The position numbers and the translations under genes were made by a program. A model generated the notes under the pieces. That model did not search any database and had not been told where the DNA came from. It worked only from the letters and a program-made list of their open reading frames with translations. DNA of 64,000 nucleotides from a virus (Duplodnaviria > Caudoviricetes). Positions 1 through 64,000 of this stretch are shown one piece after another. Every line of letters begins with the position of its first letter. The first letter of the stretch is position 1. The stretch covers positions 1-64,000 of IMG/VR virus record IMGVR_UViG_3300020577_013934; one strand, written 5' to 3'.

Positions 1-812
1 CGCGCGTCGCCGACGGTCTGCGCCACCGCGCGCATCGCCGGGTCCTCGACGCCGCGCATCGCGGCCTGTCGGTTGTATTGCTCAGCGCTGAGTGCGGGCA
101 GCATGCGTTGTGCGCGCTGATCAAGCGTACCCTTGCGAGGCATCATTGTGCGCGCCATGAGTTCTTGCGTGTCTTGTGCATTAAGACCTCCAGGTTTGAG
201 CGCAACTTCACGCCCTCCCCGGAGGTACGGTTCAACTTGCGTTTCGTAGTTTGCGCCTGCACGGGCATGCAGTTGCCGATGCAAGTCTTTCCGATCATCC
301 TCGACGTAATCAAGCAAACGCTCCCGCTGAGGAGAGAGTTTCCCTGCTGCTTGTCGGGCTTTGAGTTTGTTCTGTACGTCCCGCAAACGCTTGTCGTGAG
401 CCATGAACCCAGGCAGTAGCTGATCCACAGGATTGGCCCGTTGCGCAGGATTAGGCTCCGCCCGAGCTGGACGAACGGGGGTTACGCCTCCAATCCGTTT
501 ACCAGGAAGTGTTGCTCCGGCAGGAGGCGTCGCGGGCATTCCTGCCAACGAAGACGGAGGGGCACCCCAACCACCGCCTGCCTGCGTGCCACCGTGTCCA
601 CCTACGGACGGATGTGCGATTGTTCGGGCAAACGCCTCGGGCGCGTGGCTTACGGCGGGGGCAGCCTTCAGCCGTCCTGCCATCGTCTGCGCTGCGCTCG
701 GTGCAACGTAGGAGACCGCGCGGGCCTCCTGCGCGAGAGCTGGTGCGGCGCCGCGCAGTTTGCTGGCGAGTGAGGAGAAGAAACCCGCGTGCTTGGCCAA
801 GTGTGTCGGCAT
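1..812 (-). CDS. Partial (runs off left edge) K-x-A-motif putative head/internal virion protein
   Basis: Manual translation gives an open frame from ATG 812 (MPTHLAKHAGFFSSLASKLRG...) to position 1 with no stop; missing from the ORF track; has the LAKHAGF motif like the right-hand head proteins. Confidence 0.7.
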   Translation of the reverse strand, partial: MPTHLAKHAGFFSSLASKLRGAAPALAQEARAVSYVAPSAAQTMAGRLKAAPAVSHAPEAFARTIAHPSVGGHGGTQAGGGWGAPPSSLAGMPATPPAGATLPGKRIGGVTPVRPARAEPNPAQRANPVDQLLPGFMAHDKRLRDVQNKLKARQAAGKLSPQRERLLDYVEDDRKDLHRQLHARAGANYETQVEPYLRGGREVALKPGGLNAQDTQELMARTMMPRKGTLDQRAQRMLPALSAEQYNRQAAMRGVEDPAMRAVAQTVGDA

Positions 813-847
813 GGTGCTCAGAGTATACGCCGAGCACCATGCCGACA
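804..847. other. Perfect 16-bp inverted repeat hairpin (12-nt loop) over the start codon of the 1-812 gene
   Basis: TGTCGGCATGGTGCTC 804-819 / GAGCACCATGCCGACA 832-847. Confidence 0.8.
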
Positions 848-860
848 GAGTCGGGCAGGT

Positions 861-1310
861 TTACAGCGTAGGCGTTTCTGTCGGCACGTCGGGACCCGCG
901 TCCCACGGCTTGCCGTTCAACCACAGCCCAACAAAGACGGGGACTGTATCGTTCGACGGAGCGTCGACGGGGTTGTTCCAGTGCGGATCAAGATCCGACA
1001 AGGCGGCGCACCCGCACCAAGGTGTGTGGCCGCGACTGAACCACGTCGTCAGGCCCACCGACACAACGGGTTCGATTGCACGTCGCGACGGACCCTCCGC
1101 TTGCCAAGCACTGTTCGGCTTTGCCCGGTGCGCACGCGTCAGGTCGATTACCGCGAAGCCGATCACCGGCCATTCCAGTGTCACCCGCTTGCTTGGGGTG
1201 TTCGGTGTCGGATCGTCGTTGTCCACTACCGCCACGAAACGCGCCATCAAGTTCGGAAATGGCGCGGGCGTCAACGTATGTACCTTCGTTGTCGTAATCG
1301 TGTTCGTCAT
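861..1310 (-). CDS. Hypothetical protein
   Basis: ORF 861-1370; likely start MTNTITTT at 1310. Confidence 0.6.
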   Translation of the reverse strand: MTNTITTTKVHTLTPAPFPNLMARFVAVVDNDDPTPNTPSKRVTLEWPVIGFAVIDLTRAHRAKPNSAWQAEGPSRRAIEPVVSVGLTTWFSRGHTPWCGCAALSDLDPHWNNPVDAPSNDTVPVFVGLWLNGKPWDAGPDVPTETPTL

Positions 1311-1683
1311 TCGACACAGACCTTTCCGGGCTTCCGCCCTACGTGCCGACGGGCTCCCCCAACGGCGCATGAGGGGAAACTACCACAAGTTATTGCACGC
1401 AACAACATGGGTGCGAGTCACTCAAGCGCCGCAGGGCTTTCGCACGTCGAGCGCGCCGTGCACGGTGCGGGCAGCACCCGGACGTTCGGGGTACTCAAGC
1501 GCCGTTAGGCTTTACCAAGGTGCGTCGTGCGCAACCATAAAACAACGTAAAGGTCAAGTGTTTTATATACAATTCTCGAAAGGCGAAGCCCGTAAACGGC
1601 TTGGGAGGCGGAGGAGCATCAAGGGGGCCTGAAAGGCGAGAACGTGCCCGGACGGGGCCTCTGCGTATCCGCAAAAAGTGGTT

Positions 1684-2085
1684 TCAGGGTTGGTTGTCCC
1701 AGTTCACTCCCGGCGGCTCGGGGAGGACCTTGCCGCCCTCCTGCTCGCCGTCGCTGACGGGGGTCGCCCCGAAGCCCTGGGCGGCGCGGGCGCGAGCACG
1801 GGCGTCGGGGTCGGTGGCGAGGCGCGCGGCGTCGATCGGCGCGCTCGCAGGCGCCATTCCCGGCGCCACCGGCGCCTCGTGGGGCAGCAGCCCCTGGACG
1901 CGAAACTCGGCCTCCCACTGGGCACACAGCACCATCAGCGCTTCGGCCGCGAGCTTGTTGGGGCGGCTGGGATCGCCCGTGAGCTTTCCCTGGTGTACGG
2001 CGATCTTCAGCACGCGCTCCAGGCGCTCCAGCTTGGTCATCGGGAGTGAGAGCGAGAAGGGAATTGCACGGTCCTTGGTCAACAT
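1684..2085 (-). CDS. Hypothetical protein, possible small DNA-binding (ribbon-helix-helix-like) N-terminus
   Basis: MLTKDRAIPFSLSLPMTKLERLERVLK pattern (strand then helix); GAGGTG upstream. Confidence 0.55.
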   Translation of the reverse strand: MLTKDRAIPFSLSLPMTKLERLERVLKIAVHQGKLTGDPSRPNKLAAEALMVLCAQWEAEFRVQGLLPHEAPVAPGMAPASAPIDAARLATDPDARARARAAQGFGATPVSDGEQEGGKVLPEPPGVNWDNQP

Positions 2086-2128
2086 CGGGAACACCTCGTT
2101 CCCCAGAGGTAGCACCTCTTCGTCTTGA

Positions 2129-2555
2129 TTACAAGGCGTGAGTAATTGTTTTCGAGTGTGTGAGAATAAGGTCAAGATAGATCTACCTATGCGGGCGAGC
2201 GGGCGGCGCCTCCCGCTCCCGTGTGTGCGGTGTGTAGATGTCTCCTCATGTGCGTGAGTGTGTGTCTACGTCACATAATGACTTACATTACCGTACCGTG
2301 ACGTATATATTATTTATAAGGAAGAAACAAGAGAGAGAGAGAGAGATCAGGCATTATTGCAAGATATAGGCCCGTCTAATTCGTGTGTCGTTCTAGGGGG
2401 TTACAACTGTGCCTGCCTGTTTCTGGCCGAAAAACTACCGGTAGTAGTCTTGTAAGCAAGACGGAGACGCACGCTTCCGTCCCGCTCGCCCGCATAGGTA
2501 GATCTATACTGGCTCTATTCACCACTCTTCGAGAATAATTACTCTTTGCTTGTAA
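2129..2555. repeat. Long inverted repeat flanking an AT-rich core; candidate replication origin
   Basis: Perfect 27-bp IR 2177-2203 / 2481-2507 plus degenerate outer arms sharing TTACAAG-N4-GAGTAATT-N-TT-N-TCGA-N8-GAATA; AT-rich core near 2300-2345; lies between divergent gene blocks. Confidence 0.85.
2331..2346. repeat. (GA)8 microsatellite within the IR core
   Basis: gagagagagagagaga. Confidence 0.9.
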
Positions 2556-2712
2556 AGAGAATCTGAGCCACTGTGCGCCAATACGGCGTCAACGACGCGC
2601 ACTGCGCCAGGGGCCTCGGCTCAGTTGGCACACTCGATGGCGCAGCTGTGCCGACGCCGTGCGCAGCGTTGTGCCGCGCGCGGTGAGCGCTGTGCCAGGG
2701 CTGTGCGCGGGG

Positions 2713-2952
2713 TCAGGGCTTGTGCGGACGCTCGGGCGGTGGTGGCACAAGGGCGGGCAGCGGCTCGCGCCGTCCGGCGCTGTAGCCGTCGAGCACGGCC
2801 TGCCCGACGAACTGCCGGATCTCGACGAGACGAACCGCAAGTTCGCCCTCGTCCTTGATCGACTTGCGTAGCGAAAGTTCGATCGACTGCATCGTCCGTG
2901 CGATGGTCTCGACCGGGCCGCCAATCAACCGCAACTGCTGCGATGCAGACAT
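2713..2952 (-). CDS. Hypothetical small helical protein
   Basis: 79-aa ORF; TAACCT -10 box 6 nt upstream of ATG. Confidence 0.5.
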   Translation of the reverse strand: MSASQQLRLIGGPVETIARTMQSIELSLRKSIKDEGELAVRLVEIRQFVGQAVLDGYSAGRREPLPALVPPPPERPHKP

Positions 2953-2974
2953 GCAGAAAGGTTAGGACAATCCG

Positions 2975-3901
2975 ATGGACGAGGACACCGCCAACGCCGC
3001 GCTCGACGCGGCGAAAACCGCAGCCGAGACGCAGCCGATCACGACGGTGATCGAGGGCGCACCGACCCCCGCCGAGATGCTCCGGCGCGCCCGCGCGGCG
3101 GGCAAGACCGACGCCGAGATCAATGCGTTCGCCGCGTCGCAGCCGATGAAGCCGATCGCGATCAAGGGCACGCGCGTGTTCGTGCAGGACTGCTTCGGGC
3201 GCACCTTCGGCTTCGACAACATCCCCGACAAGGAGCTCGCCGCGCTCGTCGCGAAGGGCGTGCCGTATACGCCGTACAGCAACCGCGACGAGATGCGGAA
3301 CGACGCGCGCGGTGGGCGCGACGCGGGTTCCCACCGGATGCAGCTCGCGCCGCGCGCGACGCTGCGCCAGATGCAGGCCGAGCTCGCCCCGCGCGCCGCG
3401 ATGGTGCGCGCGGCGCTCGCGCCGTCGATGCGCAACGTGCTGGCGACGATCGAGCGGGGGACGAAGGTCTCGCGCAAGGAGTACGAGACGCTGCTCGCCG
3501 AGGTGACCAAGGCGGAGGCCGCGCGCACGCCCGAGGCCGGCACCGTCGAGTTCGGCGACATGCTCGCGGCGCAGTCCTCGCCGCTCAACCCCGTGCGCGC
3601 CGCGAGCGCCGCGCTCGGCCTCGACGACGCCGTCGTCGCGCGCATCGTCGCGTGCGTGGAGGCCGCCAAGCGCGACGCGCCCGTGCCCGACGCGCCGCGC
3701 GACTTCGAGGTCGAGGACGCCGCGAGCGCGATGATCGCGCTGGCGCTGGACACGGCGGGATCGCGCGTCGAGCGGCTGAGCGCCGCGCTCGACAAGCTCG
3801 ACACGTACGCCGCCTTCCGCGCGAGCCGCAAGGGCAAGGCGCTGGAGCTCTTCCTCGCGCGCTACGAGCGCGAGGTCGAAAACGACGGAGCCACCGGGTA
3901 G
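2975..3901 (+). CDS. Hypothetical protein
   Basis: 308-aa ORF with strong GC3 bias; TAG stop. Confidence 0.85.
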   Translation: MDEDTANAALDAAKTAAETQPITTVIEGAPTPAEMLRRARAAGKTDAEINAFAASQPMKPIAIKGTRVFVQDCFGRTFGFDNIPDKELAALVAKGVPYTPYSNRDEMRNDARGGRDAGSHRMQLAPRATLRQMQAELAPRAAMVRAALAPSMRNVLATIERGTKVSRKEYETLLAEVTKAEAARTPEAGTVEFGDMLAAQSSPLNPVRAASAALGLDDAVVARIVACVEAAKRDAPVPDAPRDFEVEDAASAMIALALDTAGSRVERLSAALDKLDTYAAFRASRKGKALELFLARYEREVENDGATG

Positions 3902-3961
3902 AAGACCGTGGCGTCCCCTCTGCGGCTTCTCGCAGGCAGCGCTAACAAGGAGCACACGCAC

Positions 3962-4465
3962 ATGAACAACGAACAGACCCACACCGCGTCCGACACCCGC
4001 ACGACCGCGTCGCGCACCGAGCGCGCCACCCGCCCCACGCACGCCGACCCGGGCGGCCTCTTCGCCCGCGCGAAGGACGACCCCAAGTTCGTGGTCCGCT
4101 CGCTCGACGCGGGGCCCGAGCGCGTCGTGCTCGTGCTCGCGCGGGCGCTGCACGCCACGCTCGGCAACGAGAGCTACGAGCCCGGCGACGAGTACCGCAA
4201 GTCGTACCCGGCGATGGTCGTGCGCGAGCGCCCCGCCGCCGACGTCGGCAAGCCCGACAACGAGTCGGAGTGGACCGTGCTCGGCATCTACCGTCACGTC
4301 CAGGTGCTCGACGGCGGCACGTTCGAGTTCGTGCCTCCGGGCGCGCGCCTCAAGCGCCTGAACGGCGACGAGGCGTCGCTCGTGATGCGCACGACGGGCG
4401 CGCTGCGCACGTTCGAGCACGCCGACGACCAGAAGGTGAAGGAGGGGGACTACATCCCCTGCTGA
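3962..4465 (+). CDS. Hypothetical protein
   Basis: AAGGAG SD before ATG 3962; GC3 bias. Confidence 0.85.
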   Translation: MNNEQTHTASDTRTTASRTERATRPTHADPGGLFARAKDDPKFVVRSLDAGPERVVLVLARALHATLGNESYEPGDEYRKSYPAMVVRERPAADVGKPDNESEWTVLGIYRHVQVLDGGTFEFVPPGARLKRLNGDEASLVMRTTGALRTFEHADDQKVKEGDYIPC

Positions 4466-4552
4466 GCGTCCGCGCGGCCTGATCCCGGCTGAAGGGAGCG
4501 CGCCACGGGGCGCGTTTCTTTCGCCCTCAACGACGTAAAGAAGGAGTGCCTC

Positions 4553-4921
4553 GTGAGCGATGTGAAGACTGTGCACGACAAGGACCACCCGGTGCCCGAG
4601 CCGGTGATCCAGCTGCACGACGAGCCGGTGGTGGTGTGGGGCCCGAAGACGACCATCAACCACCTCGCCGACGCCATGGACAAGGTGAAGGCGTGGCACC
4701 AAGCCAAGGCCGAGGGCGCCAGCGACGCCGCGCTCGCCGCGATCCTCGCGGCCCCGACGCCGCCGCGTGCGGTGCTAAGCCCCACGGCGCTTGAGATCCC
4801 GACGAGGGCCCGCACGCCGACGACGATTCCCGCGCCGCCGGGCGAGGACGTGCCGCTCGCGACCAAGGCGCCGAGCGTGACGGTGAAGCTGCCGAGGCGG
4901 CAGCTCAAGCTGAAGATCTGA
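4553..4921 (+). CDS. Hypothetical protein
   Basis: AAGGAG SD, GTG start. Confidence 0.8.
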   Translation: MSDVKTVHDKDHPVPEPVIQLHDEPVVVWGPKTTINHLADAMDKVKAWHQAKAEGASDAALAAILAAPTPPRAVLSPTALEIPTRARTPTTIPAPPGEDVPLATKAPSVTVKLPRRQLKLKI

Positions 4922-5220
4922 TGAAGCGCTTCATCACCGAGCTCGGCTTCGACGAGATCGCGGCGGCGTTCGTGACGCGCCCGCTGCGCGTGCCGGCGGT
5001 CGTGCTCCGCAGCGCCAACGACGACGCGCCCGCCGTGGCCGTCGTGCCCGGCTTCGGCAAGGTCGGCACGCTCGACGAGGGGCCGACGCCGCAGTTCGTG
5101 AAGACGAAGTTCGAGCTCAAGCCGTACACCGTAAACTTGGACAAGTTACTCTCGTCGGGTAATAATCCCGGCGATGTCCAAGACCCTGATCCTGGGCGTG
5201 ACGGGGCACCGTCCCGATAA
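4921..5220 (+). CDS. Hypothetical protein
   Basis: TGATG-coupled start; 3' end overlaps the next promoter and gene. Confidence 0.5.
   Translation: MKRFITELGFDEIAAAFVTRPLRVPAVVLRSANDDAPAVAVVPGFGKVGTLDEGPTPQFVKTKFELKPYTVNLDKLLSSGNNPGDVQDPDPGRDGAPSR
5134..5166 (+). promoter_or_regulatory. Phage promoter/operator: palindrome AACTTG-GA-CAAGTT over a TTGGAC -35, 17-nt spacer, TAATAAT -10
   Basis: Near-identical to the element at 26920-26951; 7 nt before ATG 5174. Confidence 0.65.
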
Positions 5221-5650
5221 GCTCCCCGCCGACACGCCGCGCCTCGTCCGCTTCGCCTCGGCGATGATCGAGCTGCACGCCCCCGCCAAGGTCCTCACGG
5301 GCATGGCGCTGGGCTGGGACTCGATCGTCGCCGAGGCGTGCCGGCGGCTGCGCGTGCCGTTCGACGCGTACGTTCCCGGGCTCGGCCAGGATCGCTTCTG
5401 GTCGCCCGAGGACTCGCTCCAGTACCACTTCCTGCTGTCCAAAGCCGCGCGCGTCGTTCGCGTCACCGATGGACCGTGCGACGACGCCGCCTTCGAGGCG
5501 CGCAACCGCCGGCTCGTGGACGACTGCACGCGGCTCGCGGCCTTCTGGAACGGCTCGCTGGGTGGCACCGCCAACTGCGTGCGCTACGCGGTGAGCGTGC
5601 GCCGCTCGTACGACAACTGGTTCACCGACTGGAAGGACTTCCGAGGATGA
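5174..5650 (+). CDS. YspA/DUF1273-like SLOG-family protein
   Basis: GVTGHRP, GMALGWD, ARNRRLVD and WNGSLGGTANCVRYA motifs. Confidence 0.85.
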   Translation: MSKTLILGVTGHRPDKLPADTPRLVRFASAMIELHAPAKVLTGMALGWDSIVAEACRRLRVPFDAYVPGLGQDRFWSPEDSLQYHFLLSKAARVVRVTDGPCDDAAFEARNRRLVDDCTRLAAFWNGSLGGTANCVRYAVSVRRSYDNWFTDWKDFRG

Positions 5651-6852
5651 AGAAGCCAAAGAAAGCGGCGTCGCCGCCCAAGCCCCCCAATCCGTTCTCG
5701 CTCGCGCCGCTCGTCGCGGCGTGCACGACGTACTGGACGACGTTCTTCACGCGCCAAGCGCACGACGTGCGCAGCGTCTGGACGACCGAGATCCAGCGGC
5801 TGCGCGCGCTGGCGTTCAAGGCCGCCTACGACCTGATGCTCGCGTGCGACCCGCGCGTCGCCGACCTGGGCAACCACCCCGTCGTGGCGCAGCTGATGCT
5901 CCCGCTGTTCGCGATGCTGCGCGACCCGTTTCCGCTGATCTACAAGACGGCGACGGCCGACGAGATCGCGTTCGACGTCGCGTGGGCGTGCACGGCGTTC
6001 CCGACGTTCAACCTCACGCACGACCTGACCGCGAACCTGATGCTGAGCGACCCGGCGAAGGTCGACGAGGGTGACGTGCCGTGGCCCTTTACCGCGTTCA
6101 GGGGCGTGCTCGCCCCGGACACGAACGTGCAGTTCGTTGACCAGAACCAGCGCCCGCTGCGCGCGCAGTGCTTCCGCGTCTTTCGCATGGCGGTGCCCGA
6201 GCCGCCGGACGACGAGGCCCACCCCGCGAACGTCGGCGCGCCGCTCGGCGACCTGTATCGCGCGCACACCGTCGAGCTCTACCGGACCGAGCTGTCCAAG
6301 GTGCTCGACGAGCACATCGCGCGCATCGACGGTTTGCCGCTCAGCGAGCGCGTGCTCGTCCGCGTCTACGGCGCGAGCAGCCTCTCGATCTTCCACAACT
6401 CGATCTGGGAAGGCTCGGGCACGTTCTGCGGTGACTGGCTCGACGTCGACATCGAGCAGAACCCCAACCCGCTCTTCGGCGCGCACTTCGACGTCGAGAC
6501 CGCCGACGAGCGGGCGCTGCTCCTGCTGCGGCGCGTGGCGCTCAACCTCGCCCTCTACCTGCGCAGCAAGCGCGAGGACACCGGCGAGCGCGTCTGGACA
6601 CCCGAGGCCAAGGCGGCGAGCCCGTCGCTCAAGACCTGGACGGTGGGCGGCCACGTCAAGGTCGGGCGCGAGGTCCACGACGCCGCGCGCGCCGTGGCGC
6701 AGGGCCTGCCGCGCGGGGACGTGCGCGTGCGGCACATCGTGCGCGGGCACTTCAAGCACGCGGGCGCCGACAAGCGCGAGATCTACGTCGCGCCGTACTG
6801 GCGCGGCCCGGCCGCCGGCCCCGTCGTGCCCCGGGAGTACGACGTCCGATGA
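5647..6852 (+). CDS. Hypothetical phage protein with C-terminal HIVRGH...YVAPYWRG motif
   Basis: ATGA-coupled start at 5647; 401 aa; GC3 bias. Confidence 0.85.
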   Translation: MKKPKKAASPPKPPNPFSLAPLVAACTTYWTTFFTRQAHDVRSVWTTEIQRLRALAFKAAYDLMLACDPRVADLGNHPVVAQLMLPLFAMLRDPFPLIYKTATADEIAFDVAWACTAFPTFNLTHDLTANLMLSDPAKVDEGDVPWPFTAFRGVLAPDTNVQFVDQNQRPLRAQCFRVFRMAVPEPPDDEAHPANVGAPLGDLYRAHTVELYRTELSKVLDEHIARIDGLPLSERVLVRVYGASSLSIFHNSIWEGSGTFCGDWLDVDIEQNPNPLFGAHFDVETADERALLLLRRVALNLALYLRSKREDTGERVWTPEAKAASPSLKTWTVGGHVKVGREVHDAARAVAQGLPRGDVRVRHIVRGHFKHAGADKREIYVAPYWRGPAAGPVVPREYDVR

Positions 6853-7148
6853 CCACCTTCGAGAAGTGGCGCACGTACTTCAAGCTCAGCTGGAGCTGCG
6901 GCCGGCACTCCAACATCCCGTGGCACTGCATCCTCTGGTACGCCACGGCGGACTGGTGGCTGCGCTGGCCGCAGTGGTACCGCGCGCTGATCGCGCCGCG
7001 CATGGCGACGCACGGCGCGCGGTACCGCTACATCCCGTGCCCGTGGTGCCTGCTCGTACGCCGTAAACCGAACCGCGTCGCGCGCTGCCCCGACACCTGC
7101 TACCGACGCGAGTGGATTCTCGCTCGCCGCGCAAGGAGACCGACGTGA
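6849..7148 (+). CDS. Hypothetical Trp/Arg-rich protein
   Basis: ATGA coupling, 99 aa. Confidence 0.65.
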   Translation: MTTFEKWRTYFKLSWSCGRHSNIPWHCILWYATADWWLRWPQWYRALIAPRMATHGARYRYIPCPWCLLVRRKPNRVARCPDTCYRREWILARRARRPT

Positions 7149-7666
7149 ACATCGACAAGCTGTATCGCTACGAGGCGGACGGCACGGTGCAGAAGTTCTG
7201 CAAGCTCTGCGACGCCCACCTGGACTTCGCCGAGCACGCCGAGGACTGCCCCGGCCGCGTGCTGGAGGCCCTCCAGTACGAGATCCACGTCGAGGGCCCG
7301 AACTGCACGCGCAGCTGCTGCGGCTACACCGACACGCGCGTCGACGGCCCGAGCTTCGAGGCCATCGCCGAGGACGCCGTGCGCGCCGGCAGCGACGCGG
7401 TCCGTGTGCGCTACGCGGGCCGCGTCTTCGCCGACGTGGAGCTGTCGCCGAAGTTGATGGAGGAGGCGAAGGCGCGCATCGAGAAACGGGAGGAGGAGAA
7501 GAAGGCTGCCGAGAAGGCGCAGCGCGAGGCCGAGGAGCACGCGGCGGCGCACCAAGCCGCGCTCGCGCAGCTGGAACAAGACCGCCCCGACCTCTCCGAG
7601 GAGGGCTACGCGCGCCGCAAGGCGCAGATCGAGAAGGAGTACGGACCATGGCTGAAGACAAGCTGA
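7145..7666 (+). CDS. Hypothetical protein (Cys/His clusters plus coiled coil)
   Basis: AAGGAG SD, GTG 7145. Confidence 0.8.
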   Translation: MNIDKLYRYEADGTVQKFCKLCDAHLDFAEHAEDCPGRVLEALQYEIHVEGPNCTRSCCGYTDTRVDGPSFEAIAEDAVRAGSDAVRVRYAGRVFADVELSPKLMEEAKARIEKREEEKKAAEKAQREAEEHAAAHQAALAQLEQDRPDLSEEGYARRKAQIEKEYGPWLKTS

Positions 7667-8118
7667 TCGAGTTCAAGAACGAGGCGTCGGGCACGGTGTT
7701 TTCGGCCACGCTGGAGTCCGAGCGCCATCCCGAGGCGTCGTACTTCCAGTGGGTCAAGGGCCTGCCCGAGGCGCTGCGCACGCCGGGCGTGACCTTCCAC
7801 AACACCAAGGGCCCCGGGATGTTCACGCTGACCGTCGGCGCGAGCACCAAGACCGGCGGTCTCGTCACGCGCGAGGACGGCGCCGTGCTCTGCCAGATCA
7901 CCAGCGTGATCAGCCAGCACGTCATCGACCAGTTCGCGGCCGAGACCGACCCGCAGACCAAGGCCAACATGAAGGCCGCGCTCGAAGGGCTCGGCGCGGG
8001 CGCGCCCGACCTGGGCAAGACCGCGCAGGCGCTCGACGTGGCGGAGCGCTCAGTGTTTGGCGAGTCGCCGCTCACGTCGATGATTGGCGCGTTCGTCAAG
8101 TCCGAGAAGAAGTCGTGA
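7648..8118 (+). CDS. Hypothetical protein
   Basis: 156-aa ORF, GC3 bias. Confidence 0.8.
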   Translation: MAEDKLIEFKNEASGTVFSATLESERHPEASYFQWVKGLPEALRTPGVTFHNTKGPGMFTLTVGASTKTGGLVTREDGAVLCQITSVISQHVIDQFAAETDPQTKANMKAALEGLGAGAPDLGKTAQALDVAERSVFGESPLTSMIGAFVKSEKKS

Positions 8119-8429
8119 ACGACGTAAAGAAGAAGCCCAAGAAGCGCCACGCGTGGACGCAGCGCCCCGGCACGCACCACCTTCGATGGTGTCCGCGCTG
8201 CGGCGTCTACGAGGACACCAAGACGCTGCGTCGCGAGTACTTGCGCAGCGTCTCGCTCGTCAACCGGACGATCTATCGCCCGATGGGACAGCCAGGGCGC
8301 TTCTACACGAAACAGCCGGCGTGCACGCCTCCGCCCGAGGGCACGCTCATCTCGCCCCCGCCACCGTGGGGTGGTGACGCGCTGACCAACGCCGTGAAGG
8401 CGCTGGCCGGCGAGAAAGCGACGACATGA
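8115..8429 (+). CDS. Hypothetical protein with HxW...CxxCG zinc-finger-like motif
   Basis: GTGA coupling; RHAWTQRPGTHHLRWCPRCG. Confidence 0.65.
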   Translation: MNDVKKKPKKRHAWTQRPGTHHLRWCPRCGVYEDTKTLRREYLRSVSLVNRTIYRPMGQPGRFYTKQPACTPPPEGTLISPPPPWGGDALTNAVKALAGEKATT

Positions 8430-9199
8430 CGCTTCGTGTTTTGTTCCTCGACATCGACGGCGTGCTCAACAGCAGCGCCTACCTCAAGGCCAACCCAGAT
8501 TCGTTCGACCGCAGCGGCCCGAACGCCTACCTCTCGATGTTCGACCCGGTGGCGTGTGCGCGCCTCCAGGTCGTGCTCACGGTCACCGGTGCGAAGATCG
8601 TCATCAGCTCGTCGTGGCGTCACGTGCACACGATCGACGAGATCCGTGGCTACCTCGCCGCCAAGGGCATCACCGCCGAGGTCATCGACTTCACGCCCAT
8701 CGGCTACAACCCTGACCTGCCCGGCGACGACTCGTTCGGCACGTCGATGACGTGTCGCGGCCACGAGATCGCCGCGTGGGTCGACGCCCACCCCGAGCTG
8801 GAGGCATACGCCGTCGTTGATGACAACAGCGATATGGACGGCGTGCGCGAGCGCTTCGTCCAGACGACGTGGGAGCGCGGCCTGAAGATCGAGCACGCCC
8901 GTCGCCTCGTGCGCGTCTTGATGCGCCCGCGCCAGTTTCATACCGGCCAGTTGGTTCACGTCTACGGACGCCTTCCGTGGTCGGACCCGCGCGAGGGTGA
9001 CGACAGCTACGAGCTGGGGCGGATCGTCGATCCAGCGGTGCGTTTTCCGGCAGCGTCCGAACATCCGACGGGCGCCACCGTCAAGATCATCAACGCGATC
9101 GTCGATCGCCCCGTCTTCGCCCCGTACGAGAAGCTCAGCGAGCCTTTTCCCTCGTGGCAGCAGCTCGCCTACGGTTTCGAGAAAGTATCACCTCCGTGA
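8426..9199 (+). CDS. HAD-superfamily (HAD_SAK_2 / Swiss Army Knife RNA-repair-like) protein
   Basis: VLFLDIDGVLN, IVISSSWR, EIAAW, AVVDD motifs. Confidence 0.85.
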   Translation: MTLRVLFLDIDGVLNSSAYLKANPDSFDRSGPNAYLSMFDPVACARLQVVLTVTGAKIVISSSWRHVHTIDEIRGYLAAKGITAEVIDFTPIGYNPDLPGDDSFGTSMTCRGHEIAAWVDAHPELEAYAVVDDNSDMDGVRERFVQTTWERGLKIEHARRLVRVLMRPRQFHTGQLVHVYGRLPWSDPREGDDSYELGRIVDPAVRFPAASEHPTGATVKIINAIVDRPVFAPYEKLSEPFPSWQQLAYGFEKVSPP

Positions 9200-9350
9200 G
9201 CAAGGGACCCAAGTCATTGCGCGCCGACGGCGTCTACCGCGTGCGACGGGGCGAGCTCGTGCGCATCCCCGACCGCTGGGTCGGACGGCACACCCCCCGA
9301 AGATGATCCGCCAACGCTTCAGCAAGCTCGTGCGGCCCGGCGGCTGGTGA
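9196..9350 (+). pseudogene. Small gene split by a frameshift at a C6 run (or -1 programmed shift)
   Basis: Frame A MSKGPKSLRADGVYRVRRGELVRIPDRWVGRHTPRR* continues as PPKMIRQRFSKLVRPGGW in the -1 frame after C6 at 9293-9298. Confidence 0.5.
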
Positions 9351-9423
9351 ACGTCGTAAAGTGCGTGCGCGTCCCGGTATAAGTCCTTGGAGCCACACGT
9401 CGTGGTTCTCCAAGGAGATCTCC

Positions 9424-9714
9424 ATGAACGCTACCAACCGGATGTTCGCCCTCGCCCGTTACTACAAGCTCATCTCGACGCTGGAGCTCGCGCTCAAGCG
9501 TTCCTTCCGCGACCGGGCCGTGGGCCTGGACGACATCGTGCGCGACGTGGGCATCGCGCACGCCTTCCACGCCGCGCAGAACACCGAGCACGCCGCGCTG
9601 CTCTACCACGCCGACCGCGCGGGCCGGTACGCCCTCAAAGTCGAGCGCCACGTCGACGTCGCGCACAACGCGCGGCGCCTGCACGAGTCGCTCGACCGCG
9701 CGGTGGCGGCGTGA
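9424..9714 (+). CDS. Hypothetical protein
   Basis: AAGGAG SD, ATG 9424. Confidence 0.8.
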   Translation: MNATNRMFALARYYKLISTLELALKRSFRDRAVGLDDIVRDVGIAHAFHAAQNTEHAALLYHADRAGRYALKVERHVDVAHNARRLHESLDRAVAA

Positions 9715-9992
9715 AGACCGACGCCCGCTTTGTCGCGCTCTGCGCCGCGCTCAAGGCGATAACCCGCAAGCGTCCCGTCGTCCGCACCGACGTGCTCGTC
9801 ACGTGCGCTGGGCGGATGCGCTGCGAGGCGTACATCGATCTGCTGGACCGCGAGACGCCCATCGTCATCGAGGTCGAGGGCGGCCTCTTCCCGATCCGCA
9901 TCTACGCGCGCGACATCACCGTCGCGCTCGCGGCGCTCAGCCGCTACGGCAGAGAGCGCGAAGAGCTTCACCAGCTCTTCGCGTTCGCGTAG
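9711..9992 (+). CDS. Hypothetical protein
   Basis: GTGA coupling; TAG stop. Confidence 0.7.
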   Translation: MKTDARFVALCAALKAITRKRPVVRTDVLVTCAGRMRCEAYIDLLDRETPIVIEVEGGLFPIRIYARDITVALAALSRYGREREELHQLFAFA

Positions 9993-10076
9993 GTTCTCCG
10001 CGCGGATGAACAACGCGACACAAGCCTTTCGATATGCTCGCAAGATGCGTTTCACGTCGTAGGTTGAGAGGGTGTC

Positions 10077-10108
10077 CCCGGGTCGTGAGACCCGGGGGCT
10101 TTTCTTTT
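10077..10108 (+). terminator. Rho-independent terminator
   Basis: CCCCGGGTC-GTGA-GACCCGGGG followed by CTTTTCTTTT. Confidence 0.85.
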
Positions 10109-10125
10109 GGCCGCCGTTTACCGTG

Positions 10126-10791
10126 TTACGTGATCTTGTGTGCAGCCATCAACGAAGATTGGTACATGCGGATCTGGTAGTCTCGCAGGACGCGATTGTA
10201 TGCGGCGACTTCGTGGTAGGTCGCATTGCTGTAGTTGTTCAGGTACGATCGCCCGAAGCGCATGACGCCGGTCGTGACTTGCGTGGGCCCTGACGCAACA
10301 CTGGTCCACGGCCCGCCGTTCACGGAGCTGCGTAGTGTCACGCCGTCGTGTGTGACGGTTACAAGTATCTTTTGGCCGAATGTGACGGAGTATGTATTGA
10401 CTTGGGCTGCGCCGTCCCAGTTGTATACGCCGATAGTGCCGCCGAGCCGTGCAAACACGCCGAAGTACCCTAACGAATCACTGAAGACACCGTCATTGGT
10501 GTACATCGTGCCGTTGTTGTTGGTGGCTGAGACTATGTTGACGACGAAAAACAGTGTCTTTGCGCTGGCACCGAAGAATGTCGCGAGCGACGACGCCGAC
10601 GTCGGAATGATACTCTGCGTTGTGCCGTTGGTGGTCGGAATACCACTCGCCACGCTGGGCGGCGTGGGCCCGTCGCCGAAGCTGATGCCGCCCGCGCGCG
10701 TCGTCCAGACGCCGCTTGTGTAGCCGTTGGGTCGCAGCCACAAGGTGCAGTTGGGGAAGTTGGTTGCGCGGCGTCGACGTTGGAAGATCAT
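10126..10791 (-). CDS. LamG/concanavalin-like domain virion accessory protein
   Basis: TLWLRP, beta-rich, ILVTVTHDG...SVNG and EVAAYNRVL motifs. Confidence 0.7.
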   Translation of the reverse strand: MIFQRRRRATNFPNCTLWLRPNGYTSGVWTTRAGGISFGDGPTPPSVASGIPTTNGTTQSIIPTSASSLATFFGASAKTLFFVVNIVSATNNNGTMYTNDGVFSDSLGYFGVFARLGGTIGVYNWDGAAQVNTYSVTFGQKILVTVTHDGVTLRSSVNGGPWTSVASGPTQVTTGVMRFGRSYLNNYSNATYHEVAAYNRVLRDYQIRMYQSSLMAAHKIT

Positions 10792-11864
10792 GCGATGAAC
10801 CACGAGGAGCCGTTGGAGTACAGGTCGATCGAGCCGTAACCTACCTCGATCGCGACGTTCGCGCTGCCCTCGATCGTGCCCGACGGCGGCTGGATCAGGA
10901 TCTGCACGGTCGGCGACGCTGACCCGGTCTCGTCTTTGATCTTGATCGGGAACATGCCGTTGACGGCCGATGCAGCGGGCAGCGTTAGCGTGCGCGTCGC
11001 GGTCAGCCCCGTGACGCGAACGAGATTCGCCGTCACGGCGATCGTCGCGTCGGTGTCGTTGACACTCTGCTGGCGAAACACGAGGCCGGTGTTGATGTTT
11101 GCGGGCTTGCCCGTGTTCGCGTCACCGATCTGAAGGGTGTCGGTATTATCTAATCCGATGAGGATTCTTAGATTCGTACCGGCACTGTCCTGTGAGAGAA
11201 CCGGGACGAAATTTTTGAGCAGGATGCTCCCCCCGATGCCGGCTGATAGATTGGTACCGAGATCGAGCGCGCCGTCAGTCTGTACGGTGATGCGTGTGAC
11301 GCTGTTGATCTGGAGCCGGTATTGGTATGACGTTGGAACGTTGAATGTGAGGTTGTCGACGCCAGCGATCGTGCCCGGCGTGCTGACGATCAAGCCGTCC
11401 AAGAACGTCTTCGTCCCGCTGAACGACTGTGCTCCTGACGTAACGACACCTGTTTGGCCGCTGCCAGCTGGATTGACTGCGACTGTGACGTTGCCGGAAA
11501 GTGCAACGGGGGTGTTTACGCCGTTCACAGTCACCGGTGAAGTTCCGGTGACTGTTCGACTTGGGGGTACTGCGTTGGTGTCGACGTAGTTTTTCGTCGC
11601 CGCGTCGCTGTTGGCAGAGGGTGGACCCAAGTTGATGACACGGAATCCGCCGAGGCTTTGATCTCCTGTAAAAGGCACGGTGCCGTCGGCCAGGATTACA
11701 CCGCTCGGTGCGGCGGCGTCGACGTAGCCCTTTGTCGCTGCATCGCTGATTGCAGCAGGTGTCGCCAGTCCCGTAAGTCGCTGATTGCCGACGTTCCAAA
11801 TACTCGTCAGCGGTGTTGAGCCGTCGATGCGGACGAAACCTTGAGGGGATCGACTGACAAACAT
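10788..11864 (-). CDS. Tail fibre-like protein
   Basis: Two DAATKxYVD fibre repeats, T/G-rich, TRTLTLPAAS...IKIKDE C-terminus; TACACT 5 nt upstream of ATG. Confidence 0.75.
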   Translation of the reverse strand: MFVSRSPQGFVRIDGSTPLTSIWNVGNQRLTGLATPAAISDAATKGYVDAAAPSGVILADGTVPFTGDQSLGGFRVINLGPPSANSDAATKNYVDTNAVPPSRTVTGTSPVTVNGVNTPVALSGNVTVAVNPAGSGQTGVVTSGAQSFSGTKTFLDGLIVSTPGTIAGVDNLTFNVPTSYQYRLQINSVTRITVQTDGALDLGTNLSAGIGGSILLKNFVPVLSQDSAGTNLRILIGLDNTDTLQIGDANTGKPANINTGLVFRQQSVNDTDATIAVTANLVRVTGLTATRTLTLPAASAVNGMFPIKIKDETGSASPTVQILIQPPSGTIEGSANVAIEVGYGSIDLYSNGSSWFIA

Positions 11865-11956
11865 ACTCAAGTGTAAGCAGCTCCAATCTTTTGCGACCTA
11901 TGTTCTGTATGTCGCTTGGACCTTCGTCTGTTGCGTATATTTCACAAGGAGTCTTC

Positions 11957-12511
11957 ATGCGCCTCATCGAGACGATCAAAAGCCGTACAGCACTTGCCAT
12001 TGGCGCAGCGATGCGCAACGCGCTCAATGAACTTCTTCCTATTGGTCGTGCTTCGCTGAACATCAAGCACCAGCGTGTACGCCGTAAAGGTGAACTCTAC
12101 GTCCTGGAAGATGTGGGGCCTGAAGAGAAGGTATGGAATCTCATCACCAACGCAGGGCGCGACTACCTGCATCTTCAGGGTTACGGGACGGCAGGGCTCG
12201 GAACCAACGGGCTGAACTACATCGCGCTGTCGAATGACACTGTTACGGAAACGTCAGCATCAACCACGCTGTCCAACGAGATCACGCTCAATGGTCTTGG
12301 GCGTGCGCAAGGGACATATGCCCATACGGCAGGAACCAACACAACGACACTCTCGCGTGTGTTTACAGCGTCTGGTACTCAAAGCGCACAGAAAGCAGCT
12401 CTTTTCACGGCTTCTTCGTCAGGCACGATGAACCACGTCCTCGGATTTACGCAGCGTTCTTTGATCTCGGGGGACACGTTGTCTCTCACATTCACGATTA
12501 CATTGGGTTGA
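11957..12511 (+). CDS. Putative tail/baseplate-associated structural protein
   Basis: AAGGAG SD; NLITNAG, YIALS, LFTASSSGTM and GDTLSLTFTI motifs typical of phage tail-fibre-associated proteins. Confidence 0.7.
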   Translation: MRLIETIKSRTALAIGAAMRNALNELLPIGRASLNIKHQRVRRKGELYVLEDVGPEEKVWNLITNAGRDYLHLQGYGTAGLGTNGLNYIALSNDTVTETSASTTLSNEITLNGLGRAQGTYAHTAGTNTTTLSRVFTASGTQSAQKAALFTASSSGTMNHVLGFTQRSLISGDTLSLTFTITLG

Positions 12512-12513
12512 TC

Positions 12514-12903
12514 ATGGTTGTGTCCGAGATCTACGGTTTATGGCACAAAGCAAACATCGAAAACGCCGCAGGCTTGGTTGTCCTTACACCCAGCGGTGTT
12601 GTGGTTTGGTGGGTAGATGGTGTGCTCGAACAGATTGAGGGGGGGACTGTCGTCGAGGCGATTCGCATCGCTTATGGCGAGCAGTACGTTGCGCGTGAGA
12701 CACAACTGCTCCAGGTTGTGCGATACATGATCAAAGAAACGTCCTCGGATGAACCCAAAGGGTTCGCGTATTGTTTTCCTGGTGCGCAAGTCGTCATCGC
12801 TTGGAACGACAAGACGCTTGAGGTGTGGGACAAAGATGCAAAACTGGATGCGGTTCTCGCCCAGTATGCTTTTCAATTTACTTTCCAGTGTTTGGACCAA
12901 TGA
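12514..12903 (+). CDS. Hypothetical protein
   Basis: 129-aa ORF tightly packed in the operon. Confidence 0.7.
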   Translation: MVVSEIYGLWHKANIENAAGLVVLTPSGVVVWWVDGVLEQIEGGTVVEAIRIAYGEQYVARETQLLQVVRYMIKETSSDEPKGFAYCFPGAQVVIAWNDKTLEVWDKDAKLDAVLAQYAFQFTFQCLDQ

Positions 12904-14030
12904 ACACCATCACCACGCAGAAGTCGCGTTCCAATCCTTCCGCTATCACCGCTACACAGCTTGCTGCGATTGACGCTGTGCGGGGAATCGATCGGCTGTT
13001 ACCTATTATGCACGGTCGGCGCGTGGTTGGCGCGACTTTTGCGCCTCCTTGGTGGCTTTGTGCCACTAAGCCGGAGTTGTTTCCCGATGATGTGTTGTTT
13101 AAACCCCTCGATATGAGTTTGGAGCAATATCAGAAGTGGGCGGGGTTTCTGTCGTACGACGCGATTATCAACGCGATCAGCACGAATGGGGCTTTTTTTC
13201 CTGCGAAGTTCTCGAAGGGCGCGACAACAGCACCAGTGGCGAACAACTGGTACGATCTTTGGCCTGTCGGAGGCTCTCCGGCTGCGGGTGCTTATGCAGG
13301 CGCCGCTTTCACCGCCGTGCAATTCTCGGACGCCACATCTGGCGCCCTTTATCACGCAGGAAACCAGTCACCAAGTACCAAACACTTGATCTCGATGGAT
13401 GCGCGCTCGACGGGTGGTACTCCAACGTTGATTCTGTATGATCGCGTTCTGACATACGAGGCGTGCACGTTTAACGCAAGCGTCAATCAAGCGATGACGA
13501 ATACGCTTGCCGCTCAGCGCTACATCAGCTCGGGTCAACCGGGGTTGAAGATCATCACGACGTGTCAGACTGTATTCGGCGCAACAGCCTCGAACTTCAC
13601 ACAGCTTCAGTACACTGATCAAGCTGGAAACACGCTCCAATCTATGCCCGTGGCCGCGTTTAACGCGATCATTGTCAGCGCAGCGGCGCCAACGACCACG
13701 CTTGGGGCCCGTGTTGTTTCACCCAGCAACACAGCTGCAACTTTGACGCAAGGTCCGTTCATGCCCCTGGCAGTTGGCGACGGAGGTGTTCGCTTGATTG
13801 CCAACTATACTACGTCGGCGGCAAACACTGGGACCATGGCGTTTGTTCTGGGGGCCCCTCTGGCGACGATTCCAATTCAGGTGGCGGGCGTGACCACCCT
13901 CATTGACATGGTTCAGCAACTTATTGGGTTGTACCGAGTCTTCGATGGCGCTTGTTTGTCTTTCCTTGCCTTTTTTCCGGCCGCTACTGCATCTACTTTC
14001 GACGGGTCCGTTAACTTTGCTTGGGGCTAA
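12900..14030 (+). CDS. Putative virion structural protein (beta-rich)
   Basis: ATGA coupling; 376 aa. Confidence 0.8.
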   Translation: MNTITTQKSRSNPSAITATQLAAIDAVRGIDRLLPIMHGRRVVGATFAPPWWLCATKPELFPDDVLFKPLDMSLEQYQKWAGFLSYDAIINAISTNGAFFPAKFSKGATTAPVANNWYDLWPVGGSPAAGAYAGAAFTAVQFSDATSGALYHAGNQSPSTKHLISMDARSTGGTPTLILYDRVLTYEACTFNASVNQAMTNTLAAQRYISSGQPGLKIITTCQTVFGATASNFTQLQYTDQAGNTLQSMPVAAFNAIIVSAAAPTTTLGARVVSPSNTAATLTQGPFMPLAVGDGGVRLIANYTTSAANTGTMAFVLGAPLATIPIQVAGVTTLIDMVQQLIGLYRVFDGACLSFLAFFPAATASTFDGSVNFAWG

Positions 14031-14033
14031 TCT

Positions 14034-15338
14034 GTGCCGCGTATTCGAGGCTATCCTGGCGGAACGCTGATCCTCTCGTTTGATAGAGGCTTCGTCGGGT
14101 GGTCTGAACGACGCGGAGATATGTTCGTAGGCAACCAAGGTGTGCCTGCGTCGAGCACGTACAAGTATCGGTTGCCGCTAAAGTCGCCGAACTCAACGAA
14201 TTACAACGAAGCCGTTAATGAAACGCTGACGCTGTCAGGCGCTTTGTTGACGAAGCTTGACGCCCTCCAGGGCCTTAATGCGTCCGTCGCTTTCAGCGAA
14301 GGTTTGGTTGTTCTTTATTCAGCCGTTCGGGGACTTTCAGAGACATTGACATTGTCAGAAGCCTTGAGCGCTGAGCTTGTGTCTGTCCTTGCTCTAGCTG
14401 AAACGGTTTCCGGTACTGAGGCACTTAGTGCCGCGTTGGGTAGTGTTGTGTCACTAACGGAAACATTGACGACAAGCGAACTCCTCGCTGCTGTTGGCAG
14501 TGTGATTGTGGGCCTTGCGGAAACAATTTCCGCCGTTGAATTGTTGTCGGTAGTACGTGGGGTTGTAAGTTTTTTGGCAGACACTGTAACACTCGACGAA
14601 GTGACGAGTGTTAGCTACAGCGCTATTCCACAGATTTTGGAGACCATTGGTGCAACAGAATCGCTTGTTGGGCAATTCTCCACAACGGGTACTATTGTTG
14701 AAACTGTTAGCGTAACGGAAGCGTTTTCCGCTGGCATCTTGTTTTTGACTTCGGTCTTTGAGCTTGTAACTCTTACAGAAGACCTTGCTACTACTTTTGC
14801 AGGGTTTCAGACCTTCTTTGAACCTGTGCTTCTCGCGGAGACTTTGCAGACGTCACGAAGTGTGTCGGTGGTATTGAATACCGCCGTGCTTCTGCTGGAG
14901 ACGCTTGCAACTCAGCTATCGGTGGGCGTTCAGATGTCTGCTTTGGTTCCGTGGGCTACAACGCTACTGCCTTCGTTCTCTACTTTCGTTCCACTGGTTG
15001 AAACGTTGCCGTCTTTTGACAGTATTGAAGCGCGTTTAGCGGCTGCATCGCAGTTGTCGACGCAGGTACTGGTTGTTGATGTTTTGAGCTCTACGTTTGA
15101 CGGGTTTCAACTTCTTGAAGAAACGTTTCAGTATCAAGAGCAACTGGGTACGCGTTACACCATTACGCTTCCGTTGGTTGTAGGTGTTGGCTGGTACGCC
15201 GACGTGGATGGATTTAGCTTGCGTTCGTCCACGACGCGAAAGCTGGATTCTGGCGAAGCTCCATTGCGAACAAGTGGAGGGCATTTAATCCTTCCTGTTC
15301 TCAAAAAGCCTATTCGCAAGTTGAAGGATGGTGCGTGA
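14034..15338 (+). CDS. Repeat-rich putative fibre protein (about 18-aa ET(L/I)xxxE repeats)
   Basis: About 20 imperfect repeats such as ETLTLSEALSAELVSVLALA. Confidence 0.75.
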   Translation: MPRIRGYPGGTLILSFDRGFVGWSERRGDMFVGNQGVPASSTYKYRLPLKSPNSTNYNEAVNETLTLSGALLTKLDALQGLNASVAFSEGLVVLYSAVRGLSETLTLSEALSAELVSVLALAETVSGTEALSAALGSVVSLTETLTTSELLAAVGSVIVGLAETISAVELLSVVRGVVSFLADTVTLDEVTSVSYSAIPQILETIGATESLVGQFSTTGTIVETVSVTEAFSAGILFLTSVFELVTLTEDLATTFAGFQTFFEPVLLAETLQTSRSVSVVLNTAVLLLETLATQLSVGVQMSALVPWATTLLPSFSTFVPLVETLPSFDSIEARLAAASQLSTQVLVVDVLSSTFDGFQLLEETFQYQEQLGTRYTITLPLVVGVGWYADVDGFSLRSSTTRKLDSGEAPLRTSGGHLILPVLKKPIRKLKDGA

Positions 15339-15892
15339 TGGCTACGGGTGTGCGGATCTACTGGGAAGCCGATACAGACCCTGATGTGCAGAATTACGAG
15401 ATTCGTCGAGGGCCGCAAGAGGGGCAACCTATTGTCCTGTTGCAGGTCGTTCCTCATGCGATTCCGGGCCTTAATTGGTCTGCGACGAAAAATAGATTCT
15501 TTTACGACGACCCACAAGGGGGTCCCGTGAACGTCTATCAGGTTACGGCTGTTTCTTCTGGTGGGGTGGCGATCGGCCAGACAGATGTCTTTACGCCGTT
15601 TGGTCCGACGGCTGCGACACCAATGAAGATTGCCGTGGATCACAACTATGGAGGGCCAGACGCTCTCCGGTTTGTGACCGAGAGTGGTGTTGGTATTCCA
15701 GACGCAGATGTGCGTGTGTACACCAAACCCGATTATGACGCGGGACGTTTTGCAGCGCCTATGTATGTTGTTCAGACAGATGACCAAGGACGCTGGCGCC
15801 GACCTGCGTTCTTGGATGCAGGGTTGGATTACGTCCTTTTGATGGAGAAACGTAGCGCTTACGTGAGTCAACCTACGCAGATCACTGTTTGA
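15338..15892 (+). CDS. Putative structural protein with Fn3/Ig-like and carboxypeptidase-regulatory-like domains
   Basis: IYWEAD..DVQNYEIRRG, YQVTAVS, GIPDADVRVY, TDDQGRW motifs. Confidence 0.7.
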   Translation: MATGVRIYWEADTDPDVQNYEIRRGPQEGQPIVLLQVVPHAIPGLNWSATKNRFFYDDPQGGPVNVYQVTAVSSGGVAIGQTDVFTPFGPTAATPMKIAVDHNYGGPDALRFVTESGVGIPDADVRVYTKPDYDAGRFAAPMYVVQTDDQGRWRRPAFLDAGLDYVLLMEKRSAYVSQPTQITV

Positions 15893-15942
15893 GGTTCAGG
15901 CACAATAGCGCTGAGCCGGCTGTTAATGCCGCGCGGGGAACT

Positions 15943-16017
15943 TGGCGGGACGGGAGGGAGTCGAACCCACGACCATCGGGTTAACGGCCCGATGCTCTGC
16001 CACTGAGCTACCGCCCC
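15943..16017 (-). tRNA. tRNA-Asn(GTT), CCA encoded
   Basis: Cloverleaf GGGGCGG/CCGTCCC; anticodon loop CC-GTT-AA; TTCGACT T-loop. Confidence 0.9.
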
Positions 16018-16129
16018 GAAAAGCGTTCGCTGCCGGAGCATTGGCCCCGGCGGTGCGATTCTTTGAGGTGGCGAGCAAGATGGACATGGATTCGTCTCTA
16101 TCACTCAAGATAGAGGGACGTAAATACGT

Positions 16130-16543
16130 GTGTCGAGCAAAAAACACGCCACACGCATTTACGTCACGGACGTGCCTTTGTGTTATTCTGTGTTCGTGAG
16201 CTACGCAGCCAACAAGCTCTACGTCGACGGACTGAAAGCCGAGTCTTGCACCGATTGCGGGCGCTCGTTCCCGTCGGACGCGATGGACTTTGACCATGTG
16301 CGCGGCGTGAAGGGCGCAAACATCTCGGACTTGCTTGGCGGCTCGCGAGCCCGGCTTGAAACAGAGTTGCTGAAGTGCGAGCTGGTTTGCGCGACGTGCC
16401 ACCGGCAGCGCGAGATGACTCGCCGGCTCGATGCGCATGTCGACGCCGCTGACGCATTTGACGCGGATGCGGCGCTACTTGAGGCGGGCGGACGCTTCGC
16501 GGGCCTGTTCGAGGCTAGAGCCGATACGCTTGAAAAGGGCTGA
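16130..16543 (+). CDS. HNH-like endonuclease (start uncertain)
   Basis: CTDCG..MDFDH...KCELVCATCHRQR motif. Confidence 0.75.
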   Translation: MSSKKHATRIYVTDVPLCYSVFVSYAANKLYVDGLKAESCTDCGRSFPSDAMDFDHVRGVKGANISDLLGGSRARLETELLKCELVCATCHRQREMTRRLDAHVDAADAFDADAALLEAGGRFAGLFEARADTLEKG

Positions 16544-16797
16544 TGGAGTATATACGTCATCCTCGGCGCGACCCTGGAGCACGGCCTCGGCCTTGGCGTG
16601 GCAGTCGTCCTCGGTGTCGCAGAGCGTGACGCCGTTGGCGGCAACGTAGCTCCCGTTGGGCATGTCCTCGCGGGGGTGGATGTGGTGGGCGTCGAGCGGT
16701 ACGCCCGTGGCGCCGCGTCGCGCAGCATGCGCACGAGCTCGGCGTGGAACGGGTTGCGCCAGCTGGTGGCGACGTAGATCTGGATCTTGTCGGTCAT
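16475..16797 (-). pseudogene. Chimeric deletion remnant: nucleoside 2-deoxyribosyltransferase-like N-terminus joined out of frame to an HNH C-terminus
   Basis: MTDKIQIYVATSWRNPFHAELVRMLRDA then, in another frame, GATGVPLDAHHIHPREDMPNGSYVAANGVTLC..CHAKAE. Confidence 0.65.
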
Positions 16798-16949
16798 CGC
16801 GCAAGGGCCTCCTTCGCCTTCTGTTTGTTCTTGAAGCACGTGCCGCACTTTACCTTGGATGCGTCGCGCACGAGGTTGCGGGGCTCGAAGTGGCCGCACT
16901 CCAGTCGGAGCCAGCGGCAGCCGCGTTCGTCGACGCCCACGGCGAGCAC
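16794..16949 (-). CDS. Small Cys-motif protein (ECGH...CGTC); start uncertain
   Basis: Open frame coupled to ATG 16797. Confidence 0.45.
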   Translation of the reverse strand: MLAVGVDERGCRWLRLECGHFEPRNLVRDASKVKCGTCFKNKQKAKEALAR

Positions 16950-17010
16950 GGCGCGCAGGGCCCCTGGAGCGAGGCCACCTGCATCGTGCCGGGATGCGAC
17001 CGGCTGGCCA

Positions 17011-17559
17011 TCAGCGCAGCAGGCCGTGCTTGAGCAGCACGCCGCGCACGACCGAGTGGAAGATCGTGTCCTTGAGGCGCTGCGCGGGCGGCAGCTGGTC
17101 GTGCGGCAGGAAGCAGGGGTGGGTCTTCTTGATCGGGTCCTCGACCTCGCCGTAGCTCCAGTCATGCTGCGCCTTGAACGTCAGCCAGCCCTCGTGGCTT
17201 GTCTCGGGCGAGTTGCCCGCGAGGATGCCCGTGACGCCGGAGCGCACGCTGTTGCGCAGTTCCTCGGGGCACTCCTCCCACGCCGGCTTGACGGCCTCGC
17301 CGAGCGCCTTGCGGTACTCGTTGTTGACGGTGTGCGCGGTCTTGGCGGCCAGCTCGATCACGTCCTGCTTGTCCATCGGTTCGGTCCTCTCGCGGTGCTC
17401 CACGAACTTGTGGAGGTACTCTCGTCGGTACGCTTCGAGCGTGGGGTAGTCAACGTTGAAGACCTTGGCGACGTACCGCACGTCGTCCCACGCCATGTCG
17501 CAGTCGAGCGAGGCGAGGAGCTGGACGCGGACGTGGCGCGGAATCTGGAGTCCGTACAT
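17011..17559 (-). CDS. RyR-domain protein
   Basis: PETSHEGW..K..HDWSYG..DPIKKTHPCFLPHDQLPPAQRLKD. Confidence 0.85.
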   Translation of the reverse strand: MYGLQIPRHVRVQLLASLDCDMAWDDVRYVAKVFNVDYPTLEAYRREYLHKFVEHRERTEPMDKQDVIELAAKTAHTVNNEYRKALGEAVKPAWEECPEELRNSVRSGVTGILAGNSPETSHEGWLTFKAQHDWSYGEVEDPIKKTHPCFLPHDQLPPAQRLKDTIFHSVVRGVLLKHGLLR

Positions 17560-17561
17560 GA

Positions 17562-17593
17562 TACTTGACCAAGTTTACCCCGTAACGGAAACT
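17562..17593. promoter_or_regulatory. Divergent promoter region with palindrome ACTTG-AC-CAAGT
   Basis: Between divergent genes 17559(-) and 17603(+); TTGACC-17-GAAACT. Confidence 0.6.
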
Positions 17594-17602
17594 ACTCCAA
17601 CC

Positions 17603-18160
17603 ATGAACCTCACCAACCAGCCCGCCTATCAGGCTCGCCACCCCAAGTCCGTTCTCGTCACGCCGGAGTTTCCGCACGGCGCGGCGGCGCTCAACGCGCT
17701 GTTCGCCAACGACGCGTGGGAGCGCGACGAGGACATCAACGACACGATCGGCGAGGAGGTCGATCTGTCCACGGACGAGGCTCTCAAGAACTTCCACGCA
17801 GGCCCCGGCGAAAAGACCAGCCATCGCCTGCGCTGGCGCGCGCCGATCGAGACGCTGCGCGGGCCGTGCTCGCTCTGGAAGGAGACGCACGAGGTGACCA
17901 GCACGCAGACGGCGCTCATGGCCACGCTGCGCGAGCGCCGGAACGAGGCGCCGCCTGCGTCCGTCGACGACGCGGAGCGCCCGGCCGAGGCGCCGCCGCT
18001 CCCGAAGTCCTATACGGCGTACAAGCTCGTCTGCGAGGTCGACAACCTGCTCGACGGTGACTTCCAGACGCTCACGCGCATCGCCGACCGCCACAACTGC
18101 TCGCTCGGCGCCGAGGCGCTGGGCGACAAGGTGCTGCTTCAGCTCGCGTTCGTGCGATGA
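17603..18160 (+). CDS. Hypothetical protein
   Basis: 185 aa, GC3 bias. Confidence 0.8.
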   Translation: MNLTNQPAYQARHPKSVLVTPEFPHGAAALNALFANDAWERDEDINDTIGEEVDLSTDEALKNFHAGPGEKTSHRLRWRAPIETLRGPCSLWKETHEVTSTQTALMATLRERRNEAPPASVDDAERPAEAPPLPKSYTAYKLVCEVDNLLDGDFQTLTRIADRHNCSLGAEALGDKVLLQLAFVR

Positions 18161-18570
18161 TCACCCGCGACGCCCAGTTCTACCGTCGCGCGCTCGCCGA
18201 TCTCCAGGGCGCCAAGCCGACCCTCGCGTGGATCACGCGGTACTGGGCTCCCGACGGCTCCGACCCGGTGCGCCGCGCGTGGGACGCGTGCTGCGACCCG
18301 GCCGCGCTGCTCGACCTGCTGCGCGCGCTGCGGCAGCCCGTCTACGTCCGGCTCCAGGACCGCTACGTCGACGGGCAGGGCGTGCAGACGGAGGTCAGCG
18401 TGGCCGAGCGCTTCGCGGCGGTGACGCGCACGCCGGCCGGCTTCGAGATCGACCACCTCGGCCTGCTCACGATCGTGCTGCCCACGGTCTGCGACCTGAT
18501 CCGCTTCCTGCACCCGGCACCGAACCTGGACATGTTCCTCGACGGAACGCTTTCGCTCGGCGACGCCTGA
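18157..18570 (+). CDS. Hypothetical protein
   Basis: ATGA coupling. Confidence 0.8.
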   Translation: MITRDAQFYRRALADLQGAKPTLAWITRYWAPDGSDPVRRAWDACCDPAALLDLLRALRQPVYVRLQDRYVDGQGVQTEVSVAERFAAVTRTPAGFEIDHLGLLTIVLPTVCDLIRFLHPAPNLDMFLDGTLSLGDA

Positions 18571-18603
18571 CGGTATCTTCCCCAACCAGGAGACATCCAC
18601 ACC

Positions 18604-18801
18604 ATGCTCGAACTCAAGATCCAGCTCAAGATCGGCAAGAACGTCTACTCGATCTCCAAGGTCGGCGACAAGGTCACGTACTGGTCCCTCGCCAGCAACA
18701 AGAAGCTCGGGCGGCAGGTCGCCAGCAAGGTCGAGGACGCGGCGAGTCTCAAGAAGCTCCAAGCGGTCTACGCCAAGATCGAGAAGGCAGCTGCTGCCTG
18801 A
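18604..18801 (+). CDS. Hypothetical basic protein
   Basis: AGGAG SD; 65 aa. Confidence 0.8.
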   Translation: MLELKIQLKIGKNVYSISKVGDKVTYWSLASNKKLGRQVASKVEDAASLKKLQAVYAKIEKAAAA

Positions 18802-18839
18802 GAACTCGCGCGCCGCGCGCGGTACAAGGGTGCGTTCGA

Positions 18840-18884
18840 GCGTGTGGCTCGCGGGCATGGCGCTCGCGAGCCACACGCGTTTTC
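18840..18884 (+). terminator. 14-bp hairpin plus short U tract (terminator or RNase processing site)
   Basis: GCGTGTGGCTCGCG / CGCGAGCCACACGC then GTTTT. Confidence 0.6.
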
Positions 18885-18895
18885 GGAGGAACGCC

Positions 18896-19402
18896 ATGGA
18901 GAAGATCGAGTTCAACGGCACGACCATCGAAGCCGAAGTTCTGGAGCGTGACCACGACGGGCATCCGCGCCGCATCCGCTACGAGGGCGCGGACCTGCTC
19001 TACCGCGACTCGGTGAGGGAGCAGTATCGTTGGCTCATGGTGGTGGGGTCCTCGCCGCTCCAGGCGGCGCGCGAGCTGCTCAAGGCCGACTACGAGGCCG
19101 ACGTGAAGCTCATCGCGGACGACGTGCGCGAGCGCGTCGCCCGCGACGAGCTCGACTCGCGCTTGGCGATCGAGCGCTTCGTGCGTGAGAGCGTGGACGG
19201 TAGTTATCGCCTGTCGAACACGGCCGCGCAGCGGGAGATCCTGACGTACACGTCCAACCCTGCGGGAGCAGAGGAGGCTTCGGATCTCACGCTCGCGGCT
19301 TACGCCGCCTTCATCGCGGACGTGTACGATGCCCTTGGCGACATCGACGAGCTGTTGGCAGCGGAAGACGGAGATGACGACGATGAACACGACACGGCCT
19401 AA
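18896..19402 (+). CDS. Hypothetical protein
   Basis: GGAGG SD. Confidence 0.8.
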   Translation: MEKIEFNGTTIEAEVLERDHDGHPRRIRYEGADLLYRDSVREQYRWLMVVGSSPLQAARELLKADYEADVKLIADDVRERVARDELDSRLAIERFVRESVDGSYRLSNTAAQREILTYTSNPAGAEEASDLTLAAYAAFIADVYDALGDIDELLAAEDGDDDDEHDTA

Positions 19403-19718
19403 GACCCCGGAGCTCGACAAGCTCCGCGCGGCGAAGGAGGACCTCGACTACGTCAGCCTGAGCAACTTCCTCGACTGGCTCAAGGCCAACGGCTGGGAGA
19501 TCACCAGCCGCGACCCCACCCATCCCGTACCCACCAACTTCGACCAGCTCTTCGCGCGCTACGCGCAGATCGACATGTCGAAGATCGACACCGAGACCAA
19601 GGCGCTCGTCGACTGGCACGGCCACGCGCGCGTGGCGCCGACCGGGCCGCCGGCCGCGCCCCTCGTCGCGCTGGCCGTGGCCGCGACGCCGCCGCTCACG
19701 CCCAAGGAGAACCCGTGA
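19383..19718 (+). CDS. Hypothetical protein
   Basis: GGAG SD; GC3 bias. Confidence 0.75.
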   Translation: MNTTRPKTPELDKLRAAKEDLDYVSLSNFLDWLKANGWEITSRDPTHPVPTNFDQLFARYAQIDMSKIDTETKALVDWHGHARVAPTGPPAAPLVALAVAATPPLTPKENP

Positions 19719-20047
19719 CCAAGCCCAAGACCAAGCCCAAGACCAAGCCGCCCACCCGCTACGATCAGCCGATCAAGATCTTCTGAGCCGTCGTCGTGCG
19801 CTTCGGTCCGAAGTGCGAACGCGGCTTTCTCCCCGTCTACTCCGTCGCCGACGAGCGCGAGGCCGAGGACCTGCTCCTCGCCGCGTGCGGACGCAACCTC
19901 GACGGCGAGTTCGTGGCCAAAGAACTCGCCGCGCACCAGACCCTCGACAACCTCAAGGCGTTCAGCGACCGCCTCCACGCGGTCCACGCGCACCTGCGCG
20001 AGCGCGGCAAGTGCCGCTGCGTCGCCCCCGAGCCCCATACGCCGTAA
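19715..20047 (+). CDS. Gene with in-frame TGA (19784-19786); candidate selenoprotein or nonsense pseudogene
   Basis: AAGGAG SD plus GTG 19715; frame continues after TGA to TAA 20047; SECIS-like hairpin 19798-19816. Confidence 0.6.
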
Positions 20048-20111
20048 ACCTCCGGGCGGGGCAGGGTACAAGTACATAGACAGGAAGTACTGCCCCTCCA
20101 AGGAGTTCACC

Positions 20112-20948
20112 ATGAAGCAGCTCATCAAGAAGATCTTCGGCCTCTGGATTCTCTGCGCCCTGCTTGCCGCGTGCGGCGCGGCGGTCGGTGCCGGCGGCGA
20201 CGCCAGCGCCGAGCAGCAGACGCTCGTGACCCCCGACGGCGCCGGCCCCGTGGCCGACGCCGCCCAGCCCACCGACGACGCCGCCCTCGCGGACGACGCC
20301 GTCACCCTCGGCGACGCCGCGCCCGTGGGCGACGGCGCGCAACCCGGCGCCGACGCGAGCGACGCCGCCGTCTCCACGGACGGGGCGCCCCGCGCCGACG
20401 CCTTCGACGAGTCGCCCGCCGTCTGCGGCGGGTGCTTCCTCGGCGCCGCGTGCGTGCCGTCCACGCCCATGGCGTGCGGCTCGAACTCGGCGTGCGTGCG
20501 CTGCCCGACGCCGCGCGTGCCCGAGTGCCAGGAGGCGACCTGCACCGACGGCGCGTGCGGCATCCGCAACCGGCCCAACGGCACGGGCTGCACCGGCGGC
20601 GTCTGCGTGGCCGGCGCGTGCTACGCGTGCGGCACCAGCGACAACGAGTGCTGCCCCGCCGGCAACCGCTGCAACCCCGGCCTGACGTGCGTCGCCGCCA
20701 CGGGCAGCACGTTCCAGTACTGCACGGGCTGCGGCGCCGCCGGGCAGGCGTGCTGCGGCTCCGGCGTGGGTACCGTGACCAGCGGCGGCAGCATGCCCGT
20801 CGCCCGCAACCCGGGCGGCACGTGCAACGCGGGTCTGTCCTGCAACGCCGAGGGCGCGTGCACGTGCGGCGGCCTCGGCGAGGCGTGCTGCACGGGCTTC
20901 ACGTGCCGCGAGGGTCGCTGCCGCCACGACGGGACGTGCGGGGTCTGA
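20112..20948 (+). CDS. Cys-rich lipoprotein of myxobacterial type
   Basis: Signal peptide with lipobox LAAC(21); D/A-rich linker; 30 Cys in the C-terminal domain with CGxxG(Q/E)xCC repeats. Confidence 0.85.
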   Translation: MKQLIKKIFGLWILCALLAACGAAVGAGGDASAEQQTLVTPDGAGPVADAAQPTDDAALADDAVTLGDAAPVGDGAQPGADASDAAVSTDGAPRADAFDESPAVCGGCFLGAACVPSTPMACGSNSACVRCPTPRVPECQEATCTDGACGIRNRPNGTGCTGGVCVAGACYACGTSDNECCPAGNRCNPGLTCVAATGSTFQYCTGCGAAGQACCGSGVGTVTSGGSMPVARNPGGTCNAGLSCNAEGACTCGGLGEACCTGFTCREGRCRHDGTCGV

Positions 20949-20949
20949 C

Positions 20950-21447
20950 ATGAAGCTGGAAGCCGCCTGCGACAACCCGCTCTGCCCCGCGAAGTACCGC
21001 ATCACCTTCGCGCCCCACCCCAACGCCGACGACATGTTCACCCCGATGCGCGAGGCGGGGTGGCACGTCGGTCCCCACGGCGAGACCGTGCTCTGCCCTG
21101 AGCACGCGCCGCCCAAGCCCGCACCCACGGGCAAGACCGTCAAGCTGCTCGCGCAGCGCTGGACCGAGCACGAGCGCGGCTGGGGCTCGCGCCCCGACGG
21201 CGTGACGCCCCACCTCGATCAGGCGTCGCGCCTCGCGTACATCCGCGAGTTCAACGCGACGCACAACACCGCGAAGACCGCGCCCGACGAGTACACGCAG
21301 TTCGACGGCGACCCGGTGTGGATCGACGTGCCCGAGGGCGGAGAGATCCACGCCAAGGTCCTCGCGACGCTGGCCGGGGGCAAGCCGCTCTGGGTCCACT
21401 CGGTCCACCAGGACAAGGACACCGGCGCGTGGACGGTCAAGCTCTAG
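20950..21447 (+). CDS. Hypothetical protein
   Basis: 165 aa; QRWTEHERGWGSRPDG motif. Confidence 0.8.
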   Translation: MKLEAACDNPLCPAKYRITFAPHPNADDMFTPMREAGWHVGPHGETVLCPEHAPPKPAPTGKTVKLLAQRWTEHERGWGSRPDGVTPHLDQASRLAYIREFNATHNTAKTAPDEYTQFDGDPVWIDVPEGGEIHAKVLATLAGGKPLWVHSVHQDKDTGAWTVKL

Positions 21448-21725
21448 CCCGCGCCAAGCAGATCGCCGCCGAGGTGCGCGCGTGGCTCGCCACGTACCAC
21501 TGCCTCGGCGGCGAGCAGTTTCACCTCGGCCCCGAGGGCAGCGGCGTCGTCCTCGTCATGGACTTCGCCGCCTGCCCGATCGTCGGGTACCTCGACCAGT
21601 ACGGGCACGCCGAGCTGGTCAACGACCTCTTTCGACGCCTCGACAAGATGGGCCTGTACGTGAAGCGCGGGCCCGTCTTCTCGACGCTCCACGTCTTCGA
21701 CAAGTCCGACCTTCCACCCGCGTGA
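21429..21725 (+). CDS. Hypothetical protein
   Basis: GTG 21429; GC3 bias. Confidence 0.65.
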   Translation: MDGQALARAKQIAAEVRAWLATYHCLGGEQFHLGPEGSGVVLVMDFAACPIVGYLDQYGHAELVNDLFRRLDKMGLYVKRGPVFSTLHVFDKSDLPPA

Positions 21726-21774
21726 CACGCTTACTTACGCCGTAACGCCACACCTAACACGGAGCACACAACCC

Positions 21775-22251
21775 ATGTCCAACAGGATCGTCTACATCAT
21801 GCGCGGCCTCCCCGGCTCGGGGAAGTCGACCATGGCCAAGAACATGGCCGGCGCGACCGGCCGCGTCGTCTCGGCCGACGACTTCTTCATGGTCGACGGC
21901 GAGTACCGCTTCGACGTCGCCAAGCTCGGCGAGGCGCACGGCCAGTGCATGCGCCGCGCGATCGAGCACGTGCAGCGCGACGTCGAGGCCCCGCTCGTCG
22001 TCGACAACACCAACATCTCGAACGTCGAGATCGCGCCGTACGTGCTGCTCGCGCAGGCGTACGGCTGGTTCCCGCAGATCCTGACGCTCCACTCCGAGAG
22101 CGCCTACGTCGTGAGCGTCTGCGCCAAGCGCAACTCTCACGGCGTCCCCATCGAGCGCGTCACGGCGATGTTCGAGCAGCTCCTGCGGGAGCTGCCCGCG
22201 ACGCCGCCGTGGTGGAGCCAGCAGGTCCTGACGCCGGTGATCGGGTCGTGA
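21775..22251 (+). CDS. AAA_33 / N4BP2-like P-loop (polynucleotide) kinase
   Basis: MRGLPGSGKST, SADDFF, EAHGQC, VVDNTN. Confidence 0.88.
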   Translation: MSNRIVYIMRGLPGSGKSTMAKNMAGATGRVVSADDFFMVDGEYRFDVAKLGEAHGQCMRRAIEHVQRDVEAPLVVDNTNISNVEIAPYVLLAQAYGWFPQILTLHSESAYVVSVCAKRNSHGVPIERVTAMFEQLLRELPATPPWWSQQVLTPVIGS

Positions 22252-22919
22252 CGGCCGTCGTCAAGGCGTTCCGCCACCAGGACAAGCTGGTCTGCATTCG
22301 CGTCGACGAAGACCCGCAGGACCCGCGCAAGGAGTGGGACAACGCGGGGATCTTCTGGGCGTGGCACCGGCGCTATACGATCGGCGACAAGGACGAGGTC
22401 ACGCGCCACGGCAAGACGTTCCGCAAGTCGGACTTCGATCCGAGCGACTTCGGGAACTTCGGCGAGCTCGCCGACGCGATCTACGCGAAGCACCGCGCCG
22501 TGCTCGTGCTGCCGGTCTACTTGATGGACCACAGCGGACTGTCGCTCTCGGTGAGCGACTTCCGCGATCGGTGGGACTCAGGCCAGCTCGGCGTGATCTG
22601 GCTGCCTCGCGAGGGGCTGGCGGACATCGGCTACAAGATCGCGTCGAAGGGCGCGCTCGCGAAGGCCGAGGACCTGCTCAAGTCCGAGGTCGCCGTCCAG
22701 GACGCGTACGTCTCGGGCAGCGTCTTCGGCTGGGAGTCGTACGCCCTGGTCGAGCGCGACGGCGAGCCCGCCAAGGGCGAGTTCCTCGACTCGTGCTGGG
22801 GCTACTACGGGATCTCCGAGGTCCCGTACATGCTCGAATGCGCGCTCGGGTCGCCCGAGGCTGCGAAGGCGGCCGAGGAGCTCGACGAGCGCGACGCGCG
22901 CGAACTGGACGCTGCGTGA
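22248..22919 (+). CDS. Conserved hypothetical phage protein
   Basis: WDNAG..WHRRYTIGD, LPVYLMDHSGLSLS..F.DRWDSGQLG, DSCWGYYG. Confidence 0.85.
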   Translation: MTAVVKAFRHQDKLVCIRVDEDPQDPRKEWDNAGIFWAWHRRYTIGDKDEVTRHGKTFRKSDFDPSDFGNFGELADAIYAKHRAVLVLPVYLMDHSGLSLSVSDFRDRWDSGQLGVIWLPREGLADIGYKIASKGALAKAEDLLKSEVAVQDAYVSGSVFGWESYALVERDGEPAKGEFLDSCWGYYGISEVPYMLECALGSPEAAKAAEELDERDARELDAA

Positions 22920-22940
22920 ACTTCGGGTGGGTTCGGAGGC

Positions 22941-23171
22941 ATGAGCGACACCGACGCCAAGGCTTCCGAACCCACCACCCTCCGGACGCGCCAGCGCATC
23001 CGCAAGGCGATCGACAAGCACCTCGCCACCATGGAGACCTCCGAGAACCTCGACACGGCCGCGAAGCACGCGGCCATCGTCGGTTCTTTGGCCGCCACGA
23101 ACGAAGCGCTCGTGCCGATCTACCAGAACGTCGGTGGCGACCCCCGTGCTATCACGACGCCGATTGATTGA
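22941..23171 (+). CDS. Hypothetical protein
   Basis: GGAGG SD. Confidence 0.75.
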   Translation: MSDTDAKASEPTTLRTRQRIRKAIDKHLATMETSENLDTAAKHAAIVGSLAATNEALVPIYQNVGGDPRAITTPID

Positions 23172-23177
23172 CCTCCG

Positions 23178-23203
23178 GGAGTTTACCGCGTACGGTAAAC
23201 TCC
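23178..23203. promoter_or_regulatory. Palindromic operator GGAGTTTACCG-CGTA-CGGTAAACTCC directly before ATG 23204
   Basis: Core 20-mer is the exact reverse complement of 30438-30457. Confidence 0.75.
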
Positions 23204-23392
23204 ATGAAGGTCAAGCTACACAACAACCACCCGGGCGCCGTCGCCGCGACGGACAACACCCTCAAGACCCTCGGCGGTGGCGTCCACGAGCTCAAGCGCG
23301 ACCCGAACGGCAACGTCATCTTCGACGAAGATGGGTTTGCCGAGGTCGCGACCACCAACCCTGGCTTCTTCAAGTTCGCTTACACCCGCTAG
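23204..23392 (+). CDS. Small hypothetical protein; TAG stop with plausible readthrough to TGA 23419
   Basis: ...FFKFAYTR-TAG-GYVAEVRD-TGA immediately before tmRNA. Confidence 0.7.
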   Translation: MKVKLHNNHPGAVAATDNTLKTLGGGVHELKRDPNGNVIFDEDGFAEVATTNPGFFKFAYTR

Positions 23393-23425
23393 GGCTACGT
23401 GGCAGAAGTACGCGACTGACCCTTC

Positions 23426-23773
23426 GGGGGCGAAACGGCTTCGACGTGGAGAACTAGGTCGAGACTGCGTCACAGGGCTGGGCCACCTCACGGCTTACGT
23501 AGAAACGCGAACGACAACGCGATGCTCGCAGCGGCCTGATAAGCCCCTGCGACGTCCTCGGGGCAGGCCGGCTCGGGTCGGCTTCGGGGGCGCAATCAAT
23601 CCGAGCTAGCGAGCGCGGGCGGTGCGGCCGGCGCGGGCGAGACACGCAGCACCAGACCAGACGAGACCCCGCCCGTGGGGATGCTCGGCGGGAGAAGAGA
23701 CACGCGGGACAGGTGACGTAGACGTCCGGCGGAACGCTTCGCGGACCCGGGTTCGACTCCCGGCGCCTCCACC
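23426..23773 (+). ncRNA. ssrA: tmRNA (one-piece); tag (A)ANDNAMLAAA
   Basis: 5' GGGGGCGAAACGGCTTCGAC; 3' GGGTTCGACTCCCGGCGCCTCCACC; G3-U alanine pair; tag ORF 23507-23539 followed by TGA TAA. Confidence 0.95.
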
Positions 23774-23794
23774 CTTCGTTCGCAGCGACAGGAC

Positions 23795-23842
23795 CCGACG
23801 GCCGGCAGGAGTGGAGACCCTGCCGGCCGTCGGCTTTTCTTT
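23795..23842 (+). terminator. Rho-independent terminator after tmRNA
   Basis: 15-bp stem CCGACGGCCGGCAGG/CCTGCCGGCCGTCGG plus CTTTTCTTT. Confidence 0.9.
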
Positions 23843-23868
23843 GGCCGTTACGCCGTATACTTCGGGCC

Positions 23869-24639
23869 ATGAGCACCTTCCGTTTCGTCGACGCCGGCAT
23901 GTACTGCCTCCAGCAGACCGTCTCCGGGACGGGTGTGTTCAGCGGCGTGCGCCTCGGCTACGCGACGTACAGCTACAACTCGGGTGGGGCCCAATTCGAC
24001 GTGCGCTTCCCGCACCTCGGCACCGACGGCAACGCGTACAAGTTCCAGATGGACGCGCCGCCGAACACTGTGCCGGTGGCGAAGACGACCGCGTTTTTCG
24101 ACAAGTCGTCCAAGACGCTGCGCGTGCAGCTGCGTGGCACGTCCGCCGCGATCACGTCCACTGCGCAAGAGGTCGTCGACGCGATCAACGGGCTCGACCG
24201 CCCGCTTTACGGCGCCGCGCTCGTCGCGGGCGCGGTAATCCCTGCCAGCCTCGCGCCCGTCAACCTCGCGGGCGGCCTCGACCCCGACCTCGCGGCCGGC
24301 TACGCGTTCCCCAAGCTCGCGCCCCCGGCCAACACGAACGGCGGCCTGTTCTACTTCGACCAGAACCGTCCCTGGAAGCTCCAGACCGTGGGCGGCGCGC
24401 TCGGCGCAGACGCGACGCTCAAGGTGTCCATCGTCAACGTGGACAAGGCGCTGCGCGTCATCGGCACGGCGGCCGTGGTACTGTCGTCGCAGAACCTCAC
24501 GACCCCGTGGCAGCCGACCGGCACGCGCATCGACGTGCCGGTGATGCCGGGGCAGGCCGTGCAGGTTACCGCCAACACGCAGGGCACGGTCTTCGTGACG
24601 GCGGCCTCCCTCACCGCGATGGACAACATCTCCGACTGA
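23869..24639 (+). CDS. Putative virion structural protein, paralog of 28677-29471
   Basis: Shared VSGTGxFxG, TAxEVxxAxN, GGxDP, PPxNxNxG and PGQ motifs; TATACT 7 nt upstream. Confidence 0.75.
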   Translation: MSTFRFVDAGMYCLQQTVSGTGVFSGVRLGYATYSYNSGGAQFDVRFPHLGTDGNAYKFQMDAPPNTVPVAKTTAFFDKSSKTLRVQLRGTSAAITSTAQEVVDAINGLDRPLYGAALVAGAVIPASLAPVNLAGGLDPDLAAGYAFPKLAPPANTNGGLFYFDQNRPWKLQTVGGALGADATLKVSIVNVDKALRVIGTAAVVLSSQNLTTPWQPTGTRIDVPVMPGQAVQVTANTQGTVFVTAASLTAMDNISD

Positions 24640-24842
24640 TGGGCGACGCGAAGTTCACACCCCCGACCAACGCCTCGACGATCGCCGACGGGCCGTGCCC
24701 GTTCTGTTCCGGCACCTACGCCGTCTGCCGCGACAACGACACGGGCGACCCGTTCCTCACGCACACGATGGAGCCGTGCGCGCAGTTCGTCGCGTTCGAG
24801 CCCGACGTGTACCTGCGGTGCGTCCGCCAGGGCGTGAATTGA
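24639..24842 (+). CDS. Small Cys-containing hypothetical protein
   Basis: TGATG coupling; CPFC motif. Confidence 0.7.
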   Translation: MGDAKFTPPTNASTIADGPCPFCSGTYAVCRDNDTGDPFLTHTMEPCAQFVAFEPDVYLRCVRQGVN

Positions 24843-24873
24843 CAGCGCGCCCGGCGCTGCCTACGCTCCTCCC

Positions 24874-24894
24874 ATGATCACCGACCTGATGTAG
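24874..24894 (+). other. Leaderless minigene MITDLM-TAG upstream of and in frame with 24973
   Basis: TACGCT -10 six nt before ATG 24874; TAG 24892-24894; no further stop before ATG 24973. Confidence 0.4.
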
Positions 24895-24972
24895 CTGTCG
24901 CCGTCGCGCGGACCTCCCTCCGAGAGCCGGTCTCCCACCGCGTTCTCTCGTCCGAGTTCAGGAGGTTCCGTC

Positions 24973-25260
24973 ATGTCGAAGATCAAGCTGTTCATCAAGT
25001 CTCAGGCCGAGGCCCAGTCGTCGCACCGCCGCGCGCGTCCCCGCGACGCCGGGTGGGCCTCGAACCGCCTCGCGATCCGCCGCACCGCCCGCGCGGCGCT
25101 GCTGCTCTACGCGTTCTCGCGCGGCGTCGCGTACACCAAGCTGGAGCGCCGGGCGCACGAGCCACCGCCCGTGTGGCTCGCCGCCAAGCTCTCGGCGGAG
25201 CTGTGCGAGGCCCCCGTCACGGAAGGAGCGCTGTCCGCATGGACGACCGCTGCTACGTGA
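24973..25260 (+). CDS. Conserved phage hypothetical protein
   Basis: AGGAGG SD; IRRTARAALLLYAFSRGVAYTKLE motif. Confidence 0.8.
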   Translation: MSKIKLFIKSQAEAQSSHRRARPRDAGWASNRLAIRRTARAALLLYAFSRGVAYTKLERRAHEPPPVWLAAKLSAELCEAPVTEGALSAWTTAAT

Positions 25261-25547
25261 TCACGCGGTCCGACCTGCCCGTGCCCCAGCAGGCCGTGCA
25301 GGCGGCGCACGCCGCCCAGACCTTCGCCGGTCGCCACCCCGGCGACTACGCGCAGACCACGCTCGTCGTGCTCACCGTGCCCGACGAGCCGGCGCTCCGG
25401 GCACTGCGCGCACGCTTCGAGGCCACGCCCGCGCGCCTCGCCGCGTTCCACGAGCCCGACCGGGGCGGCGAGCTCACGGCGTTCTGCGCGGCCGGCGCCC
25501 CGGCGCGGCGGCTGTGCGCGCGCCTGCCGATGGCCTTCACGCCGTAA
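25239..25547 (+). CDS. Peptidyl-tRNA hydrolase, Pth2-like
   Basis: YVITRSDL..QAVQAAHA, LVVLTVPDE..L, FHEPD.GGELTA. Confidence 0.85.
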   Translation: MDDRCYVITRSDLPVPQQAVQAAHAAQTFAGRHPGDYAQTTLVVLTVPDEPALRALRARFEATPARLAAFHEPDRGGELTAFCAAGAPARRLCARLPMAFTP

Positions 25548-25567
25548 AGCCGCCTACGCTTTCGTGC

Positions 25568-25891
25568 GTGAAGGCATCGCGCTACGCGCTCGACCACCTC
25601 CCCGCCGACAACCGACGCCTCGCCCTGCGCCTCTACAAGACTGAGATCCGCGCGCTGCTCGACGCGGCGAAGGACCGGCCCTGCGCGCGCTGCCGACAGG
25701 CGTTCCCGATCTGCTGCATGCAGTTCGACCACCTGCCAGGCACGCGCAAGCGCTTCAACCTGAGCGAGGCGCGCGCCGGGTTGATCCCGCGCCACGTCGT
25801 GTTACAAGAGCTCAAGAAGTGCGAGGTCGTGTGCGCGAACTGCCACGCAATCCGCGAGGACGAGCGGCGGCGTGTGTATGTCGCTGCGTGA
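25568..25891 (+). CDS. HNH-like endonuclease, paralog of 16130-16543
   Basis: CARC..MQFDH...KCEVVCANCHAIR. Confidence 0.8.
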   Translation: MKASRYALDHLPADNRRLALRLYKTEIRALLDAAKDRPCARCRQAFPICCMQFDHLPGTRKRFNLSEARAGLIPRHVVLQELKKCEVVCANCHAIREDERRRVYVAA

Positions 25892-25892
25892 G

Positions 25893-25963
25893 CGCCCCGG
25901 ATGGGAGTCGAACCCATCTCACCGCGTTTAGAGCGCGGTGCCTGACCGCTAGGCTACCGGGAC
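25893..25963 (-). tRNA. Amber-suppressor tRNA (anticodon CUA), CCA not encoded
   Basis: GTCCCGG TA GCCT AGCGGTC AGGC A CCGCG CT-CTA-AA CGCGG TGAG ATGGG TTCGACT CCCAT CCGGGGC G. Confidence 0.9.
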
Positions 25964-26391
25964 TTGTTGCGCCCACAGTATGTGGGTAGCTGCGAGTCGC
26001 AGTTGGGACAGAGTAGACGGAGATTGCGGAGTCGGTTGTCGTTGTTGTGCCCGTTGATGTGATCGAGGCGCAGGGTAAGCGGCTTTCCGCGCCACGTATT
26101 GATCCCGCACAACGCACACACGTGTTTGAGTAGTCCCGCTTTCAGCAAGCGGCGCTTGAGAGGCCCACGGGCGTACGTGCTGTTGGCGACCAACACGGCT
26201 TTGAGCGGGGTGTCGGTGCTTCGGCGTGAGCGCCCGTGTGCTTTTCCAGTCCAGTGTGTCGTGTCGAGTTTACGCCGTTCGACTTCGCGTTTGACGTAGC
26301 GGTAGTTGCTTCCGACGATCGCGCGCCCGAGGGTACGTATGACGCCTGCGATGGAGACGTTCTGTCGTACGGCTCGCTCGAAGGCGTCCAT
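25954..26391 (-). CDS. HNH homing endonuclease
   Basis: SIAGVIRTLG..GSNYR; CALCG..LRLDHINGHNNDNRLRNLRLLCPNCDSQLPTY; stop lies inside the tRNA 5' end. Confidence 0.9.
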   Translation of the reverse strand: MDAFERAVRQNVSIAGVIRTLGRAIVGSNYRYVKREVERRKLDTTHWTGKAHGRSRRSTDTPLKAVLVANSTYARGPLKRRLLKAGLLKHVCALCGINTWRGKPLTLRLDHINGHNNDNRLRNLRLLCPNCDSQLPTYCGRNKSR

Positions 26392-26396
26392 TGGCG

Positions 26397-26912
26397 CTAA
26401 CCGAGGGTGACCCGTCCGCCGGGCGGGGTGCGGGGCATGTCGCCCGCCGAGGCGAGGCGCACGCGGCGCTGGAGGTGCTCGGTGATGTCCGTTTCGTTCT
26501 CGTACGAGACGACGAGCACGTCCTCGGCCACGGGCAGCACACCGCTCGTCTCCAGGTACGAGCGCACGAAGCGGCAGTTCTGGTAGTAGACGCCCAGGCC
26601 CCAACCGCCCTGGTCGCGGAACGCCCAGCCGATGCCGAAGAGCTTCTCCTGCCCGATGCCGGCGAGCGACGTGCGGTGGAGGTTCTCGACGAACGTCTGG
26701 AGCTGCGTCTGCATGCGCGGGGCGCGCGTCAGGACGCGGCGGATCTCGATGCCGCGCTCCAGGCCCGGCGTGAACGAGCGGCAGCCCGTCACCATGCCGA
26801 AGACGGCGTTCTGGCCCGCGCTGTCGTACTGGGGTCCGCCGAGGAACACCAGCGCGTTCTGGACCTCGAACGGCTGGATCTGGGAAGGGTCGATCTCGTT
26901 GTCGTTGCTCAT
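26397..26912 (-). CDS. Hypothetical protein, possibly tail-tube-like
   Basis: 171 aa; GVYYQNC...E.V.VSYE pattern; promoter upstream. Confidence 0.7.
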   Translation of the reverse strand: MSNDNEIDPSQIQPFEVQNALVFLGGPQYDSAGQNAVFGMVTGCRSFTPGLERGIEIRRVLTRAPRMQTQLQTFVENLHRTSLAGIGQEKLFGIGWAFRDQGGWGLGVYYQNCRFVRSYLETSGVLPVAEDVLVVSYENETDITEHLQRRVRLASAGDMPRTPPGGRVTLG

Positions 26913-26919
26913 GCCGACG

Positions 26920-26951
26920 ACACTACCACGACAGGGTAACTTGTCGAAGTA
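26920..26951 (-). promoter_or_regulatory. Phage promoter TTCGAC-AAGTTACCCTGTCGTGG-TAGTGT, leaderless
   Basis: 17-nt spacer; 7 nt to ATG 26912; similar to 5137-5166. Confidence 0.65.
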
Positions 26952-26954
26952 TGG

Positions 26955-27150
26955 AGTTGGGCCGGTCTCTCCCGGCTGTCACCCCGCCGATCACAGTTCC
27001 CTGGGGTTGGGACGTCTACGCGGATCAGTCGCGCTAACGGGGTTGTAGGCCCACTCTCCCGCTTCGGTTGTCGTCGAGACGGTGTCGCGCGAGGGGGGAT
27101 CGCGCGTGTCCGCCACGGGCCACTGACAAGAGTGGGTCCACGCTACCCGG
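26955..27150 (-). ncRNA. Candidate structured non-coding RNA
   Basis: About 200-nt intergenic stretch with long-range stem CCCACTCT/AGAGTGGG, hairpin CGCGCGA/TCGCGCG and terminal GCCGG-GAGAGA-CCGGC hairpin. Confidence 0.4.
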
Positions 27151-27164
27151 CGTTCTTTACGGCG

Positions 27165-27989
27165 TCAAGCCACCGGCGTGCGCTGGTGGTAGCCGTAGTC
27201 GATGCGCTGGGCGATCTTCTTTGGGTCGAAGTCGAGCGGGTCGTCCATCCACGCGATCTCCGGCGCGTGCACGCGCACCGCGACCCCAGCGAGGTCTGCC
27301 GACCGGAGGTCGTTGACGTAGACCTCGTCGCTCAGGATACCCGCCGCGCGCAGCCCGATGTCGATCGCGCTGCGCCCCTTCTGCACGTCCCACTCGGCCA
27401 CGTCGCCCCGCAGCGGCGAGGTCAGCACGACGTCGACCTCGGTGGCGCCGGCCTTCACGGCGTCGAGGATCGGCGTGACGTTGCGCACGCCGCCGTCGAC
27501 CCACAGGTCCCCGTCGATGTACGACGGCCGGAACGCGACCGGGAACGCCGCGCTCGCCATGACCCACTCGGCGAGTCGGTCGTCGCGCTCGGTGATCGTG
27601 CGGTAGTGGCCCGTCTTGAGGCTGACGGCGCCGAGGCGCAGCCGCACGCCGGAGCGGCGGATGACGACCTCGCTCATCGCGCCTTCGACCAGCGCGCGCA
27701 GCGGCGCGGTGTCGTACATCGCGCCCTGCCACAGCAGCGCGAGCGCGCCCATGGTCCAGCCGGTGTAGATCGACCGGTTGCCGGTGATGCGGCGCCAGAA
27801 CGCCTCCAGCGTCATGGCCCCCGCGCGCTGGGTTTGCACACTGAAGTGCGCCATATGTGCAGCGTTGATCGCGCCGACCGAGACGCCCGCGATCACGTCC
27901 CATCGACCACCTTGCTCGGTGAGTCGCTTCAGCACACCGACTTGGTACGCGCCGCGCGCGCCGCCACCTGAGAGCACGAGAGCTTTCAT
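27165..27989 (-). CDS. Patatin-like phospholipase
   Basis: LSGGGARG, GVSVG nucleophile elbow, DGG motif. Confidence 0.92.
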   Translation of the reverse strand: MKALVLSGGGARGAYQVGVLKRLTEQGGRWDVIAGVSVGAINAAHMAHFSVQTQRAGAMTLEAFWRRITGNRSIYTGWTMGALALLWQGAMYDTAPLRALVEGAMSEVVIRRSGVRLRLGAVSLKTGHYRTITERDDRLAEWVMASAAFPVAFRPSYIDGDLWVDGGVRNVTPILDAVKAGATEVDVVLTSPLRGDVAEWDVQKGRSAIDIGLRAAGILSDEVYVNDLRSADLAGVAVRVHAPEIAWMDDPLDFDPKKIAQRIDYGYHQRTPVA

Positions 27990-28026
27990 GTTGAAAAGCG
28001 TAATCGACGGCAGCTACCTTTTCGAC

Positions 28027-28635
28027 ATGCTCGCATCTCACGTGCTTGTTTTGCTCGCGGAGCTCACCGTGCAGACGATCGGAGGCTGGTTGGCCGCCGT
28101 GCTCGTCGGTGGCGGCGGACTCTGGATTCTTTTTTTGCTCATGGTCCGAGGGTTTTGGGACAAGACCGGGAAGCCGGCGATCAAGGACTTGATCGTGGCC
28201 CTGCACGCGGAGCCGGAGTATGTGAAAAAACAAAGAGAGGAGATACAGAGCGTGATTCAAACGTGGCATAACGAGCCTGAGCAGCTCAAGGTGCGTATTG
28301 AGTTCGTAAAGGGCGTTATCGACAATGAGGTTCGCCGGGACGACGGCGTGATTCATAGAGATATCACGACTAAGGTCACAGCTCTGGAGGCGGCTCTTGC
28401 CAAGAAAATCGATGATATGGCCGTCAAGTTTGACCACTTTCAGGAGTCGCAAGAGCAGCGAGACAAAGAAAACCGTGAGTTCAGCACGCAGGTACTTGCG
28501 AAACTTGCGCGCATTGAGGGCGCATTTCAAACAATGACGAACCGGAGACTTGGTGGCACCGGTGAGAGCTACACGAGTCTGCCCGCGCAGCGTCCGTCGA
28601 AGCCCGGCAGTAGTGGTTCGTCCTCGGAGGGTTGA
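28027..28635 (+). CDS. Single-TM membrane protein with long coiled coil (holin/spanin-like candidate)
   Basis: Hydrophobic GGWLAAVLVGGGGLWILFLLMV then charged helix; TACCTT 6 nt upstream. Confidence 0.7.
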   Translation: MLASHVLVLLAELTVQTIGGWLAAVLVGGGGLWILFLLMVRGFWDKTGKPAIKDLIVALHAEPEYVKKQREEIQSVIQTWHNEPEQLKVRIEFVKGVIDNEVRRDDGVIHRDITTKVTALEAALAKKIDDMAVKFDHFQESQEQRDKENREFSTQVLAKLARIEGAFQTMTNRRLGGTGESYTSLPAQRPSKPGSSGSSSEG

Positions 28636-28676
28636 GTACGTCTTTTAGTTTGTTGACTAGCTACAATCCTTTCAAG

Positions 28677-29471
28677 ATGTACCCGAGCGCTGGTCAAAAG
28701 TTTCTTATCCAGTACGCGGTGTCCGGGACTGGAGCCTTCAACGGCTCCGAGTATGGGCGCGCGCGACTCACGGTCGATCCGGGCCTCGGGCCCAACGCGA
28801 TCGTCTACTTCGCGTCGAAGCTCTACGGCACTCCGTCCAACGCGCTGACGGTGGAGTACGTCGATGCGGGCGCGGGCGTGACTGTCATTGCGACCACCGT
28901 TACGCAGGTCGGCTCGGCGATCCGTGTGCTGCTTCGGCGCAGCGCTGTCGCGATCCTCGCGACCGCCGCCGAAGTCGCCAACGCGGTCAACGCCTTTACC
29001 GCGTACAGTTCGCCGGGCTTTGCCGTTGCAGCGCGCGCCGGAGGCACTGGCGCCTCCGTCGTCGCGGCGATCGGACCGCTGACCTTCACCGGCGGCGCCG
29101 ACCCTACGCGCATCGGGTCGCAGTTTCTTTGGACTCCGCCGGTCAACGTCAATGCGGGCTTCGTGCAACTGGAGAACCCGTTCCCGATGTGGATTCTTGG
29201 TTTCTCCGCGCGCTTCAGTGTGCTGCTGCCGGGACCCTTCACAGTGACCCTCCAGCGCGTCCGCCTGGAGGCGGACCTGACGCCGATCCTCGCTGAGGCG
29301 GTCAACCTCTTTGTTTTCAATGGCTTGACGCCTAGTGCCGTTGATATTGCATACACTGACGTCAAGCAGCTGATTCACCCCGGCCAGGGCATCCTGGTGG
29401 CCACGAGCGCGCCGCTCGCGGGCTTCTTCAACATCGACGTGATGCGGGCGGCCGAGTTCCCGTACGCTTGA
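28677..29471 (+). CDS. Putative virion structural protein, paralog of 23869-24639
   Basis: Shared motifs with the paralog; TACAAT 9 nt upstream. Confidence 0.75.
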   Translation: MYPSAGQKFLIQYAVSGTGAFNGSEYGRARLTVDPGLGPNAIVYFASKLYGTPSNALTVEYVDAGAGVTVIATTVTQVGSAIRVLLRRSAVAILATAAEVANAVNAFTAYSSPGFAVAARAGGTGASVVAAIGPLTFTGGADPTRIGSQFLWTPPVNVNAGFVQLENPFPMWILGFSARFSVLLPGPFTVTLQRVRLEADLTPILAEAVNLFVFNGLTPSAVDIAYTDVKQLIHPGQGILVATSAPLAGFFNIDVMRAAEFPYA

Positions 29472-29476
29472 GGACC

Positions 29477-29926
29477 ATGAACTCCTACGAGTACCTCCTG
29501 AAGTCCGCCAACGAACAGCTCGGTTACGCGGCGCAGCCGCCGACGTCGACCCTCACGCGCTCCGGCGGCCCCGGCGCGCCTGCGCTGCCGCCCGCGCCAT
29601 CTGTTGCGCCGACGACATCCGCGCCGCCGCCGTCCCCGTCGTCCAAGATCGGGGGCCTGCTCGACGATGTCGAGACGGCGCTGCGCCGTCGCCGCCTCCT
29701 ACGCGCCGCGCAGGACTCCGCGCTCGCGAGCGCGGCGCCCGCCGCTGAGCGCTACCGCGCCGCGCGCAACACCGCACTCAAGGGCGTCGGGTTACACAGC
29801 CTGGGCCTCGGGCTCGGCGGTCTCGCGCTCTACGGCGCCGGGCGGCATCTGATGAACCGAGCGGCGCCTTCCGCGCCGGCCCACCAGCCATCGTCCGAGG
29901 ACTTCGTGGGCTCGTACGGCGGGTAG
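29477..29926 (+). CDS. K-x-A / glycine-zipper putative internal virion protein
   Basis: LLKSANE; GLGLGGLALYGAG. Confidence 0.75.
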   Translation: MNSYEYLLKSANEQLGYAAQPPTSTLTRSGGPGAPALPPAPSVAPTTSAPPPSPSSKIGGLLDDVETALRRRRLLRAAQDSALASAAPAAERYRAARNTALKGVGLHSLGLGLGGLALYGAGRHLMNRAAPSAPAHQPSSEDFVGSYGG

Positions 29927-29937
29927 TACCCTTGGGT

Positions 29938-30426
29938 ATGCCCGTCATTGGCTACCCCGTCACCTCCACCATCCCCACGCGCGCCGAGGTGCGGCGTTTC
30001 ATGCGCGACTACCCCGGTCCCGTGAAGGACACGGGGGTGCTGAACGTGCTGCTCGACAACGTCGAGTTCTCGGACACCGACATCGACGCGGCGCTCGTCA
30101 ACGCGGTCGACTTGTACAACGTCATGACGCCCATGACGACGCTAAGCATGGCGGCGATCCCGCGCCCGTTGATTCTCTACGGCGCGATCTCGCACCTGAT
30201 GCTCTCTGAGGGCATGCGCCAGTTGCGCAACCAAGCCACTGTGCAGGACGGTAACGTCCAACCCATCGGCATCGACGACAAGCAGGCGCTCTACCAGCAG
30301 TGGGCCGACTGGATGCGCAACCAATTCCTGACGATGACCCGCGCCGTGAAGACGCAGCGCAACATGGAGGCGGCGTGGGGCGGCCTCAGCTCCGGCTACC
30401 TCAATACGACGCGCAGCCACGGCTGA
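29938..30426 (+). CDS. Putative head-tail connector/neck protein
   Basis: EFSDTDIDAAL..AVDLYN..TP and LRNQ..DG motifs; TACCCT 5 nt upstream. Confidence 0.6.
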   Translation: MPVIGYPVTSTIPTRAEVRRFMRDYPGPVKDTGVLNVLLDNVEFSDTDIDAALVNAVDLYNVMTPMTTLSMAAIPRPLILYGAISHLMLSEGMRQLRNQATVQDGNVQPIGIDDKQALYQQWADWMRNQFLTMTRAVKTQRNMEAAWGGLSSGYLNTTRSHG

Positions 30427-30458
30427 AACTTGTCGTAGTTTACCGTACGCGGTAAACT
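30427..30458 (+). promoter_or_regulatory. Promoter TTGTCG-17-TAAACT overlapped by palindrome AGTTTACCG-TACG-CGGTAAACT
   Basis: 6 nt to ATG 30465; palindrome matches 23181-23200. Confidence 0.75.
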
Positions 30459-30464
30459 GCCTCC

Positions 30465-31136
30465 ATGCCTGAACTTGTCTACGACGAAAACGCGCTGACC
30501 CTCACGGCGTACCCCGACGCCGACGTCGACCTGCACACCAAGGTCATCCTGCTGCACGGCGCGACGGCGGCTGTGCACCACGCGGGCGCGTGGGCCTCCG
30601 GCGTCGCGCCCGGCATCTGGTCCGTCGGCGGCACCGCCGACCGCCTCGCGCGCAAGGGCTTCGAGGTCTTCGTGCCCGAGGCCGAGGAGGGCGCGGGCCG
30701 CCCCGGCGACTGGCTCGCGCGCGCGTGCGACTGGGCCAACAAGGACGGCGGCCCCGCGACGGTCGTCGGCTTCTCGTTCGGCGGTTCCTCCGCCGTGCTG
30801 CTCGCGCGCCACGCGCAGGACACGACGACCGACCGGCAGTTTCCGTCGGTCGCGCTCGGCCCGCTCTACCTGCTCGACCCGGCGCTGCGCAGCCTCGCGG
30901 TCGGCGCGGCGCTGGAGGGCCTCGACTGGAACATGCAGGTGCTCTTCGCCGCGAGCTACCGCACGCGCGGTCGGGGCAAGTTCGCGAGCCACCCGCGCGC
31001 CAAGGTGACGCGCGTCCCGGACACGGCGCACCGCCACTTCGCTCAGCCGCTCGGCCTCCCGGGCGACCTTTACGCCGTTGCCGACCCCGGCGTCTACCGC
31101 GCGCACCGCGCGCTGGAGCAAGCCCTGGGCGTATAA
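30465..31136 (+). CDS. Alpha/beta hydrolase
   Basis: ILLHG, GFSFGG nucleophile elbow, LLDP. Confidence 0.75.
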   Translation: MPELVYDENALTLTAYPDADVDLHTKVILLHGATAAVHHAGAWASGVAPGIWSVGGTADRLARKGFEVFVPEAEEGAGRPGDWLARACDWANKDGGPATVVGFSFGGSSAVLLARHAQDTTTDRQFPSVALGPLYLLDPALRSLAVGAALEGLDWNMQVLFAASYRTRGRGKFASHPRAKVTRVPDTAHRHFAQPLGLPGDLYAVADPGVYRAHRALEQALGV

Positions 31137-31146
31137 TCGTCTCGTC

Positions 31147-32544
31147 ATGCCCGACGAGACGACTCCGCCGCCCGCCGATCCGCCTTCGCCTTCGCCGTGG
31201 CGGGGGCGCGTCCCGCTGCTCCTCGCCGCGCTCGCGGCGACGGGTGCCGGCGCGGGCGCCTACCGCCACCTCCGGCGCCGCCGCCTCAGCACCGACCCCG
31301 CGCTGCGCGCGCTCCAGGAGCAGTCCGGGGGCAAGTTCACGCGCGTGCTCGCGGGCAGCGGCGAGGAGCGCGGGCGCGTCGGTCGCTTCCTCGACCGCCT
31401 GCTCGAAGCCGGCGGCGGCAACGTCGCGTACGAGAAGGACCTCAAGGCGCTCAAGAACCGCCTGGGCGAGAAGCCGCAGATCGCGGGCGCGCTCATGCAC
31501 CGCAAGCGCACCGGCTCGGCCTACGCGACGGGCGACGTGAACCTCGCGTCCAACCAAGCCGCGAAGGACATCCACGAGAAGCTCAAGAACGACAAGTGGC
31601 GCGAGTACAAGCTGATCGAGAAGACGACGCCGGGCGCGATGGGGCGCAGCGCGAACGTCAAGCACATCCTCGCCGACATGGGCTACGCCGAGATGCCGAC
31701 CGACCCGGCCGCCCGCGCCGAGATGCTCGACAAGCTCCAGGCCAAGCTGCGCGCCGACTACGGCAAGGGCTTCCTGCTCAAGGACACGCGCTCGGCCGAG
31801 ACCGGCGGCGCGTTCCCCACCGAGAAGCACGACTTCAAGGACCTGCTCGACCGCTGGACCAACTCCGGCTACCACGGCGAGAAGGCGCGCATCATGGAGG
31901 AGGGGCAGCTCGGGCGCCTCGGCTCGGCGAACCGCAAGGCGCTCAAGTCGAAGTACTTCGACACGTACTCGGGACGCGTCATCGAGAAGCTGCTCAACAA
32001 GCCCGGCCTCGTCATGGTCCAGGAGAAGCTGCCGCTGGAGGCGGGCTCGCCGCTCGGACAGCTGGTCGGCAAGCTCAAGGGCAACCCGTCGACCAAGGAG
32101 ATGCGCGTCCACGTCATCAACGGCGCCGTCGTGCCGCACGCCACCGTGCCGCGCTTCGACCCGGCGATGATCGCCACCGGGCGGCACCACATGCGCGGCG
32201 CCGAGGACGCGGCGCGCGAGATCGTGGGCAACCTCCCCAAGAAGTACCAGGGCGCGACCTTCGCCATGGACATCGCGCCGGTGCGCAACCCCGCCACGGG
32301 CGCGACCGAGTACAAGACGATCGAGACCAACCCCTCCGGCGTCAGCGGCATGCTGCACGCCAAGAACAACCCCCTCGCGGGCGTCGGGCTGCACCGCGCC
32401 TTCACCGGGCGCCACAGCCGCCCCGTGGCGGCGCTCGGCGGCGGCCTCGCGGGCGCGCTGGCCGGCGCAGGCACGTACGGCGCCGCGCGCGCCGCGACGC
32501 GTCCCGGTGCGCCTGCCGAGGCGCCCGAGCAGGAGACCGCGTGA
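31147..32544 (+). CDS. ATP-grasp (RimK-like) domain protein with hydrophobic Gly-rich termini
   Basis: FLLK, VQEKL, EMRVHVING, AMDI, IETNPSGVSG; TATAAT 9 nt upstream. Confidence 0.7.
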   Translation: MPDETTPPPADPPSPSPWRGRVPLLLAALAATGAGAGAYRHLRRRRLSTDPALRALQEQSGGKFTRVLAGSGEERGRVGRFLDRLLEAGGGNVAYEKDLKALKNRLGEKPQIAGALMHRKRTGSAYATGDVNLASNQAAKDIHEKLKNDKWREYKLIEKTTPGAMGRSANVKHILADMGYAEMPTDPAARAEMLDKLQAKLRADYGKGFLLKDTRSAETGGAFPTEKHDFKDLLDRWTNSGYHGEKARIMEEGQLGRLGSANRKALKSKYFDTYSGRVIEKLLNKPGLVMVQEKLPLEAGSPLGQLVGKLKGNPSTKEMRVHVINGAVVPHATVPRFDPAMIATGRHHMRGAEDAAREIVGNLPKKYQGATFAMDIAPVRNPATGATEYKTIETNPSGVSGMLHAKNNPLAGVGLHRAFTGRHSRPVAALGGGLAGALAGAGTYGAARAATRPGAPAEAPEQETA

Positions 32545-33323
32545 TGGCTTTACCGCGTAAGACGTTCGGCGGAACGACGTTCATCATCGACCGCCCCAAG
32601 GGCACCGTGAAGGTCTGGCCGCAGCCCGACGGCGGCGAGAAGCGCTTCGTCTACCCGTGCGACTACGGGTACTTCCCGCGCCTCAAGGGCGAGGACGGCG
32701 AGGGCCTCGACGCGTTCGTCGGCGACGACCCGGCCGGCCACTACGAGGCGTTCCAGAAGCTCAAGCCGCGCGACGGCGGCGGCATGGAGCTCGACGAGAC
32801 GAAGTTCCTCGTGGGGGTCTCCGACGCGGAGCGCGAGGCGATCTACCGCCTCTACGGCGACGAGACCCACGCGCGACGCGTCTTCCGCGACATGGCGCAC
32901 CTGCGCGACGCGCTGGAGAAGTTCGAGCCGAAGAAGAAGGAGCGATACGTGAAGACGGCACAGCTGGCGACCCTCAACGGCGTGACGCGCAGCCTCGACG
33001 GCTGGGCGCGCCACTTCGCCGACCGCATCAAGCGCGCGGCCCTCGCCGAGCGCGGGCTGGTCGCGGCGGCGCGCAAGGAGGCGGCGCTCAAGACCGTGCT
33101 CGCGCGCTACAAGCTCAGCGACCTCAAGCGCGCCGACATCGACAAGCTGATCCGGGGCCACGTCGTCGCGATGCCCAACACCGGGCGCCAGACGCCGGCC
33201 GAGGAGGCGTCGATCGCCGACCGCCTGACGCGCGTCTTCGACCGCGCCGACGCCAAGACGCAGCCCACCGGCGAGGAGTCTTCGATCGGGCAGACGCCCC
33301 TCGAAGGCAGCGTGTCGCTGTGA
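32544..33323 (+). CDS. Inorganic-pyrophosphatase-like (InPase) domain plus K-x-A tail
   Basis: IDRPKG, YPCDYGY, DGEGLDAFVG, DETKFLVG. Confidence 0.75.
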   Translation: MALPRKTFGGTTFIIDRPKGTVKVWPQPDGGEKRFVYPCDYGYFPRLKGEDGEGLDAFVGDDPAGHYEAFQKLKPRDGGGMELDETKFLVGVSDAEREAIYRLYGDETHARRVFRDMAHLRDALEKFEPKKKERYVKTAQLATLNGVTRSLDGWARHFADRIKRAALAERGLVAAARKEAALKTVLARYKLSDLKRADIDKLIRGHVVAMPNTGRQTPAEEASIADRLTRVFDRADAKTQPTGEESSIGQTPLEGSVSL

Positions 33324-33625
33324 GCCTGGAGAAGCTCGCGCGGGCCCGCGCCGCGCGGCGCGTCGTGGACCTGTACCTGAAGACGGCGAGCCCCGAGCTG
33401 GTGCAGCGCGCGTTCCCCGCGCTCTCGGCGGCGTTCGATTCGTACAGCGCGGTCCGCGACCAGGAGCGGCAGGCCGCGCTCGCCCGCCAGTTCTCCGCGT
33501 TCCCCGGCCTCATGGCCGAGTACACCATGTCCAACCAGGGCATGACGCCGAACACCAATCTTGGACAAGTTTCGGCCACCCCGTCGGGACACCATCATCG
33601 ACGGCACCGGCACCATTCGGGTTAG
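33320..33625 (+). CDS. K-x-A-motif small protein with His/Arg-rich C-terminus
   Basis: GTGA coupling; LEKLAR, YLKTAS; HHHRRHRHH. Confidence 0.7.
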   Translation: MSLEKLARARAARRVVDLYLKTASPELVQRAFPALSAAFDSYSAVRDQERQAALARQFSAFPGLMAEYTMSNQGMTPNTNLGQVSATPSGHHHRRHRHHSG

Positions 33626-33634
33626 ACTCCAGGT

Positions 33635-34039
33635 ATGCACGCCACCCCGTTCGACGTCTGCCTCCGCTGCCGCGAGACGCGCGTGGTGCCCGCGTTCAGC
33701 ACCACGCCGGTCGAGCCCCGCTGCGCCTGCGGCGGCCCCGGCGCGCCCGCGCCCGGCGCCTCCGGCGTCGACTTCGAGCAAGCCGTCTCGGACGCCTACG
33801 CGGCGTTCGACGCGGAGTGCGCGGGCGAGGACCCCCGCCAGACGCTGCTGCGCATGCAGCACTTCGCGTCGAGCGCGGCGGTGGCGATGCTCGAAGGCAA
33901 CACCAAGCTCTACGTGTCGTGCCTCGTGAGCAACGCCGCGCTGTCGCGGCTGCTCACGGCGCGCGCCCTCACCCCCGACGAGACCGACGATGCCGACGCC
34001 GACGAACACGTGGCTGGCGCGCCTGCGCGCGATCCGTAA
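33635..34039 (+). CDS. Hypothetical protein with N-terminal zinc ribbon
   Basis: CLRC...CACG; TAGACT 6 nt upstream. Confidence 0.7.
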   Translation: MHATPFDVCLRCRETRVVPAFSTTPVEPRCACGGPGAPAPGASGVDFEQAVSDAYAAFDAECAGEDPRQTLLRMQHFASSAAVAMLEGNTKLYVSCLVSNAALSRLLTARALTPDETDDADADEHVAGAPARDP

Positions 34040-34253
34040 GGTCGCGGCCGAGTACGGCCTCGACGGCGACGCCCTCGCCACGATCGGCGAGGTCGCGCGC
34101 TCGCCCGCCCCCGAGCGCTCGCTCGATCGGCGGCGCGAGCGCCAGAACCAGCGGGACAGCATCACCCAGGCGTTCGCCTCGAACGCGGCGATGGACCGGG
34201 TCGTTCCTTCCCACACGCCCGAACCTGGGGTAGTTCATAGGCATGTCGGATGA
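33990..34253 (+). CDS. Small K-x-A-motif protein
   Basis: IRKVAAEYGL; GC3 bias. Confidence 0.6.
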   Translation: MPTPTNTWLARLRAIRKVAAEYGLDGDALATIGEVARSPAPERSLDRRRERQNQRDSITQAFASNAAMDRVVPSHTPEPGVVHRHVG

Positions 34254-34641
34254 GCTCAAGCCGGGTGTTTTTTTCGACCTGTACGGCGTAATTACTGATG
34301 CCGGAGGCAATCTCAAGACGTACGCGCCCGTACTTGTGCAGGTTCTCGTTGTCGAGACCAATTTCGTTTTGGTTGAATATGTTACTCAAACTTCGGACTA
34401 TGGCGATCGTCTACGTCGTTGGGTTGCTCGCGTGCTCTTCCACGAGCGCGACGACAAGCTCTTTGCGGTAGCGGCACACCTGATCGATCCGTCGTCAGTC
34501 GTAAGGCGCATGACCTCGGAGCGCGATGAGGTTCGCAATATGCAGGCGGCGACATATGCCCCGTATCTGACTCGTTATCTCGCTAGCGTTGAAAGCGCCC
34601 TGAATGATGCGCAGGCCGCTCTCGACGAGGAAGGCTGTTAA
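34243..34641 (+). CDS. Hypothetical protein (lower GC)
   Basis: 132 aa; coupled to tdk. Confidence 0.7.
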   Translation: MSDELKPGVFFDLYGVITDAGGNLKTYAPVLVQVLVVETNFVLVEYVTQTSDYGDRLRRWVARVLFHERDDKLFAVAAHLIDPSSVVRRMTSERDEVRNMQAATYAPYLTRYLASVESALNDAQAALDEEGC

Positions 34642-35213
34642 TGCCCGTCGGAAAACTCACTGTCGCGTGCGGCCCGATGTTCTCGGGCAAGACTGAGGAG
34701 CTATTGCGTCGCGTGCGGCGCGCGTTCCACGCCGACGTGGGCGTGCAGATCTTCTCGCCCTCGACCGACACGCGCCGCGAGGGCCGGCTGGTGTCGCATG
34801 CCGGGACTGACCTCGCCGACCTCCACGTGCCCTTCCAGGTCACGGTGATCGACCCGCACGAGGAGTTCGCCGCGCGCGTGCGCCCCAACGTCCGGTACGT
34901 CGCGCTCGACGAAGCGCAGTTCTTCGACCCCCCGGCCGTCGACGAGGTGCTCGCGCTGATCCACCGTGGGGTTTCGGTCTTCGCCTCGGGCCTCGACCGC
35001 GACTTTCGCGGCGTGCCCTTCGGCATCGTCCCAACGCTGCTCGCGCACGCCGACGAGGTCCTCAAGTTCACGGCGATCTGCGCGCACTGCAAGGGGGAGA
35101 ACGCGACGATGTCGCACCGCCTCGTGGCGAACGACGCGCAGGTCTACGTCGGGGCGCGCGACGTGTACGCGCCCCTCTGCCGTGACTGCTGGGTGAGCGC
35201 GACGCGGCGCTGA
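34641..35213 (+). CDS. tdk: Thymidine kinase
   Basis: GPMFSGKTEELL, DEAQF, GLDRDFRG.PF, CAHC...CRDC zinc site. Confidence 0.95.
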   Translation: MPVGKLTVACGPMFSGKTEELLRRVRRAFHADVGVQIFSPSTDTRREGRLVSHAGTDLADLHVPFQVTVIDPHEEFAARVRPNVRYVALDEAQFFDPPAVDEVLALIHRGVSVFASGLDRDFRGVPFGIVPTLLAHADEVLKFTAICAHCKGENATMSHRLVANDAQVYVGARDVYAPLCRDCWVSATRR

Positions 35214-35217
35214 GCGG

Positions 35218-35601
35218 CTACTCGAAGAGCCAGATCTCGCCGCGCGCACTCGCGGCCACCGTGATGTACAACGCGCTCGCCGGGGCGTTGAAGCGGAAGA
35301 GCATCATGATCGGTCGGTCGGACGGCGGCGGCGTGGGGTTCGCCGAGATCACCGTCGCGCCGTCGCCCGCGATGTTCCACGCGAGGCTGATCGAGCCTTC
35401 GTAGAGGAACACCAGGACGAAGCGCGGGTTGGTGACCGAGCCCGCCGGCACCGGCTGGTTCGCGACCGGCGTGTTGTAGTTGAACCCGTAGATGACCTTC
35501 TCGGTGTAGGTCATCTCGAAGCCCACGGGCACGGGCGACGGCTGGGCCCCCTCCGCGAGCTGGACGAGCAGGTTTCCCGTGAGCTTGATCGTGGACGACA
35601 T
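35218..35601 (-). CDS. Putative small structural protein
   Basis: Beta-rich 127 aa; TACACT 5 nt upstream. Confidence 0.75.
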   Translation of the reverse strand: MSSTIKLTGNLLVQLAEGAQPSPVPVGFEMTYTEKVIYGFNYNTPVANQPVPAGSVTNPRFVLVFLYEGSISLAWNIAGDGATVISANPTPPPSDRPIMMLFRFNAPASALYITVAASARGEIWLFE

Positions 35602-35629
35602 GCCTTAGTGTAGGGGGTGGAGGTTTCGC

Positions 35630-35926
35630 ATGGCGTTCAAGGCTCTCGTCCAGGACGGTACCGTCTATCTCGTGCCGGCGGCGTTGGACGTGCCGCCCGA
35701 GCGGCGCGACCAGCTGCGTCCGCTCGTCTTCGCCTCGGCGTGGGACAAGGTCCCGGTGAGCGCGGTCCCGCCCGTCGGCTCGTGCGCCGACGCGCCCGCA
35801 CCGCAGGTGCTTCCGGCGATCGAGGTGCCGGTCGAGGTGCCGGCCGAGGCGCCGACCCCGGCGCCCGCCGCCGACGTCTCGGCCTCGGCCGAGACCCCGC
35901 GCAGCGAACGCCGTAAAGCCCGCTGA
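35630..35926 (+). CDS. Hypothetical protein
   Basis: GGAGG SD. Confidence 0.65.
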   Translation: MAFKALVQDGTVYLVPAALDVPPERRDQLRPLVFASAWDKVPVSAVPPVGSCADAPAPQVLPAIEVPVEVPAEAPTPAPAADVSASAETPRSERRKAR

Positions 35927-35930
35927 GGGC

Positions 35931-36851
35931 TCAGGCGAGGCCGACGCGCTGCCGCCACGCGAGCGGCCGGGCGCGCAGCCACGCGGGCACGCCGCGCGCG
36001 TCGTCACCGGGGCGCGGCACGAGCATGCCGCCCGACCCGTAGCGGCCCGCGCGGATCAGCGCGGCGCGGGTCATCGGGCCCGGGATGCCGTCCGCGTCGA
36101 GGCCGAGCTGGGCCTGGAGGTCCTTCCACATCTTCAGGTCCTCGCCCGCCTCGACGTCGAGGCAGAGGTAGCCGGCGGCCTTGAGCGCGAGGAACGGCAG
36201 GTCCGAAGGGTCGCCCGCGCCGCGCTGGGCGTAGAGCCGGCCCGTCTCCTTGTTCGCGCTCCAGATGTTGCGGTGCCCGTAGAACAGGCACAGCGAGGCG
36301 CCCGCGCCGTGGGCGCTGAGCGCGCGCGTCAGCATGCCCGCGAACGGCTTTCCGTCGCGCCACGCGATCACGCGGGGGACGCCGCAGTGGTACGACCACT
36401 CGTCGCACAGGCGCACGTAGCCGTCGAGCTGGACCTGCGTGAGTGTCCCCTCGTTGGTCTGCACCAGCTCCCACCCGTCGGTGTAGCGGTTGACCTGCAT
36501 GGCGTGCCACGACGCGCCCCGGCCGGGGTCGAAGTTCTGGATCGCGGACGCGTCAAGGTCCTTGGTGAGGGTCCACGACTTCTCGTCTACGTTGGCGTTG
36601 TACCGGGCGAACGCCCAGTCGCGGAGCGACTCGATCAGGCTCTTGCTGTCGAGCCGGCGCACGGTACCCGACGTCGTGTGGGTCACGTGGCCGTGAATCC
36701 AGTCCGTCGCGGGATCGCGGCGCGAGACCTCGGTGAGCTGCGGCACCTTGGTTCCCTTGCCGCCGGTCACCGCGCGCACGACCTCGGGCGGGTCGAGAAA
36801 GCACGCGGTGTTCGGCACGTCGATCTTCTGGTCGTACAGTACGATGCTCAT
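35931..36851 (-). CDS. Endolysin: amidase_2-like domain plus peptidoglycan-binding domain
   Basis: HVTHTT, WHAMQVN..TDGWE, YGHRN..GDP; QAQLGLDADGIPGPMTRAAL. Confidence 0.8.
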   Translation of the reverse strand: MSIVLYDQKIDVPNTACFLDPPEVVRAVTGGKGTKVPQLTEVSRRDPATDWIHGHVTHTTSGTVRRLDSKSLIESLRDWAFARYNANVDEKSWTLTKDLDASAIQNFDPGRGASWHAMQVNRYTDGWELVQTNEGTLTQVQLDGYVRLCDEWSYHCGVPRVIAWRDGKPFAGMLTRALSAHGAGASLCLFYGHRNIWSANKETGRLYAQRGAGDPSDLPFLALKAAGYLCLDVEAGEDLKMWKDLQAQLGLDADGIPGPMTRAALIRAGRYGSGGMLVPRPGDDARGVPAWLRARPLAWRQRVGLA

Positions 36852-36906
36852 ACACCAAGGGTAGGTCGATCGTTGCCTTTCGGCTGAAGTAGAGCAAGTT
36901 TGTGGG

Positions 36907-37476
36907 GTGACGACCCGCACGCCGACCCTGCCCGTACGCCTCGCCCGCGCCCTCGCGCGCGGCGCGAAGTGGAACTGGGTCTACTGGCGCGCCACCGTCC
37001 GTGTCGACGAGCGCGAGGTCCTGGTGGCGGCGGTGCCCCATCGCGTCGTCCAGGCCGTCGAGCGCGGCGAGCTGACGCGCCTGCACGCCGCGCAGCTGCT
37101 CGCGTCGCGCGCCGAGCCGTCGCTCGACGGCTTTACGCCGTACGTGCCGCTCTGGGCCGAGGCCCTCGCGCAGCTCCTCGCGTTGCGCGTCGACGCCCGC
37201 CGCGCCGCGCTGCTCGGCCAGACAGCCCACGACCTCGCGCTCGCCGGCCGCTGGGCCGAGGCGTTCGAGGCCGCCTGGGGCGCGGCGGAGATCGAGCGCT
37301 CGTACGCCGGCCGCCCGACGAAGTGGCGGTCCCTGCTTTGTCTGGTCGCGCAGGAGCTGGTACGTTCGGGGCATGTCCGAGCAACCACCGACCCCCGCGT
37401 TCGATCGGCAGCAGAAGCGCCCGCTGGAACTCCGCGTCCGCGACATGAAGGACGAGGGCGGCATCAGCGAAGCTGA
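36907..37476 (+). CDS. Hypothetical protein
   Basis: GC3 bias; tail overlaps next gene. Confidence 0.65.
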   Translation: MTTRTPTLPVRLARALARGAKWNWVYWRATVRVDEREVLVAAVPHRVVQAVERGELTRLHAAQLLASRAEPSLDGFTPYVPLWAEALAQLLALRVDARRAALLGQTAHDLALAGRWAEAFEAAWGAAEIERSYAGRPTKWRSLLCLVAQELVRSGHVRATTDPRVRSAAEAPAGTPRPRHEGRGRHQRS

Positions 37477-37831
37477 GGCCAACCGGCTCGGCCGCTACAG
37501 CGCCGACGCCCTCGTCATCGTTCGCTTTCTGGCGGACGGCGACCGCCTCGCGATGCACCTGCACGCCCAGAACGGCGCGACCCAGCAGGGGCTGGGCGTC
37601 GAGGCCCTCTTCGGCGCGTGGCTGCGCCTCACGGCGCACATCATCGCGATGCCCTCGGACGGCGACATGAAGAAGCGCCAGGGCTTCCTCGCCTATGTCC
37701 TGAAGCTGCTGGGCCTCGACGAGAAGCTCCAGATCATCCAGACCGCTTCGGGGGGTCCGGGATCACGTTATGCGCCAGCGGATGCAGCGGCGCCGCCTTC
37801 GGATTCAGCTGACCCGCCGCCCCCACGCTGA
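37373..37831 (+). CDS. Hypothetical protein
   Basis: 152 aa; GC3 bias. Confidence 0.75.
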   Translation: MSEQPPTPAFDRQQKRPLELRVRDMKDEGGISEAEANRLGRYSADALVIVRFLADGDRLAMHLHAQNGATQQGLGVEALFGAWLRLTAHIIAMPSDGDMKKRQGFLAYVLKLLGLDEKLQIIQTASGGPGSRYAPADAAAPPSDSADPPPPR

Positions 37832-38060
37832 CGCGGCTCACGCCCGGGTCGCCGTGCGAGTGCACGTACCCGGCTTTCAGCGCCTTCGAGCCCGGGAAGT
37901 CCAGCACGTAGAGGTTCTTCCACTGGTGCGGCGCCGTGAGGATCACGGGCTTCATCGGCTCCGGGCACTCCGGGCACGGCAGCGTCGCCGGCTTGGCCGA
38001 GATCGAGCAGAAGTGCTCGACGTGGTGGTCGTTCTTGCACATGTAGTCGTACGTTGGCAT
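37734..38060 (-). CDS. FmdB-family zinc-ribbon protein
   Basis: MPTYDYMC...CPEC. Confidence 0.75.
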   Translation of the reverse strand: MPTYDYMCKNDHHVEHFCSISAKPATLPCPECPEPMKPVILTAPHQWKNLYVLDFPGSKALKAGYVHSHGDPGVSRVSVGAAGQLNPKAAPLHPLAHNVIPDPPKRSG

Positions 38061-38067
38061 CGCTCAC

Positions 38068-39852
38068 CTACGTGCAGCTTGCATCAGGTTCGCCGGGGGG
38101 TCGAGGCTGCATGTCGGAGCCGAACGCGACGGGGTCGAGCTGCGCGGCGACCGCCGCCTCCGCCTCCGCGAGCGCCGTCTGGATCGAGTCGATGCCGGCC
38201 AGCGCGTCGTTCGACGACGGCGGCCCGAACAACCCCTGGAGCATCGCGAACGCCGCCGCGATGGGCGCTGGGTCGGGCCCGACGCAGAGCAACACGACGC
38301 CCGTCACGTACTCGTCGCCGGTGTCGAACGACGGGCGATTCGCGTCGCTCGTGTCGTCCATCGTCAGGACCACGTCCGAGAGGAACGAGCCGACGCCGCC
38401 GCGCCCCTGGCGGATCGTCGCGAAGACGTCGGCGTCGGGCGTCGCGAAGATCGCCTGGAGCTGGGACAGGTACCCGTTGATCTCGGAGATCTGCCGCGAC
38501 AGCCGGTCGACCTCGCGCCCGAGCAGGTCGAGGTACGCGTTGTTGCGCTCGTTGAGGTTGCGCGACGCGACGCCGAGCGACGCGAGGTTTTCGAGCGCGC
38601 GGTCGAGCAGGCGTTCGAGGCCCGGGAGGAGCGTCGCCACCGACGGCGTGCGCGCCCAGTCCGGCGCGACGCCCATGCGCGCGTCGGTGAGCTGCGATCG
38701 CGAGGTGGGCCGGCGCCACTCGGCGCACGACGAGAGCATGTTGTAGGGGTTGTTCACCGTCGTCACGGCGTCGGTGCGGGGCGAGCCGCCGGGGCGGTTG
38801 CGTGGCGGCGCGGGCGACGCGCCCTCGACGCCGGCCGGGGCCTCGGTCCGCGACTTGAACGCGACGTGGTAGAAGTACGACTGACCGGCGGTCTGCTCGC
38901 TCGTGTCGATGAAGCGGTTGAGCACGCCGTCGTACGGCGCGACCTTCAGCACGCGCGCGCCGAAGCGCCCCGTCTGACCCTCGCGCAGGTTCACGTCGTC
39001 GAACAGGTCGCGCACCTGCGTCGCGGTCTTGGCGCGGAAGTCCGTCGAGCGGATGATCGCGTACTCCGTCGGCACGACGCGCGCGCCGTCGTAGCTGAGC
39101 AGCGCGACCGACTGCGGCACGCGCTCCCACTCCAGCACCGGGAAGTAACCGCGCCCGGATGGCCCGACGCGCAGCCCGCGCGGCACGAAGTCCGAGACGC
39201 CTCGGCTGGCGCTGACGCGGTTCGCGCTGCGCGTCGTCGAGAACAACCGGTCGAAGAACGTGGCCGCGCTCAGCAGGCTGGTCACGTCGGTCGCGCCCGC
39301 GACGAGCAGCGAGTAGGCCCAGTAGCTCGCGGCGTCGAACTTCGGGCGGTTGCGGTCGCCCGGGTCGTAGAGCGCCTCGGCGATCGTCTTGACGAAGTAG
39401 GCGTTGCCGCCGAGGAACAGGTCGTCGGGGTTGAAGATCTGCGCGAACGACGGGCTCTGGCGCACGCGCGCGGCTTCGCCCGCCGGCAAGCCGTTGAGCA
39501 GGTTCTGCTGCGGCACCTGCACGAAGTTCGAGCCGGGCTCGTCGGGGTTGTTCGGTCGGCTCGCGAGCGCGACGAGGCCCTTCTTCGGCAGCGGCACGAC
39601 CAGTACGTAGACGCCCGTCGTGTCGAGCAGCTCGTTCACGAACGTCGTGATCGTCGCGACGGCCGCCTGGATCGCCGCGTTGACCAGCCGCACGCGGTCT
39701 CCCTCCTCGGTCTGCACGAGGGCCTGCGTCACGCGCGCCTGGGTCTGCACGAGGGTCAGCGCGTTCTTTACGGCGTCAAGACCCGTTCCGATCGCCTGCG
39801 CGATCGTCTGCACGGCGGGCGGAAGGGTCAGGTTCAGGCTCTGCCACGGCAT
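38068..39852 (-). CDS. Putative baseplate/tail structural protein
   Basis: 594 aa in the morphogenesis operon; helical termini, beta-rich middle. Confidence 0.75.
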   Translation of the reverse strand: MPWQSLNLTLPPAVQTIAQAIGTGLDAVKNALTLVQTQARVTQALVQTEEGDRVRLVNAAIQAAVATITTFVNELLDTTGVYVLVVPLPKKGLVALASRPNNPDEPGSNFVQVPQQNLLNGLPAGEAARVRQSPSFAQIFNPDDLFLGGNAYFVKTIAEALYDPGDRNRPKFDAASYWAYSLLVAGATDVTSLLSAATFFDRLFSTTRSANRVSASRGVSDFVPRGLRVGPSGRGYFPVLEWERVPQSVALLSYDGARVVPTEYAIIRSTDFRAKTATQVRDLFDDVNLREGQTGRFGARVLKVAPYDGVLNRFIDTSEQTAGQSYFYHVAFKSRTEAPAGVEGASPAPPRNRPGGSPRTDAVTTVNNPYNMLSSCAEWRRPTSRSQLTDARMGVAPDWARTPSVATLLPGLERLLDRALENLASLGVASRNLNERNNAYLDLLGREVDRLSRQISEINGYLSQLQAIFATPDADVFATIRQGRGGVGSFLSDVVLTMDDTSDANRPSFDTGDEYVTGVVLLCVGPDPAPIAAAFAMLQGLFGPPSSNDALAGIDSIQTALAEAEAAVAAQLDPVAFGSDMQPRPPGEPDASCT

Positions 39853-40000
39853 CGGTCGGTTCCTTCGGTGGGCTCTGGGTCGCAAGCAAGCGGCGCGCCT
39901 TCGCGAGCTTGTCCAAGGTCTGGATACGCAGTAGGGTGCTGAGCAGCTGCCCTACGTCGTGCGCACGCGCGACGAACTTCGGTTGTTTGGTCCACGTCAC
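39776..40000 (-). CDS. Small hypothetical protein
   Basis: TAGACT 6 nt upstream of GTG. Confidence 0.55.
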   Translation of the reverse strand: MTWTKQPKFVARAHDVGQLLSTLLRIQTLDKLAKARRLLATQSPPKEPTDAVAEPEPDPSARRADDRAGDRNGS

Positions 40001-40017
40001 ACCAGGAGTCTATCACA

Positions 40018-40968
40018 ATGCGTCACAGCGAGATCGTCGCCACGAGCGGCACCGTCGTCCAGCTCATCGACCCGACCACGGGGATGTACATGGACGTCAC
40101 CTTCCACCCCGGCCAGACGCACCACGCGCTGCGCGTGATGATGAACGGCAAGCAGTTCGTTGCGCACCTCCGGCTCACCAAGATCGAGACCGACGACGAG
40201 CAGGACGTGGTCGCCACGCTCCGCGTGCCCGCCGCGCCGTCGGACGCGCCGCCGGTGCGCAAGGACGCCGCGCCGCACCCCGCGACTGTGCTCAAGCCCC
40301 AGGACCGCACGCGCGCCGGGGTCGAGGGGGCGCGCGCCAACCCGCTCGCGGCGCCGCACCCGGCGACCGTGCCCAACCCGAACGCGCCGCACCCCGCGAC
40401 CGTGCTGCGCCGCGAGGACGTGACGCGCGCGGGGATGGAGGCGATCCGCGTCTCGGACGTCAAGCCCCAGACGCGCGCCGAGCGGGCCGCGCAGCAGACG
40501 GCGCGCGCCGCCGTCGAGGCGGAGATCGAGCGCGAGAAGCACGAGCCCGTGATGTCCGACGAGGAGCTCGGCGCGCTGCGCACCGACGTCGACGCCCAGC
40601 GCCAGAAGAACGCGCAGCTCGCGGGCGGCGGCCAGATGGGCGCGCTCGAACCCCTCGTCGAGAGCGACGTGGACATGCACGCGCTCGACGAGCACCCGAT
40701 GTCCGAGGAGGAGGTCGAGAAGCTGCACGCCGACGCCGCCCAGCTGCGCGACCGCAGCGAGGGCTCGCCGGAGGCCGGCGAGTCGAAGGTCGAGTTCGTC
40801 GAGGAGGACGTCGTGCAGGTCGAGGACGAGCTCGCCGTGGCGACGCAGCCCACCGAAGGCGCGGCCCCGGCCTCCGAGGCGCCCGCCGCGACGGCGGACG
40901 CTCCGAAGGCCCAGGAGAGCGGCAAGAAGGGTGGGAAGGGTGGGAAGGGCGGCGTCACGCTGCGCTGA
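40018..40968 (+). CDS. Acidic low-complexity protein with three APHPATV repeats
   Basis: 316 aa; GC3 bias; opposite strand to neighbours. Confidence 0.8.
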   Translation: MRHSEIVATSGTVVQLIDPTTGMYMDVTFHPGQTHHALRVMMNGKQFVAHLRLTKIETDDEQDVVATLRVPAAPSDAPPVRKDAAPHPATVLKPQDRTRAGVEGARANPLAAPHPATVPNPNAPHPATVLRREDVTRAGMEAIRVSDVKPQTRAERAAQQTARAAVEAEIEREKHEPVMSDEELGALRTDVDAQRQKNAQLAGGGQMGALEPLVESDVDMHALDEHPMSEEEVEKLHADAAQLRDRSEGSPEAGESKVEFVEEDVVQVEDELAVATQPTEGAAPASEAPAATADAPKAQESGKKGGKGGKGGVTLR

Positions 40969-40980
40969 GCGCAGCGCGCG

Positions 40981-42261
40981 TCACGCGACGGCGACGATCG
41001 AGGCGCTCAGGACCTTGTAGTCCAGCAGCAGGTTCACTCCGACCACTTCACCGGCCACCACGCCCGCCGCGCCCAGGGCCGCGATCGTCGCCGTCGCCAC
41101 GAGATCCGTGTCGGTGTGCAGCGTGATCGCGGCGGGGGCGCCACCGATCTGCGCCACGGCCTGCTCGCCCGCGCCGCACGCGAGGTACGTGCGCGTCACG
41201 TCGACGAGGTTGCCCGCGCCGACCGCCGTCGCCCGCACGAGGGCCGACGCGGCGGCGTCGCCGTTGATAGCCGCTGCGACCTGCGCGAGCGTGCGGTTGG
41301 CCTGCGTGAAGTCCACGACGATGCTGTTGCCCGTCGTGGTCACGGCCGCGCCGCCCTGGTTCATGCGGATGGTTACGTTGATCAGGTTGCCCTGATTGCC
41401 CGCGCGCTGCGCCTGGAGGCGCAGGCGGTTGGTCGGGTCGGTGCCGGCCACCAGGAGGTCGGCGAACGCCGAGCCCGTGCCGTCGCCGCCCACGAGGAAG
41501 CGGAACGGACGCTGGGGCACCGCGTTCGGACCGACGATCGCCTGCTTGTTGGCGAACGGCGCGACCTGCTGCGCGGCGATGACCGCCGTCGCGCTGATCC
41601 ACACCGAGGCCAGGGCCGAGCCCGCGACCTGCGCGGCGATCGACGTGGTGTCCGAGGCGCCGGCCGCCGGCACGATCGTGATCAGCACCTTGCCGTCCGC
41701 GTACTCCTCGACGGTCACCGAGCCTGCGCCCGACGCCTCCTTGATCCAGACGCCGATGTTGTTGCCGCCGGGGCCCTTCTGGACCGCCGTGAACGTCATG
41801 AGCAGCTCGGGCTTGTTGTACAACGGGGTCTTGCCCGCCGCGCTGAACGAGCCGAGGTTGACGCGCTCGCGGTAGATGTTGAGCACGGCCTTGAGGCCGG
41901 GGATCAGGTTTTCGCCGCGCACCGTGAGCGCGGCGCCGCCGCCCACCGAGACCGAGCCCTCGATCTGATGGATGCGCGGGCGGTCGCCGGGCACCCACTC
42001 CATCGAGTAGGACAGCGCCGGGCGCGTGTGCAGCGGGATCACCACGCCGTTGGTGTCGAGCGCGGGAATGCGAGCCTGCGAGAGCTTGCGCAGCTGCGGA
42101 CGGAGGCGGTCCCAGACCGCGCCCGAGCAGCGCACGATGACGGTATCGCCGCCGTCGACGGACAGGCGCGTGAACTGGGCCTCGGGCGTCGACGCCTCCA
42201 GTCCGAGCACGTCCTGCGTGACGGACGGGGTGTTGGCGACGACGGTGATCTCTGCGTACAT
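40981..42261 (-). CDS. Putative tail/sheath-associated structural protein
   Basis: AAGGAG SD; two GxxGNxI...TxAxVAxxxxG domains similar to sheath insertions. Confidence 0.8.
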   Translation of the reverse strand: MYAEITVVANTPSVTQDVLGLEASTPEAQFTRLSVDGGDTVIVRCSGAVWDRLRPQLRKLSQARIPALDTNGVVIPLHTRPALSYSMEWVPGDRPRIHQIEGSVSVGGGAALTVRGENLIPGLKAVLNIYRERVNLGSFSAAGKTPLYNKPELLMTFTAVQKGPGGNNIGVWIKEASGAGSVTVEEYADGKVLITIVPAAGASDTTSIAAQVAGSALASVWISATAVIAAQQVAPFANKQAIVGPNAVPQRPFRFLVGGDGTGSAFADLLVAGTDPTNRLRLQAQRAGNQGNLINVTIRMNQGGAAVTTTGNSIVVDFTQANRTLAQVAAAINGDAAASALVRATAVGAGNLVDVTRTYLACGAGEQAVAQIGGAPAAITLHTDTDLVATATIAALGAAGVVAGEVVGVNLLLDYKVLSASIVAVA

Positions 42262-42310
42262 GGCGAGTCTCCTTTCGACCCTGTCAGTAAGGTCGGCGCC
42301 GAAAGTATAG

Positions 42311-43777
42311 TCAGCCGACCTTCGTCGTCGTGCAGCGGGACGACGACAGGTCGAGCGTCAGCGGGTTCGCCAGCGGCGCCAGCGTCGGCGACGGCCCCAC
42401 GCTCGGCGCGCCCGTGGGGTGGACGTGCGTCGCGAGCAACCCGAAGAGGATGTCGAGCTGCGCCTTGAACGAGGCCATCGTCGCGCTCAGCTCCTCGTAC
42501 TTCGTCGCGTGACTCCCCGCCGGCCCGAGCTGCACCGCGTCGGGCTGCGACGTGATGACCTTGAAGATCGACCCCTGGGGCGTGAACTCGATGTTGCCGC
42601 CGAGCGCCTGTACCGCGTAAAGCTGGCCGTCGCGCACCTCGAACCGCATCCGCCCGCGCGACACGACGGTGCGCGTGCCGGCCACGGTCTCGCTCGCGTT
42701 GCCGCCGACCTGCACGTCGCGGTCCTGGGTGACGTACGTCGAGTGCGAGCCGCCGACGTTCTCGGTCGCGTTGTTGCCCACGTCGTGCGTGGCGTTGGCC
42801 TCGTGGTGCACGCGCGCGTCGCCGCTGACGCGCTCGGTGCTCGCGCCCTCGACCTCGGTCTCGCGCCGGCCGTGGAAGCGCACCGGGTTCACGTCGCTCT
42901 CGCCGCCGCCGCCGTGCTGGTTGAGGCCGCCGGCCGCGAAGATCTCGCACGCGCCCGTCGCGCTCACGTGGAAGCGGAACAGCGCCTGCCCCTCGCGGTT
43001 CGTGACCTCCAGCTTGACCACGTCGCCGGTGTGGCCCACGTCGAGGCGGATCGTGTAGTTCTCCTCGTCGGCGCCGGTCTGCGTGATCTGGTCGGTGCCG
43101 CCGCGCCACACGAACGACGTCTTGCCGTCCTCGTTGAGGATGCGGCTCTCGCCCATCCACGAGATCATCCGGTACAGGCCCGTGACGATCTGCACGAGGT
43201 CGCTGTCGCCGAACGCCTGGACCTTCGCCAGGGCGCCGCCGCGCAGCTGCGCTACCTTGCCGTGCAGCGCGGAGACGGACGCGCCGTCGGGGCTCGTGCC
43301 CACGAAGTCGCCGGGCAGGATGTCGCGAGGCTCGTCGGGCGCGCGCGAGTTCGCCCCCAGGTTGCGCTGGAGCACCGGGTCGTCGCCGCCGTGTCCCGTC
43401 ACGTCCGTGATCGACTGCGGCGTCTCGGAGTCGACCGACGCGACCTCCGGGGGCAGCACGCCCATGATGTACGGCAGCCCGAGCGCCCACGTCACCACGA
43501 CGATCGTGCGCGGGGGCAGCAGCGTCATGTCGCCGGGGTGGCTGCGGATGCGCCCCATCTGCATCGTGCGCCCGGAGTTGAGCGCGACGCGATAGACCTG
43601 TCCGCGCGCGTCGCAGCTGAGGATCGTGCCGCGCTCGACGTGGGGCGTGCCCGCGCCCGTCGCGCCCGCGAGGGGGCCGGCCCCGCGTGGGTCGGCCATG
43701 CCCTGCGGGATGAGCGGGTCGGGCTGGGTGTTGAGACGGCCGGAGGGGCGGGCGGCAGGCGTGCGTCGGGCGACCAT
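42311..43777 (-). CDS. Baseplate central spike (gpV/gp5/VgrG-like)
   Basis: N-terminal OB-like fold, beta-helix repeats (E.V.G....VG), C-terminal THVHPTG apex; TACGCT 6 nt upstream. Confidence 0.8.
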   Translation of the reverse strand: MVARRTPAARPSGRLNTQPDPLIPQGMADPRGAGPLAGATGAGTPHVERGTILSCDARGQVYRVALNSGRTMQMGRIRSHPGDMTLLPPRTIVVVTWALGLPYIMGVLPPEVASVDSETPQSITDVTGHGGDDPVLQRNLGANSRAPDEPRDILPGDFVGTSPDGASVSALHGKVAQLRGGALAKVQAFGDSDLVQIVTGLYRMISWMGESRILNEDGKTSFVWRGGTDQITQTGADEENYTIRLDVGHTGDVVKLEVTNREGQALFRFHVSATGACEIFAAGGLNQHGGGGESDVNPVRFHGRRETEVEGASTERVSGDARVHHEANATHDVGNNATENVGGSHSTYVTQDRDVQVGGNASETVAGTRTVVSRGRMRFEVRDGQLYAVQALGGNIEFTPQGSIFKVITSQPDAVQLGPAGSHATKYEELSATMASFKAQLDILFGLLATHVHPTGAPSVGPSPTLAPLANPLTLDLSSSRCTTTKVG

Positions 43778-43791
43778 GCCCGAAGCGTACG

Positions 43792-44577
43792 CTACAGCGC
43801 GTTGACCGTGGAGTCGCCGAGGCCCGTGTCGCCGAACGTGCCCATGCGGTTGTAGGTCGGCTCGGGGAAGACGTTGGGCGCGAGGCCGAGCACCGCGTCC
43901 ATGAGCGCGCGGCCGACGGAGGGGACCTCCATCGCGTCCGACGCCTGATAGGGCAGGATGCGGTCGCAGAAGCCGCTGACCTGCTCCATCACCATCGCCT
44001 GTCCGGCGCCGATCTGCATGCCCCACGAGTTGATCATGCAGAGCTCCAGGTAGCAGCTCGCGACGAGCGTGCGGCTCTTGGTGCGCATGATCACGGCCAT
44101 GCCGAACGGGATGTAGAACAACTCCGAGTCCAGGTTGATGAAGAACTGGGAGTTCGGCGCGCCCTCGAACGCGGCCGGGTCGTCGAACTGGTCGGGGTTG
44201 AGTCCGCCGACCTCGACCGCGTTGTGGTACAGCGCGCGCAGCAGGTTGCGCCCGTTGATCATCACGCGCTGCACGTTCCACGACGACTGCGATTTGCCGC
44301 GCAGGAAGTACGAGCGGCCGGAGCCGATCGCCATCATGGGCGTCACGGGCGCCTGGGTCTGCACCCCAAACGCCGTAAACATCCCGAGCGCCATCAGCGT
44401 GCGGGGCGTGTTGCGCTCGGGGCGAGCGACCGAGCGACGCGCCGGACCGGCGAGCAGCAGCGTGTCGTCCGGGTGCGCGGCGTCGTACGTCGCGTTGTCG
44501 AGGATGCGCTCGACGTGGTTCCGCTGAAGGGACCACGTGGCCAGGGACTTGGTGACGCCGATCGGGTACGTGGGCAT
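43792..44577 (-). CDS. Putative tail tube protein
   Basis: AIGSGRSYFLRG, GRNLLRALY, CYLELC..M.QVSGFCDRI; located between sheath and spike. Confidence 0.7.
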   Translation of the reverse strand: MPTYPIGVTKSLATWSLQRNHVERILDNATYDAAHPDDTLLLAGPARRSVARPERNTPRTLMALGMFTAFGVQTQAPVTPMMAIGSGRSYFLRGKSQSSWNVQRVMINGRNLLRALYHNAVEVGGLNPDQFDDPAAFEGAPNSQFFINLDSELFYIPFGMAVIMRTKSRTLVASCYLELCMINSWGMQIGAGQAMVMEQVSGFCDRILPYQASDAMEVPSVGRALMDAVLGLAPNVFPEPTYNRMGTFGDTGLGDSTVNAL

Positions 44578-44612
44578 GGGCTCTCTCTACTCCGTAGGAT
44601 AGGGGTCCAGGT

Positions 44613-45149
44613 TCAGTGCCCGTGTGCCTTGGCGCGGTCGTAGAGGGCCGAGCCCATCAGGGCGAGCCCGACGAGGTCCTTCGCCGACGGGGCGCGGTCG
44701 GCGGGGTTCGTCGCGAGACTGTGCGCCGTCGTGGCGCCGAGCCCGAGCAGGCCCGCCGCGTCGAGCGCGGCGTGCAGGCGCGGGTGCGTGTGCGGGTCGG
44801 TGAGCTTGGCGCCGATGAAGCTGCCGTAGCTCGCGATGTCGGCGAGGTCGCTCGCGCCCAGGCGCGCCACCTTGACGGCGACGCGGTCGAGCGCGAGCGA
44901 GCCGGTCTTGGGCGCGCCGCCGAAGCCCATGAACGAGGCGCCCTGCCCGGCGCCCATGGCGCCGGCCACCGGCGCGACCACGCCGGTGACCTTGCCCGCC
45001 ATGTTCATCGCCTTGCCCGCCTTGCCGGCCGACGAGAGCGCGCCCATGCCGAGCATGCCCTTGCCGAAGTTGCCGGCGCCGCGCGCGAGGCCCCCGCCCA
45101 TGCGGGCGAGGGTCCCCCAGAACGCGATCTTCTGCTTGGCGTTCATCAT
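44613..45149 (-). CDS. Gly-rich K-x-A-motif protein
   Basis: MMNAKQKIAFWG; AVKVAR; hydrophobic C-terminal helices. Confidence 0.7.
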   Translation of the reverse strand: MMNAKQKIAFWGTLARMGGGLARGAGNFGKGMLGMGALSSAGKAGKAMNMAGKVTGVVAPVAGAMGAGQGASFMGFGGAPKTGSLALDRVAVKVARLGASDLADIASYGSFIGAKLTDPHTHPRLHAALDAAGLLGLGATTAHSLATNPADRAPSAKDLVGLALMGSALYDRAKAHGH

Positions 45150-48100
45150 CACACCACGAGGTGGAAGGCCACCGTGTTCAAAGGCTTCGGCACCTTGCCG
45201 TTGAAGAACAGCTCGATGCGGTCCGCCGAGAACTCGCTGACGCCGATCGAGGTGATCGAGCCTTCGAGCAGCGGCGGGCCGAAGCGGGCGACGCGACGAC
45301 CCTTGAGCTGCTCGGCGCCGTCGGAGACCGCGCGCGAGATCTCGTTGATCGTCTCGGGCAGCACGTTGTACTGGCCGATGAACGTCTCCAGGATGTCCTG
45401 GAAGAACTTCGACAAGAAGTCGACGTTCTTGACGACGGACAGCTCGCCGACCTCGATGGCCGTCGGGTCCGTCGTCAGCTGGTGGATGCACTCGGGCAGC
45501 GCGCCCGGCGTGCGCTGCACGCACACGAACAGGCCGCCGTCCGAGAGGCGCGACAGCTGCGGCTCGCTGAAGTAGCCCTGCGCGTGCACCAGCTTGGTGA
45601 AGCCGATGAACGTGCCGTTGGTGAGACCGGCCTGGGGCGGGATGCCCGCGATCACGCCGCCGACCGCGCACGCGAGGTAGAAGCTCGGCTGGAGCCCCGC
45701 GAGCGTGCGCGTCGTCGGCACCGCGCGCGGCAGCGAGCCGTCGCGCAGGTCCGAGACCTCGACCTGATCAGGCCACATGATCGTCAGGCGCTTCGAGCGC
45801 ACCGACTGTGCGATCGTCACGAGCGCGAGGATCTGGTCCTCCAGCGAGAGCGCCCGCAGGATGCGGTAGTTCTGCGCGTTGGGCGTCGTGTTGTCGATGT
45901 AGCGGTCCTGGAGGCCGGTCGCGAAGAAGTGCGGCAGCTCCTTCGCGACCGACCCGGTGTCGTCCTCGCCGTTCGCGATCAGCAGGCGGTTCTCGTTCTG
46001 GACGGTGCTGACCTTGTAGCTCAGCACGCGACCCTCGAACGCCGTCGGCCCGTAGTTGTTCGGGTCGAGCGGGAACTCCACGGTGTCGCCGGGGAGCACG
46101 CCGGCCGAGAGGAACGTCGCGCTGCCGTCCTCCAGGCGGTTGAACAGGTCGTCGTTGAGCGCGACCGTCGCGGTGCACGATCCGACCACCGGCACGACCG
46201 AGGTGTACGGCCGGCGCTCGGTCCACGCGAGCGCGCCGTTGTTCGCGTCGGGGATCACCGCGCCCGCGTTGACGACGTCCACCGAGTTGGCGTTGTTGAA
46301 CGCCGCGATCAGGAACGTGCCGTTGTTGGCGCCCGAGGCCGCGCCGCTGATCGTCAGGTAGTTGCCGACGCTCAGCGCCGTCATCCCGGTCAGGCCCGTG
46401 ACGCGCATGTTGCCCACGGCCGCGCCCGCGACGATGTTCGCCGCCGCGCCGGTCTGGCCCGCGATCGGGTCGCGCGTCGCCTGCGAGGACGGCTCCACGA
46501 CCTGCCCGCCGCCCGCCTGCACCGTCGCCAGCAGCAGGGCCGAGACGACGGGGTGGGCGTTTACGGCGTTTACGACCTGGGTGTGGGTGTGCGTCGTGCC
46601 GTCGACCGTCACGGTGATCGCGAAGCCGGCGATCGTGACCGCCACCGCCGGCAGGCCGGGGCTGGCCACGTACAGCACCGTGTACGGACCGCCGACCACC
46701 GTCGGGTTCTTCATCGCGTAGCGCACCGTGCCGAGCGTGCCGCCCGCGCCGGTCGACACGTCGACGCGCGCGAGGTTCGACACCTTGACGGTGCCGTCCG
46801 GGGCGCGGATCAGCAGCTCGATGTCGCCCGCGACGGCGCCCGCCGAGTCGTCCCAGCGGGACGAGCCCGGCACCACCTCGAAGGCGCTCGGGTCACCCGG
46901 GTTCGGGTAGTCCTTCGAGCTGTTGACGTGGCTCACGGTGTGCGTGCCGCGACGGTTCTGCCAGTCCGAGGAGCTCGGCGTCAGACCGAACGTCACGGTG
47001 TCGCCCGGGAGCACCGCGCGCACGCCGATCGACCCGGTGGAGACCGCCGCGATCGAGACCGTGCGGTAGCGGTTGGTGTTCACGCCCGTGGGCTGCTGCG
47101 CCACGCCCGAGATCGACCCCGAGTAGATCGTCTCGGTCGTCGGCAGCGGGATCGAGCCGAGCACGATGCGGAACTTCTGGATGACGCCGTTGGTCTGCGC
47201 GAAGTTCGGGTCCGCCATCTGGTCGAACTCGGCCTTGTACGCGGCGTGGACGTTGAGGTCCTGCGTCATCGGCACGAAGCAGTACAGGTCGCGCCGGTTC
47301 GACATCGCGCCGCGCGCGGAGGTGTGTCCGGCCGCGTCGTCGGTCGCGACGCCGAAGTAGTAGATCGGCACCGTGCCGCCGTTCTGGAGCGCGAGGAACG
47401 CGCCGACCGCGAGCGGGTTGCGCGCGTCGATCTTGCCGAGGCCGACCAGCGTCGAGACGCCGCCGACGACCCGGATGTCGTCGCTCGTGACCGAGCCGAC
47501 CTCCTGGAGGTCCTGGCGCAGCGCGCGGTACGCGAGGTAGACCTCGGCGTACGACAGCGTGCGCGTCACCGTCGTCGTGGCCGGCGCCGGCACCGCGACC
47601 GTCGCGGCCGGGGTGAGCTGCACCGACAGGCCGACGCCGCCCTTGATCACGAGCTTGTCCGAGCCCGGCTCGGGGAACGTGACGATCGAGTCGGTCGGAT
47701 CGAGCAGCTCCTGCGTCGCGAGCGTGCGCTCGACGCGGATCTCGCCGTTGGCGTCGTAGGTCCACTGCCCCAGTCCCGCGCCCGAGTCCGGCAGCTGCTG
47801 CGTCAGGCGCAGCTTGTTCTCGTTGCCGGGAGCGACGAGGCCCGAGCCGTTCGGCTCGCCGACGCTCTGCACGACGCGCACGACCGTCTGCTCGACGCCC
47901 GCCTGGGACGACGTCATCACGACGCGGTCGCCGGGCTGGATGCCGGCCGCCACGAAGTCGGTCGTCACGCCGCCCGTGATGGTCACGAGCGTGCGATCGG
48001 CCGTCGTGGTCGTGACGCTCCCGCCGAACACCGGCGCGACGCCCGCGCCGAGGTACGTCGACCCCAGCACGACGCGCGGCAGGCGGAGCACCGCCTTGAC

Positions 48101-48388
48101 CGATGCGTGGTCGACCTTCGACCCGGCGCTCTGCCCCGGGTACCCGCCGTCGAGCACCGTGACGGCGTCGCTTCCCGTCGCGGGCGGCTGGTAGCCGGGG
48201 TACGTGCCGTTGCCGGCGCGCGCCTCCAGCTGCCCGTACGTCGACGGCAGCAGGATCGTCGCCGCGTCGTCCGGGTAGTCGAACAGGTCGTAGGCCGGAC
48301 CCACGACGATGGTGTTGAGGTCGGGGGTGTTCGGCGTCGCCTGCGGCGACGCGAGCTCCTGGAAGATCAGAACGAGGGGCCGTGCCAT
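45149..48388 (-). CDS. Tail sheath protein (1079 aa, with inserted domains)
   Basis: C-terminal sheath motifs CIHQLTTD..ELSVVKNVDF..FIGQYN...PKPLNTVAFHLVV. Confidence 0.9.
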   Translation of the reverse strand: MARPLVLIFQELASPQATPNTPDLNTIVVGPAYDLFDYPDDAATILLPSTYGQLEARAGNGTYPGYQPPATGSDAVTVLDGGYPGQSAGSKVDHASVKAVLRLPRVVLGSTYLGAGVAPVFGGSVTTTTADRTLVTITGGVTTDFVAAGIQPGDRVVMTSSQAGVEQTVVRVVQSVGEPNGSGLVAPGNENKLRLTQQLPDSGAGLGQWTYDANGEIRVERTLATQELLDPTDSIVTFPEPGSDKLVIKGGVGLSVQLTPAATVAVPAPATTTVTRTLSYAEVYLAYRALRQDLQEVGSVTSDDIRVVGGVSTLVGLGKIDARNPLAVGAFLALQNGGTVPIYYFGVATDDAAGHTSARGAMSNRRDLYCFVPMTQDLNVHAAYKAEFDQMADPNFAQTNGVIQKFRIVLGSIPLPTTETIYSGSISGVAQQPTGVNTNRYRTVSIAAVSTGSIGVRAVLPGDTVTFGLTPSSSDWQNRRGTHTVSHVNSSKDYPNPGDPSAFEVVPGSSRWDDSAGAVAGDIELLIRAPDGTVKVSNLARVDVSTGAGGTLGTVRYAMKNPTVVGGPYTVLYVASPGLPAVAVTIAGFAITVTVDGTTHTHTQVVNAVNAHPVVSALLLATVQAGGGQVVEPSSQATRDPIAGQTGAAANIVAGAAVGNMRVTGLTGMTALSVGNYLTISGAASGANNGTFLIAAFNNANSVDVVNAGAVIPDANNGALAWTERRPYTSVVPVVGSCTATVALNDDLFNRLEDGSATFLSAGVLPGDTVEFPLDPNNYGPTAFEGRVLSYKVSTVQNENRLLIANGEDDTGSVAKELPHFFATGLQDRYIDNTTPNAQNYRILRALSLEDQILALVTIAQSVRSKRLTIMWPDQVEVSDLRDGSLPRAVPTTRTLAGLQPSFYLACAVGGVIAGIPPQAGLTNGTFIGFTKLVHAQGYFSEPQLSRLSDGGLFVCVQRTPGALPECIHQLTTDPTAIEVGELSVVKNVDFLSKFFQDILETFIGQYNVLPETINEISRAVSDGAEQLKGRRVARFGPPLLEGSITSIGVSEFSADRIELFFNGKVPKPLNTVAFHLVV

Positions 48389-48443
48389 GTGGTGTCCTCT
48401 CCGGTGTCGGCTGAAAGATAGGATCTCTTTACGGCGTGAGGTT

Positions 48444-49145
48444 TCATCGCGCGTTGCGCAGATCGAGCGCGCGCAGCTCCAGCCCGTCGCCGTTGCCGAA
48501 GTCCATCTTCGCGGCGATCTCCTTGAGGAGGGGTGCGATCGGGCGGGTGCGCCACGCGAACTTGATCATCGCGGTCATCGTGACGGTAGTCACCCACGTC
48601 TCGACGTTGCTGCTCGCGGGTCGGTACGGCTGCGTGTCGCTGATCGTCGGCGCGGAGAGGTCGTGGATACTGAACGCCTGCCGGATGTGGTTCTTCGACC
48701 CGAAGAAGAACGCGAACACCACGTCGGCGAGGATGGCGCTCACGCCGCGCGTCTCCGCGATGCAGAGCACCGAGATCGGGACGTTGGCCCACGCGATGAA
48801 CAGCTCCGTCATCGACGGGCGGTCGATGTCGGCGCGGTTACCCACGACGACCTGCTGCGGCTGCGTGACGCCCTTCTCGACCAGCAGCGCGGGCGTGCGG
48901 TCGCGCGCGTCCGGCTCGTCGGTGTACTGGCTCTCGATGTAGATGCGCGTCTGCTCGGTCTCGGGCGGCAACGGCTGCGCGTCCGGGGTCCAGACGTACG
49001 GGTTGTCGTGGGCGTTGGCGCCGCTGAACCGCGCCTGAAGGCAGTTCGTGAACACCGCGACGAGCGCCATCGGCGACCCCGGAAAGATGTCCGGGTGCTG
49101 GTCGTCGACGCGGGCGGTGCCGAAGTAGGGTCGGACGTTGGGCAT
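48444..49145 (-). CDS. Putative tail terminator/neck protein
   Basis: Position directly upstream of sheath; IYIESQY..D..PALLV. Confidence 0.65.
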   Translation of the reverse strand: MPNVRPYFGTARVDDQHPDIFPGSPMALVAVFTNCLQARFSGANAHDNPYVWTPDAQPLPPETEQTRIYIESQYTDEPDARDRTPALLVEKGVTQPQQVVVGNRADIDRPSMTELFIAWANVPISVLCIAETRGVSAILADVVFAFFFGSKNHIRQAFSIHDLSAPTISDTQPYRPASSNVETWVTTVTMTAMIKFAWRTRPIAPLLKEIAAKMDFGNGDGLELRALDLRNAR

Positions 49146-49146
49146 C

Positions 49147-49971
49147 TCAGTACAGCGGCTCGATGGCGTTGGGGTTCAGGGGGTACCGATAGAGTACGTG
49201 GTCGTGCGGCAGCTCCTGGCCCGAGACCTCTTGGTGCGCCGAGTTCAGCTGGATCTGCGTCTCGACCTGCTGGTCGAGCCGGAAGCGCCGATTGTCCGAG
49301 AGCCGCACGAGGACGTCGTCGCGCTCCAGCGTCGGGTAGTCCGGCAGCCAGAACGAGCCGTCGTTGGCGTCGCTCTTCTGGTTAGGACCCACGGCCGACG
49401 TGTTCGCCGTGACGTTGCTGCGCGCGTACGTGACGAACGGCGCCCAGTAGCCGCCGACGAAGCCGGTGCCCCAGCACTCCGCGCAGTTCGGCCGCACGAC
49501 CTCCTTGGTGCGCTTGTCGGCGCACTTCAGGCAGCGCACGCCCCAGCGCCGCTTCTTGAGCAACACGACGCGCGTGCCGTTGAACTTGAGCGTCAGCCGG
49601 AAGTCGCGCTGCGTCTTGCGCAGGTACTGGCTCATCTTGCGGTCCGCGAAGAACGGCCCGGTCTCCTCCTTCGTCTCCAGCGTCGCGCCCGACGGCAGGC
49701 GGCACACGACGCGGTAGTGGACCTCCTGGAACAGGCGCAGCGAGTTCGGCTGGAGCACGTCGAGCGTCGACGCGACGCCGTTGAACTTGTCGTCGAACGA
49801 GTACTGGTCGTTGCCGGCGAAGAGCTGCTCCCACGGACCCTCGGGGCCGCCGCTGCGGTACAGCGTGAACTGGAAGACGCCGCTCTCGGTGGGCGCGACG
49901 TCGTCGATCGTCCACTGCACGAAGTAGCCGTACGGGAACAGCGCGCTGAGGCGGGTGATCTTGAGGTTCAT
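49147..49971 (-). CDS. Putative head closure/neck protein
   Basis: RRWGVRC..C...C.ECWGTGFVGGY motif; PTLERDDVLV...RF. Confidence 0.7.
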   Translation of the reverse strand: MNLKITRLSALFPYGYFVQWTIDDVAPTESGVFQFTLYRSGGPEGPWEQLFAGNDQYSFDDKFNGVASTLDVLQPNSLRLFQEVHYRVVCRLPSGATLETKEETGPFFADRKMSQYLRKTQRDFRLTLKFNGTRVVLLKKRRWGVRCLKCADKRTKEVVRPNCAECWGTGFVGGYWAPFVTYARSNVTANTSAVGPNQKSDANDGSFWLPDYPTLERDDVLVRLSDNRRFRLDQQVETQIQLNSAHQEVSGQELPHDHVLYRYPLNPNAIEPLY

Positions 49972-50645
49972 GGCTGCGGCGGCTCCACCGGGGACTCCTG
50001 CGCGTCGCCCGTCGACTCGGCCATCTGGTCGAACGCCCGCCGGAGCGCGTAGCGCTTGGTCTCCTGACTGCCCGCGAGCTCGTGCGCGCGGTTCCACGCC
50101 CGCGACTCCGGCGGACGCGGGTCGATGTGGTCGGTGTCGAACTTCCCCTCGGCCAGGGGGGTGACGTTGGTCTCGGGCGACAGGCCCGCGCCTTTCACGA
50201 GCGTGCCCACGTCCTGGCCGCTCGGCGACATCTCGCGGCCGAGCACCGTCGCCAGCACGGGGCGGCTCCGCCCCGGGACGGCCTTGAACTGCGCGTAGCC
50301 GAGCACCGCCCCGTCGCGCCCGCGCAGCGGCACGTGGTAGCTGCCCGGCGGTAGGCCCAGCGCGTCGACGGCGCGCTGGAGGGGCCGCACGTTGCTGCGG
50401 GCGAACGGCGTGCGTTCCTCCATGCGGTCGTGCGCGTGGGCGGCACCCTTTACGGCGTACGGGGGTCCCTCGTCGCGCGGGCGGTCGTACCAGTTGAAGA
50501 AGTCGTTGGCGTCGAACGACGTGCCGACCTCCAGCGGGACCTGCTCCTTGCGCGACGCCCCGTTCGACCGGCTCGCCGGGTAGGCGGCGCCGGTGCCCTC
50601 GGCCACGGGCACGAGGTGGGTGAGGCGGCGCTCGGTCGGCGTCAT
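49968..50645 (-). CDS. Hypothetical K-x-A-type virion protein
   Basis: Start MTPTERRL; C-terminal RRAFDQM motif. Confidence 0.7.
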   Translation of the reverse strand: MTPTERRLTHLVPVAEGTGAAYPASRSNGASRKEQVPLEVGTSFDANDFFNWYDRPRDEGPPYAVKGAAHAHDRMEERTPFARSNVRPLQRAVDALGLPPGSYHVPLRGRDGAVLGYAQFKAVPGRSRPVLATVLGREMSPSGQDVGTLVKGAGLSPETNVTPLAEGKFDTDHIDPRPPESRAWNRAHELAGSQETKRYALRRAFDQMAESTGDAQESPVEPPQP

Positions 50646-51028
50646 CGCGTCACCGGCATCGTCGTGCGCTCGCCGGCCTCGAACTTGTCGGCCGTCGAGC
50701 GCTGGGCCGCCGACGCGGCGGACTCCAGGAAGTTCTGCTTGTAGTCGCCCGGCCACGGCAGGCGCAGCGGGCCGCCCTTCGCCGCCTCGCTCTTGTACTG
50801 CGGGGCGCCGCTGGACGAGGACGCGGGCTTCGGCGCCGAGACGGTCATGGAGACGCCGCTCGTCGCGCCGTCGGACGCGCCGCCCTCGGCCTTCTTCTCG
50901 GCCTTCTCGGGGAAGTCCTTGCCGCGCGACGCCTCGTCGTACTCACGCACCATGGCTGGCGTGATGCCGTGCTTGCGCGCGGTGGCGGTGTGGAAGAAGC
51001 GCCGCTGGCGGTCGGAGACGTAGGGCAT
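50642..51028 (-). CDS. Hypothetical protein (MPYVSDRQRRFF conserved phage N-terminus)
   Basis: TATCCT 6 nt upstream. Confidence 0.75.
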   Translation of the reverse strand: MPYVSDRQRRFFHTATARKHGITPAMVREYDEASRGKDFPEKAEKKAEGGASDGATSGVSMTVSAPKPASSSSGAPQYKSEAAKGGPLRLPWPGDYKQNFLESAASAAQRSTADKFEAGERTTMPVTR

Positions 51029-51066
51029 ACCCGAAGGATAGCCCTACGTCCTCAGCGGCTCAGGGA

Positions 51067-51990
51067 TCAGATCGAGGAGGGCGGGGTGTCGAACACCAGC
51101 TGCTGCATCGACTCGGCGTTGCCGATGCCGATGCCGGGCGCGGCGTACGAGAAGAACGTGATGATGTCCGCGCGCTGCTCGATGAAGAGCGTCGCGTCCT
51201 GGAGCAGGAAGAAGTTCCCCAGGAAGTTCTGCGGGCTGAAGATCCAGCACTCGCGCGGGTTGTAGATGTCGGTCTTCGCGGTCGTGATGACCGGGATGCC
51301 CCAGAGGCGCTCCTCCTTGTCGATGCCCTCCTCGTAGTGCTTCCGGGCGATCGAGTCGCCGATCAGCGTCGCGGGGAGGTTCATCGCCTCGCGGTACAGC
51401 GAGTTGGTCATCAGCATCTTGCCGATGGGGCGGCGACGGTTGTCCATCGCCTGGAAGCCCTTCACGAACGCGCCGTTCGTGAACGCGCCGACCGACGTGC
51501 GCTGGTTCGCCGCGTTGCGGTTCACGAGCGTGAGGCACGTGCGGCGGAAGTACAGGTCCTCCTGGTCGGCGAGGTCCTTCACCGAGTTGTCCGCGAGGAT
51601 CTTGCGGATGTCGTTCTGGTACGACATCAGCTTGAACTTGCTCTTCGTGAACAGGTCGCTCTGGGTCTTGCCGAAGTAGACCACGTAGCGCTTGCCCCGG
51701 AACCAGCGCGCGCGCGGCGTGCCGTCGAACTGCACGTACGTGGCCGAGGAGTCGGGCTCCTTCTCCACGATCTTGCGCGGCTCGTCCGAGTCGACATCGC
51801 GGTCGATCTCGTCGTCCTGGAGCGGCTGCGGCAAGAGGACCATGCGTACGGCCGCCTCCTGGCGGACGATGCTGCGGATGAACGCCGTGCCGGCCTCCTC
51901 CGCGAGCTTGGTGTTGCCGGAGCTGAGCATGCTCACGAACTTCTGGTTCAACGCAGTCGCGTTGGCCTGGACCGTCTCGGTGTTGTACAT
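51067..51990 (-). CDS. Major capsid protein (HK97 fold, inferred)
   Basis: IDRDVDSDEPRKIVEKEPDS, RY.V.F, DIRKILADNSVKD...ED motifs; position in the head operon. Confidence 0.85.
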   Translation of the reverse strand: MYNTETVQANATALNQKFVSMLSSGNTKLAEEAGTAFIRSIVRQEAAVRMVLLPQPLQDDEIDRDVDSDEPRKIVEKEPDSSATYVQFDGTPRARWFRGKRYVVYFGKTQSDLFTKSKFKLMSYQNDIRKILADNSVKDLADQEDLYFRRTCLTLVNRNAANQRTSVGAFTNGAFVKGFQAMDNRRRPIGKMLMTNSLYREAMNLPATLIGDSIARKHYEEGIDKEERLWGIPVITTAKTDIYNPRECWIFSPQNFLGNFFLLQDATLFIEQRADIITFFSYAAPGIGIGNAESMQQLVFDTPPSSI

Positions 51991-52054
51991 CGTCGTCGTC
52001 TCCCGATCTCGTTGTAGAGGTTAGTGCCCCTCGGTTTCCTGGTTGGTCTCCCGA

Positions 52055-52573
52055 TCAGCCCCGCAGACCGAAGAACATCACGTGGAGCACGCCGTTCGCG
52101 AGACCCCGGTTGCCGACGTACGCGACCACCTGCGTGGTGAGCGCGGGGTTCGTCTTCGCCTCGAACTTGCCGGCGTTCGCCACGAGGGGCGTGCCGGGCG
52201 GGAAGCTCGCGCCGTTGAACTGATCCGTGAGGAACTCGGCGTGGCCGGTGAGCACGACGAGCTTGCCGAGCATGGCGCCGTCGAAGTCTTCGTCGCCGCC
52301 GTGCACGAAGCCCATCGGAATCGGCAGCGCAGGCGTGCCGAGCACCGGGGACGTCGCGAGGTCCCAGTAGCCGTTCGCGTTGAGGGTCACGCAGACGCCG
52401 GGAACGATCGTGCCCGGCTGGGGCGTGCCCTGCGCGTCGGGCGTGGTGACGCCGGTGCCGGCGTCGATCGCGGTGGCCGCCTCCTGGGCGAGCACGTCCG
52501 AGATCCACAGCGCGGCACGGCCGCCCGGGTTCGGCTCAGCGGAGATCAGGTCGTAGTTCGAGTTGAGCTTCAT
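52055..52573 (-). CDS. Putative capsid decoration/cement protein
   Basis: Beta-rich 172 aa directly upstream of MCP. Confidence 0.65.
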   Translation of the reverse strand: MKLNSNYDLISAEPNPGGRAALWISDVLAQEAATAIDAGTGVTTPDAQGTPQPGTIVPGVCVTLNANGYWDLATSPVLGTPALPIPMGFVHGGDEDFDGAMLGKLVVLTGHAEFLTDQFNGASFPPGTPLVANAGKFEAKTNPALTTQVVAYVGNRGLANGVLHVMFFGLRG

Positions 52574-52632
52574 GGGATCAGTACCTCGTCGTGGATGTTA
52601 GGCGTCGCGGACGCGCGGCGCGGGTCGTCGCT

Positions 52633-53022
52633 TCAGTCGGTGTCGGGCCCGTTGAGGATGGTGTCCTCGAACGCTTCCCAGGCGAGCTTGGTGGCCTCGT
52701 CGCCGCTCTCGGGCGCGGCGCCCGCTGCCCGCGTCTCGCTCGGCGCCCCGAGGGGCGTCGGGCGCTCGGGCGCAGCGGTCTTCAGCATCTTGCCGAGGAC
52801 CGTCTGCATCTCCGGGTCGTCGGCCGCCGCGAGCTTGTCGCGCACCGTGGCCGGGAGGTCTTCGCCCGTGCGCTGCCGGTACAGCTCGCGCATGAGGTCC
52901 ACGCTGCTGGCCGTCTTGGTCTCGGGCGTCGCGGCGGGCGCGGCGGCCGGCGCCGGCTGCGCGTCGAGGTCGTCGGCGAGCAGGTCGAGGGCGGTGGCGA
53001 TCTTGGTGAGCGCGGTGGTCAT
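52633..53022 (-). CDS. K-x-A-motif protein (scaffold-like)
   Basis: TKIAT, TKTAS, DKLAA, LKTAA, TKLAW. Confidence 0.75.
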   Translation of the reverse strand: MTTALTKIATALDLLADDLDAQPAPAAAPAATPETKTASSVDLMRELYRQRTGEDLPATVRDKLAAADDPEMQTVLGKMLKTAAPERPTPLGAPSETRAAGAAPESGDEATKLAWEAFEDTILNGPDTD

Positions 53023-53399
53023 GGCGACGAGATCCGTTCGCGAAGGAGTGTAAGACCCCGCACCGCACGCAGCGCGAGGGCGGACTTCTCGAAGAGCCGC
53101 ACGGCGCGCGAGTCCTCGGCGCTCCGTACGGCGTGCGCCAGCTTGCGCAGCGGCGCACCGGGACGGTCGTCGTCCCCCGGGACCTCCCGCGCGGGCGGCG
53201 CGGGCGGCGGCGAGCGAAACCCGGCCGTCTTTACGGCGTTCAGGCTCGCCCACGTGATCTGGGGCTCCGGCAGGTCGCGTAGCGCGCCCGCCAGGGCCCG
53301 GACCTGCCCCGACACCGTCTCGGGCAGCGCCGAGGCGGTCTTGGTCGCCGGGCGGGGCGCCCGGGGCAGCGTGCGCAGGACTTCGTCGAGGGTCGGCAT
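53019..53399 (-). CDS. K-x-A-motif protein
   Basis: TKTAS, VKTAG, RKLAH, EKSAL. Confidence 0.75.
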   Translation of the reverse strand: MPTLDEVLRTLPRAPRPATKTASALPETVSGQVRALAGALRDLPEPQITWASLNAVKTAGFRSPPPAPPAREVPGDDDRPGAPLRKLAHAVRSAEDSRAVRLFEKSALALRAVRGLTLLRERISSP

Positions 53400-53588
53400 C
53401 TACGGCTCCACGAGGTGGCGGCGAATGGCAGGATCGAAGGCCGCGCTCTCGGAGGCGTGCTTCGCCTCTCCGAGCGCAGCCTCGGCGTCACGGAAGTACT
53501 CCGCGACCTTGGGAGCGACGGCCTCGAACGCCTCCTTGCGCAGGTCGCGGTGCGCCTCGATCAGCGCTTGGCGGCGTGCGGCGTTCAT
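53400..53588 (-). CDS. Small K-x-A-motif protein; TAG abuts the in-frame ATG of the next gene
   Basis: RKEAF, AKHAS. Confidence 0.65.
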   Translation of the reverse strand: MNAARRQALIEAHRDLRKEAFEAVAPKVAEYFRDAEAALGEAKHASESAAFDPAIRRHLVEP

Positions 53589-54187
53589 CCGCCGCTCACC
53601 AGGAGCTTGCCGATCTCGTAGCCGTGCGCGTAGTGCTCGGCGGCCTTGACCTGGACGACCTGCTCCAGCTCGGCGGCCTCCTTGTCCTCGGCCTCCTTGA
53701 GCTGCGCGTCTTCGGCCTCGGCGGCCTTCTGCACGCGCGCGAGGAAGGCGCGCGGGTTCTCCTGGGCCTCCTTCACGAGCGCGACCATCTCCGGGTCGAG
53801 CAGCGACTCGCCCTGGAGCGTGCCGGCGGCGGCGGCGATCTTCTCGCCCTGCTGCGCCGCGAGGCTCTCCGCGACCTTCTCGTACATGCCCAGCTGGGAC
53901 ATGAACCCGTCGGCGATGGCCGCGCCGAACATGTTGCCCAGCGCGAGCGAGCCGGTCTTGTCCTGCGCCGCGAGGTCGGCCGCCAGCTTGTCGAACAGCG
54001 GGCCCGCCGCGCCGGCCGGGCTCGCCGCGCCCGCCGTCTTCTCGCCGGGCTGCGTGACCGCCGCGAGCGCGGCGGCGACGGCTCCGGCCGTCTTGGAAGC
54101 GGGCTGTCCGCCGGCCGCCGCAGCCGGGGGCTGCTGCGCGCTGGCGATCTTCGGCATCTTCTTGTTGAGCGTGTCTTCGAGGTTCAT
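53585..54187 (-). CDS. K-x-A-motif scaffold-like protein
   Basis: Eight or more KxA motifs in 200 aa; GGAG SD. Confidence 0.8.
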   Translation of the reverse strand: MNLEDTLNKKMPKIASAQQPPAAAAGGQPASKTAGAVAAALAAVTQPGEKTAGAASPAGAAGPLFDKLAADLAAQDKTGSLALGNMFGAAIADGFMSQLGMYEKVAESLAAQQGEKIAAAAGTLQGESLLDPEMVALVKEAQENPRAFLARVQKAAEAEDAQLKEAEDKEAAELEQVVQVKAAEHYAHGYEIGKLLVSGG

Positions 54188-54209
54188 GGTGGCTCCTTCC
54201 GTAGGGTAG

Positions 54210-56117
54210 TCAGCGCCAAACGCAGCGGCTGATGTTCGCGACGAGACGTGCGACGTTGAGGCCCGGCGCGCCGTGCGCGTCGCCGGTCTCGACCTCCGCG
54301 CCTTCGACGAGCGCGGCGACCTTGTCGGCCAGCGGCGTCGCCGCGAGCCATCGAGCGTACGCCGCGCCGCCCGCGCTCGCGACCTTTGCGAGCAGCGCGG
54401 CGTAGTCGGCGCGGCCGACGCGCTCGACGAGGTCGGCGGCGGCCTTGTGCACGACGTCGGCCCGCGCGGGACGCGCGAACGCCGAGACCTTCACGAACTC
54501 GGTTCCGCCCGAGACGGGCACGCCCTGGTCCGTGAGGTAGCGGCCGTAGCGGTAGGGTCGGATGCGCTTGCGCAGCGCGCGCTGCGTCGCGTAGCCGGCC
54601 GCGAGGCCCGCCGGCAGCGACCAGACGCCGGCCCCGGGGCCGAGCGCGGCGCGCAGGCCGCCCGCGTAGAGCGCGCCGAGCAGCGCCGTCGAACCGAGCT
54701 GCGCCTTCACGTCTTCGTTGTGCGCCGCCATCGCCGCGCCGCGCGTCGTCTGGTACTGGCGCCCCGTGTAGGGGTCGGAGAGCGTGAACACGTCGGTCTT
54801 CGCCGGCTCGGTCGCGCGGTAGTACGCGCCCGGTCCGATCGGCAGCTGGCCGAGGTCGCTCGGCGCGTACGCTTGCTGGCGCAGGTAGTCGAGGACACCG
54901 CCGCGCTTCTCGACCCACGCCGCGAGCGGGTCCACGAGCTCGTCGTTTACGGCGTCGACGCGCAGCGCGACGAGCGCGCCGAGCTTCGCCTCGACGTCCG
55001 GGTAGCGCGCCACGACCTCGGTCAGCACCGGCTCCAACGCGACGAGGCGGTCGAGGTCCGCCTCCGTCGGCGCGACGCCCGCCGTCTTGGCGAACAGGTC
55101 GATGACTTCGCCGGTCGCGAGCACGACGCCGCACGCCGCGAGCGACGACAGCGTGCGTGTCACGCCCGCCGTCTTCGCCGCCGCGTAGACGGCGTCGGGC
55201 AGGCGGGGCCACTCGCCGACGAGGCTGGCGGCCTGTACGCCGTAAGCGGTGCCGAGGGCCTCGGCCGTCTTCGCGGCGCCGCTGCGGATCTCGATCGCGC
55301 GCGCCTCGTACGCCCGCAGCTGCTCGCCCAGGTCGGCGCTGTAGCGCAGCGGCGCTTCGCCCGCGACCTTCTTCATCATCCACCCCGTGGGGTCCGCCGG
55401 GCGGAACACGAAGCTGATGTCGAAGAACTTCGGACTGGGGTTGAGCACCGCGACCTTGCGGCCGTCGGGCAACACGCGGCGCAGCATCCGCAGCGCGTGC
55501 TCGCAGTACTGCGCGCGCGTCGGGGCGCGGTGGCCGCAGATCGTGCAGACGTCCCACCGGACGTGGCACCCCATCGAGACCGCCGGGAAGTCGCCGTCGC
55601 CGATGCGCTGCGCGATCTCCGGGTCGCGGCCGTTGACGAACTTCAGCAGCAGCTCGACCCGGTGCATGTACGGGTTGAGCAGCGCCTTGTTGATCCAGCC
55701 GAGCGACTTCGACGGGTCCTTGTTGACGTGGTGCTTGTAGATGCCGCCGTGCTTCTCGAACGACTGGTAGTGGTGGTGCAGCGTCTCGGGCTCGGCGATC
55801 CAGCCGTCGAGCGAGCCGGTACACTCCGGGTGTCCGCACGACGCGAGCTCGCCGACCTTGTACGGCGCGTTCGGGAAGCCGTCGCCGTTGCGGTTGTCGT
55901 CGTAGAACTCGTACGCGCCGAGCGCGTTGACGAGGATGTACGAGACGCCGGCCTCGGGCTGCACGGTCGTCAGGAAGTCGTAGAGCGGGGAGTGCCCCTC
56001 GGCGAACGCGCGCTTCTCGATGCTCAGTCCGCCGCGTGGCCCGCGCCACGCGACCAACTGCACCGTCGGCTCCCCGGTCTTTGGGAAGCGCTCGTCCAGT
56101 TCCAGGAGCTTGTCCAT
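54210..56117 (-). CDS. Prohead (capsid maturation) protease
   Basis: NRNGDGF, HHVNKDP, NPYMHRVELL, VSMGC..DVCTICG..YCEH, FFDISFV..PAD. Confidence 0.8.
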   Translation of the reverse strand: MDKLLELDERFPKTGEPTVQLVAWRGPRGGLSIEKRAFAEGHSPLYDFLTTVQPEAGVSYILVNALGAYEFYDDNRNGDGFPNAPYKVGELASCGHPECTGSLDGWIAEPETLHHHYQSFEKHGGIYKHHVNKDPSKSLGWINKALLNPYMHRVELLLKFVNGRDPEIAQRIGDGDFPAVSMGCHVRWDVCTICGHRAPTRAQYCEHALRMLRRVLPDGRKVAVLNPSPKFFDISFVFRPADPTGWMMKKVAGEAPLRYSADLGEQLRAYEARAIEIRSGAAKTAEALGTAYGVQAASLVGEWPRLPDAVYAAAKTAGVTRTLSSLAACGVVLATGEVIDLFAKTAGVAPTEADLDRLVALEPVLTEVVARYPDVEAKLGALVALRVDAVNDELVDPLAAWVEKRGGVLDYLRQQAYAPSDLGQLPIGPGAYYRATEPAKTDVFTLSDPYTGRQYQTTRGAAMAAHNEDVKAQLGSTALLGALYAGGLRAALGPGAGVWSLPAGLAAGYATQRALRKRIRPYRYGRYLTDQGVPVSGGTEFVKVSAFARPARADVVHKAAADLVERVGRADYAALLAKVASAGGAAYARWLAATPLADKVAALVEGAEVETGDAHGAPGLNVARLVANISRCVWR

Positions 56118-56152
56118 CGCGGAGAAAGATACGACCGTCGCGCGCGACGGTG

Positions 56153-56902
56153 CTAGGGACGACGAGGCCGACCCGCGCGGGCGGCGGCGGCGGTCTGCGC
56201 CTTCATGAGCTCCATGCGGGCGGCGTGCAGCTCCGCGTCGCGCGCGAGCTCGGCGGCCGAGCGGTTGCGCACCTTCGACTGCTGCGCCAGCGCCTTGAGT
56301 CGCGCGTCGTGCAGCTCCTGCGCGCGCGTGCCTTCGAGCGCCTTGGCGGCGTCGGCGGCGCGACCCTCGCGCATCTCGGCGCGCAGCTGCCCGGCGCCGT
56401 GGCCGAGCATCGCGCCCATCGCGGCGCCCGGCAGGCCGAAGCGCAACGCGCCGCGCAGCCGGTCGTCATCGTCGGCCGCCGCGCCGAAGCCGGCGCCCGC
56501 CAGCCCGCCGCCGACCGCGCCGACCGCTGACGGGTGGTTCTTGAGCGCCGCCAGCAGGCTCGACGCGAAGCCGGCGTTCTTCTGGAAGCGCGCGAGGTCG
56601 CGCAGCGCGGCCTCGGCGTTGAGGTCGCGAAGGAACTCGACTTCGGGCGTCGTGTACGCGCCCTCGGCCGCGAGCTTGTCGAGCGTCGCGTCGACGAGGG
56701 CGGCGCCGACGAGCGACGCGACGAACGCCTCGCGCGTCGCGCGGTCCTCGCTCAGCTTGGTGCCGGCGTCGCTCGTGGCCCACGCGTCCAGGGCGAGGCC
56801 CGCGAGCCCGTCGAGCAGCGAGTCGCCGCGACGGAGGGCCGCCGACTTGACGGCGCCCCACAGCACCCGCGCCTCGCGCGTCTTTACGGCGTTATCCGTC
56901 AC
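56153..56902 (-). CDS. K-x-A / glycine-zipper protein
   Basis: QKNAGF; GAVGGGLAGAGFGA, GAAMGAMLG. Confidence 0.75.
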   Translation of the reverse strand: MTDNAVKTREARVLWGAVKSAALRRGDSLLDGLAGLALDAWATSDAGTKLSEDRATREAFVASLVGAALVDATLDKLAAEGAYTTPEVEFLRDLNAEAALRDLARFQKNAGFASSLLAALKNHPSAVGAVGGGLAGAGFGAAADDDDRLRGALRFGLPGAAMGAMLGHGAGQLRAEMREGRAADAAKALEGTRAQELHDARLKALAQQSKVRNRSAAELARDAELHAARMELMKAQTAAAARAGRPRRP

Positions 56903-57122
56903 CGTGCAGCTCCTTGTAGGCCGCGATGCCGTCGCGGACGATTCCCTGGTTGACGTGGTCGACGGCGACCTTCACCGCCAGGGCCTTGACGACCTCGGGC
57001 AGCGTCGGCGCGGCGGGCGGGTAGCCGCCGTTGCGGTGGAGCACCTCGAACGCGAGCTTCGCCCAGCCGTGGGTGCGCAGAGCCGCGCGGAGGCGCGGCG
57101 AGACGAGGGTGTTGATGTTCAT
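56892..57122 (-). CDS. Small hypothetical protein
   Basis: ATGA coupling; AKLAF. Confidence 0.65.
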   Translation of the reverse strand: MNINTLVSPRLRAALRTHGWAKLAFEVLHRNGGYPPAAPTLPEVVKALAVKVAVDHVNQGIVRDGIAAYKELHGDG

Positions 57123-58435
57123 GGCGTGCCGCGTCCCTTCGCGTTCTGGATGAACTTCTCGGTCTCGGTCATCAGGCGGATCGTCGCGAAGTCCGGTCCG
57201 GTGCCGTGCATCTTCGACATCGTCGCCTGCCGCAGGAACGTCCGCGTCGCGAGCGGGTTCTTGGCGATCGACGGGGCGAAGGTCTTGAGCGTGTGGAACG
57301 TGTCGGCAAGGCCCTGCGGGTTGTCGCGGTGCTCAGCCTGGAGCATCTCGTCGCCCTCCAGCGCCTGCTGGAACGCCGCGCGGTGCTTCGGCTCGTCGTA
57401 GAGCTTCTTCTTCAGCACCTTCTGCACGGCGTCGATCGGCTCGCCGACGAACTTCGTCGCGAGCTGGTTGGCCAGCGAGTTGGCCATCGCGCCCTGCATC
57501 GTCGGGTACACCGGCGCGTACGCCGCCCGCTTCTCCTCGGCGAACTCGTCGTAGCTGGCGTACACCGCCATCGTGGGCATCGGCGTCGCCATGTTTTGCT
57601 GCGCGTTGGTCATGTAGTCACGCATCCGGGCGTCCTGCTCGGCCGCAGCCGGTCCTCCACGGAGCATAGACGTGCCGAGCGCCGCGCCACCAGCGGCGAG
57701 CGCGAGGGGCGCCGCGTTGCGCGAGAGCCAGCCCTGACCGGCCGGCGGGTTTACGCCGTTTGGCACGCCGGCCGAGGTCGCGCCCGCGCTCGGAATCGCG
57801 CCGCTCGGCGGAACGTAGGGCGTCTGCGCGGCCGGGGCCTGCGTGGCGGGCGCAGACGCCGCCGGTGCCTGCGCGCGCGGCGCGGCGGCTGCCGGCGCGG
57901 CCGGTGCGGGTGCGTGGTGCGCCGGCACGGCGTGACCGTGCATCTGGAGGTACTGCGCGGGCGTCATCTTCGAGTAGTCGATGTGCCCCGCGAGCGGGTC
58001 GGCGTGCAGCCCGTGCTGCTGCGCGACCTGCGCGGCGTTGCGCAGCTCTTGCTCACCCTGCTGCACCTGCCGGAAGCGCGAGACGGCCTTGTCGGCGGCG
58101 CGCGTCGCGCCGAACTCCTGCTTCGCGCCCGACAGCGCGCCGCGCAGCTGCTGCCCCGCGCGTGCGAGCAGGCCGGGGCTCTTGTCGCCGACGCCGACGC
58201 CCATGGGCAGCGGTTTGACGGCGTTGCCGACGATGTTGAGTGGCAGCGCGTCGGCGGCGTGCAGCGTGTTCACGGCGCTCTGGAGCGCCGCGCGCGACTT
58301 CTGGTTGTGCGCGACCTGCGACGCGCCCGCGCGCATGCCGCGCAGACCGGCGCCGAGCTGGTGGAAGATGTTGGCGTTCTTCTCCAGCGCCGCGTCGATG
58401 TGCGCCAGGACCGCTTCGGCGGTGGCGTCATCCAT
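57119..58435 (-). CDS. K-x-A-motif internal virion protein
   Basis: EKNAN, EKRAA; C-terminal APSIAKNPLATRTFLRQ. Confidence 0.8.
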   Translation of the reverse strand: MDDATAEAVLAHIDAALEKNANIFHQLGAGLRGMRAGASQVAHNQKSRAALQSAVNTLHAADALPLNIVGNAVKPLPMGVGVGDKSPGLLARAGQQLRGALSGAKQEFGATRAADKAVSRFRQVQQGEQELRNAAQVAQQHGLHADPLAGHIDYSKMTPAQYLQMHGHAVPAHHAPAPAAPAAAAPRAQAPAASAPATQAPAAQTPYVPPSGAIPSAGATSAGVPNGVNPPAGQGWLSRNAAPLALAAGGAALGTSMLRGGPAAAEQDARMRDYMTNAQQNMATPMPTMAVYASYDEFAEEKRAAYAPVYPTMQGAMANSLANQLATKFVGEPIDAVQKVLKKKLYDEPKHRAAFQQALEGDEMLQAEHRDNPQGLADTFHTLKTFAPSIAKNPLATRTFLRQATMSKMHGTGPDFATIRLMTETEKFIQNAKGRGTP

Positions 58436-59279
58436 GGCGCACGACCTTCTTGAGGTTCGCGATCTTCGTCGCGACCTCCTCCTGGCGCGCCACGAGCGCC
58501 GCGAACTTGGCCCGCACCTCCATCGCCGTCTTCAGCCGTGCGGTGAGCTCGTCGGGCACGCCGACCCACGCCTCCTGCAAGGCCGCGAGCTTCGTCGCCA
58601 CCTCGTCGTCGGCGGCGCCGTCGCCGAGCGCGCCCATGCGGCAGCGGTGGCGCACCGCGTTCAGCTCCGGCAGCACGTCGGCACCAAAGAGCGCGACGGC
58701 GTTCTTCTCGAACTCGTCGTGGCTCCAGCCCTGGTACCGCGCGCGCTCCGCGACGGCGCCGAGTGCGTCGTCCCACGCGAAGTTCAGCGCGTGGCGCTCG
58801 ACCGCCAGCTCGCCGGCCAGCTTCTCCGCGCGCCGCAGCTCGACGAGCGGCGAGCGTCGCGGCGAGAGGAATCCGTCGATCTCGTGGGTGAGCGCCGCGA
58901 CCTTCTCCTGCGCGAAGAGCGCCGGGTCCGGGGGCGGCGCGAACTCGTCGCGCAGCTCCGGGTACTCCGCCGCCGCCTGCTTCGTGTGCGCGAGCGCCAC
59001 CGACTGGTGGAGGCTCGCGATCACGGACTCGGGGTCGGCGAGCTCGAAGTTGGGCGTGCGGTCCGGCTCTCCCTTGAGCGACGCGTGCTTCTGCTCGAAC
59101 GCCTTGGTGTTGGCGTTGCGGCACAGGCGCCGGATCTGTTCGGGGTTGAGGCCGTTGTCGCGCGCGGTCTTCGTCGCGAGCTCGTTGAGCGGCGCGCCGT
59201 TCTGATCGCGGCCGGCCCAGTAAGCACGCGCGATAGCGGTCGCCTCGCGGTCGAAGTCAGCGTTGTCCCATGTAGCCAT
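58428..59279 (-). CDS. K-x-A-motif head-associated protein
   Basis: LNPEQIRRLCRNANTKAF; TKQAA, EKVAA. Confidence 0.8.
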   Translation of the reverse strand: MATWDNADFDREATAIARAYWAGRDQNGAPLNELATKTARDNGLNPEQIRRLCRNANTKAFEQKHASLKGEPDRTPNFELADPESVIASLHQSVALAHTKQAAAEYPELRDEFAPPPDPALFAQEKVAALTHEIDGFLSPRRSPLVELRRAEKLAGELAVERHALNFAWDDALGAVAERARYQGWSHDEFEKNAVALFGADVLPELNAVRHRCRMGALGDGAADDEVATKLAALQEAWVGVPDELTARLKTAMEVRAKFAALVARQEEVATKIANLKKVVRHG

Positions 59280-59307
59280 CGGCGTGCCTCAAAGGTAAGG
59301 GGCGTTT

Positions 59308-60012
59308 TCAGCCCTTGATGATCTCGTCCCGCGTCACGCCGAGCTCCTCGGGCGTCTTCGTAGAGCTTTTGCTCGTGAGGGCGAACTCCAACGCCGCGAG
59401 CGCGTCGGAGACGCGGTTGGCGGCGGTCGCGCCCTTGATCGTGGCGGCCGTCGCGGCGGCGGCGCGCCCCCACTTGAACGACTCCTGGGCGACCTTGCTG
59501 GTGATGGGCTTGCCGCGATGCTCGAACGCGCGGCTGTGCGCCTCGCCCATCATGTCCTCCAACACCACCTGGGGGTCGGGTGCGGTGCGCGGCGTGAGCC
59601 GGTAGCGGTCGAGCAGACGCGGCGCGCCCTCCACGAGGGCCAGCTCGTAGATCTCGCGCTCGTCCTTCGTCAGCCGCAGCTGCTGGACGTACTGGCGCAT
59701 CGCGAAGACGCTGCCGAACACCGCGCGGTCGAAGAAGAGGGTGCGGTAAACGGCGTAAACCCCCTCGCGCAGCTCCAGCGCCGCCTCGACCTCGGTGTCT
59801 TTGGCCACGCACAGGCACAGCGCGTCCATGACGTGGCGGTACGACGAGCGGAAGATCTCGTAGGCCGTCGTCACGACCGGATCGTCCGCCTGACCGCGCA
59901 GCACGCGGAAGAGCGCGAGGTCGAGCGCCTCCGTCGGCGGCTCAACGCCCGTCTTCTCCGCGAGCGCCGCGATCTCTTCGTACTTGTGCCATGGCGCGAC
60001 AGCGGGCTGCAT
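59308..60012 (-). CDS. Hypothetical protein
   Basis: 234 aa; GC3 bias. Confidence 0.8.
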   Translation of the reverse strand: MQPAVAPWHKYEEIAALAEKTGVEPPTEALDLALFRVLRGQADDPVVTTAYEIFRSSYRHVMDALCLCVAKDTEVEAALELREGVYAVYRTLFFDRAVFGSVFAMRQYVQQLRLTKDEREIYELALVEGAPRLLDRYRLTPRTAPDPQVVLEDMMGEAHSRAFEHRGKPITSKVAQESFKWGRAAAATAATIKGATAANRVSDALAALEFALTSKSSTKTPEELGVTRDEIIKG

Positions 60013-60022
60013 GATGAGTTGA

Positions 60023-62677
60023 TTATGCTGAGCGCGCACCAGCCGGCAACAGCTGGTCGCCGTACTGCTCCAGCGACAGCACCGCGTCGCCCAGCATGCG
60101 GAACACGTCGCGCACGACCTGCTCCAGCGAGGTGTACGCCTCCTCGCCGATCCGCTCGCGGATCTGCTTGCTCTTCACGTAGAGCAGCAGCAGCGTGCGC
60201 CCGAGGCGGTCGAGCGCGTTGTCGAGCGACGGCGTGTAGTTCTGGAGCAGGTCGCGGATGCTGCGCACGTTGGCGAGCGACGCCACGGCCGACGCGTCGA
60301 ACACGCCGTCCTGCTCCAGCTGCATCGCCTGATCCAGAAACTGCGGCGCGACCTGCTCGCCGAAGAGCGCCGGGTTCGGCTCCTTCGGCATCACGGGCTG
60401 CGGCATCGGCGCCGGCTGGCCGCCCATGGCGTTCGGGTCGCCGCCCTGCATCGCCATGGCGTTCGGGTCGCCGCTCTGCATCGGCGTGCCCTGCATCGGC
60501 GCGCCCTGCATCGGAGCGCCCTGCATCGGCGCGCCCTGCATCGGAGCGCCCTGCATCGGCGCGCCCTGGCCCTGCGGCGCGCCCTGCGCGGACATGCCGG
60601 GCACCGGCGCCATCGCCGGCTGACCCATCACGTCTTGCGCGGGGCCCGCCATCATGCCCGCCGCGCCCATCGGCGCAGCCATCGCGCCGCCGCCCTGGTC
60701 GATGCCCTGGGCGCGGCCCTGAAGCTCGGTGAGCATCTGGCGCATCTGGTCGAGGCTCTGCTGCTGCTGGTCGATCAGCTGCAACTTCTCCGAGATCGCG
60801 AGGTCGATCCCCGTCGGCGGCGGGGGGGCCTGCATGGCGGCCATCGCGTTCGGGTCCATGGCCATCGCGTTCGGGTCCTGGTTCGGGTCCGCGCCCGCGT
60901 CCTCGCCCCCGCCGCCGCCCTTCGGTGCCGCCGTCTTAGGCGTCGCCCACGCGTTCAGCGGCAGGCCGTTGGACACGGCCTCGACCACGCGCGAGGCGTC
61001 CGGGACGCTTACGCCGTACAGGTTCGCGACCTTCACCACCGCTTCGAGCACCGACAGCTTGGCGCGGTCGTCGCCGACGCGGAAGCCGTCGTGGTCGCGC
61101 GCGACCTTGATGCGCGCGGCGCCGGTCTTCTCGATCTGCGCGTCGAGCGCGCGCCCGATCAGCTGCGGACGCGCGAGCACGTCGCGCTCGGCCAGCTGCT
61201 CCTTGATCGGGAACCAGCGGTAGCTCTGCGGGAAGACCATCACGTTCTGCGCGGGCGGCGCCACGATCTTCGAGCCGCGCATCTTCTTCGAGATCACGGC
61301 CGTCATGTTGTAGCCGGCGCCGAACGAAACCATGTCGCCGCGCGCGGTGGGCTGCTCGGCGAAGAACGGCTCCGTCGCGCGCAGCGTCAGGTCCTCGGAC
61401 GAGATCAGCACGCCCTGCTGGTTGGCCTGCGGGCTCTCGCGCGTCATCGACTTGAGCATCGCCGCGACCTCGTCGAACGACTCGCTCACGACGGGCTCCG
61501 CAACGAGCTCCGACACGCACCCGCCGCGCCCGTCGGCGAGCAGCACGAGGTACTTGCGGTCTCCGCCACCGTAGGGCGGCGGCACGTCGTTGATCGTCTT
61601 GCGGTTGTACGCGCCGTACGCCATCGCCTGATGGTCGGTCTTCGGCGGCGAGACGCAGACCGGGTGCGGCACGACCAGCGCCTTCGCGCTCGTGCCGTCC
61701 GCGAGGTACACGCGGTAGACGCCGGGGTACTCCGGGGCCGTCAGCGCGAGCGTCTCCTCGGCGCCCACGGCGATGTCGTTGAGCGCGCCGCTGCGGCGGT
61801 CCTTGATGTAGAAGCCGTGGTAGCGCAGCGCCTTGTACGCCTCGGGCACGTCGCCCGGCGCGATCTCCTTGCGGATCTCCTGGAGCGGCATGCCCGCGAC
61901 CGCGAGGTAGACGTCGTGCTTCTGCGGCACCTCGGTGCGGAACTCCGCCGCCGTCTTCGCGGGCGCCTCCGCGACCGCGAACGCGTCGCGCAGCGTCGCC
62001 GCGCCGTAGACCTCGGCCATCTTGCGGAGGTAACGCGGACGCTTCGCCAGCCAATTCGCGAACGCCGTCTTCACGCCGTCCGGCATGCGACTCACGACCT
62101 CGGGGAAGACGTGCGGGGCGTCGTCCGCCGCGCGCTTCTCGTTCTCGTAGGCCGCGCGGAACACGTCGAGCAGCTCGTCGTCGGTGATCGACGCCGGGTC
62201 GAACTCGTCGGCGTAGCTGTAGCGTCCCGTCGTCGGCGGGACCACGACGTTGCGGATGTCGACGTCGGTGTTGAGGTCCTTCGGCGGCTCGATGCCCTGG
62301 CCGAGCGAGCTGACGCCGCCCGACGTGGCCTTCTCGATCCACTCGGTCGTCAGCGGGTAGAACCGGTCCTTCGACCGGACGTACATCATGTCGAGGGGCT
62401 TTACGGCGTTATCTGCGATCACCGCCGGCACGAACAGCACCTCGGGTCCGCGCTTGAGGATGAACGCGCCGACGCCCTCGCCGGCCGGCGCGTCGGTCGC
62501 CAACACGCGGAACGACACGAGGTCGCCGTACAGCTCGGGGTGGGTCTTCTGGAACGCCCGGTACGCGAGGTCCGAGAAGCCCTTGGAGAAGAGCTCCTCC
62601 TCGTCGTCGGGGCTCGTGGGCTGTGCGAAGCCCTGCGTGCGGGGCGACTGCGAGAGTGGGAAGCCGTTCATGGTCAT
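60023..62677 (-). CDS. Large head-morphogenesis-associated K-x-A protein
   Basis: GAGGAG SD; VSFRVL..GEGVGAF..VPAVI.DNAVKPLD N-domain; low-complexity M/Q/G/A/P linker. Confidence 0.85.
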   Translation of the reverse strand: MTMNGFPLSQSPRTQGFAQPTSPDDEEELFSKGFSDLAYRAFQKTHPELYGDLVSFRVLATDAPAGEGVGAFILKRGPEVLFVPAVIADNAVKPLDMMYVRSKDRFYPLTTEWIEKATSGGVSSLGQGIEPPKDLNTDVDIRNVVVPPTTGRYSYADEFDPASITDDELLDVFRAAYENEKRAADDAPHVFPEVVSRMPDGVKTAFANWLAKRPRYLRKMAEVYGAATLRDAFAVAEAPAKTAAEFRTEVPQKHDVYLAVAGMPLQEIRKEIAPGDVPEAYKALRYHGFYIKDRRSGALNDIAVGAEETLALTAPEYPGVYRVYLADGTSAKALVVPHPVCVSPPKTDHQAMAYGAYNRKTINDVPPPYGGGDRKYLVLLADGRGGCVSELVAEPVVSESFDEVAAMLKSMTRESPQANQQGVLISSEDLTLRATEPFFAEQPTARGDMVSFGAGYNMTAVISKKMRGSKIVAPPAQNVMVFPQSYRWFPIKEQLAERDVLARPQLIGRALDAQIEKTGAARIKVARDHDGFRVGDDRAKLSVLEAVVKVANLYGVSVPDASRVVEAVSNGLPLNAWATPKTAAPKGGGGGEDAGADPNQDPNAMAMDPNAMAAMQAPPPPTGIDLAISEKLQLIDQQQQSLDQMRQMLTELQGRAQGIDQGGGAMAAPMGAAGMMAGPAQDVMGQPAMAPVPGMSAQGAPQGQGAPMQGAPMQGAPMQGAPMQGAPMQGTPMQSGDPNAMAMQGGDPNAMGGQPAPMPQPVMPKEPNPALFGEQVAPQFLDQAMQLEQDGVFDASAVASLANVRSIRDLLQNYTPSLDNALDRLGRTLLLLYVKSKQIRERIGEEAYTSLEQVVRDVFRMLGDAVLSLEQYGDQLLPAGARSA
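60424..60567. repeat. Coding tandem repeats: about 6 x 15 bp (GAPMQ) and 2 x 30 bp (MQxGDPNAM)
   Basis: CCCTGCATCGG(C/A)GCG units. Confidence 0.9.
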
Positions 62678-62769
62678 CGGGGTGGGTCTCCTCAAAAGCG
62701 AACGCCTGCTGCCGAAGTATACGGCAGCAGGCGTTCAGACCCAGCGCGACGCGGCTTTGGGCTTCGCGA

Positions 62770-64000
62770 TCAGCCCTGGCGCAGCTGCGCCACGTAGCCC
62801 TCGCGCAGCTCTTCCGGCATGCCCGCGAGCGCGATCACGTGGGCGCGCTTCTCGTTCTGCGACATCGTCGCCGGGAGCTGGCCGCCCCACTTCGCCGCCG
62901 CTGCCTTCACGGTGGCGTCGAAGCTCGCGCTCTTGGTCTCGCGCGCAGGCGTGGTGTCGGGGTTGGTCTTCTCCGGCCCCTTCGGCGCGTCCATCGAGGC
63001 GCCGACGTGCCCCACGTTGGGCATGTCGGTCTTGCCGTTGCCCTTGAGGTACTCCTCGGTCTTGCGGTTCTCCTGGTCGAGCTCCGCGTTGGCGTTGTCC
63101 TTCGCCGCGCTCTCGGGCGTGTTCTCGCCCACGTCGTTCAGCGAGCCGTCCGCCGCCGCCTTCAGCACGGCGAGCAGCTGCGCCTCCTTCGAGGACTCGT
63201 CCTTGCCCTTGCTGGCGGCGTGCATGGCCGCCGCACCGCCGGCCGCGCCCACGGCCGCGCCCACGGCCGCGCCGGGCCCGTGCTTCTTGGCCGCGCTCGC
63301 GATGGCGCCGCCCGCGTTCTTGGCCTTGTCCTTGGCCTTCGCCGCCGCCGCGCCGACCGCGCCCTTCGCCTTGGTCGCCGCGCCGCTCACGGCCTTGCCC
63401 GCGTCCTTGGCCTTGCCCTTGAGGCCCTTCATCAGGTCCTTCATGGCCGCGACCTTCGGGTCGGACTCGCCGCCCTCGTCGCCGCCCATGTCGGGCGGGC
63501 CGTGGTCGTCGCCGCCGTCGGGCGCGCCGTCGTCGTCGTCGCCGTCGAGCAACCCGTGCTCCATGAGCACCTGCTCGATCGCCGCGACGAGCGCCGGGTC
63601 GGGCTCGGCGCCGTGCGCCTGCTGCGCGCCCATCACGTGGTCGAGCATCCCGTCGAGCTCCTCGGCGGTCTTCACGTTCTGGACGATGTGCGCCATCACT
63701 TCGAGGCCGGCCGTCCCGCCCTCGGCGAGCGCCGCCGACGCGAGCACCAGCTTCGGCGTCACCGCCGCCTCGCGCTTCGCGAGGCCCTGCACGAACGTCG
63801 CGGCGCGCGCGACCTTCTCCTGGGCCTGCTTGTCGAGGTGCGTGAGGCTGTTGTTGATGGCCGGGCCCTTGGGCGCCATCGGGTGCGGCATCTGCTTGCC
63901 GATCACGCCGCCCTCGGGCATGTCGGTCTTGCCCATGCCGACGAGGTACTGGAGCGACGACCGGTTCTTCTGGTCGAGTGCCGCGACCGCGCTGGTCTGC
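62770..64000 (-). CDS. Partial (starts beyond right edge) K-x-A scaffold-like protein with duplicated YLxGxGKTDMP motif
   Basis: Frame open to window end; KQA, KTA, KEA, KSA motifs; GAAV repeats. Confidence 0.8.
   Translation of the reverse strand, partial: QTSAVAALDQKNRSSLQYLVGMGKTDMPEGGVIGKQMPHPMAPKGPAINNSLTHLDKQAQEKVARAATFVQGLAKREAAVTPKLVLASAALAEGGTAGLEVMAHIVQNVKTAEELDGMLDHVMGAQQAHGAEPDPALVAAIEQVLMEHGLLDGDDDDGAPDGGDDHGPPDMGGDEGGESDPKVAAMKDLMKGLKGKAKDAGKAVSGAATKAKGAVGAAAAKAKDKAKNAGGAIASAAKKHGPGAAVGAAVGAAGGAAAMHAASKGKDESSKEAQLLAVLKAAADGSLNDVGENTPESAAKDNANAELDQENRKTEEYLKGNGKTDMPNVGHVGASMDAPKGPEKTNPDTTPARETKSASFDATVKAAAAKWGGQLPATMSQNEKRAHVIALAGMPEELREGYVAQLRQG

What the first reader, a model, noticed from the sequence alone, without database searches (positions are those of the whole stretch)
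23204..25963. Translation-termination rewiring cluster: amber suppressor tRNA + tmRNA + Pth2 in a standard-code genome
Seen: an intact cloverleaf with anticodon CUA (short variable loop, G73, loop CU-CUA-AA), 350 bp from a Pth2-like hydrolase and 2.1 kb from a complete tmRNA. Long genes contain no internal TAG, so the genome is not globally recoded. About 15 genes end in TAG. The gene directly before tmRNA reads naturally through its TAG (AYTR*GYVAEVRD). Established: CUA tRNAs occur in code-15 phages (TAG=Gln), and tmRNA and Pth rescue stalled ribosomes and peptidyl-tRNA. Inference: timed amber readthrough (extending or fusing selected proteins, or disturbing host RF1-terminated genes) buffered by phage-encoded rescue; possibly an early stage of stop-codon reassignment.
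Basis: partly seen in the sequence, partly recalled or inferred. Interest (0 to 1): 0.8.

Follow-up and report, generated by a model that had tools for sequence, protein, structure and literature searches.

The report
Suppressor-tRNA-gated ribosome-stall switch, phage Pth2 operon
A giant phage that uses the normal genetic code carries a tRNA that reads the UAG stop codon, next to a small operon whose leader appears to switch it on only when UAG is being read through, which would give such "orphan" phage suppressor tRNAs their first concrete target.

Summary
There is a tRNA(CUA), a complete tmRNA and a 102-aa PTH2-fold protein, in a 70% GC jumbo-phage fragment that uses TAG as an ordinary stop.

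The three are not merely neighbours. In 45 non-identical related loci, the tRNA nearest the PTH2-like gene is a stop-codon suppressor in 36.

The operon also carries a built-in test of that tRNA. In this window a leaderless mini-ORF, ATG-ITDLM-TAG (24874-24894), is followed in frame by Arg-Gly-Pro-Pro. RGPP is the strongest known ribosome-arrest motif, and its codons are predicted to pair with the Shine-Dalgarno of the next gene. That gene encodes a helical partner protein and is followed by the PTH2-like gene.

Eight related leaders with a readable tRNA use TAG with tRNA-CUA (4) or TAA with tRNA-UUA (4). Most other relatives put the stop inside the PTH2-like ORF at codons 2-10: TAG with CUA, TGA with UCA. 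These include cultured phages GAP32, RsoM2USA and Arash.

Most likely reading: the operon is made only while the stop is read through. The enzyme's role (rescue or brake) is inferred.

I found no paper describing this. The scan has noted the same design repeatedly on other DNA. Read-through fusions and incipient recoding are not supported.

The parts
23204..23392 (+). Small ORF (62 aa) ending in TAG, 8 codons before an in-frame TGA. It is only a neighbour, with no evidence that read-through matters.
   Evidence: no family hit
23426..23773 (+). Phage tmRNA, one-piece, tag peptide ANDNAMLAAA
   Evidence: ARAGORN; Rfam RF00023, 84.8 bits, full length. A tmRNA lies 1-5 kb from the PTH2-like gene in L032, L042, L044/45, L046 and L050 too.
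23822..23834 (+). Terminator-like hairpin with a T-run after the tmRNA
24839..24867 (+). Promoter-like TTGACA-17 nt-TACGCT ending 6 nt before the leader ATG, which implies a leaderless mRNA. The same spacing is seen in L008 and L103.
   Evidence: Read. It is not picked up by the strict consensus scan.
24874..24894 (+). Leader mini-ORF ATG-ITDLM-TAG (the amber gate)
   Evidence: This is the only M-x(1-14)-stop-x(0-8)-R[AG]PP match in all six frames of the 77.6-kb contig.
24907..24918 (+). Arg-Gly-Pro-Pro codons in frame behind the TAG: ribosome-arrest motif and anti-SD
   Evidence: Conserved as R[GA]PP in 9 leaders, with wobble-position changes. The motif's properties are described in PMC12992588. 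It pairs with the SD in the MFE fold.
24960..24965 (+). Shine-Dalgarno AGGAGG of the partner gene, sequestered by 24910-24917 in the predicted fold
   Evidence: -42.5 kcal/mol, z -2.5
24973..25260 (+). 95-aa all-helical partner protein ('N-domain'). It is fused to the PTH2-like domain in some relatives and is a separate upstream gene in others.
   Evidence: The model has pLDDT 83 with no structural match.
25239..25547 (+). PTH2-superfamily protein (102 aa), a divergent branch
   Evidence: Relatives carry PF01981 hits.
25553..25891 (+). HNH endonuclease gene inserted between the PTH2-like gene and the tRNA
   Evidence: phrog_3106, 2e-21
25892..25963 (-). Amber suppressor tRNA, anticodon CUA, class I, G73, no encoded CCA
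25954..26391 (-). Second HNH endonuclease gene. Its TAG stop lies inside the 5' end of the tRNA gene.
   Evidence: phrog_10822, 1e-42

Best explanation
The window holds a jumbo-phage 'stop-codon read-through module'. It consists of an amber suppressor tRNA(CUA), a tmRNA, and a small operon whose expression appears to be wired to the activity of that tRNA.

Shown by sequence comparison:
- The operon mRNA begins with a mini-ORF of six sense codons that ends in UAG.
- In the same frame, five codons later, comes Arg-Gly-Pro-Pro.
- The RGPP codons are predicted to base-pair with the Shine-Dalgarno of the next gene.
- In related phages the leader's stop codon always matches the anticodon of the neighbouring suppressor tRNA.
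- Most other relatives place that matching stop directly at codons 2-10 of the PTH2-like ORF.

Inferred mechanism. With RF1 alone the ribosome terminates after six sense codons and the operon stays closed. When charged tRNA(CUA) reads the UAG, the ribosome runs onto RGPP and stalls. Its footprint melts the anti-SD:SD helix. The helical partner protein (24973-25260) and the PTH2-like hydrolase (25239-25547) are then translated.

Inferred function. The PTH2-like protein, with its partner and the tmRNA, recycles peptidyl-tRNA or stalled ribosomes produced when stop codons are overridden. This keeps translation running while the phage imposes read-through. The purpose of the read-through itself (host shut-off, counter-defence or other) is not known.
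For: Parts are real.

Linkage. Among 45 non-identical loci with a homolog, 38 have a suppressor tRNA in the fetched flank. The nearest tRNA is a suppressor in 36 of the 44 loci that hold any tRNA, while suppressors make up 44 of 173 tRNAs in those loci.

Gate inside the ORF. About 36 of the first 47 loci have SD-ATG-x(0-8)-stop in frame, with no canonical start after the stop. The stop is TAG where the tRNA is CUA and TGA where the tRNAs are UCA (L050). The base after the stop is always a purine.
- Further examples from three other collections: L099, L100, L102, L105, L106.
- Cultured phages GAP32, RsoM2USA and Arash.

Leader type, as in this window. A six-frame regex over 1.84 Mb gives 10 hits. 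Nine of them lie on the gene's strand, 0.3-2.7 kb upstream of ungated PTH2-like genes. TAG leaders go with CUA in 4 loci and TAA leaders with UUA in 4, with no mismatch.

R-G/A-P-P is kept while wobble bases vary, which indicates translation past the stop.

The SD pairs with the RGPP codons in 4 of 6 folds, and within a stalled ribosome's footprint in the other 2.

RGPP and RAPP are robust, EF-P-resistant arrest motifs that tolerate varied contexts and are used upstream of regulated genes (PMC12992588).

The partner gene is fused to the PTH2-like domain in P0017, P0041, P0047, P0048 and P0060.

The family is almost confined to phages: 4 hits among 185,579 species genomes, all MAG contigs. One is itself a 425-kb contig also catalogued as a phage; the others are 3.9-5.9 kb.
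Against: Nothing is experimental. Expression and charging of the tRNA, arrest on such short nascent chains (11-19 residues), and hydrolase activity are all unknown.

The partner gene has a strong SD of its own, so the gate rests on a predicted RNA fold (z -2.5, 3 of 200 shuffles as good). RNAalifold on six leaders gave no consensus helix and no covariation.

The window's own PTH2-like ORF has no internal stop.

The residue aligned with the catalytic Lys of archaeal Pth2 is not conserved (the residue's role is from memory), so the chemistry may differ.

Eighteen phage genes end in TAG with long open tails, so strong suppression would be costly to the phage itself.

Seven of 45 loci show no suppressor in the flank fetched. 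Several are at contig ends.
Confidence: 0.62

Rival explanations
1. Same sensor, opposite output. The PTH2-like enzyme acts as a brake that hydrolyses aminoacyl- or peptidyl-tRNA(CUA). Read-through then induces its own inhibitor and is held at a set level, following the negative-feedback logic of prfB.
For: A gate sitting in front of the regulated product is the classic autoregulatory layout. Eighteen phage genes end in TAG with long tails, so unlimited suppression would hurt the phage. The active site has diverged from canonical Pth2. The neighbouring suppressors are structurally diverse, so a generic 3'-end hydrolase would serve all of them.
Against: Nothing suggests specificity for the suppressor tRNA. 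The recurrent tmRNA nearby fits rescue better. Sequence alone cannot separate this reading from the main one.
Confidence: 0.15
2. The suppressor serves genome recoding. Genes in the unseen 55% of the genome, or in a recent ancestor, use TAG as a sense codon, and the leader simply times them. This would be incipient or partial code 15.
For: CheckV estimates the contig at 45% complete. Recoded phages confine in-frame stops to late genes and carry suppressor tRNAs, and suppressor gain in standard-code relatives has been proposed as a first step. L011 and L020 have a second in-frame TAG in the gene.
Against: No in-frame TAG appears in 77.6 kb, which includes the RNA polymerase genes and a protease-like head gene. 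TAG ends 22% of genes. The model proposed starts from low-GC phages depleted in TAG, and this phage is 70% GC. Cultured standard-code phages have the module (XacN1). Four leaders use TAA with tRNA-UUA. The 20-kb loci show no excess of TAG inside homologous alignments.
Confidence: 0.1
3. Anti-defence kit. The PTH2 enzyme and phage tRNAs repair or replace tRNAs attacked by host anticodon nucleases, as proposed for jumbo-phage PTH2. On this view the CUA anticodon and the leader are incidental.
For: Iyer et al. 2021 proposed this role for PTH2 in jumbo phages. The gene often sits in or beside tRNA arrays. A patatin-like gene and HNH genes lie nearby.
Against: It does not explain why the nearest tRNA is a suppressor in 36 of 44 loci. 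It also does not explain why the stop in the ORF or leader matches the anticodon for TAG, TAA and TGA alike.
Confidence: 0.08
4. Chance neighbours. A decayed or mutated tRNA happens to lie near an unrelated small gene.
For: In this window the tRNA is on the opposite strand and is separated from the operon by a mobile HNH gene.
Against: The tRNA scores well above threshold. The pairing recurs in dozens of diverged phages from four collections.
Confidence: 0.02

Closest known systems
RAPP/RGPP-type regulatory arrest peptides (ApdA, ApdP, ApcA; SecM with RAGP; Streptomyces RAPP/RGPP uORFs; PMC12992588, PMC10951233, PMC7897499)
   Same: The core motif is the same (RGPP here, RAPP in L103). It sits in a short upstream ORF, and the downstream gene's SD is sequestered in a helix that a stalled ribosome would open.
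   Different: The motif lies behind a stop codon, so arrest is conditional on a suppressor tRNA rather than on secretion or membrane insertion. There is no signal peptide. The nascent chain is very short. The regulated genes are a PTH2-like hydrolase and its partner.
prfB (RF2) autoregulation through an early in-frame UGA; tnaC stalling at its stop codon (from general knowledge)
   Same: An early stop codon is used as a sensor of the balance between termination and an alternative decoding event.
   Different: The alternative event is decoding by a dedicated phage tRNA, not a frameshift. The product is not a release factor.
Stop-codon-recoded phages with suppressor tRNAs (code 15 / code 4: crAss-like, Lak, Jade, Agate; Borges et al.)
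   Same: The phage encodes a suppressor tRNA. 'Code-change' genes are clustered.
   Different: This genome terminates 18 of 83 genes with TAG and has no TAG inside genes. The only TAG that needs reading is in the leader.
Orphan suppressor tRNAs of cultured standard-code jumbo phages (XacN1, RsoM2USA, Atu_ph07)
   Same: The situation is the same: a suppressor tRNA in a phage with the standard code. RsoM2USA has the amber-gated PTH2-like gene.
   Different: Those papers found no target for the tRNA. In RsoM2USA the gated gene is not annotated at all.
PTH2 (PF01981) peptidyl-tRNA hydrolases, noted in jumbo phages (Iyer et al. 2021) and annotated in Mycobacterium cluster C phages
   Same: Same fold and a profile-level sequence match. 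The Asp, Gln and His of the N-terminal motif are conserved.
   Different: This is a divergent branch: no Pfam hit for this protein, a shorter loop, and EPD where Pth2 has DAG. It has a helical partner domain. Gating by a stop codon has not been reported.

Membership tests
tRNA (RF00005), amber suppressor | Cloverleaf scoring above the Rfam threshold, with anticodon CUA in a 7-nt loop | tested here: met
   59.4 bits against a threshold of 29. ARAGORN places CUA at position 33 of its numbering.
tRNA (RF00005), amber suppressor | Expressed, aminoacylated and able to decode UAG | not testable with these tools
   There is only indirect support: matching gate codons in relatives. The amino acid is unknown. 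The acceptor stem GUCCC, G73 and the 4-nt variable loop look Glu/Gln-like to me from memory. Similarity searches gave no assignment.
tmRNA (RF00023) | Full-length match with a tRNA-like domain and a tag reading frame | tested here: met
   84.8 bits, model positions 1-374, tag ANDNAMLAAA.
tmRNA (RF00023) | SmpB partner | tested here: not met
   No SmpB (PF01668) in the 77.6-kb contig. It may be supplied by the host or encoded in the missing part of the genome.
PTH2 peptidyl-tRNA hydrolase (PF01981) | PTH2 alpha/beta fold | tested here: met
   Model pLDDT 95. PTH2 chains fill Foldseek's first 12 rows, followed by Atu0240 (unknown function); TM 0.73-0.76, probability 1.0.
PTH2 peptidyl-tRNA hydrolase (PF01981) | Sequence match to the family model | tested here: inconclusive
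   The window's protein gets no Pfam hit at E 10. A family profile hits Pth2 structures at 4e-10. Relatives P0041 and P0060 carry PF01981, and P0010, P0013 and P0092 carry it weakly.
PTH2 peptidyl-tRNA hydrolase (PF01981) | Catalytic residues and hydrolase activity | tested here: inconclusive
   Invariant residues are D12, Q18, Q21, H24, E72, P73 and T80. The position aligned with the Lys preceding the AAQxxHAA motif is variable. The role of that Lys is recalled from the literature, not checked here. Activity is not testable.
RAPP/RGPP regulatory arrest peptide | R-A/G-P-P core in a short ORF upstream of a co-directional gene | tested here: met
   RGPP at 24907-24918. Nine related leaders carry it.
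RAPP/RGPP regulatory arrest peptide | A stalled ribosome would expose the downstream ribosome-binding site | tested here: inconclusive
   Single-sequence folds pair the SD with the RGPP codons or just 3' of them in 6 of 6 leaders.
RAPP/RGPP regulatory arrest peptide | Motif reached by ordinary translation, usually after a localisation signal | tested here: not met
   The motif lies behind an in-frame stop codon, and the leader has 6 sense codons before it. This is the novel feature.
Stop-codon-recoded phage (code 15) | TAG inside many protein-coding genes, and TAG rare as a stop | tested here: not met
   18 of 83 genes end in TAG, and no gene has a convincing internal TAG.

The most novel reading that the evidence does not exclude
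Jumbo phages carry a self-contained 'genetic-code-state sensor'. A stop codon placed before a ribosome-arrest motif, or early in the ORF, reports whether the phage's own suppressor tRNA is overriding termination. It then switches on a PTH2-type enzyme with a helical partner, which acts on ribosome-linked or free peptidyl-tRNA. This would be the long-missing target of the orphan suppressor tRNAs seen in standard-code phages such as XacN1, RsoM2USA and GAP32.
Probability: 0.5. Interest if true: 0.9.

Novelty: new variant of a known kind. Interest (0 to 1): 0.8.

Why it matters
Papers on cultured jumbo phages (XacN1, RsoM2USA, Atu_ph07) report suppressor tRNAs in standard-code genomes and could name no target for them. 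This module supplies one.

It also implies that these tRNAs really do read stop codons during infection. It adds a new input, tRNA-dependent stop-codon read-through, to the known repertoire of arrest-peptide switches.

Because the same design occurs in phages of Cronobacter, Salmonella and Ralstonia that grow in the laboratory, the model can be tested directly. Such a switch could also serve as a natural reporter part for genetic-code expansion work.

The comparison also exposes systematic annotation errors. The gated genes are truncated or missing in GenBank records, and at least one CUA tRNA is mislabelled.

Tried and rejected
- DNA searches of the region against GenBank phages found nothing. 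tblastn with the window's own 102-aa protein also found nothing. More typical family members were needed.
- Six-frame ORF-coverage under alternative codes was too crude to call recoding. The tblastn stop-in-alignment count was noisy but showed no TAG excess.
- Candidate read-through fusions at 3899, 33623, 53400 and 64420 were rejected. Three of the four downstream genes have a clear SD and ATG of their own and the one at 33635 only a weak SD, and PHROG searches were blank.
- There is no enrichment of back-up stops after phage TAG codons.
- tRNA identity could not be settled. BLAST of the tRNA against two actinomycete MAGs and alignment to 256 tRNAs from the loci gave only an odd short tRNA(CAA) and other suppressors as nearest relatives.
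- The partner protein has no Pfam, PDB-sequence or Foldseek match.
- RNAalifold on six leaders failed to align the SD regions and gave no consensus helix.
- Mycobacterium phage Catera (ATG-TAG-GTG, with a tRNA whose 9-nt loop contains CUA) is left as ambiguous.
- Neither a release factor nor SmpB is present in the contig.
Full report
WHAT IS THERE

The window is the first 64 kb of a 77.6-kb IMG/VR viral contig, which CheckV estimates at 45% complete. GC content is about 70%. It carries split multisubunit RNA-polymerase genes and a protease-like head gene, so it is a fragment of a jumbo phage. It has no close relative in GenBank.

ARAGORN and Rfam agree on three RNA genes:
- a tRNA with anticodon CUA at 25892-25963 (-);
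- a full-length tmRNA at 23426-23773 (+);
- a tRNA-Asn at 15943-16017 (-).

GC3-based gene calling gives 54 TGA, 18 TAG and 10 TAA stops. A scan for stops with a coding signature on both sides finds no convincing internal TAG. The phage therefore uses the standard code, at least in the part we have.

THE 'PTH2-LIKE' GENE

The 102-aa product of 25239-25547 has no Pfam or PDB sequence match on its own. A profile built from 34 homologs matches archaeal and human Pth2 structures over their full length at E 4e-10. The AlphaFold model (pLDDT 95) matches PTH2 chains in Foldseek's first 12 rows, followed by Atu0240, a protein of unknown function (TM 0.73-0.76).

It belongs to a large, divergent branch of the superfamily:
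- 5,050 cluster representatives at E <= 1e-3 in a 1.8-billion-protein library.
- Only 4 hits among 185,579 species genomes, all MAG contigs: one is itself a 425-kb contig also catalogued as a phage, the others are 3.9-5.9 kb.
- Present in cultured phages: Mycobacterium cluster C, Rak2/GAP32-like jumbo phages, Aeromonas, Xanthomonas, Ralstonia, Salmonella phage Arash and a Synechococcus phage.

LINKAGE TO SUPPRESSOR tRNAs

Among 45 non-identical loci holding a homolog, 38 have a suppressor tRNA within the fetched flank. The nearest tRNA is a suppressor in 36 of the 44 loci that have any tRNA. Suppressors make up 44 of the 173 tRNAs in those loci.

Most are CUA. Four loci have UUA and one has two UCA. 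The suppressors are structurally diverse, 70-92 nt and of both class I and class II. The link is therefore with suppression as such, not with one amino acid. A tmRNA lies 1-5 kb away in six further lineages.

THE GATE, TYPE A

In about 36 of the first 47 loci the conserved domain is preceded, in frame, by SD-ATG-x(0-8)-STOP. No canonical start codon follows the stop.
- The stop is TAG wherever the neighbouring tRNA is CUA.
- It is TGA in L050, whose neighbours are two tRNA-UCA.
- The base after the stop is a purine in every case. As I recall, this is the context that favours suppression in E. coli.

Independent samples from ENA, JGI and GTDB contigs show the same thing: L099, L100, L102, L105 and L106.

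So do cultured standard-code phages:
- Cronobacter phage GAP32 has ATG-GCA-CAA-TAG followed by the domain. The annotated CDS is N-terminally truncated. A tRNA-CUA lies 2.8 kb downstream.
- Ralstonia phage RsoM2USA has ATG-TTG-TAG. The gene is not annotated. Its paper reports one CUA tRNA.
- Salmonella phage Arash has ATG-CTG-TAG. A tRNA-CUA lies 1 kb downstream, and GenBank labels it tRNA-Phe.

THE GATE, TYPE B, AS IN THIS WINDOW

The window's own PTH2-like ORF has an ordinary SD and ATG. The ORF just upstream (24973-25260, 95 aa) is homologous to an N-terminal domain that is fused to the PTH2-like domain in P0017, P0041, P0047, P0048 and P0060. The same domain is a separate upstream gene in L008, L009, L012 and L035.

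Ahead of it lies ATG-ITDLM-TAG (24874-24894), followed five codons later by Arg-Gly-Pro-Pro.

A six-frame search for M-x(1-14)-stop-x(0-8)-R[AG]PP over 1.84 Mb of loci returns ten hits. Nine sit on the gene's strand, 0.3-2.7 kb upstream of ungated PTH2-like genes. Their stops pair with the tRNAs as follows:
- TAG in the window, L006, L009 and L047, all with tRNA-CUA;
- TAA in L008, L010, L012 and L035, all with tRNA-UUA;
- TAA in L103, a short contig with no tRNA.

The R-G/A-P-P residues are kept while third codon positions vary, which is the signature of translation beyond the stop.

In three loci the leader ATG lies 6 nt after a TTGACA-17-TAnnnT promoter-like element, implying a leaderless mRNA. 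In L006 and L047 the leader frame closes 18-20 codons after RGPP. The element therefore behaves as an attenuator, not an N-terminal extension.

WHY RGPP MATTERS

RAPP and RGPP are the two tetrapeptides that arrest bacterial ribosomes most robustly. They do so in varied contexts and are not rescued by EF-P. RGPP is the most avoided tetrapeptide in many bacterial phyla, and both motifs are used in short ORFs upstream of regulated genes (PMC12992588).

In the window's minimum-free-energy fold, 24910-24917 (the Gly-Pro-Pro codons) pairs with 24961-24968, which covers the SD of the partner gene (-42.5 kcal/mol, z -2.5). In six leaders folded singly, the SD pairs with the RGPP codons (4 leaders) or 4-10 nt downstream of them (2 leaders), all within a stalled ribosome's footprint. 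RNAalifold gave no consensus helix because the spacers do not align, so this step rests on single-sequence predictions.

MECHANISM PROPOSED

With release factor alone, the leader ends after six sense codons and the operon stays closed.

With active tRNA(CUA), the ribosome reads through and stalls on RGPP. This frees the SD, and the partner protein and the PTH2-like enzyme are made.

What is shown: the parts, their linkage, the match between codon and anticodon, and conservation of the motif.

What is inferred: the arrest, the unmasking of the SD, and the biochemical role of the enzyme. I favour recycling of peptidyl-tRNA or stalled ribosomes created by read-through, which fits the recurrent tmRNA. 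A brake on the suppressor is a close alternative.

WHAT IS NOT SUPPORTED

Read-through fusions of phage genes. Three of the four downstream genes have a clear SD and ATG of their own, and the one at 33635 only a weak SD. Tails after TAG stops are long, with no back-up stops.

Incipient recoding. The genome is high-GC, TAG is a common stop, and the module occurs in cultured standard-code phages and with TAA/UUA pairs.

The amino acid carried by the tRNA could not be determined.

NOVELTY

Already published:
- PTH2 in jumbo phages;
- phage tmRNAs;
- orphan suppressor tRNAs in standard-code jumbo phages;
- RAPP/RGPP arrest peptides.

Full-text searches found no paper joining suppressor tRNAs, arrest peptides and phages.

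After I had derived the above, the scan's own notes showed that the same amber-gated Pth2 and RGPP-leader design has been noted repeatedly on other DNA. Another first-reader note on this window had seen the minigene. My results agree with those notes.

Noticed in passing
window 10000-16000: A low-GC island (52-58% against about 70%) that ends at a tRNA-Asn(GUU) gene at 15943-16017 (-). It may be an acquired segment.
   Followed up: no
window 25553-25891 (+) and 25954-26391 (-): Two HNH endonuclease genes bracket the suppressor tRNA. One of them terminates at a TAG inside the tRNA gene. The ancestral gene-tRNA adjacency seems to have been split by a homing-endonuclease insertion.
   Followed up: partly
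L008, L009, L012, L035 partner ORFs; P0017, P0041, P0048, P0060: The partner proteins and the fused proteins very often end in Ala-Ala, like the ssrA degradation tag. This may indicate built-in instability. The window's copy ends in ...AAT.
   Followed up: no
NC_019401 (GAP32) 290117-290464; OQ632216 (Arash) about 49176-50560; MG752970 (RsoM2USA) 68859-69230: GenBank records truncate or omit the amber-gated PTH2-like gene. Arash's tRNA-CUA is labelled tRNA-Phe.
   Followed up: yes
L114 (Mycobacterium phage Catera) 2974-3354 and 3605-3678: gp153, annotated 'peptidyl tRNA hydrolase', is preceded by ATG-TAG-GTG. It is followed 250 bp later by a tRNA whose 9-nt anticodon loop contains CUA; GenBank calls it tRNA-Arg. 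It is unclear whether this is a gate.
   Followed up: partly
L008, L012, L035, between the partner gene and the PTH2-like gene: An extra, conserved ORF of about 145 aa with Cys/His pairs (zinc-finger-like) lies inside the operon. The window has no counterpart there, though a 67-aa Cys-rich ORF lies at 24639-24842.
   Followed up: no
L105:2239-2314; L005:10325-10400; L018:10596-10667; L107:1501-1576: Odd tRNAs sit beside family members. One has a 6-nt loop holding CUA, one is read as UAA, one is a GCA tRNA with C33, and one is a short class-I-shaped tRNA(CAA) that is the nearest relative of the window's tRNA.
   Followed up: no
L011:2134-2451 and L020:86-337: These two family members carry a second in-frame TAG inside the domain. 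They may come from truly recoded phages.
   Followed up: no
window 27165-27989 (-): A patatin-like phospholipase gene (PF01734, 1e-35) lies in the minus-strand gene run that ends at the tRNA.
   Followed up: no
window 24973-25260 / 25239-25547: The partner ORF and the PTH2-like ORF overlap by 22 nt in different frames, exactly where relatives are fused. A programmed frameshift giving a fusion protein cannot be excluded.
   Followed up: no
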